A stretch of 63,516 bases of DNA, filler included, from Globobulimina sp. (lineage: Eukaryota), in assembly GCA_003354225.1 (NCBI GenBank). It is 28 parts of 28 records of this genome, joined end to end, with 100 filler letters (N's around TTAATTAATTAA, not from the genome) between each part and the next. Parts side by side here need not be neighbours in the genome. Positions count along the whole stretch, not along the records: positions 36,367 to 38,538 come from PIVH01008442.1; 27 more parts are not named here. One strand, given 5' to 3'. The stretch's first letter is position 1, and every line of letters begins with the position of its first letter. This document shows positions 1 through 63,516 of this stretch, in pieces. The translations under genes and the position numbers were made by a program. The notes under the pieces are model-generated. The model did not search any database. It worked only from the letters and a program-made list of their open reading frames with translations, and was not told where the DNA came from.

Positions 1-123
1 GGAATGTAGAACGTGGCTGTATCGATGTAAAGCATCTATAGAGAGACAAGAAGTGAATCAATTGTGTAATGTAGACTTTTAAGTGTTGACTCAAAAAGTT
101 TTTTTCAATTACTTTAAAGCATA

Positions 124-831
124 ATGAGCAGAGAGGAACTGTTGGTGTTTGGTTATTTTCGATCTAATGTGATCACTCAACCACCAAATGAGTTGTTAAA
201 CTGGATGTCATTATGGTTATCATTAACAGATTCATGGGATATTGCTCATACAGATAGGCATATTGCAGTTGATAATGCATATATTATTGATGAACACAAC
301 AATGTTGATAAAAAACGAGGAATTGAGAGAAGAATTGCGTGGCAATTGGATACAGGATTATATCATGCATTTGGTAATGATGTAATAGGTCGAGGACAGA
401 CAAAAAGATGGAACGTACAGATTACAAAAAAAGATGAAAGTAGACGAAAACCATACATTTTGGTTGGTATTATGGAATATAATATAAAATTAGAAACACA
501 TCGGAGAATTGAGGGATTTGTACAAAATAATGGTTATTGCATATATACTGCGTCTGGCAGAAAATATCACAAACGAATTGGTGGCTCGCCATTTCATTAT
601 GGACAGAAACATGATTTTAAAGTTGGTGATATAATTTCTGTGGAATTAAATTTAACACGAAAAATGAATACATGTGATACAAATAATTGTGGTGTATTAA
701 AATTTATAATTAATCATAGATATGAAGAGGAAAAGAATCATATTGCATTTGAGGATATTGATATTAATAAACAATGGATATTATCGGTTGGTTTATATTT
801 TAGAGATGCTGTGTGTTTATTGAAGAGTTGA
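124..831 (+). CDS. B30.2/SPRY-like beta-sandwich protein with N-terminal 'LLVFGYFR..PPNELL' motif
   Basis: Complete 235-aa ORF. SPRY-like pattern (W.VQI, ILVGI, Y.IY..SG.KY, FKVGDIISVELN, LKF.IN). Confidence 0.6.
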   Translation: MSREELLVFGYFRSNVITQPPNELLNWMSLWLSLTDSWDIAHTDRHIAVDNAYIIDEHNNVDKKRGIERRIAWQLDTGLYHAFGNDVIGRGQTKRWNVQITKKDESRRKPYILVGIMEYNIKLETHRRIEGFVQNNGYCIYTASGRKYHKRIGGSPFHYGQKHDFKVGDIISVELNLTRKMNTCDTNNCGVLKFIINHRYEEEKNHIAFEDIDINKQWILSVGLYFRDAVCLLKS

Positions 832-942
832 TGTTTGATTTTATAGAAAAACATGAGTGTGCCATGCAGCTGACTTGCTTTTTACCGATACTTTGAAAAC
901 ATCTATTTATCTATTTATCTATTTGGACATAACGCACATGTG

Positions 943-2059
943 ATGCAATACGATGTCTCAAAATGCATAGAAATATTAAAGGAAAGAGAAATATACGGCA
1001 AATTGCTGGGAGAGATTGAGAATGACCACAACATAGCAAATATCAAGTATGACGATAATGAAAACGAAATCAAGCAGAAAACGAGAGAATGGCTGACATC
1101 AAACCACAAACTGCTATCTCTCAAAAATGAAATCTGCAAAATTTTACTGTCTTCCCTTACCAACACCAACAGCAATAAATACAGAAATAAGTATTTATGG
1201 AAAGCGCAAATTCCAGACATTATATCACCAGAAGAACCATTAGAAATTGTAGCAAAAGCCAGAAACGAATGGGATAAACGTTTAAGATATCAATTGCGAA
1301 CCTTATCAGTCCAACAAAAAAGACCGTTAGTTCAAAAGGTATACATTTCATTTTCTGCACAATGTATTTGTATGTATATATACAAAAAAGCAAGCAACGA
1401 ATGAAAGCTCCGATAGTTCATCATCAGATGTGTTGTCATTAAGATACATATATACTTGTGAAGATTTATTAGAAACATTAGCAAATATCGTCAATCCAAA
1501 CAATAATAACATGTGTAATATGCGATGGGGATTAATCAAATTGGATTTAAACACACCAAATTTAGGCGGTTTACGGACAAAATTTAAGGAATTACACCCT
1601 CGATATAAGCATTTAGGTGTTGATGATGTAATAAATAATACGTTTTTAAAAGAGAGAATAAAAAAAGGTGAAGAAATATTAAAAAGCGCATATCTTCCCC
1701 AATTAAGAGAATATGGCAAATTTGGAATTCCGTCGGGTTTACGCAGTAAAATTTGGAATGAAATGATTATAATAAATAACGAACAAGAATCAAATGAAGA
1801 AGAAAGAGACAAATATTTTAATTCTTTATTAGATGTGGTTGATGATATTGATATGATTACGGATTGTTTATATCGTTTAGATGTGGATCAAACTGTAGAC
1901 CATTATGATTTTTTCCCATTTGATGATTTTTTGAATGATATAATGTTGGCATTTTCGAGGGATAAGAAAATAAGTACTATGGCATCAATTACATTAAACA
2001 CAACATTGTTAACATGCGGTGAATCCATTAACGTTCCACCATGTAATGTCATACCATTC
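943..2059 (+). CDS. TBC1D19: TBC1 domain family member 19-like RabGAP (3' end replaced by foreign DNA)
   Basis: Phase-0 intron 1339-1390 joins two ORFs. Motifs DLLE.L..IVNPN, WGLIK, LGVDD, G.PSGLR.KIW, ML.FSRD, PP..VIPF are characteristic of TBC1D19. Confidence 0.8.
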
Positions 2060-2174
2060 TCGTTCTCGGCAACGGACAGCATGATCTTGGAATTTGGTGC
2101 TGGCTACATGCGTGCGTATAAAGATTCCAACCGCGTCATGACGGATGCGGTCACTATCGTTGGCATCACATTGT
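2060..2174 (+). other. Fragment resembling a phage tail/stabilisation protein fused in frame to TBC1D19 (probable chimera)
   Basis: GC rises abruptly. IPFSFSATDSMILEFGAGYMRAYKD..TIVGIT fits the phage motif LIPF.FS..Q.Y.LEFG..Y.R.Y, not the expected TBC1D19 continuation. Confidence 0.6.
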
Positions 2175-2274
2175 NNNNNNNNNNNNNNNNNNNNNNNNNN
2201 NNNNNNNNNNNNNNNNNNTTAATTAATTAANNNNNNNNNNNNNNNNNNNNNNNNNNNNNNNNNNNNNNNNNNNN
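2175..2274. other. Artificial contig-joining spacer (first of 27)
   Basis: 44 N + TTAATTAATTAA (stops in all six frames) + 44 N. Recurs at 4449, 6723, 8996, 11269, 13542, 15815, 18088, 20361, 22634, 24907, 27179, 29451, 31723, 33995, 36267, 38539, 40811, 43082, 45353, 47624, 49895, 52166, 54437, 56707, 58977, 61247. Confidence 0.99.
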
Positions 2275-2627
2275 AGACGGAGTCGAGGTCATGCGTGGGC
2301 TGGGCGAAATCCGCAGCCGGCGCAGACACCCGTGGTGGTGCTGAAGAAAGAGGACAACGCTGTGGTGCCCAGGGCGAAGGATGACACTGTGATGCCTAGT
2401 GTGAAGAGGGAAAGTTAACCACCCGCGCTCCAGCGCTTGAGGGCCCGAGACGCGGAGGAGAGATTGAGGCAATCCGCTGAGCGGGAGGAAATGCTATCTG
2501 TTGAATCAGAGAAAATGATGCAACCAGAATTGTAATGTAAAGTTCATTTACGTCCACCATGGTTGAGCACTAATAATAAAACTTAGTAAACATGAGAGTG
2601 AGCAAAATTAACATTTGTTTTAGTTTT

Positions 2628-4014
<1,387 letters not shown>

Positions 4015-4548
4015 CTAATCACAAACATGTTGAATATTATCTTTACTGTGCATCTTTTCCGAGTATGGATTCAGTGAGTAATTATTTGTATTTTTTTTGC
4101 TTTATACCACTTTTTTGACGCCATATTTTTTCCAATCTCCCTAATTTTTGATTTTGTAACATATAAAATTCTCCACAAATTGCATTCCATATCAAATTAC
4201 TTTTGATATTTTTTAAACTGTTTTCATTATTTACGCCTTATATTATTTTACAAAATAAATCGATAATATATGTAATAAATTGTACTATGTACATACCATT
4301 AATAGATAATATTTTTAATAAATCCGCATTGTAACAGTCATTTTTCTGTAATACTTGCTTTAAATCATCATTTGATTCTTTCTTAGCTTCATCATTATCA
4401 TCAGAAACCTTTTTATTTTGATTTTGATTTGCATTTTTTAACTCGTTANNNNNNNNNNNNNNNNNNNNNNNNNNNNNNNNNNNNNNNNNNNNTTAATTAA
4501 TTAANNNNNNNNNNNNNNNNNNNNNNNNNNNNNNNNNNNNNNNNNNNN

Positions 4549-6264
4549 GATCTGCATAATAGAAAGGAACCAATTTATGTCATTCTTCGCCAGAACAATA
4601 TCTGTCAATTTTAGTGCAAACTGCAGGTGTTTTTTCTCATTGAATATGTTATTTTTAATACCAATAAACCATAATTGCCGCAGCAATGAATATTCGTATT
4701 GTGACTGGCGCAGTGAATATGTATTACGGCCTCCGAGTGATTTATTGACAGACTGAGAATATTTATCCATTAATTCATTGGCCATGCTTTCAAACATAGA
4801 AATTTTTGGAAATATTTGCTTGTTTTGGTGGTGACACCAGCCCCAAAATACGCATTTTAATAAGCGAACATCATAAAAAATCCTGCAATTCGGAGACAAA
4901 CATGAATTGAATAACGAATGGTACTGTTGATAGGATGCAATTGCATTATTTTTCAGCTCTTGTAATTGATTGAAATGATATGTATGGAAAGCATCGATTT
5001 GTTGCATTAATGGCAACCGTTTATTCACTTTGAAATAATTGCTTTCTTTGTCATATTCAATGGCACATTTCCTGCCGGCAATAAATACGCAAAACTTATA
5101 TTTGTCCTCATTGTGATCGCTATAAATATATTTATTGAGGTATTTCCTCATAATGTCTTTGGAGGGAATCCCGAATAAATTGCAACAATCCATCAATTTA
5201 TCAAACTGTCCGCCCGATGGATAATAGGTTAAAAAACGCCATAATTCCTGCTCAAAAAAGCCAATTTTTGTGTCTTGCAATAAATGCGAAGACTGCAGCA
5301 AAATATGTGTATTGTGACTCGATTTGCTTTCTATTAATAACGCATTTAACTCATTAATTGCATTCAGTGCATTGCTTAGAAAAATGGTATCCGGCTCAAA
5401 TATGCCAGGGAAAAATATCAAATTATTGTCATTTGTCTTGTTATTATTATCTGGCTCTAAATACCAGGCAATCCGGCCAGTTCTATCAATATTACATCCA
5501 ATCACATCTTCATCCGTTATTTTATGCAAATTGCTCTCTTTTTGGTTTTTGCATTTATTGTTGAAGAGGATGTGAGTCTTATTTTTATTGTTATTGTTAT
5601 TATAAAATGGTAACTGATGCATTCGTAGCCATATAAAATCATCATACGATGCGTGCAATTTCGTTAATGATAATAAGCGATGTTTGAACGTTTTTGCATT
5701 ATTATTGTTGTCACAAATGCCGTATTTAATATATTCGTCATGCAAATATTTGTGTAATATGTGTATTGGGATACCGTTTGAATATTTATTGTGTTCGAAA
5801 TGATATAAAAACCATATTTTCTCTGCTAAAATTTCCTCAAATAAGGCTTGCTGTGCATTTGCTATAAATTTATAGGTATCATGCGATTGCAAGTCATGTC
5901 TTAAATATCTATTTTGCAGTGATACCGACTGTTGATTGACACAATGTTTTATTGATTTTTTCATTGTTATGGAAAATGAATCTAAAAATGATTTAATATT
6001 TGATTTGTTTATTGTATGGTTGGTGTCTTGTGGCGCCATGTCATATTCATAGTCGTTCTGTATTATATCTTGCAAATCAACACAAGACGACGACGACGAC
6101 GACATACTGTATGCATTTGTAAATGATGTTGCTGTGCACGTTAATGTCTTCCATAAAGAATAATTCTTTTCTTGTACGTATGTTATATTAATATTAATAT
6201 TATTCTTATTCTTATGACATGACCATCGTTGTTTTGTGACGCATCTGTATCTTGAACAAGACAT
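4549..6264 (-). CDS. Hypothetical protein, 3' truncated
   Basis: More than 570 open codons in AT-rich DNA; no family recognised; start uncertain. Confidence 0.65.
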
Positions 6265-6344
6265 GCAAATAAAGTACCGATGTTTTAGTGAACTGAGAAA
6301 TGCGTTACTTGTTTATACTGATATTGAAACAGAAACGTTGTACA

Positions 6345-6722
6345 TTATATGGTAGCAGTTTGTCGGATATCTTCAACATTAATGGTATCATTGATTTTTC
6401 TTTTTTGAATATATTTCCTATACTCTTTGCCAATCAGATCGATTGCCACGTTATCAATTTTTGTGGCCCACCATGGCACACAAAACAAGTATTGAAACAA
6501 TAGATTTGCTCCATTCCTTTTGTCAGCAATAATAGGGACTCCATCTTTCTTTGCTTGCCTGAATTGCCTACGAATTTGTAACATGCGAAAAATATACACA
6601 ATCCATTGTAGCAGAATGCCGGATGCCCAAAGAAACCATATCCATGCAAACACTCCTTCATCGGGCTGATACCAACATACTTCAACAATGAATCCAATAA
6701 TCCATATTATAAAAACTATCAA
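6345..6722 (-). CDS. Membrane protein C-terminus, weakly PLAC8-like, 5' truncated
   Basis: Two hydrophobic helices followed by IRRQFR...YLFCVPW; frame open from the contig edge. Confidence 0.45.
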   Translation of the reverse strand: MIVFIIWIIGFIVEVCWYQPDEGVFAWIWFLWASGILLQWIVYIFRMLQIRRQFRQAKKDGVPIIADKRNGANLLFQYLFCVPWWATKIDNVAIDLIGKEYRKYIQKRKINDTINVEDIRQTATI

Positions 6723-6822
6723 NNNNNNNNNNNNNNNNNNNNNNNNNNNNNNNNNNNNNNNNNNNNTTAATTAATTAANNNNNNNNNNNNNNNNNNNNNN
6801 NNNNNNNNNNNNNNNNNNNNNN

Positions 6823-8971
6823 CCACGCACGAAGTTTAGTTTTCTTATAACACAGTAAACCATGCGAATGATGACAGCCCTGCGGTGTTTATGAAATTTC
6901 ATGATTTTATCCACAGTTTCATGGATGCACTGATATTTTAACATTTTATCCTACTTATATACCATTTGTATGCTTCTATTTGACAAAATTGTTTTATTTG
7001 TGTTATACAGATTTCATCGGTTCAATTCCTAATGTTTTATTTCTGCAGTTTTCGTGGTCAGTTTGCCGAAGACTTTGTGTCTCGATTAATGCGATTATGC
7101 ACAGATACAAACCGACCAACTCATGAACGATGTTTTGCAGCCGGATATATTGGAGGTTACGTGTCAAAGGCGAAATATCTGAGACATATCTCCGCATTCT
7201 CCACCTTTGACATATTGATCCAATGGCTTATCGCTTATCTGCAATTATATGAAAAACGGTATGTTTGAGCCTTATATTATACGATGTTTGTCTGATGAGA
7301 GCCTATTGGTACTGTCACTGAATGAATAATGTGGACATACCTTTAAATAATCATTGTGTACTGACCAACAAATATGTCTTTGTGCATTTTTATTTTAAAA
7401 TATAGTTTATTATATTTGAGAAATGTGTTTTTTTTTGTTATAACAGATATCCATTTATTTCCAATATTGGTCAACGAGAAGCACAGCATCACTGTTTATT
7501 TTATGCAGTTTGTCAGGCTGTATTTCGTATTTATTCTCACCATCAACATACATTCGATTCAATGTTTCAATCAAATCCAAAAGTTGAGTTACAAAATAAA
7601 ACATTTTTATTACATCTTTATATATTATTATTTTTGTACAGATTCCAAATTGGATATATAAAATATCTCAATGTTGTTTGCAGCCATTCAAAGTTTAGTA
7701 TCTGCTGTATGTATTTTCTTCCTTTTTGATATCAATCTGGTTTGCAGTGTGCAGCAGCATTATCTCTATGCATTTGTCGCGTTAGGAATTGAGTGATGAT
7801 AACCTACCATCGCCCTTTCTGGCAGATTGCATTTGTTCTCCTCTGTTGTGTTTAATATTTATCCATGCATTCACTCCAACTCTTATGTGTTTTATATATG
7901 TATTTGTTGCGCTGTGCTATGCGATTTCTGTACAATGCAAACCATTTTTGCCAGAATTCTTCTATTTATTTGAATATAATGCAATTAATTAAAGAGTTGA
8001 TTCTTGTGTTTGTGTCCGCCCACAAAGAAAAAACTTCAAATAACATATTAAATCAAAGGAAAATGCACTGAAAATAAGTGATGTGATAGAAATACGCTCC
8101 ATTCATCATAGCACTGCAAACGCAATGAAACACCGTTTAAGTCTGCGAGAGCTCAACGGACAGCACACCGATATCAGTCCAGTCATACTGTCATACCACG
8201 AATGAATGTGATAAATGAGGGATTTCATTGAACAAATTCCGGTGTATCATTTTCATATATTTATGAGTTGTGGCATAAATAATGATACGCGTTCAAGGAA
8301 TTGTTTTTTGAATGTGGACCACTCTCAAAATGCAAAAATGACCGAAATGACTGAAACGCAGCGAAATGACATGACCGAAATGACCTAAATGCCCGAAATG
8401 AAAAACAAACGGTGTTGGTGCGTGTTGCGAGTGTACGTCACTTAAAAGTGCAAAGTGCAGAGGGAGTGAGTGAGGGAGTGAAGGCCCGTGAAATAGACCT
8501 GGCGACAACTCATATTTTACATTATATAATTATAAAATTTGTAAAATAATATTTTACATTTAATTTACAAATACATTGTACAATGTACAGTATTGTCGGG
8601 GATCATTGGTCCAAAACTTCATATTTTCAATTCACAAATCGACGGTTATGGATATTTCCTTATTTTCGGGATTTACTTCATCGAAAAATGTGTGTATGAC
8701 ATTCTCGACTTTTGCGAATTGGAATTTATTCCCATTCGATTCTTATCATTTATTCAATTCATCGGAATATTTGGACGGACTTTTTCGAATTTGTGGCGGT
8801 CAGAGTCCACTGAGAACGAATGAAAATGATACCGATGACGGCGAGGAGGAGGACTCGATCATAAAGAACACATCGGAACAAATAAAAGCATCCAACGCAT
8901 TGACCCCATCATTGGGACCAATGAATCAAAGCAGTGACAGTGACTATGACGGCGATGATATTGTAATCTAA
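6823..8971 (+). CDS. RRN3: RNA polymerase I transcription initiation factor RRN3/TIF-IA, 5' truncated, 5 exons
   Basis: Exons 6823-6833, 7011-7258, 7447-7582, 7642-7692, 8591-8971 join in frame across GT-AG introns. They give PTHEISSVQFLMFYFCSF, AAGYIGGYVSKAKY, FYAVCQAVF, LQPFKYC and FPFDSYHL, all RRN3 hallmarks. Confidence 0.9.
6868..6933 (+). ncRNA. Candidate intronic C/D-box snoRNA (RRN3 intron 6834-7010)
   Basis: C box ATGATGA 6868-6874, D' ATGA 6891, C' ATGATTT 6901, D CTGA 6930-6933. The host intron is about three times the typical length here. Confidence 0.5.
7292..7364 (+). ncRNA. Candidate intronic C/D-box snoRNA (RRN3 intron 7259-7446)
   Basis: CTGATGA 7292-7298, D' CTGA 7318-7321, D CTGA 7361-7364. 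Flanks ATGTTTGT and ACAAATAT can pair. Confidence 0.55.
8335..8404. repeat. Degenerate ~9-bp tandem repeat (GACCGAAAT-like) in the 898-nt RRN3 intron
   Basis: gaccgaaat gactgaaac gcagcgaaat gacat gaccgaaat gacctaaat gcccgaaat. Confidence 0.7.
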
Positions 8972-9096
8972 AAGTGAATCAAAGCCCATTCAGACNNNNN
9001 NNNNNNNNNNNNNNNNNNNNNNNNNNNNNNNNNNNNNNNTTAATTAATTAANNNNNNNNNNNNNNNNNNNNNNNNNNNNNNNNNNNNNNNNNNNNT

Positions 9097-11211
9097 ACAC
9101 GCGAATATGTCGCAGTTAAATATTTAGGAGCTTTGCTTGACGTCCACCTCACGCTTGAGATATGGATGAAGCGAATTTATCACAAATCAAAGAATTCAGT
9201 CTTAAAAATTATGACAAATTTCGGTAACTCTGTCGTCATCAAAGCCTTTTGGATTCAACAATTGTTCAAATCCCTCATTATACCAAAAATGTATGGAATT
9301 GAATTATGGGGGTCCTCTACGCTGCAAATTCGATCAAAAATTAAAGCCTTATACAATGATATGATTAGGTTTAGTAATGGCGACAGTGATAATTCATCGC
9401 CGCTTCACATCCTTGAAATGCAAATCAAATGGCATAATTTTGAAGATTATATTGCTTATCGCCAAGCAAATCTATGGTCGAAGTTTATCCGATCACCAAA
9501 TACCAACGTCCTCTCAACATATATCGAGGAGAAGTATTGGCCGAATTGGATCAATCAACGTACAGAAGACAAAACAAATTATAGTATCAAAACGAAGAGA
9601 TTAAATGAAGAAAATGAGGTAAAATGTGAAGGAATCGCAATCAGCGATATTGAAATCATTGGATCAATAAAACGGAACAACCTAGAAAGTACGGCATGGG
9701 ATTTCGTTGGGAATGCAATCAAAGATGAATCATATAAATCAATCAAAATAAAAAACACGAAATCAAAGAACTATCCCATGAAACGAGGCTTATTCAATAC
9801 ATTATTTAATTCGGCGGTGTCTCTTGGGTCAACAGACTATAAATTTATGAAAAATATCGAATTTTGCGAGATTCCTAAATCTATTGCATCCTATCATGCT
9901 CCATTGCGCATACCCCACAATCTACAGCCACATATATACGATAACGAGAAAAAAGTGATTGATTTCAGCCAAGATTGGCTAAAACAACTGCTGTGTGAAA
10001 ATCAAATCGATCCAACATCGCTACAATTGGGATTCACCGATGGTTCGAACAAAAATCAATATGGAGGTTCTGGATTATTTTCCTGCTCCGCCCAATACTA
10101 TTTATATGATTTGTCGTACGACCAAATAATAAGAAACAAATTTGTAGATCCCGATAGAGAGAAGAACCATAATTCAATCTCCAATTATTTCTACCATGCG
10201 AGATCAGTGGGCATACGTTCAAGTATTGACCATTGTGAACTTGACGGAGTCGATTTGGTATTAGATGACTTCGATTATTATATAAAAATGATTGAGGCAA
10301 ATGACCCAAAACAAATCCCCGAGCATATTATGCTGATTATAGACAATATTGGTGTTATTAAGTGGATATCTGGTGAAAATCAGATAAAATCAACAATAGT
10401 ATATAAGAAAATTAAAAAAATACATAAGCAAATTGATGCATTAAAGGATTACCAAATTAAAGTCCATCTTGTATGGAAAAATTCGCATACAGGCGAACCA
10501 GGGAATGAATTGGCTGATATATTGGCCAAATTGGCAATGTTAAATCTATATCAATCCAGAAAGTGGCCTGAATATACTTTAAATCCTTCGATCAACGAAT
10601 GGCTGAATTATGATTTGGCGGCAATAAAAAAAGAACATAAACGAATTGCATGGCACAGCACATTGAATAAATTAAAAGCAAAATATAAACTAAACAAACG
10701 GAAAAAATACAAAAATCTATCCGGACTTTATGCCAAATGGAAGATATCTTATAATCAAATATTTAAAATTGAATTAAAAAACTTGGAGTTTATCAAATGG
10801 AAAAACATCTCAACCCTCCGAGTAGGCCACGGAATTTTGAATGCCCAATCAAAATGGAAACAAAACAAACAATGTATCCAAGAATATTGTCATAAATCGG
10901 AAACAGTCGAACATTACCTATTACAATGTCCGAATTATCATAATCTGAGAACTCAATTATTGGATGACTATGAAGAGGAAATTATTAATGCAATCCCTTC
11001 ATTTGAATGGCCAACAGAGAACGAGAAGATATTAAAAATATTATTATTTCCATTACAGGATCAATTAATTGATAAAACCATTCAGCAAAACAAAATAGAA
11101 TGGAAGCTATATAGCGATATCAGAATTTCTTGCCTCAATATGCTATCGGACTATATATTAAATACAAAGCGATTCTTAAATGCGTGGTCTTATAATTTCC
11201 ACACCTGGTGA
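9097..11211 (+). mobile_element. Non-LTR retrotransposon ORF2 3' half: RT C-terminus + RNase H + CCHC zinc knuckle
   Basis: Frame open from the contig edge. VKYLGALLD (RT motif 7), YGIELWG, RNase H FTDGS / CELDG / IIDN / W..SHTGEPGNELAD.LAK, C-terminal C....C...ETVEHYLLQCPNY. Confidence 0.9.
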
Positions 11212-11368
11212 AGCCTGATTACATTCACTGTATTCACCAATTTTTCTCTTCTTTTTATTTATTTTATCNNNNNNNNNNNNNNNNNNNNNNNNNNNNNNNN
11301 NNNNNNNNNNNNTTAATTAATTAANNNNNNNNNNNNNNNNNNNNNNNNNNNNNNNNNNNNNNNNNNNN

Positions 11369-12966
11369 ATATCCGGCAATTACAAGTGCGGTGATCATCG
11401 AATTAACAACGACTGTATCTTTATCACAGTCTATAATCGAAGTAAAAATATCTTTTGCTTTATGAATGACATTATAAATTCCATAAAAATCAATCAAAGC
11501 GGTCTTAATAACTATACCTTTAACACTGTCAACAATACCATCATTTAACAGTTTATTGTGGATTCTCTGTCCTTTCTCAAATCCATTCTCAAAGTTATTC
11601 ATATTTGCGAGAGCTTTGATGGCCAACAAATGCGTCACACCATCATGCAATCTCTGATGATATTTATCATAAAATTGAATTGCTTTTTCATTTAATTGGT
11701 TATTGATGAATGCAGTCATTATCCCATTTAAATTGATAACATCTTTGTCTTTATCCGCAATGGAATTAAATACGTTCATTGCTTCCATGGTGTTACCAAA
11801 TGTGCCATACATATCAATCAATGCATTCTTTAGTTGAATGCTCATTTTGTTACGTTTAATTTGAGAATGTATTTGTTGGCCCATTGCGAAATCGTTGATA
11901 TTTATGCATACTTTGACAGCCAACAGATGACAAATATCATTGTTTAATGAACTGTACTGTTGATAGAATGATAATGCTTTGTGATTATAATTATTATTCA
12001 TACAGCATTTAATAACGGTGCTCAGCGTGACACTGTCTTTGCTGCCATCGGGAATGGAATTAAATACATTCAATGCACTCTCCATATCACCAAATGTTCC
12101 GTAAAAATCAATCAATACATTGTCAAATTCAATACTATGGCAATGTTTTTTAGTTTTATTTGCAATGTTGGAATGAATATCTTTTCCTTTGTCAAAATCG
12201 CCGATATTCATACAAGCTTTCATGGCTATCAGATGACAGACAATATCATTGTTTCTATTCAAATCATAGTATTTGTCATATAACTTCAACGCATCTCTCT
12301 GCCTATTATTGTGTATTAAAAATTGCATCATGCAGCCAATCAAAACTATATCTTTCCCATTCTCTGGAATTGAATTAAATATATTCCACGCAATAGTTAT
12401 GTCCGGCGAATATTTTTTATATGCATTAATCAATGCAGTTGCAATAAATATATCGTAGCTCATACAGTTATGCATTAGTAAGGCATGGATTGTTTGCAAT
12501 TCTTCCAAATTACTACACCGTGATAATAATTTAGAAACACTTACAGAATAATCAGTGTTTTCCAGTTTATCATAGCTTTGAACTTGATTGCTTTGTTGGA
12601 TCCATTTTAGAATTGTTATGCATTTACATTTGTGTATATCAAATTCATTCTTGTTGAGCGACACAAAACATTTAAGCAACAGTGGATAGGACACATTGTT
12701 TGTTTGTTGAATGTCGTTCCAAATTAATAATACTGTTTTGGGCGAATCAAAATGATAACATACTCTTAAAAATGTATTAATAACAAAGTGATTTTGCACT
12801 TCTTTAATATTGTTATATATATCTAATGCATGATTGATTGCAGATGTTTTATCATATTTTTGTTTTCCCGATTTGGAATACAAAGCTTTTAATCTTTGGG
12901 TTGCTGAGACATTGTTGAGTTTATGCAATTTAGTCTTTATTGTTGTTGTTGAATACGAATACCTAA
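11369..12966 (-). CDS. Pentatricopeptide-repeat protein, PLS-like, 3' truncated
   Basis: About 100-aa periodic G..IH....N/TALID.YG.FG....A.NVFNSI...KD.V modules, roughly four copies. Start unresolved; possible ATG at 13070 via intron 12967-13024. Confidence 0.88.
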
Positions 12967-13146
12967 CTTTTGACGCAAGAAATTTCAGGAATGTAATGAC
13001 ACAAAAACAAAATATTTATCATACTTTTAGCGCAGTTTGCTTTGAATGACACACTGTAACAACCAGACATTATACAAGGTTACTAAACTCTAACACAGTT
13101 GAAAAATCTTAAATCCTTGCACAGATTGCATATTATGATAATGATA

Positions 13147-13487
13147 ATGAAATCACCCATATTAATATTTATTGTGGTGTTTGTATTTTTATCATCTTTT
13201 GGTGAAAGTATCTGTACACCATTCGAGAATCCAGGCCAGTGTGTAAAGGTAAACTTGAAGCTGATTGTGATCCACCTTGTAATTGGGAAGAGTCGCCCGC
13301 ATTAATAAGAACAAGAAAACGTCACGAAGACGTACCACCGATACCAGTTATCGAATCAGCTGTAGTTATGCCACATAAGCATAAGGATGTGGTATTAGGA
13401 TTTGACGATCAAGTTTATGAAAGTAAACGAGCATTTGATGTAGGCGATGTCCATACCTGTGCATTAGGGCTTTCCGATAAGTACTGA
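13147..13487 (+). pseudogene. Small secreted Cys-rich protein split by an apparent 1-bp frameshift
   Basis: Signal peptide MKSPILIFIVVFVFLSSFGES + ICTP in one frame; CKGKLEADCDPPCNWEE in another frame from about 13236. Confidence 0.4.
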
Positions 13488-13645
13488 TTTTTTTGTCAGT
13501 TCAAAAACGCTTTTCCACCATAGTCACAATCCTATCGAACANNNNNNNNNNNNNNNNNNNNNNNNNNNNNNNNNNNNNNNNNNNNTTAATTAATTAANNN
13601 NNNNNNNNNNNNNNNNNNNNNNNNNNNNNNNNNNNNNNNNNTAAA

Positions 13646-13721
13646 ATGATGACAAAATCCAATCTTCCTTACCTACCGTAACTGATTACAGAATTAACAT
13701 GATCACAACCTAACTTTCTGA
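13646..13721 (+). ncRNA. Candidate C/D-box snoRNA (possible SNORD34/snR62 positional equivalent)
   Basis: C ATGATGA 13646, D' CTGA 13682, C' ATGATCA 13699, D CTGA 13718. CCTTACCTAC is complementary to LSU GTAGGTAAGG; CCTAACTTT is complementary to SSU AAAGTTAGG. Confidence 0.65.
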
Positions 13722-13941
13722 ACCATTTCCGTTTATTAATTGTCATTAAAATTGCCATTGTAAAATACTGCAAACTAAGAATTTGTTTTTTGTTATGCAG
13801 GTTATTAAATGTGGTTACATGCAATTATTTTGATGAGAAAATATCAATAATATCAACAGAGAAAATTCCTGAATTTTCGGCTTAGAAAAATATAAGGTTT
13901 GCGATAATTTTATTGCTATATTTCTATGCATTTTGCAAAAG

Positions 13942-14019
13942 ATGATTATCATTTATCAATCCAATCTGGAAATTATTGATGATGATTCAATTATAAATCT
14001 ACGAACCTCTTAACTCTGA
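13942..14019 (+). ncRNA. Candidate C/D-box snoRNA
   Basis: ATGATTA 13942, internal ATGATGA 13979, CTGA 14016-14019. CTACGAACCTC resembles the complement of LSU GAGG(C/T)TCGTAG. Confidence 0.4.
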
Positions 14020-14228
14020 ATTACATATACATTTTTTGGAAAAAATCTTTTTTTATTTGATTTGATAAAATAATGCATGATTTATTTGTTTTCTGTACAG
14101 ATTCTAATGGGAGGACAATAACGATGGTAATTATTGGTTATTATTTTTGAGATTGATTAGTAATCAACATTTTGTATTTGCTGACTAAAGAGTTTAGTAT
14201 TTGTGTTTATTGTTTTGTGTGTGGTGTT

Positions 14229-14319
14229 GTGATGATTTTGTTCGCCGATTCCTTGCTACTCTCGAGCACTTAGAGTGCAATGACGAATTTGGCAATGTAC
14301 TGTACCTTTTTGTGTCTGA
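14229..14319 (+). ncRNA. Candidate C/D-box snoRNA
   Basis: C GTGATGA 14229, D' TCGA 14262, perfect stem GCACT-tag-AGTGC, C' ATGACGA 14280, D CTGA 14316; weak terminal stem. Confidence 0.55.
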
Positions 14320-14877
14320 CATTTTGGCTTATTTTTATTTTTGATGGCAACCACATTGAATCAGCAAATTTAAATATTATATCCATACAAATATTTGAAT
14401 AAATTACACAGATTCCGAGCTTTGGAGAAATTAACTAATTTGCGAAGAATTGATAACAGAAAAACTATGTATGTTTAATAAATGTGAATTTTTTGTTTTT
14501 TATTGATGACAAAATTAAATTAAAACGATGCAAAGTATGAGAATTTCGAATTCACTGATTTTAATCCGTGCTTTTCTGAGAATTGAAATAATGTTTTATA
14601 TGCCGACATTTTTTATCTCTTTCAATGCGAAATTTAAAGGAATGTTTTTCTTTTGTTTTTTTGAACAGCAACGGATAATTAATTGGATGCTAGATTTTGA
14701 AATTAAATTAGTTCAATACAAATAGATTGGAAATGGTTTATTTATCAGGATTGCAGATTGACGCTTTTGTAAATGTTACATGTGTGACTGTGTGTGCTTT
14801 GCAACTTACTTTAATTTATTTAATTATTACTCTCGAAATATCGGTATTTCAACACTCTAAAAAACTTCACTAACTTC

Positions 14878-14994
14878 CAGTTCACAGTTACCAATCGACT
14901 GGAAATCCAGAACGAGGACTTCCATGCTGTCGTCAATTTTATGGCATAATCTAGCTGTAAAGCTGGTTTCTAACAGATTGGTAACTGTGAGCTG
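14878..14994. mobile_element. 117-bp MITE-like inverted-repeat element
   Basis: CAGTTCACAGTTACCAATC...GATTGGTAACTGTGAGCTG: 15-bp perfect core, about 30 bp imperfect. No clear TSD. Confidence 0.55.
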
Positions 14995-15057
14995 TTAATA
15001 TTATAGAAAAGTTTTTTTTTTACTACGAACTTTTTCAGTTTTCACAGATTTAATAGA

Positions 15058-15814
15058 ATGGAAACTCTAGAAACATCTTCGCACAAATCTGCGAATTCAA
15101 CTACATTATTATCAAGTAAAAATAAACCAAAACAAGCTAGAAAATGGAGCACATTTCAATTAATATCGGTTTGTTGTACAGTTTGCGTGGTTGCAGTTAT
15201 CGCATCAAACATGGATAGAATTGTTGATTCTATCAAAAATGATAACGAATCAACATCGTTTGATCCAAATAAAGCATTTGGCCATGACATGTTGGACCAT
15301 TTTGAATTAGACTCGGAATGGGCGGAAATGTATTTTAATTGGGGCAGTCAGGGAGGAATACCAATATATGTTATGGAAGCAGCCGCAAAATTATATAAAC
15401 AAATTGCAGATTGTCCATCATGTTTTTTTCAATTTGACCGTGAAAATGAAATGATTGAAACTTTACAATTAATGGCAGAATATTTAGGCATTGAAAACTG
15501 GGAAGATTTAGTATTTATTGATAATGCATCGCAAGGAATAAATACAATTTTACGCTCATTATCAGGTTTAATGTATTTTCTATATAAAATATACAGATAT
15601 ATGTACAGTATACAATTTATATATATTTATAGCGAGAATTTGGAGCAGCAAATGTAGCGGAAATACCACGTGCAAAGTATTGCGATTTAATACGGCATAT
15701 CCAATGGTTCGTAATTCTGTGCAATGGTTTGATGCAAGTGAAGCATCGACAAAACCACAAGAAATTGTATTTGATCTCACTTTAGATATGTTATCAAATA
15801 CCAGTTTGTTATTA
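15058..15814 (+). CDS. Class-V PLP enzyme (Egt2 / isopenicillin-N-epimerase / L-cysteine desulfhydrase-like) with N-terminal signal anchor, 3' truncated
   Basis: FGHDMLDHFELD, YFNWGSQGGIP, DLVFIDNASQGINTILRSL, FNTAY. Phase-1 intron 15566-15632. Confidence 0.8.
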
Positions 15815-15921
15815 NNNNNNNNNNNNNNNNNNNNNNNNNNNNNNNNNNNNNNNNNNNNTTAATTAATTAANNNNNNNNNNNNNNNNNNNNNNNNNNNNNN
15901 NNNNNNNNNNNNNNACAGAAA

Positions 15922-16949
15922 TCAAACAGAAACCGACCACAAACCTGAATCACAATACAGCGAATTGTCTGCTTCCACCACTCTTTCAAACTTATTCAGC
16001 CACCAATTTTCATCTAGTTTTAATGCTTTGTATTTTTTAGCCATTTTATTATCTGTTTCTGTCTCTATGTCTATGTTATGATTTATATCAATATCTGCTG
16101 CAGAATGCGTACGCGTTGGTACTGACTGTAATATTTCATCATTTTTGACATCATTTTTTTTGTAATTACTATGGTCATAATATATATCATTAATTTGTAC
16201 CAATTCGTGCGAAATATTATTCCATGTTTTATCATCCTGCAACCACAAAATTAAGTTTTTTTCATTTTTTTCAGTTAAAATGTTTAAGAATTTATTATTG
16301 AAATTCATTCTATGTCGAATTGATTGGTTTGAAACGACCCGTTCAAAGTTAGTGGATGGGAAAAACCATAATCTTTCTGCTTTAAAACAGAATATTGATT
16401 CTGATAAAATATATGACGGAATATCATCAATACATGCATTTAATTGAGCGATTGATATAAATATCACTCTTTTACGTGGTTTGGGTATTGGGTCAATTGA
16501 TAAATCCAATTTTAATAATTCTGCAATTTTACGTTTTGCAATATATCCATTTGGAATACTATATCTGTTGCAATTGTCGTTAATGTTTTTTGTATCTGTG
16601 TTGAATTGGATTTCATTTTCGTTTTCAAGATCAAGAATTGTGGATAATTTTATGGCTCTGTTCAAATGTGGATGCGTATGTACTTTGTATGAATCGGTGC
16701 TTCTTTTTTTTGTGAATTGATAATTAACCATTGTTGAATCACGTGAGACTGACATATTGCTATAAAATATATTAGTATATATATATTCAAACGATACGAA
16801 TTACTTAACGCTGGATCATAAGTCTCTGTATATTCAGCAGGTGCATCTATTTCATCATCATCATCACCATTATTTGCGTTGCTTGAACTGAATATTGAAA
16901 TGTTATTACTTTTCTCTAAAGAAAATATACAAAGGCAAAACGTACACAA
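15922..16949 (-). CDS. Hypothetical multi-exon protein
   Basis: 277-aa ORF plus an upstream acidic exon; exon structure unresolved. Confidence 0.45.
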
Positions 16950-17356
16950 AACAACCCATGACAGCAGCTTAAAATTTTCGTTTCATGGCCACTGAATCTG
17001 CAACATTTTTGAAAGTTTGTATGCTTGTTTTAGTTGTTTTGTTACAAAGTGAATTATTATTCTCCAAAAAACAAAATGTGAAAATGAACCCAAAAAGAAA
17101 AAACAAATAATATACATTTTTGGCACTATGTATTCTATTTCGTTTCCAAACAATCCGTTCCCCGAACATATAATAACAATAAATACAAAATAAATCGAGA
17201 GGGTTCCAAACATTCCATTCATGATACAAACCCAATTGAGATACCACTCCGTTTATTCCACGTAAAAAAAATAAAATTGACATTGAACATTCAACACAAA
17301 AAAATTCAACAAAAAACATATTATATAACATTAATAATAAACAAACATGACAGTAT

Positions 17357-18087
17357 TTACCATTTTGGAGTATGATCAGTATGATCGTCAGCAGAATCAT
17401 ATTGAATTTGTTCATCAGCTTCAAATCCTTTGGGTCTCTTAAATGTGGATTCTTGTGTTTCATAATTGTAATAATATTCCTTTTTTTGAGATGGATCTGT
17501 AAATTTCCCCCATTTTTGCATACATACCATCCACGGTGCTTTTTCCCCATTTTTCCGCCACGGATCCCATTCTTTGCCAACAATTACATTTTGATCATTA
17601 TGCAATAACCAATAATATTTGCGATCATTTCGTGAGTAATGTCTGATCCATGTTTGGCTGCCAATTATTGCTTTTCGTGGATACTTTTTTTTCTTTCTTT
17701 GAATCAGTGGTAATGGCGGATGTTTTGCCTGTGATATGGTTAAATTATTGGTCACCACATGCGGCATAAATAATTGCATGGTGGTTGGGATTGGGATCAC
17801 TGATCGCATTGGCAATGGGATATGAGACATGGTTTGTAATTGTAATTGGTTTGGTGTTGCTGTTGCTGGTATTTGATGAACAATAATCGGTTGGTTTATT
17901 GGCAAATGTATTGGCATTGTTTGTGTTTGCTGCTTATTTTTGTTTTTTAATGAAAGTTTCAATGATATTTTCTTTTTTTTTGATTGTTTCTTTGTTGTTA
18001 TATTGGTGGTAAGCTTAGGATTGTAATCGATATCATTTTTGCCATTATTTGCTGTTTTGTTTTTTCTTTTTGTTTTGCTGTGCTTGA
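17357..18087 (-). CDS. WW-domain protein C-terminus, 5' truncated
   Basis: WGKFTDPSQKKEYYYNYETQESTFKRP, plus a degenerate upstream WW-like unit (WIRHYS..RKYYW..WDP). Confidence 0.65.
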
Positions 18088-18187
18088 NNNNNNNNNNNNN
18101 NNNNNNNNNNNNNNNNNNNNNNNNNNNNNNNTTAATTAATTAANNNNNNNNNNNNNNNNNNNNNNNNNNNNNNNNNNNNNNNNNNNN

Positions 18188-19507
18188 CAACAACAAGACC
18201 AACGAAGCCAGCAAATGGCGCTGAAACAGCGTTTAAAGCAAGAGTCGCAGTTAAAATCTCAAGAAGAGCTATTAGCAAAACAACGGGTGGCCCAACAACG
18301 ATTACGGCAGCAACAAAGCAGCGTACTTTCCACTCAAAACCGCCGGACACAGCTTGACAACCAACGGAAAGCGCAACGCGTGCGGGGCCAACAAGAAAAG
18401 CAGTTGTATGTCAAGGTGGAGAGCAAGAACCTGAGTCAGCAACGCAAGCAACACACTGTGGACGCTATGTACAGCGCTGTCAATGCGCGCAGCGACGAGG
18501 ACATATATCGCGCGCAGCAACGCAGCGAGCAACAGGCCAAAACCAGCAATTACGTCAAAGTGCAACAGAAACAGATGTCGCAACAACGCAAACAGGAGAT
18601 ATTGGAGCGGACGCAATACGGTTTGGAGGAGAAGTACAATTCGCAAGAGTCGCAGCGCAGAGCGCAAAAGAACGAATTCGATTCGTTTCTGAGTAATGTG
18701 CAGAGGTCGCAAGACGACGCTCGTTTGGCGGTGGGGCAGGAACGGAGTGAGCGGTTTGCCCAACAGGACGAGGCTAGGAAGCGCAGAGAGAGAGAGATGG
18801 CGCAGCAACGGAGGCAAAGGCAGCAAGAGGCAGAGGCGAAGGAAGCGGAGCGAGTGAAAAAAACGGGGATTAAGTCGCTTGTGAATAGGATTAATAATTT
18901 ATTGGAGGCGAAGAGTGTCGGCATTGACTTTGATGAGTTTGGCAATGAATACTATTTCAAATATAATAGCAATTGGGAGCCTCGGAAGGTTATGGGTTTG
19001 ACGGATTTGGACGACATATTGCGGTCAAATGGGCTGAGGTCGACCGTGGAGATTATATCGAGCGGCATGAGCAAGCGAGCGATTTTGAGGAAGCATTATC
19101 AGAAAATCGCCATTGTGTCGACCAATGTGAATGATATATTGACTGTGTTGGCCATATCGGATAATATCGACAGTGCGATAAAACAGTTGAGGCAAATGTT
19201 GAATGTGAAACAGCAGTCGGCGCGGTCTGAAAAGACGCCGTCTGGATCGGGAGTGTCGTTTGGTGCTTCGACCAATTATTCGGCGTCGAACAATTGGGGG
19301 TTACCGCGTGGATACAGAGTGAAGAAAACGGCCAAAGGCAGGTTGTTTTTTATTGATGATAGTACGAAGCAGACGACTTGGACTGATCCGCGACCTGTGC
19401 CGAGAGGGTGGAGGGCCAATAAAACACCACAAGGCCGCGTTTTTTATATTAACGATAATACGAAGCAGACCACGTGGAATGATCCAAGACCAAAAATATA
19501 TATTTAA
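18188..19507 (+). CDS. Coiled-coil protein with two C-terminal WW domains, probably 5' truncated
   Basis: LPRGYRVKKTAKGRLFFIDDSTKQTTWTDPRP and VPRGWRANKTPQGRVFYINDNTKQTTWNDPRP; Q/R/E-rich helical N-terminal half. Confidence 0.85.
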   Translation, partial: QQQDQRSQQMALKQRLKQESQLKSQEELLAKQRVAQQRLRQQQSSVLSTQNRRTQLDNQRKAQRVRGQQEKQLYVKVESKNLSQQRKQHTVDAMYSAVNARSDEDIYRAQQRSEQQAKTSNYVKVQQKQMSQQRKQEILERTQYGLEEKYNSQESQRRAQKNEFDSFLSNVQRSQDDARLAVGQERSERFAQQDEARKRREREMAQQRRQRQQEAEAKEAERVKKTGIKSLVNRINNLLEAKSVGIDFDEFGNEYYFKYNSNWEPRKVMGLTDLDDILRSNGLRSTVEIISSGMSKRAILRKHYQKIAIVSTNVNDILTVLAISDNIDSAIKQLRQMLNVKQQSARSEKTPSGSGVSFGASTNYSASNNWGLPRGYRVKKTAKGRLFFIDDSTKQTTWTDPRPVPRGWRANKTPQGRVFYINDNTKQTTWNDPRPKIYI

Positions 19508-19688
19508 ATGCACTGTATTATTGTTGGTGGCATGTTGCTATTTTTTTGTAAGTTGTTTTTAAATTGATGTTCAATTTGTTCAAATAAATGGTGGTAAAAC
19601 TTTAGTCAAACCTAGCCCAAATATAATATATCTGAATTTTAGATTGAGGTTTTTTTTCATGTCAAAATACTGCGACTAGCTACTGTCA

Positions 19689-20360
19689 ATGGAAGAGTTG
19701 AACGGTCCTCAAAATGTGGTGGTTGGGATAATAGCAGGATGCATTCAGTGTGCGTTAGACCATCCATTGATAACCTTAAAAAATATGGTGCAACAAAGTC
19801 TGCCATTATCATATAATCCACGTATATTATACCGTGGCACACTCGCAGATATGATCGGATTATCGTCCTTAACGGCGATACAGTTTTTGGGGACGGGAGT
19901 CATCAAAAGCATAATACTGCAAAATAAAGCGCATCTATGTAACACAAACAGCTCTGCGAATAATGTCTCTAATATTCTGTCATTGACCCCCAATGAAGTG
20001 CTGATCTCCTCATTGGGCGGCGGTATGTTATCAGGGATTGTTGTGGCGCCATGCGAATTGATTATGATCCAACAACAGAGATTTGGTGGCAGTTTAATTA
20101 AACATTTGCGTACAATATCAACCGAACATATTGGTTTATTAACGCGCGGAATGGTGCCTGCCATGTACAGAGAGGGCATATTCACAATGGGATATTTAGG
20201 AATTACACCATTATTAGAACATTATTTGTATAATCGGCACAAATACGGTGAAGAGGAGGATATAATGGATATAAATATGGTGAATAAGTTCTTGTGCGCA
20301 ATGATAAGCGGCGTGTTTGCCACGATCTGCTCGCATCCATTTGACACTGTTAAAACGTGC
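19689..20360 (+). CDS. Mitochondrial carrier (SLC25 family), 3' truncated
   Basis: Three Px[DE]xx[KR]-type signatures: PLITLKN, PCELIMIQQQ, PFDTVKT. Confidence 0.92.
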
Positions 20361-20460
20361 NNNNNNNNNNNNNNNNNNNNNNNNNNNNNNNNNNNNNNNN
20401 NNNNTTAATTAATTAANNNNNNNNNNNNNNNNNNNNNNNNNNNNNNNNNNNNNNNNNNNN

Positions 20461-21902
20461 AATCAGCATGGCAATGATATGTATGATGATAATGACAATG
20501 ATGAGGAGTATAAAGAGGAAGATTATAATTATGATAATGATGGACATCCAATGAATGCAATGACCACAAACGAGTTTGGCACCGTTGGATCGACCGCGGT
20601 ATTCTCCATTGTCGAATACAACAAAAAAAAGAACAATTACAAGGTACAACAAACATTTATATTTATAGTTTTATTTATACATAAAATATGCGTTTTTGTT
20701 ATGGATTATAAAATTAAACAGATTACAACCGTTAATTTGGGTGATTCGCGTGCCATTTTGTTAAAAAATAAGAATAAGAATATGGAGGATGGCGAAGCAA
20801 ACAAATATACACTATGCGAATTAACAAATGACCACAAACCTGACAATGAAGAGGAAAGACAACGTATTATTACAGCCGGTAGGTTTTTCTTTGTGTTTTG
20901 AGTGTTTTTTGCAAGAAAAACACAAAAGAAATTGTCAGAAGAAACACATACAAACATAAAATAAAATAAAAATAAACAGGCGGTTTTGTCAAATTTAACC
21001 GAGTTGATGGCGATTTAGCGTTGTCGCGCGCCATTGGAGACACTCGATATAAGCAAAACAATTCGTTGCCCGCAGAAGAGCAAAAAATATCTTGTGTCCC
21101 AATGATAACTCGACAAATAGCCAAGGCGGGCGATTATTTAATGATATTTTGTGACGGCATTGTTGAATATAAAGATAATGAGAATGTATTTGAATTTATA
21201 ACATCGGCATTAAATAATAACACATCAAATGAGCGTATCAATGCAAATCAGAGTGATAATGAGATGGCATCCATTTGCAGTCATTTACGGGAATCAGAAT
21301 TGAAGTATTTATCCGAATGCGAATCATTGCGATTAGTTCCAAAACATAATACGGAATTGTATGGAATAGAGAAAATATTGTTAGATTTAACAGATTGGGC
21401 ATTGGAGTCCGGCAGTAAAGATAATATGACTGCGATGCTTATAAAATTGGGAAAAACGAAAAGGAAAACAACAGAATATGAACGTATATGGAGTCCCTGC
21501 GATTTTTATCAACACAAAATACAATTTAACAACATGGACGATGCGACTTGTCCAAAAGACCCGGTTCAAATCACATTGGATCGATTTATGCGATTATTCG
21601 AGGCGGATTGCAGTGCCATCGGATGGGATATGAGCGTAAAATATCAAAATGCATTGTTGCAGAAAATATTATATGTAAACGATTTAATCACTAATTATAC
21701 GCAAAAAAATGAGATAAAGAAGTTGGTACAAGTCCAGAACAATAAACTTTTGCGGTTAGAACAACCGGATGAGCAAAAAGAGGAAACTGAGAATGATACA
21801 AAGTTGAATAAAAAAAAAGGAAGAAAGAGGAAAACAATGGATGGAAATAAGAAGGATTTTGGTTATGAGTCACCGAGAAAGAGAAGAAAATTGAGCGAAT
21901 GA
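20461..21902 (+). CDS. Protein phosphatase 2C, 5' truncated
   Basis: GSTA, NLGDSRA, LTNDHKP, RVDGDLALSRAIGD, CDG, GSKDNMT. Introns 20644-20721 and 20879-20979. Confidence 0.93.
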
Positions 21903-22208
21903 GCTGGTTGATATAATTAAATATGTATTTTTTACTTTGACATCGATTAACATCAATTTTTATTTACATGCAATATTTTTAATTTTTTTTTATTACTTCG
22001 TTTTTTTTTGTTGAAGTTTTTTATGTCAGTTTGAATATGTTTAACGTTTGTAATTATCGACTCATCATTGAACTGTTTCTGTGGGGGACATATGTTAAAG
22101 TCGGAGAAAAAGTGCATTTAACTTTATAGTACAACATGTGAGCGGAGTAATAGAATAGAATAGAATTATAGTTACAAAATAATTATACTTACACAATCCC
22201 TTTGCAAA

Positions 22209-22633
22209 TTATCTTCTTTCCACTTTGACTAATTTTCTCATCCAAACAAATCTTGGATCCGGATCCGGAAACTCCAAATCCAAATCCATGCTCATATTAA
22301 CGTCATCATATTTTGCATCACTCTCCGGTCTTATCTTATATCTTAACAATGTCCTACCGAGCAATATATATATCTCTCTTTTCGCTAACGATGATCCGGG
22401 GCAATCTGAAAAATAATATTTACAAATAAAAATACATACAAATAAAATATTTACAAATAAAATAATTTAACTTCTTCGCCCAATTCCAAATGCTGAAAAT
22501 GCTGGATTTAATACAAATTTTCCATCCAAATCTAAAAAATTATTCAAATCAAATTTTTTTACATTGCACCATTTAATATTTTCATCATGTTCTCTGTGCA
22601 TAAAATTCGCAGAAAATGCGCGAACAATGGTAT
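22209..22633 (-). CDS. Cytochrome P450 C-terminus, 5' truncated (absent from the ORF track)
   Basis: Splicing out intron 22406-22471 gives the heme motif FSAFGIGRRNCPGSSLA; stop TAA at 22211-22209. Confidence 0.85.
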
Positions 22634-22733
22634 NNNNNNNNNNNNNNNNNNNNNNNNNNNNNNNNNNNNNNNNNNNNTTAATTAATTAANNNNNNNNNNN
22701 NNNNNNNNNNNNNNNNNNNNNNNNNNNNNNNNN

Positions 22734-23232
22734 CATCAATTATGTATCAAAAACGTATCTGATGCGTATCAAAAAGTATCATGATGCGTATCTTTAGAAA
22801 AGTATCACTTTGAATCTTTTTAGGAAAAAATGGATCGCCAAACGAATCATTTTGTCAACCAAAACTAATCAAAAAAATTTGACAAGTTTTTTTGATTCGT
22901 TTTTAGCTGAAACAATCCGTTTTTAGACTTTTAGACGAATCACTGCGTATTAAAAATGATCCTTTTGTATCATTTAGTATCTTTTCGCTTCATTTAGTAT
23001 CTTTTCGTGTCTTTTTAGTATCTTTTTATACGCTTTTGCGGTATATTTAGCACTAGTTCTTCATAATTGAGACTTTAAATGATACGAAACGGACTCCGTT
23101 TTTGAAAAAGTGTGATGATCTGAAATGATTCAAAAAGATCCATATTTGATCCATTATGATACATTTTGATTCGTTTTCACCTATCAAAATGTATCATGTG
23201 ATGCGTATCAAATATGGATCTTTTTGAACAGC
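22734..23232. repeat. Non-coding repeat element rich in GATAC/GTATC/GAATC/GATC motifs with a nested terminal hairpin
   Basis: Dense short motifs. 22-bp inverted repeat 23129-23150/23207-23228 encloses a 15-bp one at 23156-23170/23183-23197. Segment 22791-22951 recurs at 24746-24906. Confidence 0.75.
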
Positions 23233-23256
23233 CTTAGATTTAAGTATTTTGGTTAG

Positions 23257-24024
23257 TTAACCATTGAATTGTTTATCAATTACAAAGTCTTGTTGTTGTT
23301 TGACAGATATGGTTGCTTTTGCATAATTTAAATACGCCGCCATCTCTCCATAAATACCAAACTGAGCATGGCTACCGCCTTTCACATTATACACTGTAGT
23401 TTCATGTGGCAGTCTTCTCAGTCGCTCAGAATGCGATATGTAGAATATTGAATTCTTATTTTTTTTCTCTACATAAAATACGAGCGCCGGTATATTTTTT
23501 TCCGATAATTGCGCTGATTGAGAAGGATAACTGTCTAAAAATATCAATCCAGCAATATTTTGTGGATTATTATGTGCATAAAACGCAGCAGCAGCGCCTC
23601 CCATAGAATGTCCAGCAAGAAACCAAACATCAAAATCTCTAAAATTTTCCGCTGCCATTATACGATCCACAACGTTGATATCAAAAATAGCAAAATTAAA
23701 CCGGACTTTCGGAATAATGACAGTGTAGCCAGTTTGCGCCAATTGTTGACCGAAATAACTGTATGCTGCTGGTTCAACTTTGGCTCCTGGATACAAAATG
23801 ATTCCTTTCTTTTTTTGTGTTTGGTTACTTGTGTGCTTATAACATGTATTATCATTGAATACAAGCCATGGCTTTCCAGCTTGGTATTGTATTTCATCCA
23901 TTTTCATAAAATTATTTAATTCTTGTGATGGATGATAAGTGTTTTGTGACCAAACGTAAAACGAGCAAAATGATGTTATTCCAACGATTGTAGATGTCAA
24001 GAATACTGAATATAGCAACGACAT
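23257..24024 (-). CDS. Alpha/beta hydrolase (Abhydrolase_5-like, bacterial type) with N-terminal anchor
   Basis: IILYPGAKVEPAAY, GHSMGG nucleophile elbow, GGSHAQFG.YG, ATIS...QQ; intronless. Confidence 0.88.
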   Translation of the reverse strand: MSLLYSVFLTSTIVGITSFCSFYVWSQNTYHPSQELNNFMKMDEIQYQAGKPWLVFNDNTCYKHTSNQTQKKKGIILYPGAKVEPAAYSYFGQQLAQTGYTVIIPKVRFNFAIFDINVVDRIMAAENFRDFDVWFLAGHSMGGAAAAFYAHNNPQNIAGLIFLDSYPSQSAQLSEKNIPALVFYVEKKNKNSIFYISHSERLRRLPHETTVYNVKGGSHAQFGIYGEMAAYLNYAKATISVKQQQDFVIDKQFNG

Positions 24025-24382
24025 AGTTGTTCAAAATTTCAATTATTTGTATGTAATAAATTAAGATATAAACAGAAGATATTTATAGAATTATGATTCT
24101 ATTTTCTTTAATTATTAATTATAGTTAATTATTTCAATGTATTGTGTTAAGCGATAATTTACTTCAATGTGTTTTAAGAATTCCAAGCTAGATGAAAAAA
24201 ATCATATAAAATATTATATTTTAATTAAAATGTTTGAGAACCTGAAGAATCAAACAGATAGAAAAAACACACAAAAAAAAACCCCAAAAAAGCAAACACA
24301 AAATCAAAAAAAAAGAAGAAAAAAACACACAAACAAAATTAACAAATATTATCAAAAAACAATTTAGCTTTTTTTATTGAAT

Positions 24383-24745
24383 TTATTCAACAAATGGAGG
24401 TAAATCATCACTGCAAATTGACTGCCTATCCTTCGCAACAACTTCTATTTCAAACACTTTCTCATTTTCGACTAGTACCTCATTTAATATATTTCCGATA
24501 AACCTTAACCGCTCACTATCTACACCTATATCATCATCATCATCATCCTCCTCATCGTCGCCATACTGTTGTAATGTATATGTAATTTCTACGGTATCCT
24601 CCTCCACATTTTCATAATTTGGAATAGATTGTTGTACTGACTGTACATTTGTTTTTCGAGTCAAAATCATTTCTGTAAAATCGACAGTATCCAAATGTTT
24701 GTTCTGTCGATGTTTTAAGTTTGCTTCAAATTCTTCGTTTCCGTC
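24383..24745 (-). CDS. Acidic C-terminal fragment of an unknown gene, cut at its 5' end by the repeat copy
   Basis: Frame stays open up to the repeat junction; no ATG start before it. Confidence 0.4.
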   Translation of the reverse strand, partial: DGNEEFEANLKHRQNKHLDTVDFTEMILTRKTNVQSVQQSIPNYENVEEDTVEITYTLQQYGDDEEDDDDDDIGVDSERLRFIGNILNEVLVENEKVFEIEVVAKDRQSICSDDLPPFVE

Positions 24746-24906
24746 TCTTTAGAAAAGTATCACTTTGAATCTTTTTAGGAAAAAATGGATCGCCAAACGA
24801 ATCATTTTGTCAACCAAAACGAATCAAAAAAATTTCACAAGTTTTTTTGATTCGTTTTTAGCTGAAACAATCCGTTTTTAGACTTTTAGACGAATCACGG
24901 CGTATT
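24746..24906. repeat. Second direct copy of the 161-bp repeat segment
   Basis: Nearly identical to 22791-22951 (about 3 substitutions). Confidence 0.9.
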
Positions 24907-25153
24907 NNNNNNNNNNNNNNNNNNNNNNNNNNNNNNNNNNNNNNNNNNNNTTAATTAATTAANNNNNNNNNNNNNNNNNNNNNNNNNNNNNNNNNNNNNN
25001 NNNNNNTAGTTTTCAAATGACAATAATTTTTATTTACAAGTTTTGAAAAGATGACTACAAGTAAATTGATAAAAAATGTTACAACGCAAACAAAAAAAAA
25101 TTAATATTTTTTAATAATAATACTTTCTGTTTAATAGCTAAGGGGGAATATTG

Positions 25154-27178
25154 TTAATAATCATTAGCTCCATAACTAACAACATCATTATTTCCATTTA
25201 AAAGTAACGTATATTGATGTCCTTTCTTCATATGTCTTAATCTCGATAAACAACCAATAAATACCAACATGACAACGAATAATAATGCAACAAATAAATA
25301 TGTAAATGTAGATTGCTGCGAATTATTACTATCATTCTCATTATCTACAGCCACATCTGCGGTATTTGGTGGCTGCCATTTATTTAAATATAATGATTTT
25401 AATTCAATCGACTCAATCTTTAACCTTTCAAATCCTTCTTTAATTAGATCAAAATATTCCGCCTCAGATAAAAATGGCGTAATAAATACGCCGCCGCCGT
25501 CATCATAAACATTGTTATCTGGATCGCCAATCTCCAATCTATCCCACAGAAAATCGAGTGGTTCATGGAACAATTCATCATCACACATACCATCGAATAA
25601 TTGCACCGCATACTTAACAATCTCATGCTGGACCGGATCCTTTTCGCCATTGAATAATAAATTACTTTTTTCCGGTACATCAATGCTTAAATCAAATAAA
25701 TATTTACCATCAACAGCTTGTGACAAAGGAATATCCGCCGCATACCGCAACATATTATGCGCATCGCACCATCCATCGACCTTATTATATCTCCATTTAT
25801 CAATCGAGCTGTCCTCCGCAATATATTTATACAAATGGCCATTGGTTGGATATATGAACACAGCCGATGCGCTTTCCAATGATTGCAAACCGACATTTAA
25901 TATGATATGATTTCTTTTGTCATGCCCCATGTCGCCATGCATTATCATTTCATACTGATTTAAACCGTCCCACCACTTATTATCCTCGTCATAAATATCA
26001 TTGATTGTACTAAAAATGCCGGCAAATCGCAATAATGTCGGCGTCCAATCTAATGCACTAAATAACGAATTTCTTTTTGTTCCTTTTGCACTTTCTGGGA
26101 TCACACCGCCTGCGATCAACGCAATTGTCCGGGTATTACCATCAAACAAAGTGCCTTTTGTGCCGCGGAATGGATAATTACATCCTCCCTTTTCTATATC
26201 TGCTCCATTATCAGTCGAAAATATTACTAATGTATTCGACCACAAATCATCATTCTCGCGCAATTTATCCATTATCTCACCAATAATATCATCGGTATAC
26301 AACGTATTTGTGCAATATTTCATTTTGGCGACGGCTTTTAACAGATCTTGGCATTGTGGCTCATATTTCGAGATCTCAATCATTGGCACATGCAATGTCT
26401 GCAACGCGGCAAATAAGAAAAAGGGCTCAACATTGCCATTCTCAATATTCTCATCGACATATTCAAATATTTGATCCCGGAACAAATCCATTGTATTAAA
26501 CTCCGAATCCTGCTCTGTCAAAGAAACGCATGTTTCTCCATCTTGAAAGAAGTCATAATGCGCAGTGTCACCAAACTCGATATCGGCATATTGCAAGGTA
26601 TCATAACCGATGGCACCTTGATAAAACCCATAAAAATGGTCAAAGCCCCGGTTTGTGGGCGTAAATGCATCGATGGCGTAGCCCATATGCCATTTGCCCA
26701 CAGCGTACGTCTTGTATCCTCCAATCGATTGTAGCCAGTTTGCGATGGTTGGCTGACCAATGGGAAGGCCGCCGATTTCCGTATAATCCCAAGGCAGCAT
26801 TTTGCCAAACCCCATCTTGTGCGCATACCTTCCGGTTATAAACTGTGAGCGCGACGGACTGCACATTAAATGCGAATAATGTTTCTCTAAACTTATCGAC
26901 TCTGCGTATAAAGCATCTATGTTTGGGGTGGGATAGGCGCCGCCATTATAACTCACATCGTTCCATCCAACATCATCCATCAAAATAAATACAATATTTG
27001 GCGCCCTCCACGTATTATCATCAGATATGGCTGCGGTTTTGGGCGTATCCAATTTATTTAAATTATAATTACTGTCTGACACTATTGGATCTGGAGCTGA
27101 TGCATGCAAAAACCATCTATTCTCATCAGATTCGAATCTTTGGGCTGGACACCAATCAGATTCAGCAGCGGATAATGA
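25154..27178 (-). CDS. Arylsulfatase B-like (S1, formylglycine-dependent) with C-terminal TM helix, 5' truncated
   Basis: PNIVFILMDDVGW, CSPSRSQFITGR, GKWHMG, RGFDHFYG, STDNG, PFRGTKG; TM segment FTYLFVALLFVVMLVFIG. Confidence 0.95.
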   Translation of the reverse strand, partial: SLSAAESDWCPAQRFESDENRWFLHASAPDPIVSDSNYNLNKLDTPKTAAISDDNTWRAPNIVFILMDDVGWNDVSYNGGAYPTPNIDALYAESISLEKHYSHLMCSPSRSQFITGRYAHKMGFGKMLPWDYTEIGGLPIGQPTIANWLQSIGGYKTYAVGKWHMGYAIDAFTPTNRGFDHFYGFYQGAIGYDTLQYADIEFGDTAHYDFFQDGETCVSLTEQDSEFNTMDLFRDQIFEYVDENIENGNVEPFFLFAALQTLHVPMIEISKYEPQCQDLLKAVAKMKYCTNTLYTDDIIGEIMDKLRENDDLWSNTLVIFSTDNGADIEKGGCNYPFRGTKGTLFDGNTRTIALIAGGVIPESAKGTKRNSLFSALDWTPTLLRFAGIFSTINDIYDEDNKWWDGLNQYEMIMHGDMGHDKRNHIILNVGLQSLESASAVFIYPTNGHLYKYIAEDSSIDKWRYNKVDGWCDAHNMLRYAADIPLSQAVDGKYLFDLSIDVPEKSNLLFNGEKDPVQHEIVKYAVQLFDGMCDDELFHEPLDFLWDRLEIGDPDNNVYDDGGGVFITPFLSEAEYFDLIKEGFERLKIESIELKSLYLNKWQPPNTADVAVDNENDSNNSQQSTFTYLFVALLFVVMLVFIGCLSRLRHMKKGHQYTLLLNGNNDVVSYGANDY

Positions 27179-27278
27179 NNNNNNNNNNNNNNNNNNNNNN
27201 NNNNNNNNNNNNNNNNNNNNNNTTAATTAATTAANNNNNNNNNNNNNNNNNNNNNNNNNNNNNNNNNNNNNNNNNNNN

Positions 27279-27928
27279 CTGACCAGGTCTCTATTTGCAT
27301 TAAATTGGAACAGGAAGAATTGCTCAGTGACGAGAAGGAGGACAATGAGTACAAATTCAATGGTGTACAGTCGCGTTATTTCTTACAGTCAAAGATTGGA
27401 AATCTATTCCAGTTTTATATCGAAGAAAGCAAATTTAGATTGCCTTCGCATCAAATACCGGTCATTATGATCTCTGTGGGTGCGGGTTTGGCGCCATTTG
27501 CTGCGTTCATCGATGAGGGCGATGCGCAGATCCAAGCACAGAATAAAACGAATAAGAAAGATTATGGACAGTGGTGGCTATTTTTTGGCTGTAGATACAA
27601 AAACGGTGATTATATTTATAAGGAGAAATTGGAGCAATCGTATAAGGATAAGAATGGTGTGATTGATGAGTTGAAAGTCGCCTTTTCGAGAGAACAGGAG
27701 AAAAAAGTGTATGTACAACATTTAGTGGAAGAAAGCCAGGAGGAATTATGGCAATTGATTCATGCGAAAAGGGCGAAAATTTATGTTTGTGGTGGAGTGG
27801 CGATGGGGAAAGCGGTCAGAGAAACGTTTACTAAAATATTTACATTCTATCACAAAGATAAAGATGGACATAAATATCTCGATACTATGCTTAAAAAAGA
27901 TCAGTATGTACAGGAATTATGGGGATAA
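27279..27928 (+). CDS. NADPH-cytochrome P450 reductase / diflavin reductase C-terminus, 5' truncated
   Basis: FRLP...PVIMISVGAGLAPF, LFFGCR, AFSRE..KKVYVQH, IYVCG, terminal YVQELWG. Confidence 0.9.
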
Positions 27929-28100
27929 CAGTAAATGCTATTTAACACGTCACTATTTTGTACACTTTAACAGTTTGTTTACACTTTCTATAATTAAATT
28001 AAATAATTATTATGTATGGAAAAGTTTTGTTAAATTAAATAATTGTTTTGTTAAGTTTTGTCATGGAAAAGTTTTTGCAAAGCTGACAAAGTTCGGACAT

Positions 28101-28606
28101 TTACAATTCCTTAGCAACATGTAGTTTTCTCAATGATTGCAATTCCTGTGCATTTGTGCCTTGTTCGACTTGCATCAATTGTTCAAATAGCTCATCATGA
28201 GCAAAGTTATACGCTTTTAGTATTTGTTGTTTTGCATTCACATTGCTATTCTCTTCATCGTTATTCTCCGATATCGATTCCTCATCAAAATTCACTATGA
28301 TTCGAGGTTCAGTCTCAATTGATTTGGAATGTTGCACATAAATTCTCATTTTAGGATTCCAATATCTCACAACGGGCAGATGATAGTGAACAAACCATCT
28401 TTAATTTCATTTGCAAATCAACACCATACAAATTATGAAATTTATAGAAATTTTCTAGCAACGCACCTCATATTTTTATGACTCTTTGGATATTCAACAC
28501 GAATTGCTTTTATATTTCTAAAATAAAACTCATCCATTTTCAATCCTCTATTCAATCTTTCCGGATGAAACCTAACAACTCCATATCCTCTCGCTAAATA
28601 CGACAT
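28101..28606 (-). CDS. L51/S25/CI-B8-domain protein (mitoribosomal mS25-like)
   Basis: ATG at 28606, intron 28399-28466; RWFVHYHLPVVRYWNPKMRIYV motif. Confidence 0.6.
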
Positions 28607-28671
28607 TATTCCTCACACAAAAAAAAACCTTTTACTACTAAACATCTAAAACTCTCAGCTTGGACATCAAA

Positions 28672-29450
28672 ATGTCAACCGACGATAGACCCAAGCGAAG
28701 GAAGAAGAAAACACCGACGCCGGGCCCGGCATCGCCTAACGCGAAAGCTAAAGCCAAACGCAAATCATCATCGTCGAGCCGCTCCGCCTTTCCCTCGGCA
28801 GAAATGTCAACTGTAGTGATGAAAAAAAAAATGATTGAGTACGAGACTCAAATTAAATCGTTAACCCGCGACAATAAAGTGTTAGCGCGCAAAATCGAGA
28901 GAATGGAAGGTCTGTCGGGTAAGAAAAACAAGAAAATCGAATCAGAGAAAGATATGCGGCTCAATGCCAATAAAGAACGTTATTGGTTGAAGGCGAAATT
29001 AGATCGCTTACAAAAAGCCATCGAAGCACGTTTGAAGATGTTAGGCATCGACTTCTCGAATATTAGCGATCTCGGCGAAGCCTTAGAAGCCGCTTTTATG
29101 GCTATCCAGAAATTAGCCGCTGAGGTATATAATATATAATATACAACATCTAAAACGATAACACGCACAATCGCACACACACAAAATATACAATATACAC
29201 ACCACAGTTAGCTAAAAAAGAGGATGAATTGGCGGCTATGGGCAGCAAATGGGAGCGATCCAAGAAAGAACACGAAGACGCCATGCGTGAAATGGATAAA
29301 TTAAACCGACGCATTGCCAAAGCCAAGAATGCCAACGAAGACTTAAAGAAACAAATGGCGGACAAAGACCGTCGATTATCTCAGATCGGCGCACAAAAAG
29401 ACTCGATGAGCGATAAAGAGAAGAAGTTGCAAAATGAAATCGACAAATTA
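28672..29450 (+). CDS. Coiled-coil protein, 3' truncated
   Basis: Basic N-terminus, then heptad-rich sequence; intron at about 29125-29207. Confidence 0.65.
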
Positions 29451-29601
29451 NNNNNNNNNNNNNNNNNNNNNNNNNNNNNNNNNNNNNNNNNNNNTTAATT
29501 AATTAANNNNNNNNNNNNNNNNNNNNNNNNNNNNNNNNNNNNNNNNNNNNCTTAAGATCAATGCAAGTTATAAATTAAATTAAGTACATTCATACAAAAT
29601 A

Positions 29602-30534
29602 TTAATCACTATGATTGTCCACCTGATTACGACGTATAGTCGTATTATTTTCATCAAATTGATATCCGCCATCATTCCATCTATCACTAAATACATTTTT
29701 ATTACTATCCATATCCATTATTGATTGCGTTGATGATGATGTGGTTGTTGTTGTTGGTAGAGTTGGAATTGATAGTTTCTGTTTACTTTTTATATTCTCA
29801 TTCTCCATATCCATTGGTCGCACAATATCTTCCTCATCTCCATCGATATCATGATTATATTCATCGTCATTATCACTGACACTCTCTACTGGCTGCACTA
29901 CACATTTTTGCTCAATTTCCTGTTGTTTCTCCTCCATTTTTACTACGTCAACATCGTTCATATCATCATCAATCTTCTCCGTAATTTCATTGTTTTTATT
30001 GTTATTTTCCTCATTGTCAGCAACATCCACATTGCCATTCTCCACAACATCAATTATAACAATTTCCTGTTCGTTAGCCTCATTGTCTGAGTTTTCTGCA
30101 TTTTCTGTCTGTGCTATTTCTAATTTATAGCTTGAGTCAACCAACACAATGCCTGTATTATCGATTTTGATTGGAATGGATTTGTTTGTATTTTGTGTGT
30201 TTGTATCTGCAGCATTTGTGTTTCTGATTGATTTGACAGCTGCCATTGTTACTTTCTCTTCTTGTTCTTGCGAATATATTACAACGTTCATATCGGAGGG
30301 GGTCATTGGTTCTGTTTCATTCACGGTTTTGGTAATAATATCTGTGTCTAATTTAATTTCAATTGCTTTTTGTTGTTCAGTGGGTGCTATTGGAGAGTGA
30401 TTCAGTTTATCATAACTATGTTGTTTAGGTTTTTTTTTACTGCAAAAATACCATAATATTAAACCAAAAACAATAACTACCGCTATTGCTATAATACACC
30501 CTACAGTAATAGCTTCTGTTTCTGATAAAGCCAT
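29602..30534 (-). CDS. Single-pass membrane protein with long acidic disordered tail
   Basis: MALSETEA + TM helix + KKKPK positive-inside cluster. Confidence 0.65.
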   Translation of the reverse strand: MALSETEAITVGCIIAIAVVIVFGLILWYFCSKKKPKQHSYDKLNHSPIAPTEQQKAIEIKLDTDIITKTVNETEPMTPSDMNVVIYSQEQEEKVTMAAVKSIRNTNAADTNTQNTNKSIPIKIDNTGIVLVDSSYKLEIAQTENAENSDNEANEQEIVIIDVVENGNVDVADNEENNNKNNEITEKIDDDMNDVDVVKMEEKQQEIEQKCVVQPVESVSDNDDEYNHDIDGDEEDIVRPMDMENENIKSKQKLSIPTLPTTTTTSSSTQSIMDMDSNKNVFSDRWNDGGYQFDENNTTIRRNQVDNHSD

Positions 30535-30770
30535 TGTCACTGCAGAGGTTTTGTTTTTTACAGTTTTCAACTGAACTTCTAAACTGTAAAAATCAAAAGA
30601 TAACCACCCCTGGCCCTGAGAATATGTCATTTCTTGCGAATATGCACAGCAAACTAATGCGAACTGTTATTTTCAACGCACTTTGAGAAAAAGAACACAT
30701 CTTTGAACAAAAAAAAAAAGGTTTTCAGAGTGTAACGCTCCTCTTATTTTGTTTGGTAATCTTTTCAATA

Positions 30771-31722
30771 ATGTCAATCCACATTGGAGATGCAGTCTTA
30801 GTTCACATCAATGATGAATCTCATTCACAAAGAATAGGAGTTCTTGAATGTATGTATACATACATGCATATATAATGTATATATATATATATATACGCGT
30901 ACATCTCCAATCTACATTTAACTTTGTTTTGTCACGTTTAATAAACAAACCAAAAACATCACCAGATATCGGCTACATTGATAGTAATAACCAATCTAAA
31001 TTTGTTGGCATCAATTTAGTAGAAACTGTAGAAAATGGACACAATGGGACTATCAATGGAATGCAGCACTTTTCAGCGCCACCAGGACATGGCATATATG
31101 TCAGAAATGAAAATATTATCAGAAAATTAAACTGTACCGAAATCACTATGAAAATGCAACAAATTATTATTTTATTTAAAAAACGTTTGCGTCAATATAT
31201 AGTCGCCTTATCTGAACGTGATGAGTACATCGAAGAATTAAAAAGTTCCCGACGGCGCTTAAAAAAAATATTAAACAAATCTAAAAACCGTTCATCTTCC
31301 AATAATAAGTTATTACACACAATCGAAGGTATACTTATATCGCACTTTTCGCACATAACTCGACCACAAATCTGACACTATAAACATCAAAAAAAACCTA
31401 CAGAATTAACCGCTCCTCCTCCGATTTCAATGTCAGAATTAACAGATGAATGTACATCATATCCAGCAGGAAAGCAGAAAAAATATAAAAAAGCGTCGGA
31501 ATATACAAAATACAGCGACAAACATAGCAATATCAATAGTATTTCGTGCGAAATATCGGATACCTCATCATATACTGACACTAGCTCAGAAAATGAGAAT
31601 GGGCCCTTAAGCGACGAGGATATGACATGGTGCGACGATGGTTATTGTTCGAGCAAAAAATGTAACGCCTCAACCATATCAATCTCGACCCGCTCCAGAC
31701 AAAGCAAACAAAACTCAATCTC
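30771..31722 (+). CDS. CAP-Gly domain protein, 3' truncated
   Basis: IGDAVLV..GVLEYIG..FVGINL...GHNGTINGMQHF.APPGHGIYVR after splicing introns 30850-30965 and 31329-31403. Confidence 0.8.
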
Positions 31723-32478
31723 NNNNNNNNNNNNNNNNNNNNNNNNNNNNNNNNNNNNNNNNNNNNTTAATTAATTAANNNNNNNNNNNNNNNNNNNNNN
31801 NNNNNNNNNNNNNNNNNNNNNNTGCATATTTGTTGTTTGTGGGAAATATTTGGATGAGATTTAAAATGATTACTATTTAATTGGGTTGCTCCAGTTATTG
31901 AGGCACGACGTAATTATAATGATACTCACTTCGATTCAGTTAATTATCGCGGCCGTTATCTCAAAAGAACCCTCATGTGAGTTACACATAAATTGCGGTA
32001 ATCGATTTTAAGTGATACGTATTTTGATTTGCTTTAATTTTTGTTTTTGTAGTTTTGTACTGTGATATATTGAGGCACGATGTAATGATATCGATACTGT
32101 ACTAAGTGTGCTTAATAATTCGTGTATGCAACAAACAAATGTGAAGGAACAACCATTCACCAGACTTGTAGACGTCTGCTTTTGTCTTTGTCTTCGGTTT
32201 TAGGTATGATTAATTAATGAAGGATGGAGTCGACATACTAAAGTGACTTTTATAGAGTAGTCAAATAAAAGTTTTTTAGTGGCGTTTTTTATAAGTTGGA
32301 TAACATTCCACCATCCAAATCAATTATATAGCTCCTGTAATCCAACCTGATTGTTTTTTATTTGATAAATGGAAGGAGTTAAATGGAAGTTTGTGGATAA
32401 ACGTATCGTAGAATTGGATTCTTGTTTCTTGGATGTCCCTAAAAAACACTTTACTAAGTAATAGTGACTGAATGTTGT

Positions 32479-33664
32479 TTATTTTGGTAAAGGTTGCTTT
32501 GCACTGTACACGACACCATATTTTTTGTGATAATCCAGATCCACATTGATATCACTCCCTTTCTCGTCCAATCCATAATATTTTGCTAAATCAATGGTTT
32601 GTGGCTCCATCTCACCATACACAGCATCCACATCTTCCTCCTCTTCGTTTAAAACAAGCACGTTTTCTTTATCAAAATCATTTGTTATTAAATTCTGATT
32701 TTTTAAATAATCCGTATTAGATTCCAATCTTTTTTTGTTTTTGCTCTTTTTCGTATAAAATTGCGATGTTCTCTTTGCATTTTGATAATACATATCATGT
32801 TTTTGATACTTATGAATATCCATTTTGGTCAATGGCTGCGGCCATGGATCGTTATATTTTGCTCTTACTTTGCCCAAATATCCTAAATGTGACTTATTCC
32901 ACGCATTGTTTGAAATCATTAACGTTTTTCTCCATTTCCTAAATAATTGAAACTTTTCCACTTCGCATAAATTCTCAAATGGTGTTTGTATTAAATCTGT
33001 CCACCAATACCTGCGAGATTCCGGCACCAACTCCCAAACCTTTTGCATTTTAATATTTATTTTATTTTATTTTATTGAAAGTTATGGAAATTTCAATGAT
33101 AAAAACAAACCCATTCCGGATACTGATCGTCCGGCAATACTTTGGGAACATTTTTGTTTTCATGCAAAGCCAAATAATTCATATCAATCAAGTTTCCAAT
33201 GGGCAGTGGCTCAGTTAATTCATTATATAAATCCGGATTTGTTTTTTCAATGTTTTCCATAAATTTATAATACGGCGGACGTTGATCGATTTCCGTTGTT
33301 TTGGTTTTGCTGTAATCGTACAATGGTTTAAATAAAGGTTGTTCCGATTCGTTTTCATTTTTGTTGGGATTATTATATTTTGGTGCCGCATAACGACGTT
33401 TCTGTACATATTCACGTACAGAGGACAAATATTTTATTAATTCCGATTCACTGCGATTTTGTTCACCACTCTCATCTGCGAATGGCTCAATGTCTAATTC
33501 TATATATTTATTTTATTTGTTTTACGAACAGGACCAATTACAATTTACTTACCAACGTTTGATAGTTGTTCATAAGCATAGGTCAATGGTGTATTTCGCC
33601 CATGAAGTAATTTATTGGAGGCTGCGAATGCACGTTTAGTGTGTAACATTAAATTAGAACGCAT
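32479..33664 (-). CDS. Mitoribosomal protein mL54-like, extended
   Basis: Presequence-like MRSNLMLHTKRAF; introns 33500-33552 and 33040-33110; PKVLPDDQYPEWVWEL motif. Confidence 0.65.
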
Positions 33665-33682
33665 TGTGAGTTGTGACACAGT

Positions 33683-33994
33683 TTAGGAAAACCTTATTTT
33701 ATGATAAATACAACAAACACTCAAAATAAAAGAACTGGTAAGAAATCCATGTATTATGCCACCAATTAGTCCGTTTATGATTGGATTATATTCACGGTTA
33801 TTTTGTGCATGGTTATGTGTGGGAAAATAATATGTTTCATATTTTTGCAAAAGTATTTTTAGATTTGATGGACTATCCGGAGGTACAACCACACGAATTC
33901 CAGTCCGGACTGTTCTGTCGTTTCCAGATAATTTACCAATTACTATAACTGCATGGTGTGTACTGCACGGTGTAACAACACTTGTTTCTCTCAT
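33683..33994 (-). CDS. C-terminal fragment of an unknown membrane-anchored protein
   Basis: Frame open from the contig edge and ending in a hydrophobic helix. Confidence 0.4.
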   Translation of the reverse strand: MRETSVVTPCSTHHAVIVIGKLSGNDRTVRTGIRVVVPPDSPSNLKILLQKYETYYFPTHNHAQNNREYNPIINGLIGGIIHGFLTSSFILSVCCIYHKIRFS

Positions 33995-34200
33995 NNNNNN
34001 NNNNNNNNNNNNNNNNNNNNNNNNNNNNNNNNNNNNNNTTAATTAATTAANNNNNNNNNNNNNNNNNNNNNNNNNNNNNNNNNNNNNNNNNNNNATTTAT
34101 TACAATTTTTTCCAGCAAAAATTAGCGTTAATTTTTTAAGTCAAATCGCAAATGTTTTTCGTTACCAAACTTAAGCTTTATCATCACAACACTTTCTATC

Positions 34201-36001
34201 ATGCTGATAAACGCTCTTCGGAGATCAACGAAGCTACATCGTTCATTAATAGATCACAAAGTTACAATAAGACCGGCTTACCAGTCCTACAGTTTCGTAA
34301 ATACATACTATGAAATTTCTGGAATTTTCAAGAAACAAAAACAACTGCGACAGCATTATATGAAATACGGATTAATTTGTACTCCAATCGTTTATCCATT
34401 GCAAGTTGAGCTTTTAACACTGATTTCAATGCATAACACATAACACATAACAAACGGCAAATAGATGGATTTGGATTGCAATCATTATCAATTGCCGGCA
34501 CAAACACATTGTTACAACATATAAATTCTACTCATAACAGTTACAATCATTTGCATAAAAGATATCACTATGTTTCCTATGGTCGATACAGAAAATCGAC
34601 AGAAACACATAAACCAAATTGGAACAAAAAACATCTCCACGGACTACAATATGATACAAACAAAGAATTAAACCAAGTATTCGGTGCTGATTTCTCTGTC
34701 GTGGATCAGACCAAACCCGAGAAAAAGCGATTTGATTTCGAATATTTGGAGTTTTTAAAACAAAAATATCGAAATAATGCACCGAAACAACGTTCAAAAA
34801 CGAAAATTAAACTACAAAATACTGCAAAACGGCAGTTTTCCTCCGAAGCACAACCAGGCGCTCCGCTTAACAGTGGACGTTTAACAGCGCAGCAACAACA
34901 AATCATGGCCAAAGAAGATGAGATAAATCCAACCAGTTTAGGCGGCATCATTGTCATTGCCATTGGCGCCGCAATATTTTATTGGTTGTACAATATCGAT
35001 AATACCAAACATTCGGGAATTTCATCCTTTTTATCACGATTTAGTAAAACAAAAAGTATCGACGATTTTATCAACAAACAAAGCACAAAACCAATTCATA
35101 AAATACCTGACGATTGGACTGCATTTAAAGTCATTGTTGATCACATTAAAAATGCATGTTTATGTTGGTTTGATTCAAGTAAATATAATTCAGAATGGAT
35201 TTGGAGTAAATTATTCCGTTTATTTTACATTCCAAACGCAAAGTTATTACCACCTACAAAACAAACTGTATATACATTGGTGATCGACTTGGATACAGTT
35301 TGCCATTCGACATGGAGCAGAAAGGAAGGTAAAAGTTTTTTATTTTACTTTAAAAAGATTTTTCAGTGAAAAATGTTTACATTTTGTACAAACAAAAAGG
35401 ATTCGAACGTACAATGCGTCCGTTTTATAAGGAATTTATCTCTCGAATGTTTTTGAGTGGTTGGGAGATAGTAATATTTGGTCAATGTGAAGATTATGAT
35501 TGGATGGAATCTCCTGATTTTGTTAAATTGGATGGAAAGGGATATATTCAAAATTATTTATGGAATAAAGACTGTTATTATTTCAATGGGCATCGATGCA
35601 AAGATTTGAACCGTTTGGGTCGTGATTTACGGCATGTCATTGCCATTGATTCTGATGCCCGAAGTATACAAATGCAGCCACAAAATGGACTGGTTTTAAA
35701 TAAATGGAAACCTTCAAATGATAGCAATGCCCCAAATGATACCTCATTGTTACAATTAATTGAATTTCTGGAATATTTGGCAAAGGCTGAAGTGGCCGAT
35801 GTTAAACAGGTTTTGGCTGCATACCGAGGCAAAGATATTGCTCAGGAGTTTAGGAAAAGATATTTTGCTGCGGTTCAAGCACAATTACAACAGGTACAGC
35901 CACCGTATGAACCAGGCGATGATGAGGAAGAGGAACACGGACAGGAAGAGGGTGAGGAATCATATGAGGAACAAGAACAAGAACAGGAATATGCTGTATA
36001 A
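34201..36001 (+). CDS. TIM50: Mitochondrial import translocase TIM50 (NIF/FCP1-like domain)
   Basis: Presequence, one TM helix, LLPP..YTLVIDLD..HSTWSR..G..RP, KDLNRLGRDL.HVI.ID, QPQN. Introns 34292-34353, 34405-34464, 35329-35399 are all frame-consistent. Confidence 0.88.
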
Positions 36002-36844
36002 TATTACGATGTGCTGCATTTTAGACTGTATATTGTATCAAACATGTTGTGATCTCATTTGATTGGTCCATGTTACATTTTTAGTAACTCATCGAAATAT
36101 TCAAACAATCAAAAATAAATTATATAAATTTGTATATGTTCCGAACTGTTTTTAATTTTACAGCAAAAATTGTCCACAACTGAAGTCAAGCGATAGCCCC
36201 ATCTCGAAATCTGATAACCAAACATGACATGAGGTCATTTGTCCATAAGTGTTCTATTTTTTCTATNNNNNNNNNNNNNNNNNNNNNNNNNNNNNNNNNN
36301 NNNNNNNNNNTTAATTAATTAANNNNNNNNNNNNNNNNNNNNNNNNNNNNNNNNNNNNNNNNNNNNTGGAGGTACACATACTGTACATATGAAACTTGTC
36401 TGGGACAATATTCCCCTAACTAAACCCCCTCATACCTGGGTACATACACGATGTAAGAAATTTCAAATCCAAGGAATTTTTATTTGCATGTCAAAACGAC
36501 TAAAGGTGCCTTCAAGCAAATTTAGAGTTTATGGGGTCAATATCCGAGCCATAAATCTCCAAACAAATGTGTGAAAACACCAATGCATTTTTTTTTGACT
36601 TTAAACACAACCAAGTTGAACTAAAACAATCAAATCATTAACATATGGTAAGGTCCAACGCAAACAAAAATAAAACATTTTGTAGGTATACATGCGACTA
36701 CTGTTGCATAAGAACAAAACAATGGTGCATAAACTTATTTCATGTTAACAAAATTCTATTATATTTCAATTTACGGTCCGAAACCAATTTACGGTCCAAG
36801 AATAACTTCTAAGTTTTATTCAAATTGTCTCAAACCCCCTGACC

Positions 36845-37050
36845 AAATTAATTGCAAGTATTTCTCGTCTGTGATTGGTCTAAAATAACTTGCAAGTATT
36901 TCTCGTCTCTGATTGGTCTAAAATAACTTGCAAGTATTTCTCGTCTCTGAATGGTCTAAAATAACTTCAAAGTTTTTCTCGTCTCTGATTGGTCTAAAAT
37001 AACTTCAAAGTTTTTATCGTCTCTGATTGGTCCAAAATTAATTGCAAGTA
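36845..37050. repeat. Tandem array of about 5.3 x 38 bp, each unit with a reverse CCAAT box
   Basis: Unit AAATAACTTGCAAGTATTTCTCGTCTCTGATTGGTCTA; period 38 (36853, 36891, 36929...); no spacers. One unit has GAATGG. Confidence 0.95.
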
Positions 37051-37117
37051 ATTTTTATAAATGCATAGGTTTCGTCGACGTTTTTCCATTCTTATCGTTA
37101 TATACTGCGACATCATG
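37026..37117 (+). promoter_or_regulatory. Putative Pol II core promoter: CCAAT - TATA - initiator - Kozak ATG
   Basis: Last ATTGG at 37026-37030, TATAAA 37056-37061, Inr-like CCATTC with A at 37088, ACATCATG start at 37115. Confidence 0.55.
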
Positions 37118-37645
37118 TCTGTATTTATACCAACCAAATTCGGTGTTTCTGTCGAACTGAAACCCCATCGTAAAGCCCATATCGTCGCCTCTCATTGCGA
37201 AAAACGTGTTGGAAAGTCGACTTTCGACAAGGGTGTAGACATCAGGTTCCTCATCGAAACTGCGGTGACAATGGGTCAAATCACTAAAACGACAAACAAA
37301 ACGATAAAAGTCGTTCTCCATCTACCATGGTGTATCGGTAGAAGCTTCGACGGTTACGAATGTCATTTCGTTTTTGTAATCATCGCATTCAAGCCCTTCG
37401 AAGTGCTCACCATCTACCCAGACAGCTGTGCAAGACCAGAATTTGGACTATGTGAACGACCCCATGGCAACGAAGAAAGACCTCCGTGGTCCTGTTTCTC
37501 ACATCATGTCAAAGCAACCCCAGTTAGAAAGAATCATACACTTCGAAAGTGTAAATGTGCCTGCAAACGTCATGCAGTGCAAATATCAACCAACTGCGGC
37601 AGAGACGAAATGGTTTGGTTCAAGGAAAAATTCATTGAAAAATGA
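37115..37645 (+). CDS. 176-aa protein resembling bacterial polymorphic-toxin RNase domains (EndoU-/BECR-like) with Cys/His-rich tail
   Basis: HIVASH...GKSTF...IRFLIETAV..G....IG....G.....FVII.....VLTIYP follows the HI..RH-GKSxF-IG-TxYP pattern of RHS/Cdi C-terminal nucleases. Confidence 0.55.
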   Translation: MSVFIPTKFGVSVELKPHRKAHIVASHCEKRVGKSTFDKGVDIRFLIETAVTMGQITKTTNKTIKVVLHLPWCIGRSFDGYECHFVFVIIAFKPFEVLTIYPDSCARPEFGLCERPHGNEERPPWSCFSHHVKATPVRKNHTLRKCKCACKRHAVQISTNCGRDEMVWFKEKFIEK

Positions 37646-37664
37646 AAACATCAAATTCAACAAA

Positions 37665-38521
37665 CTAACCCAAACGGCCCTCTTCAGGGCCACCCATATA
37701 TAAAAAAGCTAATTTTGCACAACTAAAATAACATACATCCTTTTATTTTAATTTAATTATTTTATTTATTTATTTTGATTTTCCAGCGCTTTTACAAGCA
37801 GATCATTGTTAACACATAGAAACCAATCAATCAGTTTAGTTTTGACTTTAGACAGTTAATTTACTAAAGAGCATAGAGACAAGATATTCCCTGGTGGTGT
37901 AGCATTTGTTGGTGAAATCATGGCTCAAAGGGGAAAACCAGCTGAAAGTGCTGAAAGATTGAGCATGAATGTTGTTAAGGGTTTGAATGTGATGTGTGAA
38001 AGCATTTTGGCAAAAGATTCGTATAGTAGCAAAACGTTAAATCGTCAATTAGCTATGGCTAATACCAAATTATGTGTCTTCTTGAGTGCCGGCACATTCG
38101 ACTGTAACATTCGAGTTGTAACACGTTTTTATATGAAGTTCGTGTGTCTATGTAAAGTTGTTAAAGTTCATTTTACAAAACATAAATGCAGCGTCGAAAA
38201 GACATGATCTAGAAAATCGTGGTACGGTAAAACTTATTTAAGATTGAATTATCCAGTTGATTTACGTTTTTTATTCACCAGTTTGGCAAGAAAAGTAAGA
38301 CTGATAACATTCATTTTTTAAATAGGTTTTCTGTGAATAAATGAATTGAATTTGGTGTTAATAATCAAAATGAAATGTCAGTACCCTTTTCATCTCAAAA
38401 AGTGTGAAAACCTAAAGTTAACGAATATGTAAAGAAAACAAACACCAGTACATAATATCAAGACAGGATTTTAAACTTTTTTTACCGAATTGGTGGCCCT
38501 GAAGAGGGCCGTTTGGGTTAG
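37665..38521. mobile_element. 857-bp non-autonomous DNA transposon with perfect 30-bp TIRs
   Basis: CTAACCCAAACGGCCCTCTTCAGGGCCACC at 37665-37694 and its exact reverse complement at 38492-38521; no transposase ORF inside. Confidence 0.88.
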
Positions 38522-38638
38522 GTTATTTATTTATTGTCNNNNNNNNNNNNNNNNNNNNNNNNNNNNNNNNNNNNNNNNNNNNTTAATTAATTAANNNNNN
38601 NNNNNNNNNNNNNNNNNNNNNNNNNNNNNNNNNNNNNN

Positions 38639-40723
38639 AAGAATTCAGAAGTTGCCCAATATCGTTTATTAAAAGGTGCTGTGAAGTCTTCATTTAACCA
38701 GATTGTGTCCAATGTTTGGTTATTCACATTTTTATAATTTGCGAAATTCCCTTCAGTTTATTATTAACATGTTCAGCTCGCTGCAGCGGCAGAGATGTTT
38801 GGTGCTGATGACACGGTAAAAGAAGCCAGCAAAATGGATACGAAATCCTTCTATGCGGAGGAAGCAATGGATTTAAATATGGATACAGCGAAAGAAAAAG
38901 AGGAGGAAGATATTTTAATGCAGGATGATGGTGAAGATTTGGAGGATTTTATAGTTGAGAATGATGAGAATGAGAAGAAAGAAGAGATTGGTAAAGAAAT
39001 GACGGACGATATACAGTCGCAATCGCATGAGATACGCGATGGTGACCATGGTATGATGTATCACAGAAAGAGTACGCATGAAACATTTATGAATGGTGCC
39101 ACCATGTATGATGAAGACGGACAGAGATATTTGTTAATGGGCAATATCGGCGCAGTAATAATCCGCAAACAGGATATGTCAACAAATCAAATGGAAATGA
39201 ACATTATGAATGCATTAAATAATGGCAAATATTGTTTAGAGATTGATTTCTTTGATAAATCGAGGTTTCAAAGAGCTGTGACGATGAAAACCGATCATCA
39301 TTTTGTCTGCGGTGATATGAATTGTTTTGGCTTATTATTAGGCTCAGTACCAAACAATGATGACATTCGTGAAAGTATTGTTCGCTACAAACCAATCTCC
39401 AGAAATAACGTGTACCGCAGTTTTTCTTCAGAAAAAGATTGTGAATGGAACCATGTCTTACCACCCGGTGAGATTTGTGTTTGTGTCGGCTTGACCTCAA
39501 AATATGCATTGATTGCTACCAATAAACGCTATCTACGAATACTATCCATTGGTGGCTTACAAGTCCATGACATTCTATCCTTACCCAAAAATGTGATAAA
39601 TATCGCAGGGAATACCGGCGTTGAGAATAATAATACTGTCACTATCACCTTTGATGATTATTCATTATGGATTTTAGATTTGGATTTGAATAAGAAACTA
39701 TATGATGGATATTGTGCAGTTACCGACAATGAGAGTGTCATAACGCGAATATTTATGGTCAAACACAAAGTAATTAGCATTGACTCGAATAATTGTGTCC
39801 GTTTGTTATGTGATAATAGATTTGGTTACAATTGGATCGTTATTTTGGATATCAACAATCATTTAACTAAACAGTGCAATAAATTGAAAACAATCGATAG
39901 TATGCGGCCGAAAGTGGTATGGCCAGTTTATTTTGATTACGATGAACAGTCCCTAATGGTGATGGAGTTGCAATTTCAAGATTATCCAATCCCGTCGCAA
40001 ACCAATACGTATATTTTAACAGATTACAAGCTGTCATTGCCGTTATTAAATATGAAGCAATATGATATGGCGGAGAATGAGAAGGAGAGTGATAATGTCG
40101 CCATGGATATGTTTGGAGATTTCGAAGAGAAGATTATGAAACAATGTATGTTGCGTGAGTTTAATGAGGAAAATGATAAACAACACAAGAAAAAATTGTT
40201 AAAAGAGTATATAACTTTATTTAACCATTCATGCAAAAGCAATAAACAAGTATTGGCGTACGACATTGCTTTACATTTTCTGCCGTCGGAAAAAGCATTG
40301 GCGAATGCTATCAAAATTGCGATGCATAATCAGTTACCATTATTGGCGGAACAATTAAGCAATTTGGCCAAACAGAAGATAAATATAAATGATAATAATC
40401 ATAGTTATAATGCGAATATAAATAGTAATGATGTGATTCATGTGAAGAAACCGATGCGTAGTTTAGGTAAATTAAAAAGGCCGACAGCTAAATTGAGCGG
40501 AAGCAATAGGAAAACACTTGAGAATAATAATAATATTAATAATAAGGCAACGTCGTCAATGCAAAGGACTCAATTAATTGGAAAGAAAAGACCAAATAAT
40601 CCGTGTCAAAATAGTCAATCGGTAGAACCACCAAAAAAAAGAAATCCATTTTCTTGTACTGATGGTAAAAGAGGATCAAGTAATTACAATGATAAACACA
40701 ATAACTCCATTTTCTCTGTGTGA
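38639..40723 (+). CDS. WDHD1: WDHD1/AND-1/Ctf4/Mcl1 replisome hub (SepB/Mcl1_mid domain), 5' truncated
   Basis: F..GAT..RYL....IG, LEIDFFD, W...LP.GE..VCV, IAT..RYLRILSIGGLQ, helical C-terminus, KRNPF; intron 38714-38776. Confidence 0.8.
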
Positions 40724-41193
40724 TATTTTTACTTTTTTTTTTTTGGGTAATATAATAAAATTTTATTGGTTGGAAATAAAAAATTGAACACGACTCAAGT
40801 CAGTCAATAANNNNNNNNNNNNNNNNNNNNNNNNNNNNNNNNNNNNNNNNNNNNTTAATTAATTAANNNNNNNNNNNNNNNNNNNNNNNNNNNNNNNNNN
40901 NNNNNNNNNNGTAGGAAAGTGATAAAAAAAAAAGAAAAAGTGTCGGATTGGATGTTGAGATTGCACTGGAAAGAGTAGTGACTGATGATGTTTCAGATAA
41001 TATATTGGATGGTGATCAGTTGTGATATGTACGGTGTTGTATATATGTGAATTTTTGTGCTCTTAAAAATCTTCTTTTTCCGCGTTATTCCACACAACAA
41101 AAAACATGCATAACATAAACGATACTATACAACACAAACCAACAAAAAAAAGTGTATGTTACATAAAAATACATAAATAATGTCTCTATAGAA

Positions 41194-43081
41194 TCAAAAC
41201 AACACCGTAGATGGTATCTTGTCCACTTTCTCAATAAACCCTTCTAACTTGCTATACTTTGCTAGCAACGCTTGAATCAATCCATTCTTTGCCGATTGCG
41301 ACTCTGTATACATGACACCCGATCTATTTATCAACTCATTCCACTCCGTATTCGCCCCCAACAGCCCTTCATACAATTCCCTCATTTTCGTATAATTATC
41401 GCCCTCCACAACGGCGCCCACATCCTCATTACTTTCCTCTTCCTTGTTCTCTTTCTCCTGTTTAATTCTATCAATCTCCTCCTTGGCCTTCCCCACATCA
41501 CTCAAAATCTCGCCATGTCGCCCATCCACTCTCCCTTTCAATTTCGCAAAATCTATCTCCTCCTTCACCTCCTCCGCATAATACACATCATTCACATCGC
41601 CCAAATCGCCCAAACGGCCTTGCAACTCCTTCAAAAAGCCGTCGCTCACCACACCCAGCAACAGATTGAGCCCTTCCGTGTTCCCAACCATACTCTTGGC
41701 CAAATTCAACACATATTTCCTCCACTCCTTGTTCGACCCTTCCACCTCCGCATTATCCCCGTCACCATCCACATCCTCCAAATTCTTGATCATCTGCGTC
41801 TGCCGCTCCTCAATCTCACCCAATAAGCCATCAATATCGCCATCCGGGCCACTCATTATCTCCTTCAATCGCTCCAAATCATTGCCGCGTTCATCCATTT
41901 CCTGCCGGACATACAATAACTGCGCCTCCAACGCGCCCGAATCGCCACCACCATCATCAGAGTCCATATCCTCATCCAGGTCATCCTTATCATCGTCACC
42001 GGCTCCCACACCGTCCGACTCTTCGTCCTCTCCATCAAAATCCTCATCTAACTCATTTTCCTCATCCGATTTGATCTCCTCCTCATCCTCCAACACCTCG
42101 TCATTCATCAAACCTAATTCGCCCGCAAATTCTGCCAAAAATGCCTCCATTTCGGCCTCTTGTTCAGCGGCCGATTTTGCGCCCTTTTTCTTCTTTTTTT
42201 TGCCTTTTCCTTTGCCGCCGTCATCCTCCTTACTTTCCTCATCGTCGCCACCCTTTTTCCCCTTCTTTTTCTTCTTCTTCTTGGTTTTTTTACCATCTTT
42301 ATCCACCTCATACTCCTCATCATCGCCGTCGTCGCCACCTTTTTTACCCTTTTTCTTCTTCTTTTTCTTAGTTTTCTTGCCGTCTTTGTCCACCTCATAC
42401 TCCTCATCGTCATCCTCGTCATCACCGCCATTTCCAGTGTCATTATCATCGCCATCCAACACAATGATCTCCACATTTTTTATCGTAGTCTCGCCGCCGC
42501 CTTTGGTCTTGACTCGGATGCGGTTTTTAAACTGGATCTTGTCGCGACCTTTGCGCGGCTTTTGATACTGTTTAATATACTTGACATCGTCCAAAAAGAC
42601 GTACTTTATGATAAATTTCTTGTTTTTCCACGCGGCGCGCTGTTTATTGACCCATTTGTCTTGGTTGTGTTTGAAGATTTTGATGCTGCGCTTGTACCAT
42701 CTACGCCGTTTGTTGAGCTCCTTCATGATTTTGCGTAATCTTTTGCGCAATTCGCGATTTTCGCGAATTAATTGTCGTAGCCGTTTGTCGTCGCCTTTGC
42801 CGCGTTTACGGCCGCGCAAATTCTTCAATTTCATGCGTAACACTTTATTTTCAATCTGCAATTGGTCTAATTTTTTTTTGTAATCGCGCGCTTTTTTTGA
42901 TTCGGCGTCGTGTTTTTTTTTCATTTGAAAGAATTGGTTTTGATATTTTTTGTTGGTTTGACTCTTTCTGCCTTGCGCCTTCATGTTGGCGGAGAGACTT
43001 TGTTTGGATGCGGCTTCTTTAGAGTCTGCAAATTTCTTTTTTGCGCGATCCAAAGCCTTCCATTCCTGCGAAATCTTCTTT
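41194..43081 (-). CDS. Large coiled-coil protein with polybasic and polyacidic blocks, 5' truncated
   Basis: More than 620 open codons; duplicated DDEEYEVDKDGKKTKKKKKKKGKKGGDD unit at about 42240-42420. Confidence 0.75.
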
Positions 43082-43181
43082 NNNNNNNNNNNNNNNNNNN
43101 NNNNNNNNNNNNNNNNNNNNNNNNNTTAATTAATTAANNNNNNNNNNNNNNNNNNNNNNNNNNNNNNNNNNNNNNNNNNNN

Positions 43182-45205
43182 ACAGTTTCTGGGGCGTTTC
43201 CTGTAGCAGCCGCAGACTCTGTTGACATTAACAGTGATTCCGCCTCAGACTCTAATTCCACGTCCATGTCCATGGACTCTGCCGATTCCAATTCCACCTC
43301 AACGGATGGCTCATATGACGACGATTCGTTCGGTAATGGCACATCGAGTGGCTCTGATAGTGATTCCACGTCCATTGATAGTGCTAGTTCTGATGAGCCC
43401 GTGGTAGTAATCACAACCACTGCATCTGCAACAACAGCAACCGCAGCAGCAACAACAACCGCAGCAGCAACAACAACCGCAGCAGCAACAACAACAGTTT
43501 CTGGGGCGTTTCCTGTAGCAGCCGCAGACTCTGTTGAAATTAATATTGATTCCGGATCCGTATCCGGATCCGGGTCAGATTCGAATTCTACGTCGATGGA
43601 CTCTGCTGATTCCAACTCGACCTCAATCAGTGCCTCGTATGATGATGATAATTCCACCTCGATTGAGTCAGGTACGATGCGTGTTTTTTTTTTTAATTTG
43701 TACTGTATATTCGGGCAATTGCAAAAAAACGTGTTAACGGTAATGTTTGTATGTATGTAGGAAGTACGAGTGCGAGTGCAGACAGTGGCAGCAGTGATGA
43801 CCTCTTCTTCGAGATCGTGATAACAACAGCAACTCCTGTGACAACCGCAACTCCTGTGACAACCGCAACTGCCGAAACAACTGCAACTCCTGAAACAACT
43901 CAATCTGATGTAATTGCAGCCGCCAGAGTAGCAGCGGCCAGAGTAGCAGCAGCCGCCTCAGTATCAGGCTCTGTCGATTCCGGTTGGATCGGATCAGATT
44001 CGAATTCTACATCGATGGACTCAGCCGATTCCAATTCCAATTCCAGCTCAATCAGTGCTTCATACGATGATGATAATTCCACCTCCGCCGATTCAGGTAT
44101 TTGTACTATATTTCGTGCATTGCTATTACCGTAGGACATATATTTTTGATGTTCTACTGTATACAAAAAAATAGTTTGCCAAAAAAAACGTTACCGTTAA
44201 ATTGTTTTTATAGGAAGTACGAGCGCCTCGGGCAGTTATTCCACCTCCGTTGACAGCAGTGATGACACCGTCGTGATCATAACAACAACAACTCCGGCAA
44301 CAACCACTCCTGCAACAACCGCAATTGCCGAAACAACAACAACTCTTATTGAAACAAGTACTGTCGCTCCTTCGACTGTAGTATTTGCAGCCGCCAGAGT
44401 AGCAGCAGCCGCTTCAGTATCAGGCTCTGTCGATTCCGGTTCAGGATCAGTATCAGGATCGATGGCATTATATGGCTCTGGCTCTGGCTCTAATTCTACC
44501 TCTATGGACTCTGCAGATAGTAATTCCACGTCGGCTGACTCGTATGATGACGACGATTCTTTCAGCAATTCCAGCTCGGCGGATTCGTATAGCAATTCCT
44601 CATCCATTGACAGTGCTAGCTCTGAAGCCATGTTTGCCGCAGCATCTGCAGACTCTGACATTGACTCCGCATCCGCAATGGCGTCTGCTTCCAATTCCAC
44701 GTCTATGGACTCTGCAGAAAGTAACTCCACATCCATTGATTCTGCAGATAGTAATTCCACATCGAGCGATGGCGACTCTACCTCAGGTACGAATACATGC
44801 TCTTTCTTTGCAGTGTAGCTGTGGCAAAACGTGATATTTTCTATAGGTGTAAGTGCGGACAGTGGCGTTTCCAGTGATTCTAGCGAGGAGATAATAATAA
44901 TTAGCACGGCAGCCGCAACCACGACCGCCGCCGCAACGACCGCTATGACCACAGAAGCCCCCGGATGGGAGCCAGCTGAGAACAACGATAATGTGGCGGA
45001 CGAGGATGATTTATTAGCAGCACTTGGGCTTGGCGATGATGCGCAAGGCACCACGCATATTGTTATAAATATGAGTGCGTCTTCGATTATGTTTATGTGG
45101 TTATTGGCTGGTTTCTGTGTTTTCAACTGTGGATTGGCGTATTATTGCTTTAGAAAACAAAAGAAAAACAGAGTTTCATTTAAAGAAAGCATCTCTATGG
45201 TTTAA
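43182..45205 (+). CDS. Ser/Asp-rich and Thr/Ala-rich repetitive type-I membrane glycoprotein, 5' truncated
   Basis: Repeated DSNSTSMDSADSNSTS blocks alternating with TTAAA stalks; phase-1 introns 43672-43760, 44097-44213, 44787-44846; C-terminal TM helix + RKQKK. Confidence 0.85.
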
Positions 45206-45789
45206 CAAAAATAGTATAACTAAGTATTATTCGTATAATGTATTATTAGGTTTTACTTTTTTGTTTTTTTTGTTTTTTCATTATGAACCCATTTGCAATT
45301 ATTTTGTGTTATTTAACACTTAAAAATGCCAAATTCAACTTTATTTATCCAANNNNNNNNNNNNNNNNNNNNNNNNNNNNNNNNNNNNNNNNNNNNTTAA
45401 TTAATTAANNNNNNNNNNNNNNNNNNNNNNNNNNNNNNNNNNNNNNNNNNNNAAAGCTGAAGGAACTAAATGTTAAAACAGCCATCGATACTTGTGGTCA
45501 GTGTTCAACAGCGGCCCTTGAAAAACTGTTGCCATATGCTTCAATATAACAATATTGAGAACAGAAAAAAATGATATTCAATATGATAAAAGTATTGAAT
45601 AACCAAAATGACACAGAAAAAAGATACCATCCAAATGAAAACATACATACTATCCTCAATATATCAATAATGAAGCAGGAATACAACAATATCGATTCAA
45701 ATGTGCCATGATTACAAAACAATAGTAACATTATTTAATCAAAAACATTATTTAACCATGTCCAACTGCTAAGACCACACATCACCAAC

Positions 45790-47450
45790 ATGTACGCTCT
45801 TAAGAGGCTGCGACTAAACTCCTTATGTCGACGCTGTAACAACCAGCTAATTTACAGATATCCGCATAGCACTTTTTGCACTCAAACCGAGGATGATGAA
45901 TTGGATGAAGATGACAAGTTAAACTCTATCGAATTTTATAGAAATTTCATCCACCAAAGCCATTAAATTAAGAGTCGATGCTTATAATATGACACCCAAT
46001 GAAATCATCACAGAATTAGATAGATTTGTAATTGGCCAATCCGACGCTAAAAAAGCAGTGGCAGTGTCATGGAGGGCCCGTTGGAGACGCCGCCAATTAG
46101 CGGAAGATTATCGGCGCGAAGTGACCCCTAAAAACATATTAATGATTGGGCCCACCGGCTGTGGCAAGACCGAAGTTGCGCGGCGATTGGCGAGGTTGAG
46201 CTATTCGCCATTCGTAAAAGTGGAAGCCACCAAATTCACCGAGGTTGGCTATGTCGGAAAAGACGTAAATACCATCATAGAGGACTTAGTGGCTCACGCG
46301 GCCACTTTAGTGAAGAAACGGAAACAATACGAACTACGCAAGGAAATCCGCAACAATGTGAATGAGATATTGATCAATTCCTTGATGGGCAAATTGAACA
46401 ATGCGTCGGAATTAAAGTATTGGAAACAGAAACTACGCGATGGCACATTGGACGAAATGAATGTGGAAATCGATGTGATTCGGGAACACGATTTATCGTC
46501 ATTTTTAAGAGGGGGATTGAGGACCAATCCGTATTTAGTATTTGCATCGTCTGGCGATGCACAGTCTAGTTTGCAACAAAAAACAGGTTTTGCCTTTTTA
46601 CTCAGTTTGCAGTAAAACGTTTTTGAGTGCTGTACTTTGACCATGTCTGCCATTTATAACAATGTCAAAGTACGCACTCAAAAACTTTCTTAGTGAGACA
46701 TGACGAAAATGTACGCGTAAATACTTAGAAAAGAAGCAGTATCCAATAAGACGCGCGAAAGAGATCTTAATTGAGCAAGAATTGCGTAAATATTTAAGTG
46801 ATGCAGATTTAGCAAATCAAGCCGTAGAACTAGCCGAGAATGATGGCATTGTGTTCATTGACGAGATTGATAAAATTTGTGGTTCGTCGCGTAATTACGG
46901 TGGTGGAGAGCGACGCGTATCGCAGGAAGGCGTACAAAGAGATTTATTGCCATTAATTGAAGGAACATCGGTGACGGTGCAGAATTATGGTAAAATCAAT
47001 ACGGATCACATATTGTTTATCTGTGCGGGCGCATTCCACGACAGTAAGCCGCATGATTTGATGCCGGAATTTCAAGGGAGATTGCCGGTGAGAGTCGAAT
47101 TAAAGCCATTGACAAAGGACGATATGTGTAAAATATTGTCGTGTACGCAATATAATTTAGTTGGGCAACAAATTGAAATGTTGAAAACTGAAAATTGTGA
47201 GTTGATAGTTACGGAGGATGCGGTGGATGAAATTGCGGAAACTGCGGTTTTATGCAATGAAAATGTTGAAAATATTGGGGCGCGAAGGTTAGTGACGGTG
47301 ATTGAGAAAATAATGCAAGATATTAATGTGGAAGCGTCTGATATCAAAAAAGAAAATAAACATAAAACATATACGATTGATCGGCAATTTGTGATTGACA
47401 ATGTTGGACAAATTGGCAAAGGCGAAGATTTTGAGAAGTTTATTCTTTGA
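45790..47450 (+). CDS. hslU: Mitochondrial HslU (ClpY) AAA+ ATPase of the HslUV protease
   Basis: Presequence; [26 protein letters not shown] pore loop, [25 protein letters not shown], terminal KFIL. Introns 45918-45972 and 46587-46728. Confidence 0.95.
46619..46685. repeat. 22-bp inverted repeat (one bulge) inside hslU intron 2
   Basis: GTTTTTGAGTGC(T)GTACTTTGAC ... GTCAAAGTACGCACTCAAAAAC. Confidence 0.85.
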
Positions 47451-47770
47451 TCTTGCAATAACCACTCTGCACTTGACAGGTTCATCACTGCTTTCATAGT
47501 CCATGTCCATTAATTTTCAAGTCTGGAGGTTTTGTTGATGCGTTTCCAAGCGAAGCTGTCTCAGTGTTTAAAGTTACAGCTTCACAGAGTGCGAAGGTAT
47601 TTGGTGTTTAATATCTTTTCGGTNNNNNNNNNNNNNNNNNNNNNNNNNNNNNNNNNNNNNNNNNNNNTTAATTAATTAANNNNNNNNNNNNNNNNNNNNN
47701 NNNNNNNNNNNNNNNNNNNNNNNCAATCTTGATGAAGCTGGTTCAAATTCGAGCATGATTGCGAAGTAGT

Positions 47771-47950
47771 CGAATATTTGATGTGTTGTCATTGAATATC
47801 GTGGATGTGGCTAAGTCGTTTGGTTTATCTGCGCCGCCAAAAATGTCAATTCAAATTAGGAAAAATAGAAAATATAAAACTGTTACCATGAGATTAAAAA
47901 CAAATCGATGGGCAAATAAACAAGAAAATTATGATTTAGTTGTTGATTGA
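47771..47950 (+). CDS. Last exon of a HAS1/DBP4/DBP7-type DEAD-box helicase (DUF4217 extension)
   Basis: IFDV.SL....VAKSFGLSAPPK motif. Confidence 0.55.
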   Translation, partial: RIFDVLSLNIVDVAKSFGLSAPPKMSIQIRKNRKYKTVTMRLKTNRWANKQENYDLVVD

Positions 47951-48052
47951 AAAAAAAATGTATTTTAAATCAATTTGAATTATTCTTGATTAATTAATCA
48001 ATCTCACAGATAGCCATAAAAAACTTGCCTTTGGAATACAAAAATAATAATT

Positions 48053-49315
48053 TTATAAACACACTTTCTTTGAAATGCATAATTTTTGCCATTTCTTTGT
48101 TTTAAAACACATTCTAAAAATACTTTCTTTAATACATTTAATACCATTATAAACATTCTCAACTCTCTTCAACAAAACATCTTCGCTCTCAACATCATTT
48201 CTTGTATATTTCCCAGTTAAATATTCAATAATTCTTTTCCTTCCATCATCACTTAATTCGTTACAATCCAAATATAACCATTTCAATTCCCTCAATATCT
48301 GTGGTACGCCTTTATAATCGATGTTATCTGTATCAGTATTCCTCACTTTTCTTTTTTTCATCACCGGTTCCTTTGCAATATCAGTACAATCCAATTTTGA
48401 TAGTTCCATCTTCCTCTTTTTTGATATGGATTCAGATTCCTCTTTTTTTAATTTTTGCATCTTTTCATAATATTTAATAACTTCACTTTTTTCATATAAT
48501 CGATATTCATTTCCAAAACAAACTTTCCTTTGAAAATGTATCTGTTGATTTAATACAGCTTTCTCCAATTCATTCTCATCAAAACCATATGTTTTTCGTA
48601 CTTCTCTTTCTTTTATAGGATTTAGTAGTTTTTTACGATACATATTTTTTATTAATTTGCCTCTAATAACCAACGGATTTTTTTCTTTTTCTCGTTTAAA
48701 TTTTGTATATTTGTCAGGATTATTAATTTTACACAACTCACATCTTTCAAAATCTATATCTTCGGATAGATTTAAATGTTTTTTATGTTGAATTAAAGGT
48801 GTTAACTTTTGTAATAATTTCTTCTTGGTTTTATGTGAAGAAATATCTACATTTTCTCTTCGTGCTATGTTTTTAAGTTCAGAAAGTTGACATTTTTCGA
48901 TCTCTAATTCGCGTACTTCGACCCACAATGTATTTGATCCATAGCCAACTGTTGCTGTGCACGTATGATGTGTATAAATAATATGAATGTACAAAATAAA
49001 ATATATATTTGTACCAAAGGCCCAAAAAGGATCATCTCTCATAATATCAATGCAGCCAACAGAATCGTCTTCGCTATTTTTGGTAAAAGCTGTAAATAGT
49101 TGAATCGCCCTTTGATTTGCGTTATTTACAGAATCATGTCTCGACATACAACTCATATTTTGAATGCTTCCAAATCCTTGAAATACACCATAAAAACCAG
49201 TAAATGCGGTGTAATCACCAGTTTTAAATTTTGCAATTACGGCATGTTTTTCTTCTTTTTTTGTCTCATCATTTGGTGTTTTTGTTTCTTCTTTTTGTGA
49301 TGTAACATTAGCCAT
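48053..49315 (-). CDS. Hypothetical nuclear protein with SAP/HeH-like motif
   Basis: LSELKNIARRENVDIS..KKKLLQKL; NLS-like KKRK clusters; probable in-frame intron 48955-49014. Confidence 0.6.
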   Translation of the reverse strand: MANVTSQKEETKTPNDETKKEEKHAVIAKFKTGDYTAFTGFYGVFQGFGSIQNMSCMSRHDSVNNANQRAIQLFTAFTKNSEDDSVGCIDIMRDDPFWAFGTNIYFILYIHIIYTHHTCTATVGYGSNTLWVEVRELEIEKCQLSELKNIARRENVDISSHKTKKKLLQKLTPLIQHKKHLNLSEDIDFERCELCKINNPDKYTKFKREKEKNPLVIRGKLIKNMYRKKLLNPIKEREVRKTYGFDENELEKAVLNQQIHFQRKVCFGNEYRLYEKSEVIKYYEKMQKLKKEESESISKKRKMELSKLDCTDIAKEPVMKKRKVRNTDTDNIDYKGVPQILRELKWLYLDCNELSDDGRKRIIEYLTGKYTRNDVESEDVLLKRVENVYNGIKCIKESIFRMCFKTKKWQKLCISKKVCL

Positions 49316-49994
49316 TGTTGTAATGACTCAACAATCTTAAAATCAATGTTTTCACCTCACAAACGAGTAAGCTAGTCATCAATAATATTTATTAACATTG
49401 AGTATATACGAAAGTCCGAACAGCTTAAATTACAGTGGTTCATCTCTTATTGTCCACATTCTAAATATATATACATAGAAATGTACAGTTAATAATAATA
49501 GTTTAGAACAATATGAATAATAATAATAAAGGTAAATTACTATATGAATAGCATATTGGTATGCTGGGCGGTCAGATTTGTTCCATTGATCACTGCATTT
49601 CGCTGACCAGTCAGCCATCACAATCCAGGTCATAACCAACTGACTGATTTCATTCTGATCGGTCAGATTTATTTCCTGATCTAAAATTCGGACATGACAG
49701 GCTGTTGACGTACCATCAACAATAGAATTAAATTTATAATTTATATATAATTAAGTACATAAAAAAGCAAACTACATAAACAAAACAGACACATTAAAGG
49801 AACATATATGTATAATAAAAATATAAAATAATTAATCAATGTCAACCATATCAGAGTCACCAATAAATAATCCATCATCAGCGGATGGTGACATNNNNNN
49901 NNNNNNNNNNNNNNNNNNNNNNNNNNNNNNNNNNNNNNTTAATTAATTAANNNNNNNNNNNNNNNNNNNNNNNNNNNNNNNNNNNNNNNNNNNN

Positions 49995-51049
49995 CAGCTG
50001 TCATATTATTTGACATCAGTGTCTTAGCAGTACAATATGATGAAACAAATAGCAAGTTATTAATCGATATATTATCGTATACTGCGAACTTCATTAATTT
50101 AATCAATGTTAATGTCATTACACCTGTCACTTCTTATGTATCACAGGCTTCATCCGTCTCAATTGCCGAAGATGATAGTTATTCTGGTTCAGAATGTCTA
50201 TTTGAAAGATCATATCAATGTTATCAAAAGTTTCAAATCGAAATTGATATATCCTCCTGTCTTTCAAGTATGGATTTATCAACACCCATAATACTACAAA
50301 TAGAGCCAAGTTGTCGTACTGGATTTGATTGTACATTGTTTGAAGCAGAATTTGGAGCAGCTGGCACAACCCAACAATTAACAGACACCTTACAATATGT
50401 TGAGTCATGCGATCAAGAAGCATATGTTCAAACATTTGATGGTGAGATTTTATATTATGATGATGTGTATTTTTCCAATGAGGTCCCTGACACACATCCA
50501 TTCCCAATTAGTTCAAGAATGTATGTTGAAGTGAGTGTCAATGATGTTGCCGCTTATACAGTGTTTGGTATTGATCTCGTGCACGTTTGGCTTTGTACAA
50601 CATCTTCGCAGTTGGCAATTACCTCACAACTAACCGGCGCAGGTGGCTGTCTTGAATACTATACAGGAATAACAAGTGTTTATGAGATAGCTCAACCATT
50701 CAAAGATGGTGCAGCGTATGATCCTAATTTAGAAGGTGTGATATATACAGCTCCCAATGATCAAGCAGTGCGATTTAGTTTACTTGTGCCATCATTCCAA
50801 TTAAGTAAATTTTGGTTGCATGCAATTGTCAAATTGAAATTATTAAATGGCGGGAGACGAAGAGTTCGATTATTATTAAGTTCTGATGGTGATGCAAGTG
50901 ATCGAATATCACATTATGTCAATGAGGTTTCAACTTCGGGTGGTATCGATGAAGAACCATCTCATGCAGATCATGATGCGTCTTTTTCTTATCATGTGTA
51001 TATTGCATATGCTGTATCATTTGCAGTTGTAGCTTTTTCTTTTTTTTAG
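49995..51049 (+). CDS. Cell-surface protein C-terminus, ZP-C-like domain with polybasic cleavage site and hydrophobic tail, 5' truncated
   Basis: Frame open from the contig edge; YVEVSV..VWLCT..GC..VRFS..WLHA, then RRRVRLLL and a terminal hydrophobic segment. Confidence 0.6.
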
Positions 51050-51370
51050 AGTTACATTAATAATTAATATACACATATTTATTATATTTTATTTGTACAT
51101 GTTTTTTTTTGTATGTGCCATTTATAGCTATCATTTCATTTGAATTGTATTGTAATATTGACGAATTGGATGTTTTTTAGATACTAATTTATTTTTTATT
51201 TAAATAGATTTGAGAAATATTAATAAATCACGTAGCTTCAACAAACTGTCGATTTGCGAAATTCATGATAGATTTGACAAATATGAATCTAGTATGGATT
51301 TCTTAACCTTTATATGTAGTGCCAGAATGTTTTTATGACAATTTCCAGTGAACTGAGCTTGTGGACCATC

Positions 51371-52016
51371 ATGAACTCTCTGCGCAAACTATCGTACAGA
51401 ACAATTAGAACAGCCATTAAAAAGCAATCGCCACAAAGGTTATCGACAACATTTCACCATCGATTGTTCCAAAAAAAGTCATCACCATTTTTTACGAGAA
51501 GAATAACCATATTAAATAAAAAAAATCCATATCCTTCGTTTTTATCATCGCGTAAAGCCAGCGTTGGCAGTGTGTTTGGAACATCTGTTGTGGCCGGATT
51601 TGTTAAAACATCATTTATATTTTTCGCAATACCAATATCTGCGGCTGCTTCACCATATGTCAATACATTGCCACTTGATCTGATCTATGGATTTGTGTTA
51701 CCATATCATGCGCATATCGGAATGCATCATATTATCACTGGTATAGCATACATATTTATTTATTTATATTTAATATAATATTCAATTCATTCAATCGCAA
51801 TTTCGCAAATAAATATGAACAGATTATTTTGCCGGATTTACATGGGTTGGTTCTGCAATTGCCATTGTAATGTTTCTTGGATTACAAAATTTAAATATTC
51901 AGGGCGAAGGAATCTCGCCTATGGTTCGGAGAGTGTTTGTAAAGGAAAAAATACCGACATCGGAGGAAGAAATTAAAAAAAGTCATTGGTTCAATAGAAA
52001 TGATGCACAAAAATGA
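51371..52016 (+). CDS. SDH4: Succinate dehydrogenase cytochrome b small subunit
   Basis: Presequence; D...GFVLPYHAHIGMHHIITDY after splicing intron 51741-51822; N..G.GI. Confidence 0.88.
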
Positions 52017-52265
52017 TGACACACTTTTGTTTAATAACTTTGCTTGAATTCATTGATTGTTTCAAATATTCAGACAATGGACAATATAGCCGATGCGAGT
52101 GCGCCTTGACTACTTTAACACTCTTTTTTTTTTATTTTGTTTTTTTTGATTTAAATAAATAAATCNNNNNNNNNNNNNNNNNNNNNNNNNNNNNNNNNNN
52201 NNNNNNNNNTTAATTAATTAANNNNNNNNNNNNNNNNNNNNNNNNNNNNNNNNNNNNNNNNNNNN

Positions 52266-53313
52266 CAAGCCAAGGGAGATATCATACTCCGGATCCACTG
52301 CACAATATCGGCCACTGTTTATGCACTGATTGGAGCACGGCAAATATACGGAACTATTGGTGGTATTGGTACTGTTTATAATGACTAACTCATCGCAGCC
52401 CCAATGACTGCCATTCAAAATATACATATGTGGTGTAAATATAGTGTCGTTGGCCTTATCCAACATGATCGCCGTCTATATATTACACATTAATATACTT
52501 TATTTACACATACAATATATAAACTGAACTGTGTTGAAATTATGTTTGAATTCAGAGCCTAAATAGTCATTGGAAGAGGTCCACAATTCCCATTCTACGC
52601 GGTCGTCGTCGTGAGGTAGCCCCCACTCAATGGTAGCAATTGTCCAGTTGATGGTTTCTGGCGACGGGTATTGTGTATTTGTGATGTCCTGCGGGTCCCA
52701 GTCGATTACACCTAAATGAGCCATCAGAGTCTCACAGTTTTTTCTCTGCAATAATATGGATGGAATATGAATGTCATCATTCCAGTCCTGCGGCATCCTG
52801 TGTTGTATACAGAATTACAGATATATTATTTGCGCGAAATGAGAGGAATAAAAGTTATAAAACGTACCACATTGTGAACAATTTCTCATATTTCCAGTCA
52901 CACATAATCACGCCCGAAGCGCCCATCTTTTGCGCCCATTCTATTTTATCTACGAAGTAGCAATCCAAGCGATCGATGACTAAGATATAATCCGTGATAT
53001 CTTCTGCGGAAACAAACCAATCTCGAATGTAATGGATATATGGATTGATATCTAATGGTTCGCGAGCGGCAGGACATTCTTTATGGAAAGTTGTGTTTTT
53101 TGGTAATATTAATACACCACTCATGGAGCCACCATATCGTTGATAGCCAAATTGTGCGGGCGCGACTTCGTATGATTTATCAAACAATGGACCATCTATT
53201 ACGGATTCGAACGCTAAGACAGCGCCGGTATTTGATTCTGCTACGTCTATTGCATTTAGATGTGGCAATAGGAGGGTTGCTACTGTTATTAAAAGGACTG
53301 GAAACGCTGACAT
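52266..53313 (-). CDS. Vacuolar sorting receptor (VSR/BP-80-like, PA domain), 3' truncated
   Basis: Signal peptide; AQFG...YGGSM.G, IDR.DCYF..K...AQ..GA, DDRVEWELWT.SND, QCIN.GRYCA.DPE. Introns 52798-52867 and 52476-52529. Confidence 0.9.
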
Positions 53314-53502
53314 GTTCGGCACAGTGGGCGCACTTTGCATCTCTAAAATATACAACATCATTGTACAAGGATAGTGTTACTGAGTTCGGACTTCAGATGT
53401 ATACTATTTTGCATGTCTGTATCTACAATAACGTGTAAAATGCATACGGAAAATTTAGACAATTAAATTATGCATAATTACAGAAGCAAAAACAATTGCA
53501 TT

Positions 53503-53802
53503 TCAATGATGCCTATTCATTCTATTATTCCTTAATAAACGGTATGCTATTTGTTCTTTTTCCTTTTTAATTTCCGCATCATGATAAAACTCATCCATCA
53601 TTGCATAATACTCTTCATCAGCCGCTGCTATTTGACTCGCCTCGCATGTTTCTCGGCAACTTCCACATGGGTTATCAGACTGTTTGCAGCATGTCTTCGC
53701 CTTTAGATTCTTTCTACATTGCTTACTTTTTTGGCAACACTCCACAGAATTAAACAATGATAACCATACCACCACAAATATGATAAAAAATTTCATCCTC
53801 AT
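53503..53802 (-). CDS. Small secreted Cys-rich peptide precursor
   Basis: Signal peptide MRMKFFIIFVVVWLSLFNSVEC, Cys-rich core, acidic then basic tail. Confidence 0.6.
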   Translation of the reverse strand: MRMKFFIIFVVVWLSLFNSVECCQKSKQCRKNLKAKTCCKQSDNPCGSCRETCEASQIAAADEEYYAMMDEFYHDAEIKKEKEQIAYRLLRNNRMNRHH

Positions 53803-53912
53803 TGATTCTTGACGGTATCCACGATATATAGCGTCGATGTCGATATTCAATGTGACAAGATTTTGTAACTACTCAAAAAAACTCCAACCAAAATAAATTA
53901 ACTTGACCATAC

Positions 53913-54436
53913 ATGTCGTCGAAAAAACCCAAAAAGCAGAAAAGAAAACCAAACGCCAGGGCACCTACACAAACATCCACTGCACCAAAGAAAAAACACC
54001 CCAACAAATCAAGAACATCTCCAAAAACGCATATAAAAGTGACATTAAACGCGCCAACACGCAATGTCGGCAATGACAGAAAAGAAAATATCACAGAGCA
54101 CAAACGTTCCAAATCGCCTCTGTCGCCTTTTACAGATTGGTATAAATCACACAAAAAATCGAAACCAAAAACAAAACGCCGCCCCCAACGATCGCAAAGC
54201 AACCGCTTTTACTCTGAAGCACCATCAAAATACAAAACCAAACACAAAAAAGAAAAAGTAGCAAAGCCAAACACTCCACGAAATCAGTCGACCCATAAAA
54301 ACAAACGCAAACATCCTCATGATGCTGATCCCAAAAAACAGCTCAAATTTACGCGCAAAAACGACAAAATCACGGTAGTTTCCCCCAAAACAAGCAAAAG
54401 AAAAACCAAACACAAAAAAAAAAACAACCCCCCACA
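53913..54436 (+). CDS. Lys/Pro-rich disordered protein N-terminus, 3' truncated
   Basis: ATG-initiated frame open to the contig edge. Confidence 0.55.
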
Positions 54437-54536
54437 NNNNNNNNNNNNNNNNNNNNNNNNNNNNNNNNNNNNNNNNNNNNTTAATTAATTAANNNNNNNN
54501 NNNNNNNNNNNNNNNNNNNNNNNNNNNNNNNNNNNN

Positions 54537-55264
54537 AAGGCTTTGAAAGTGTCGAACTTTATACCCATGGCGTTGCCGTGCGGCGGGTAGAAGGAACAAA
54601 AGAGTTCGGTTTCGGAGAGGACTGTCCATTGGAGATCAACGTTGACGGTTCTGTGTGTTGTGGAAATTTAAAATGACATTGTTGACTGTAAAGATGTTTT
54701 CTTTACTAAGGTTTTTTTACTTTAAGGTTGAAATTGAGATATAGTGTATGTGCGAAATTGCGTTTGCTTTGCGATTATATGGATGTGTGGACTTAACACA
54801 GCACAAATGACATCCTCAGAATTATCGATTTCAGTGATTCGTAATGATATTTCAGGCAAATTGCCAGAGGATTTATCCCATTGACCAGAATACACAAACT
54901 TACTGTTTGCAACATCGTGCATAATAAACCAATCTGAAACGGACTCACTGAATTCTAACACTTGCACACTGAATACGTTGTTGTTGATGTTTTCCATTAA
55001 TACTTTTCTATTTTGCTCCCATTTGTTTATTTTGGTGGCGCCACGTTTTCGTTTCACATTGGTTTGTTTTTCTGACTCGCGCAGAAAGAAATAGGTCCAG
55101 TCAGTCTCGCGTAAATGAGAGCCTTCGGGCAACATTAAATCTGCTAATATGTTTTCTGAGATTGGGCATGGTTTGGGGTATTGATGGCGGACCGTGGATC
55201 CTTTGTCAATGTCAAATTCTGCCAGCAAGACATACTGTACATTCCGCTCTTGGAAATTCATCAT
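54537..55264 (-). CDS. AFI1/MesA-like DENN-related protein N-terminus, 3' truncated
   Basis: VQYVLLAEFDIDKGSTVRHQYP...LADLMLPEG.H.RE.DWTYFFL is the Afi1 docking-domain signature. Confidence 0.8.
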
Positions 55265-55692
55265 GACTAAGTCTACTAAGTTTTTTACAGTTTATTTACG
55301 ATCAGTCACACGCACATCACGGACGATTGTTGGTTTATTTCGAGACGAATGTTAGATTAGAAACGGTGTTTCTTCGTTGTGTACCGTACTAAAATTTGGT
55401 TGATTCACCGGATTGAAGTATAATTGGCATTCATTATTGATTTATGCCGTAAATATTAACACTTTGACCAGAATGTTGTCACAAATCGGTTTTGTACGCA
55501 AAGAAAATACTGTTCAAATTGAAATAAAATTAGGGGCAAACCACACGCAAAGTAAGTACAAACAAATAAAAAAAATAACAATATTAATCATACTATGCAA
55601 GAAAAAGAAAAAAAAAAGATATAAGAAAAAAAATAGTAAGAAAAAAACTAATTAAAACAAGATAAAAATAATAATAATTCAATATAATTAAT

Positions 55693-56457
55693 TTAATAAT
55701 AAGCACAAGGAATGCCGACATAATCATTAATATTCCTCTTTACTTGACATCCCGTACAATATTCTTCTTTGGAACATTTGAAGTCAGCCACGGCGATAAG
55801 TCCCTCGAACACAAACGTAGTCTCTTCGCAAGCCATAGCTCCCGTACACTCGATATTTTCTATCAACAATCCGCGGTTAACCTGTCTGTTACGAATAGTC
55901 ACAATCGCTTTGTACGCGGAGCTCATCTCAGTGAACAATAAATACTGTATACGTTCTACAAACGTTCCTGCGGTGTAATCCAATGTGATATTGGCACCAG
56001 CACAGGCACCAAAATTGGAGCATTCTAATTTAAATCTCTCCACAGGATTTGTAATGGAATGCGCTAATTGTGCGCAAGTACCAGGCTCTGGATATGGAAT
56101 ATCGCAAACTAACTCGGTAGGCGGTTGCGTGATAACTGGTATCTCGACGGGGACGAAAACGTTTGGTACTTCGGTCGGTAGCACACTAATTGGTTCAGGC
56201 ACTGCGGGTTGTTGAGGTGTGACAGGTGGATAATAATTTGGTACAACTGGTAACGTCGGGATTATCACTGGAACTACGGGCGGTACATAGGGATTGACTG
56301 GCGGTACGTATGGAGGTGTATTTTGAGGGAGATAGGGAGGGATATAGGGAGGGATATAATTTTGATTTGGTACGTCTGTTGGAATGGTGACTTGCTGCAA
56401 TATTCTCTTGGCTAACGCTAATTCGGTAAGTACAAATAAACAGAAGATTTGCAACAT
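55693..56457 (-). CDS. Secreted protein with Pro/Val/Tyr-rich linker and Cys-rich C...AC repeats
   Basis: Signal peptide, YIPPYIPP/VPPV repeats, CSNFGAC, CTGAMAC. Confidence 0.75.
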   Translation of the reverse strand: MLQIFCLFVLTELALAKRILQQVTIPTDVPNQNYIPPYIPPYLPQNTPPYVPPVNPYVPPVVPVIIPTLPVVPNYYPPVTPQQPAVPEPISVLPTEVPNVFVPVEIPVITQPPTELVCDIPYPEPGTCAQLAHSITNPVERFKLECSNFGACAGANITLDYTAGTFVERIQYLLFTEMSSAYKAIVTIRNRQVNRGLLIENIECTGAMACEETTFVFEGLIAVADFKCSKEEYCTGCQVKRNINDYVGIPCAYY

Positions 56458-56572
56458 TGTTGTTGGTGCTCGGTCTTCGGAGGTTAGGAAGTAGGGAATG
56501 GTGTAAAGTGTGAGTTAGTTTGAAAAAGGTTTTGTTGGTTTTTTTCTGGAAATTAACATTTATTATTCTGCC

Positions 56573-56689
56573 ATGTCACGAGTGCTCGCACCGTTGGGTA
56601 CAAGTATCGCCAATGATAAATTAGAGGAAATGAGAAAAGTCGCGCAACAAATTGCTACCGTCGGTAAAGGTATATTAGCCTCTGACGAG
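56573..56689 (+). CDS. fba: Class I fructose-bisphosphate aldolase, first exon
   Basis: EEMRKVAQQIATVGKGILASDE followed by a GTATGT donor. Confidence 0.85.
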
Positions 56690-56806
56690 GTATGTTTTTA
56701 TATAATNNNNNNNNNNNNNNNNNNNNNNNNNNNNNNNNNNNNNNNNNNNNTTAATTAATTAANNNNNNNNNNNNNNNNNNNNNNNNNNNNNNNNNNNNNN
56801 NNNNNN

Positions 56807-58976
56807 CGAAACAACTGTGTGAAAAATCCAGTGTCAAATCCGCCCGCTCCACAAATTGTTGTCAAATTGCCTCCCATGGAAAGTAACATTGATATCTATC
56901 AGATTTTACCTGAAACAAATCGTTACGTATTAATCTATTCATATTCATATTACATACAAAGGCTTGCAAATGTTATTATCCTTATCCTTGCACAATTATT
57001 TAGAGCAACTTCCATTACTGACGCAAAAATGGCTACATTCAAACTTAAAATCATTAAATTCCAAAAAAAAACCAAAAAAGAAAAAATGTGGTTCTTCACC
57101 ACCTACGCCGCCATTACCACGCAACCCGCACTCAAAGAATAACAATGAAAATGTTCGAATTCCAATTTATGATTTAAAGACTGACTTAAATATCGATAGG
57201 AAAAATTATGAGTTTACAAATTTTGTTTGTTTATTAAATATTATCATTGAATCTTGTGTTAAGTTTGAATTTTTATCCAAAGAATTTAAGAATTTCATAT
57301 CGGATTACAATATTCAACAATTTAGAAACAAATCATTTAAAATGTTTAAAGAGGAATGCAATGTCAGTAAATTCCATAAAAGCGACAAATTAAATCAACT
57401 GTTTTTGACCTTATTTGATTCACCGAAGTTTATATTAGAAAATTGGAATAATTTCAATAATAATTCAAATAACAATAATTCAAATGTAACAAAGAAGAAT
57501 ATTTGTGGATTAGATGCTTATTTGGCATTATATAATGATGACAGATATATTACAATCCATTCTTTTTCTAATCCAGCTTCAATGGATGCGAGTGTTCGTA
57601 ATCAGGCCGCCGCAGAATTTAACTCCGTCAAAAATTCATTGGACATAAGTCGCGATAAAATTGCATTGAGTATATTTTATTGCACTGATTTTTTTGACCC
57701 ACATCATTATGCGTGGTGTTATATTGTTCGATTTAAAAAAGATGGCAATAAGATGCCTGTACTGGAGCTTGAAGCGGAGGAAATTGATAAAAAGCAAAAA
57801 AGAAATGTTTCTGCAGTGGAGGAAGAGAAAGAAATTATGATTGATAAGCGACGGAGGGAAACAATTGTAATTGATGATGATGAGGAGGAGGACGGGCAAG
57901 ATGCCAATGATAATAATCAACATTCAGATGAATTAGCATTGGATATCGATGCAAGTAAAACATCACAGAATGAGCAAGCAAATGAGAATAATTTGGATAT
58001 TGACAATACATTTCTAGAGAATGAGAACAGCAATGATGCGCTATTAGAATTAACTGCATTTAATAACACTGACAATGAGCCAGATTCAATGCCGTTAATA
58101 TTTGACATCGATGATGTTAATTCGAATAATATGAATTCGAACATAATGAACGTTCCAGAGAGTCAATCTCAAGAAAGAATATCTTCCCAACCCCGAGTGG
58201 CGGCAGCTGCCACTCCGCAAACTCAAGAGGTCGAAGAGGATGATGTGAATGAGCATAATATAGAAAATGTAGACAATATTGAGAATGGAGCACATATACA
58301 ATTATCCTTAGCAATGAATGCAAGCCATTCAGAAGCACAGCCATTACAAATACAAAATGAACCCGTGATTGGGCAGGAATTGCAGTTGCATGATTTGGAT
58401 GCGACGATGATGGACGATGAGGATGTTGAATGTGTTGGAGATAACACTCAGATGAATCTGTCAATAAATAGTGATGCTGGTTTACCGCAAACTATTTTGA
58501 ATGATATGCAACACCATAATCATAACCATAATTACAATCAAACACTGGCGGCCACTGTCATTAATGATGAGGTTGACACATTTCCAGAAACTCTAATGAA
58601 CGATGATGAGAATGACATTTTTATGCCAGATACATTAGCAAATACGGAGGTTGATGAGAGTCAAAATTCATTAGAATTAGATCTAACTCGTTCGAGTTTG
58701 CAAAGGAGCGATGGGATAATAATACAGACAGTGATTGATGATGGCGGCAATGGAATGGATTTAGATTTGGAGATTAAATCAATTGATGCGGAACAAGATA
58801 ACACTATGCTGCAAACTGAGAGAGATAATGCTTTAATGAGACGAAGATTAGAAATACTCAGTTCTGGTTCTGATGGCGACGAAAGTCAGGATTTGACCAA
58901 TAATAACAGTCATAGTCATAATCATAGTCACAGTGCATTGCAATTGGAGGCTGAGACTGGCGATGAAAATGAAGAA
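56807..58976 (+). CDS. Hypothetical protein with long acidic disordered region, truncated at both ends
   Basis: About 670 open codons; no family recognised. Confidence 0.65.
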
Positions 58977-59076
58977 NNNNNNNNNNNNNNNNNNNNNNNN
59001 NNNNNNNNNNNNNNNNNNNNTTAATTAATTAANNNNNNNNNNNNNNNNNNNNNNNNNNNNNNNNNNNNNNNNNNNN

Positions 59077-61246
59077 AATTATGGCAAACATTATTATCAT
59101 TCATTCAAAATAATTCCACTGCAAATAAGAAATTTAAACAAGATTGGAATGAATATGAAATTGCATCATTTTTACTATCGGAAATATCAGCAAATGTCGA
59201 ATTAAGTAAAAATACAAAAAATACCTTGTTACGAATGAATAATTATTTGTTTACACCGTATGAAATATTATTGGCACTGAATGATTTTAAACCATTTATC
59301 AAGTTTCTAATTTCAAATAAATTAAATGCAAAACAATTATTTGATTTGGATAAAAAAGGCGAACTTATTCGAACATTGAAAGATAATAAGAAATGCATTA
59401 ATGATCAGACTGGCGATATTTATATTATTTGGATTAAAGAGAAATTATTGCGTTTACAATATATAAATATTGCTAAAAAAGGCCGGCAAATGTTTACCAA
59501 ACATCAAAATAAAATAATTAATAAAAAAAAACAATTAAAATTGCAAGAGATTATATCAAAAACGGTCTATAATCAACAATTATCATTTAATAAAATAAAG
59601 AAAATGCAAGAAAAAGAATTCATTGATTCATTTGGACCGCATTCTGATTTGAAAATATATAATTTGCGATGTTGTAAATCAATATTAAAAGAAATAAAAA
59701 ATGAGTCGAGTGATAAAATCAATCAACTGATTAAATTAAAAACCAATCAAAAAGTAAAATGGTTTGCAAATTATGAAAAAGATAAAATTTATCATATATT
59801 ATATTCAAAAAAATTTACATATAAATTTTTTAGTAATATAAATGAAGAAAATTTCAATGTATTTTATGAAAAAATACAAGTTTTAAGCCGAAAAGAATCG
59901 GATATTTTATTCAATTTACTAAATAAAGAATATTTAAGATTGTGTGATGATGCGGACGAGAAAGAGAAAGACAATAAAGGTCTGCCATCAATATTTAATC
60001 CTAAAAATTATAAAATTGAAAATGATTATTATTGCAATGGATCGTGTCATGATGGATATGATACAATAAATGTGTTTGAAACATCATTCAGTCAGTTATT
60101 GTTATTTATACTTTATAATAATAATTCGGCTGCAGACAATTATATAAATATAAAGCAATTATGGTACAACCAAATGTATAAAACGAATCCGCATTTATTC
60201 AATCATTTAGATATCATAAACGGTAATACTTTCGATCAAATATTATTCCAAATTATCGAAAACGATACAATTTTAACAATTATTTTAAATACATTTGATG
60301 CATTTAATAATTCGACATTTATCAAACAATTAACAAAATATAATTTAACTGAGAGTTATTCGGCAGAAATTATAATTTCATTTTTAATGAAAATTATAAA
60401 AAATATTAATCATATTTTTGAAGCAAAATATTTATTTTATTCCATATTAAATGCTTCCTGTCGTGGACGGGAACAATATGATTTTGACAATGATGGCAAT
60501 CATTTGGATGATGATATTGATGACGATATTGTAGCAAATAAATATTTTACATTCCAAGAACATAAAAACATTGAACAATATCTATCAAATAAAAATAATA
60601 AAAAAAAGAATAATAATAATTGCAGTACAAAGTATTATTTACGATAAGTATTATCCGCAATAATTCGCGTTAGTAACGAAACAAAAAAAAATACATTTTC
60701 ATCAATCGATAATAACAAACCAAAAACAATATATTTGCCATCAAATGATAGAGCTATGAAAAAAGGGATTAATTTAATTAATATTACGCCAACAATGAGA
60801 TATAAAACATCATTGTCGTTGAATCATTGCATTTTGTTACGTTTACAATCATCATCTTCCTATTTTGGAACTCATTTTATTGATTTAAACGACAGAGAGA
60901 TTGTACAAAGCACAAATGTACAGCAATTTGACGGATATTTATTTTGTCCCTTTAACATCAATGAAATGGTACAAACCCGCTTAAAAATAAAAGATCCAAA
61001 GCACATAAATCCGAATCCAGTGATTCAATATCAATGTACAGATATTAATAGCATATATTTAGATAAATTATGTCCATACTTATCCATTCAACAATATTCA
61101 AACAAATATTTTGTATTATTTCAAATATACTCTGTGTTGGGCCATAATAAGTTCATTTTATTGGATAATAAATATATTTCATTCACAAATATAAATCAAC
61201 ATATTTTTATTGAAAAGGTACAAAAACAAACCCAAAATGAATTGGA
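59077..61246 (+). CDS. Hypothetical Asn/Lys/Ile-rich protein(s), truncated
   Basis: Long ORFs 59226-60647 and 60735 to the contig edge; how they join is unresolved. Confidence 0.5.
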
Positions 61247-61346
61247 NNNNNNNNNNNNNNNNNNNNNNNNNNNNNNNNNNNNNNNNNNNNTTAATTAATT
61301 AANNNNNNNNNNNNNNNNNNNNNNNNNNNNNNNNNNNNNNNNNNNN

Positions 61347-63477
61347 ATTCCTCACTCCTTGAACTCAATGGTTGCTCCTCTGGCGATCTATGGACTTGTT
61401 CTGGAATCACAATCTATTTCCCTCCAAAAGACCTGCACGGAAATAAACGCAGCTTCATCAATGGCGATAATAATTTGAACGGCCACTCCAAATCGTTACA
61501 GTTCTATGCCATTAATGGTTGGAGCGACATTGACAGCAAAGGCTACATTGGATCATTTGCTTACTTCTATGGTGTTATGCATTGCATGTATAACTATACA
61601 AAATCATGCAACTTCAATAGCGCAGCGTGGCTCTGCGAGTCTGATGACAATTTATGCAACAATCCCTATGCAGCGCCGACCCAAAGTGTTTCTAAAGGTT
61701 TGTTACTTTAAAAACAATGTTTTTGTATATCGTTTACCAAACTTTTCCAGCTTCTGCGCCGAAACAAATTGATATTTTATGGTATATTGTGGTGACGTTA
61801 AGTCTGTGCATCTGCGGATTTAGCATCTTATTGATCTATAACATGAGCAAAAGTTGCAAGCGCAGCAAAGCCAAACATGACATAAATACTGACACGGAAC
61901 ATCAGCAAAATACATCCATATTAATAGGGATTGAGAAGGAAGATTGCAAAGACATATTAAAAGCGACCATGCCACAGAACCCTATCCAGATCGTAGGCGA
62001 TGACCTCCATAATATGTTCCCACTGATAACGTACGGTCCCATCACGTCCATTGCCTCCATGACCTCCATCCCTTCCATCCCCATGGACGACAACGACATC
62101 ATGGAAGGACCGCATGTCTGCGCTCACACTCTCAATCCCGACATCATCACAAAATGCGTCAATTACAGCATTCAGCAACAAAGGATGACCCATCTCAATA
62201 TGGATGAAACTGTCAATGAAATGATGGATATGATGTTGGATATGGACATGGATCATATGGACAATATGGACAATATGGACAATATGGACAATATGGACAA
62301 TATGGATAAAGACAGCAACCACTTAGAAATCGAGCACACTCCGCATGGCCCTCATGATGAGGTGGACGAAGCTGACCAGATTCCGTCAGTAATGTTTCTG
62401 TATAACAGTGACATGGCCATACCCGAAGGCCGCGAGAATAATATCACTTCTCCCACCACGCCGCACTTACACGAATCGTTCAATATATCGCAGTCTCCGT
62501 CGCCTACACCGACTCTATCCGACCATCAGGACACCAATGGATTATTAAACACAGTGTCAACGTGGCCATTGCCGCAACAGCCGCCGGTTACACCTGCACC
62601 GCCTTCGTCTAATTTGACTATCTCGCATGCGAGCTCTGCTACGTCGAACAATTCCAATTCAAATTCAAATTCAAATTCGAGCTCTGACCGTGAGAGTGAA
62701 CGTGAACGGGAGCACGATGCCGATGCGTCGCCTACGAATACGACCGTGTCTAATATGACCTATATGACAGCATCGAGCATCATCAATTCCATCATCAGCG
62801 AAAGTAACCAGTCCAATGGGTCCGGTTCGTATAATGACGAGTCTGAGGATAATGGATTGCGGATTGAAGCGTATGATGATACGGAGTGCATTGCGGAGAA
62901 GACGACGGTGACTACGCAGCAAAGTAGTGTGGTTGGACCGGATGAGGAGAGTTTTAGTAGTCAGAGCACGCCGGTTTGCTCCAATAATGTTGATATTAAT
63001 GCCGCGAAGTCCGAGGAGCAGGTGTATGATGAGGAGGAGTATGAGGAATATGACGAGGAGGATATAAGTACGTATCGGTGGAGACATAACAGGAATAACA
63101 GTGATACGCTGATTATTGATGAAGACCACGACGACACATCGAGTTGGATCAGCGGTGAGGAGGAGGAGGAGGATTTTGATGCATCTGCGACAGTGTCGGT
63201 GTCGGGGTCGGGGTCGGGCACTGTATCTGGTTCTGGTTCTGGGCAGTTGATGGAGATGGAGATGGAAATGGAGGATGATATTGATGGCGATATCGAGGAA
63301 GATATCCATATTCATGGTGTGCAGTTACAATTTGATCATTTGAAGGTATCAGCGGAGGATCACGGCAATACTTCGACCAGTAATACGGAATATGATTCGA
63401 GTACGAGTTCCATGGGCGAATATTTTACAAATGAGGTGACAGAGGACGAGGAAGAGTCGATTGAGATTGGACAGTGA
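61347..63477 (+). CDS. Type-I membrane protein: Cys-containing ectodomain, TM helix, long acidic tail; 5' truncated
   Basis: Phase-1 intron 61698-61750; TM segment ILWYIVVTLSLCICGFSILLIY; (ATGGACAAT)x5 encoding MDN repeats at 62257-62301. Confidence 0.7.
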
Positions 63478-63516
63478 TTTTTTGAGTTATTTTTTTTTAT
63501 TTTATTTTTTTGTATT

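Follow-up and report, generated by a model that had tools for sequence, protein, structure and literature searches.

The toxins of the Pfam family RNAse_A_bac, known from CdiA-CT of Yersinia kristensenii and also called 'prokaryotic RNase A', form the C-terminal tips of large delivered proteins and have an adjoining immunity gene. In the account given in PMC5435912, the active-site residues of CdiA-CT Ykris are His175, Arg186, Thr276 and Tyr278, the last of which is often Phe among homologs; H170 and H175 are described as a conserved N-terminal pair (PMC7297114). The BECR fold is defined by an N-terminal helix that leads into a meander of four strands, the fourth of which bears a conserved S/T, and a table of Zhang et al. 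2012 gives H, H, [SNT], [SNT] as the conserved pattern of EndoU_bacteria (PMC3482391 for both). Short EndoU_bacteria domains of ~95 aa have the form RRHILxGDxTGGGH ... K[ST]xFP ... IxTxYPT. Long EndoU_bacteria domains and XendoU consist of two BECR units, and Ntox50 domains (YxiD-CTD, 9v8i; MafB2-CT, 8hhj) have a C-terminal HxVP histidine. Eukaryotic XendoU/EndoU proteins, placed in the same broad superfamily in PMC7297114, are described there as larger, having two units and an additional helical domain, and as products of intron-rich genes.

We analysed a 63,516-nucleotide stretch of the Globobulimina sp. assembly GCA_003354225.1 (hereafter the window), which consists of 28 separate, unrelated contigs of 2170-2174 bases joined by N44-TTAATTAATTAA-N44 spacers. 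Because the contigs are separate, an ORF at 37115-37645 has real context from 36367 to 38538 only (2,172 bases). It is the longest ORF of its contig, lies on the plus strand, is intronless and open throughout, and encodes a protein of 176 aa followed by TGA (P0001). The motifs listed in the preliminary description are all present: HIVASH at residues 22-27, GKSTF at 33-37, CIGRSFDG at 73-80 and TIYP at 99-102. P0001 contains 10 Cys and 10 His, is basic (K+R 29 versus D+E 17) and has neither a signal peptide nor a delivery domain. PPR, WW, sulfatase, Ctf4/Mcl1, NIF and PP2C proteins are encoded elsewhere in the window, in keeping with a eukaryotic setting. GC3 ranges from 0.18 to 0.58 across the contigs, so the assembly may mix organisms; that of ORF 37115-37645 (0.42) falls within this spread, and the composition of the ORF is uninformative as to foreign origin.

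P0001 belongs to a small family. Its closest relative, P0002, is identical at 128 of 176 positions (73%) in a gap-free alignment, and the start Met of P0002 matches position 37115. Employing phmmer in an exhaustive search of 1.84 billion representatives, we obtained 6 proteins at E <= 0.001, all of 162-182 aa. Besides P0002, the family counts six distant relatives, and the ORF is not a chance one. The eight members (P0001-P0008) are 162-195 aa long, all stand-alone as had been described for P0001, and all basic (K+R 21-32 versus D+E 8-20); their sources are short contigs of 959-4742 bases. Profile search among proteins of 320-2000 aa retrieved no longer or fused relative, which counts as weak evidence, and pattern scans of metagenome contigs with P0006 and with the family alignment A2 confirmed no relative. 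P0001 matched no NCBIfam family and nothing in the PDB by phmmer. Its sole Pfam match, eIF2_C (E 0.0065), was below the cut-off and was rejected; the sole match of the PDB profile search, FKBP (E 0.15), was regarded as chance.

The first part of the protein (residues 1-104; 37115..37426, plus strand) is predicted to fold as a helix plus a four-stranded meander. The model of this domain (pLDDT 89.6, pTM 0.82) gave the DSSP assignment H17-28, H43-53, E55-59, E63-69, E85-92 and E95-103, i.e., a single helix-plus-meander unit that also has two short strands at the N-terminus. T99 is on the last strand, so that the model has the N-terminal helix, the four-stranded meander and the S/T on the fourth strand by which BECR is defined. 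It is a minimal, bacterial-toxin-like single unit, unlike eukaryotic EndoU and unlike the two-unit long EndoU_bacteria/XendoU. When the preliminary description's idea of a toxin-type nuclease was checked with Foldseek, the model matched 8hhj_B with a probability of 1.00 (E 7.6e-3, above 0.001; TM 0.54/0.56) and 5e3e_B with a probability of 0.90. The full-length P0001 model led to the same structural families, and neither model had a match at E <= 0.001. The predicted RNase A-like fold of the domain is superposable on 5e3e. The Atlas lead for the domain was PBECR3 at 0.86, which is below the trusted level.

Profile comparison pointed in the same direction. Using hhalign, we aligned the family alignment A1 with seven RNAse_A_bac domains over 84 columns, covering the whole domain, at a probability of 75.5%, which is below the 90%+ usually demanded (E 2.4e-5, score 36.0). 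Column shuffles of this comparison scored 11.1 on average (sd 2.4, maximum 22.3), and none of 200 reached 36.0. Against five short EndoU_bacteria domains, the probability was 55% (E 1.2e-4, score 31.2, 78 columns), and again 0 of 200 shuffles reached the observed score (maximum 18.0). The profiles compared are thin (Neff 2.2-3.7) and the probabilities moderate. Both alignments pair H22, H27, S35-x-F and (L/I)T(A/I)(Y/F)P of the P0001 family with the bacterial motifs, including both His, S-x-F and TxYP of the short EndoU_bacteria, and one bacterial EndoU_bacteria domain, L128, has HILxRH with the spacing found in the P0001 family. The long EndoU_bacteria group reached 2% only. Ntox50 was rejected as a sequence relative (0.5%, two Ntox50 domains compared); where Ntox50 has its HxVP histidine, the P0001 family has T-x-Y/F-P.

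No member reached a curated Pfam threshold. By hmmscan, RNAse_A_bac (PF18431, cut-off 27 bits) matched none of the eight members at E <= 10. EndoU_bacteria (PF14436, cut-off 25.3 bits), the only toxin-RNase Pfam family matched by any member, matched P0002 alone and below threshold (12.7 bits, E 0.16), with residues 13-104 aligned to model positions 51-129 of 129. Together, the predicted fold and the profile alignments support the assignment of residues 1 to ~104 to the toxin-type RNases of the BECR / RNase A-like / EndoU assemblage, and in this respect the EndoU-like or BECR nuclease envisaged at the outset is upheld.

H22, H27, S35, F37 and P102 are invariant in all eight members, as are eight further Cys/His residues. 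Position 99 is T in seven members and N in P0006, position 101 is aromatic (Y/F) in all eight, and each member has K/R at 34 or 36. The active-site set of RNAse_A_bac is thus present (H22/H27 8/8, T99 7/8, Y/F101 8/8), and the H, H, [SNT], [SNT] pattern of EndoU_bacteria appears in the hhalign alignment as H22, H27, S35 and T99. We propose an active site composed of H22 and H27 (HxxxxH, in helix 17-28), S35 with K34, and T99 with Y101. By analogy with the bacterial enzymes, the two histidines on the first helix would work with S35, the Lys/Arg next to it and the last-strand residues T99/Y101, and RNA would be cleaved without metal to leave 2',3'-cyclic phosphate ends; metal-independent His-His chemistry would likewise be expected from the relationship to eukaryotic EndoU set out in PMC7297114.

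A different reading is that the domain is catalytically dead and that the protein binds RNA or other proteins in a zinc-dependent manner, e.g., as a chromatin protein or a nuclear basic protein of sperm or egg produced together with histones. The strongly basic charge of P0001 and the histone-style cassette described below are in keeping with it, the Cys/His tail is conserved as well as the N-terminal domain, and a free RNase with no inhibitor should harm the cell. However, pseudo-enzymes usually lose their catalytic residues, whereas H22, H27, S35, T99 and the aromatic residue at 101 are the best conserved positions of this family. We consider an inactive domain unlikely.

The domain is followed by a basic, Cys/His-rich tail of no known family (residues 105-176; 37427..37642, plus strand). 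Six tail residues, C105, C113, C127, H131, C146 and C148, are invariant in all eight members; with H69 and C83, also invariant, they make eight possible metal ligands, and from this pattern the tail is predicted to bind zinc. The tail was modelled at pLDDT 56-78, and its classification by Atlas gave no usable match. Pfam hints were below threshold and came from one member only (SWIM, E 0.08; Sha_B_N, E 0.0029). P0001 differs from RNAse_A_bac toxins in that the domain is N-terminal and stand-alone, is followed by this tail and lies in a eukaryotic cassette.

Upstream of the ORF there is a 38-bp tandem repeat of 5.4 copies (36845..37050, plus strand; Tandem Repeats Finder: period 38, 91% matches, score 314). 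ATTGG, which is CCAAT on the opposite strand (context GACCAATCAG), occurs in four of the five full units, at 36874, 36912, 36988 and 37026; the unit at 36950 has AATGG instead, and the copies are in register. The repeat is probably a promoter-proximal array of CCAAT boxes. TATAAAT at 37056..37062 (plus strand), in the sixth, partial repeat unit and 53 nt 5' of the ATG, may act as the TATA box. An in-frame ATG at 37061 falls within TATAAAT and is probably not transcribed. The coding share of the contig is 531 of 2172 bases (24%), and sigma-70-like sites are not in excess (4 versus a shuffle mean of 7.1). The TATA box, the CCAAT boxes, the low coding density and the lack of a sigma-70-like excess support a eukaryote-like setting, in agreement with the eukaryote-style cassette first described.

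No conserved ORF was found in the 748 bases upstream or the 890 bases downstream of ORF 37115-37645, and no immunity-like neighbour within its 2.2-kb contig. Unlike a bacterial polymorphic toxin system, the locus encodes no large delivered protein and, within the contig, no downstream immunity gene. A frame overlapping the ORF, from GTG 37428 or ATG 37464 to 37703 (91 aa), had been suggested as a truncated partner gene. The frame exists, but it has no support as a partner gene: its best Pfam match (E 0.092) is under threshold, and it runs into the first of the stem-loops described below. The proposal of an anti-translation, defence or selfish module is still speculative; PADLOC scans of all eight proteins matched 0 families.

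Bacterial contamination with an ordinary toxin cassette would account for a domain type that is overwhelmingly bacterial, in an assembly that may be mixed, and there is a precedent in two invertebrate 'homologs' regarded by Mushegian et al. as probable bacterial contaminants (PMC7297114). Against it are the 24% coding share, the lack of an adjacent immunity ORF and of a sigma-70-like excess, and two Rfam histone stem-loops on the contig. Pattern scans of prokaryote genomes (185,579 species) with A2 found no relative, no NCBIfam model was matched, and all seven relatives are stand-alone with the same eukaryote-style Cys/His tail. This reading is close to refuted.

The contig could also derive from a eukaryotic large DNA virus or a Polinton-like element rather than from a cellular chromosome, as the preliminary description envisaged. 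In favour of this are an intronless gene in AT-rich DNA and an orphan family known only from short contigs of 959-4742 bases; transfer of toxin domains to nucleo-cytoplasmic large DNA viruses is reported (PMC3482391). Yet a pattern scan of viral contigs with P0001 gave no relative, and the stem-loop core had no exact match in viral contigs. The best viral structural matches were nucleases of phage polyvalent proteins (E >= 0.035), and giant-virus structural matches had probabilities of 0.25 at most. PHROGs scans of all eight proteins matched 0 families, the contig carries no viral hallmark gene, and the histone stem-loop and CCAAT/TATA boxes are signals of nuclear Pol II and SLBP. The Polinton/NCLDV link thus found no backing, and a viral origin is very unlikely.

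Downstream of the ORF there is a histone-type 3' stem-loop element (37671..37716, plus strand). It matches Rfam RF00032 over model positions 1-46 with 41.5 bits (E 7.3e-9; gathering threshold 34 bits). [quoted passage not shown] From the stop codon, it is 25 nt to the start of the element and 30 nt to that of the stem. Canonical histone elements lie 25-60 nt from the stop codon, with the second stem pair being G-C and the third loop base U, according to 10.64898/2026.10.14.759114; the element at 37671-37716 has all three features. Compared with the histone hairpin of C. elegans in Table 1 of PMC1924863, its hairpin is identical at 20 of 22 positions, among them the C that opens the loop. An A-run (AAAAAAG) occurs within about 12 nt 3' of both stem-loops of the contig, with no clear U7-binding purine element, and Rfam found no U7 snRNA in the window.

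The second histone-type stem-loop (38471..38515, minus strand; RF00032, 36.6 bits, E 4.8e-7; hairpin 38510-38495) converges on the first and would end a minus-strand gene located beyond the contig end at 38538. The spacer between the two (37717..38470) has no supported gene; an ORF within it, 37920-38207, is without a family match. Alignment of the 3' regions showed an identical 30-nt core, CTAACCCAAACGGCCCTCTTCAGGGCCACC, in both elements, and the 19-nt core of the stem-loop occurs 2 times versus 0 expected. The locus thus shares with replication-dependent histone genes the intronless frame, TATA and CCAAT boxes, a stem-loop of six pairs and four loop bases 25 nt past the stop codon, ACCCA followed by an A-rich run, and a convergent neighbouring element of the same type. 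Unlike histone genes, it encodes a protein with neither a histone fold nor a Pfam histone match, the predicted fold being that of an RNase.

The 44-nt inverted repeat 37654-37697 / 38489-38532 (89% complementary, 791 nt apart) had been described as a terminal inverted repeat (TIR) element. The repeat itself is real, and its arms are the places where contigs pile up in run X1, as they would beside a MITE-like transposon. However, either arm fully matches the histone stem-loop model, no target-site duplication was seen at the flanks, and the interior is covered by few X1 contigs, whereas a multi-copy element would repeat throughout. In X1, many contigs carry the stem-loop core and then diverge to either side; 21 contigs fit both arms, with loose ends at 37659, 37692 and 37707, and the ORF region, unlike the core, is not piled up. 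Such a pattern is expected if many genes share the 3' element. We therefore rejected the transposon, which we regard as highly improbable, and interpret the arms as convergent RF00032 stem-loops.

The histone stem-loop is commonly considered a feature of histone mRNAs only. Among the titles and abstract openings covered, the literature on histone stem-loops at non-histone genes held no relevant exception. The link between the stem-loop and the RNase gene is seen at one locus (37115-37716), and the element might be a relic or duplicate of the 3' end of a neighbouring histone gene, or a cluster boundary, with the mRNA polyadenylated further downstream. P0001 is not a histone, and the 30-nt core identical in both regions and common to many X1 contigs indicates an element that is mobile or multi-copy in the genome. 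C. elegans histone genes, too, have poly(A) signals behind their hairpins (PMC1924863). On the other hand, the element is correctly oriented on the sense strand and lies at a canonical distance from the stop codon, the full 46-position Rfam model is matched, the gene is histone-like in being intronless with a short predicted 5' leader, and no AATAAA was seen on the plus strand from the stem-loop to 37800. That the stem-loop is not this gene's own processing signal is a possibility to be kept in mind, though a rather unlikely one.

The explanation that we favour, and hold to be probable, is that of a eukaryotic nuclear gene for a stand-alone, toxin-derived RNase with a zinc tail, expressed in the manner of a replication-dependent histone gene. 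The product would be a small, basic ribonuclease whose catalytic domain descended from the RNase A-like / EndoU group of bacterial polymorphic-toxin RNases, with CdiA-CT of Y. kristensenii (RNAse_A_bac) and the short bacterial EndoU nucleases as its closest relatives. The 72-aa tail, predicted to bind zinc, may serve in substrate targeting, or may restrain the enzyme in place of the missing immunity protein. The mRNA would be cut just past the stem-loop and, like replication-dependent histone mRNA, would be bound by SLBP and not polyadenylated. Production of the enzyme would then be restricted, like that of histone mRNAs, to S phase or to maternal stores. The gene probably lies at the margin of a cluster of histone genes.

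We also put forward, tentatively and as a rather unlikely scenario, a more specific version, in which an RNase of bacterial warfare was captured by a eukaryote, given a new zinc tail and set in a histone-gene cassette under SLBP/stem-loop control. Such a captured RNase could be a selfish maternal or zygotic toxin, or could act in replication-coupled decay of histone or other S-phase RNAs.

At this locus, a relative of the RNase A-like toxins stands behind eukaryotic promoter boxes and before an RNA processing signal found only in eukaryotes. This relative also belongs to a conserved family with an additional domain of its own. Together, these observations are direct evidence of the ability of such toxins to become established as genes of eukaryotes. 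If a captured toxin is indeed under SLBP control, the gene would be the first protein-coding gene other than those of histones to use the histone 3'-end machinery, and would also provide the first genuine 'prokaryotic RNase A' encoded by a eukaryote. Such a gene would have a bearing on the proposed origin of animal RNase A by toxin transfer; there is no sequence link from P0001 to vertebrate RNase A. A non-histone gene with a histone stem-loop in use would be a natural experiment on the value of SLBP-coupled expression, and the conserved Cys/His tail readily suggests itself as the means by which the cell tolerates a toxin-type RNase with no inhibitor.

The open reading frame at 37115-37645 (+) is uninterrupted and encodes P0001, a protein of 176 amino acids. 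In an exhaustive phmmer search of 1.84 billion representatives, 6 proteins reached E <= 0.001, and one more cluster member was added to give a family of eight. P0002, from another source, is identical to P0001 at 128 of 176 positions without gaps, with coinciding start and end. All eight members are 162-195 amino acids long, lack protein names and lie on contigs of 959-4742 bases; none of the curated libraries (Pfam, NCBIfam, PADLOC, PHROGs) gives the family a name. Invariant in 8/8 are H22, H27, S35, F37, L46, I47, G54, H69, P71, G75, C83 and P102 up to residue 102, and C105, C113, C127, H131, C146 and C148 in the tail. T99 is kept in 7/8, every member has Y or F at position 101, and Lys/Arg adjoins S35 throughout. 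The ORF proposed in the preliminary description is real; all the motifs listed for it are present, and the relatives keep the frame.

Only one of the eight members had a Pfam match: residues 13-104 of P0002 aligned with the last 79 positions of EndoU_bacteria (PF14436) at 12.7 bits, below the cut-off of 25.3. Natural bacterial domains were picked by family accession from 400-genome samples, aligned, and profile-compared with the family alignment, A1. PF14436 matched in 3/401 Bacillota, 5/401 Actinomycetota and 7/401 Pseudomonadota genomes, PF18431 (RNAse_A_bac) in 9/401 Pseudomonadota genomes (7 full-length domains used) and PF15542 in 4/386 genomes (2 full-length). A1 aligned with RNAse_A_bac at a probability of 75.5% (E 2.4e-5, score 36.0, 84 columns, spanning the domain), with five short EndoU_bacteria domains at 55% (E 1.2e-4, score 31.2, 78 columns), with eleven long ones at 2% (E 0.022, score 19.5, 58 columns) and with two Ntox50 domains at 0.5% (E 0.11, score 14.9, 15 columns). 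Short versus long EndoU, the positive control, gave 96.8% (E 2.9e-10, score 59.2, 67 columns). After column shuffling, 0/200 attained the observed score for RNAse_A_bac (maximum 22.3) or short EndoU (maximum 18.0).

In both of these alignments, H22/H27 stand opposite the bacterial histidine pair, S35-x-F opposite S/T-x-F, and the family (L/I)T(I/A)(Y/F)P opposite bacterial I/L-T-A/G-Y/F-P. CdiA-CT of Yersinia kristensenii needs His175, Arg186, Thr276 and Tyr278, with Phe often at Tyr278 in homologs (PMC5435912); its H170 and H175 are a conserved pair, and prokaryotic toxins of the RNase A-like and EndoU types constitute a single superfamily (PMC7297114). Based on the profile scores, shuffle controls, motif pairing and cited residues, we place the N-domain (residues ~1-104), with good confidence in RNase homology, as a putative remote, minimal, single-unit member of the RNase A-like/EndoU superfamily. 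By sequence comparison it is closest to RNAse_A_bac, yet under every Pfam threshold. An actinomycetotal domain at L128:1492-1764 (-), scoring 22.2 bits, just below the EndoU_bacteria cut-off, carries RHILARH, with the five-residue His spacing shared with the P0001 family and RNAse_A_bac. Its last residues are QVYPI, and it may be intermediate between EndoU_bacteria and RNAse_A_bac.

A model of residues 1-106 by themselves, built on the family alignment, has helices at 17-28 and 43-53 and four long strands (pLDDT 89.6, pTM 0.82). Employing Foldseek, we matched this model to 8hhj_B (MafB2-CT) at probability 1.00 (E 7.6e-3) and to 5e3e_B at probability 0.90, with zero matches at E <= 0.001; the suggested structural resemblance to toxin RNases was recovered by probability but not at that E-value. 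The toxin-type RNase domain recognized in the preliminary description is upheld by fold and profile comparison together.

The tail (residues 105-176) matched no family and no look-alike in the respective searches. Its six invariant Cys/His, with the likewise invariant H69 and C83 of the N-domain, would make eight candidate ligands, sufficient for two zinc sites. A signal peptide-like start is absent in 7/8 members, which argues against the disulfides of a secreted protein; in P0005, the extra N-terminal length seems to come from a gene call that starts too far upstream. A basic zinc-binding factor whose RNase domain has lost catalysis is rather unlikely; the key residues of the toxin-type RNase domain are intact in a conserved stand-alone protein, and P0001 is somewhat likely to be catalytically active.

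The window (63,516 bases) consists of 28 unrelated contigs of 2170-2174 bases ordered by length and is not a single locus. Its spacers read N44-TTAATTAATTAA-N44 and account for the regular 2272-base "repeats"; features or neighbourhoods crossing a spacer are artefacts. The context of the ORF is limited to contig 36367-38538, nothing beyond which counts and which has no look-alike, at the DNA or protein level, among the other window contigs. Of 18 long window ORFs scanned, 7 encode ordinary eukaryotic proteins (PPR, WW, sulfatase, Ctf4/Mcl1, NIF phosphatase, PP2C) and 11 had no Pfam family. Since GC3 ranges from 0.18 to 0.58 across the long ORFs, the assembly may mix several organisms. In many contigs a single open frame of 600-719 amino acids takes up nearly the full length (9052-11211, 25154-27226, 38768-40723, 56934-59024 and others), and the source looks intron-poor and divergent, possibly mixed. 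On contig 34095-36266, a single stop (35367-35369) splits a NIF/FCP1-type phosphatase gene (34437-36001); both open frames extend a few codons over it. This pattern suggests a very short intron of about 30-60 nt and hints at how introns look in one or more of the organisms assembled here.

Upstream of the ORF lie 5.4 copies of a 38-bp unit. Four units bear GACCAATCAG, a good CCAAT box, on the opposite strand, and the last, partial unit contains TATAAAT, 53 nt ahead of the ATG. Directly upstream of this repeat, 36732-36877 contains AATTTACGGTCC twice and gathers many contigs of X1, a public sequencing run (bins sum to 53-73 versus about 6 alongside); in one X1 contig, 36816 is joined to 37001 with a change of strand. 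This segment may represent either a further repeated element of promoter regions or an inverted form of the array.

Two histone 3' stem-loops (RF00032, gathering score 34), at 37671-37716 (+, 41.5 bits) and 38515-38471 (-, 36.6 bits), are the only Rfam matches to this family in the entire window, and indeed the only Rfam matches of any kind. They have an identical 30-nt core in common, and the 19-base stem-loop core occurs twice versus 0 expected by chance. The first element begins 25 nt past the TGA; its second stem pair is G-C, its third loop base is U, and ACCCA and an A-run come next. It fits the canonical features as outlined in a preprint (10.64898/2026.10.14.759114). Its hairpin matches the C. 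elegans histone hairpin of PMC1924863 (Table 1) at 20/22 positions, the unusual first-loop C among them, a lead only as to the kind of organism. The second stem-loop, facing the first, would end a minus-strand gene, plausibly for a histone, that starts outside the contig. About 30 nt past it, AAAATCC (38465-38475, -) holds the AATCC core that lies behind C. elegans histone hairpins (PMC1924863), which may be chance for a 5-mer; the first has just CATCC, about 50 nt downstream.

X1 is the sole public run with the study contig, probably its source, and hence not independent. Of its contigs, 67 align to the study contig: few cover the ORF and spacer (records 4 and 6 show one difference each), and many crowd on the two stem-loop cores, with 21 matching both arms and loose ends differing on either side. 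Since the contigs pile on the core and diverge beyond it, the core, not the flanks, is common to many loci in the sample. This fits the 3' element of a gene family and not a full-length repeated transposon. The arms earlier read as a terminal inverted repeat are histone stem-loops, and a MITE is exceedingly improbable, the X1 contigs sharing the core only. That the stem-loop is a bystander copy is unlikely; promoter boxes and a canonical stem-loop at the canonical place flank the gene, which we think somewhat likely to use it, this being the least firm part of our reading and RNase homology the firmest.

The eukaryotic cassette, comprising CCAAT boxes, TATAAAT and histone-type stem-loops, holds. 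The partner gene once suggested does not, as no second ORF on the contig has support, nor does the viral link; a viral origin of the gene or contig is highly improbable, no viral relative being found by sequence, pattern or fold searches. Homologs in invertebrates and lower eukaryotes were reported as absent or suspected contamination in PMC5435912 and PMC7297114. For the present gene, bacterial contamination is scarcely conceivable; sigma-70-like sites on the contig showed no enrichment (4 versus a shuffle mean of 7.1).

On balance we favour a stand-alone toxin-type RNase in a histone-type cassette. The H22/H27 pair, with S35, K34 and T99/Y101, would cleave RNA independently of metal, and a zinc-binding tail might aim or curb the enzyme, no immunity protein being present. 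The mRNA would be cut past the stem-loop, bound by SLBP and left without poly(A); the enzyme would thus appear together with histones, through histone-type mRNA processing.

Polymorphic-toxin domains have been described as passing to eukaryotes before (PMC3482391), and the kind of gene is therefore known. In the partial literature covered, no non-histone gene with a histone stem-loop turned up, and papers on PF18431/RNAse_A_bac and toxin transfer named no comparable eukaryotic family; both points could be affected by Additional File 1 of Zhang et al. 2012 and by the 2026 preprint's supplementary tables. What appears new is the conserved family itself, eukaryote-style and of the RNase A-like/EndoU toxin type, the fusion of its RNase-type domain to an undescribed Cys/His tail, and a histone-type cassette around a toxin-type RNase gene.
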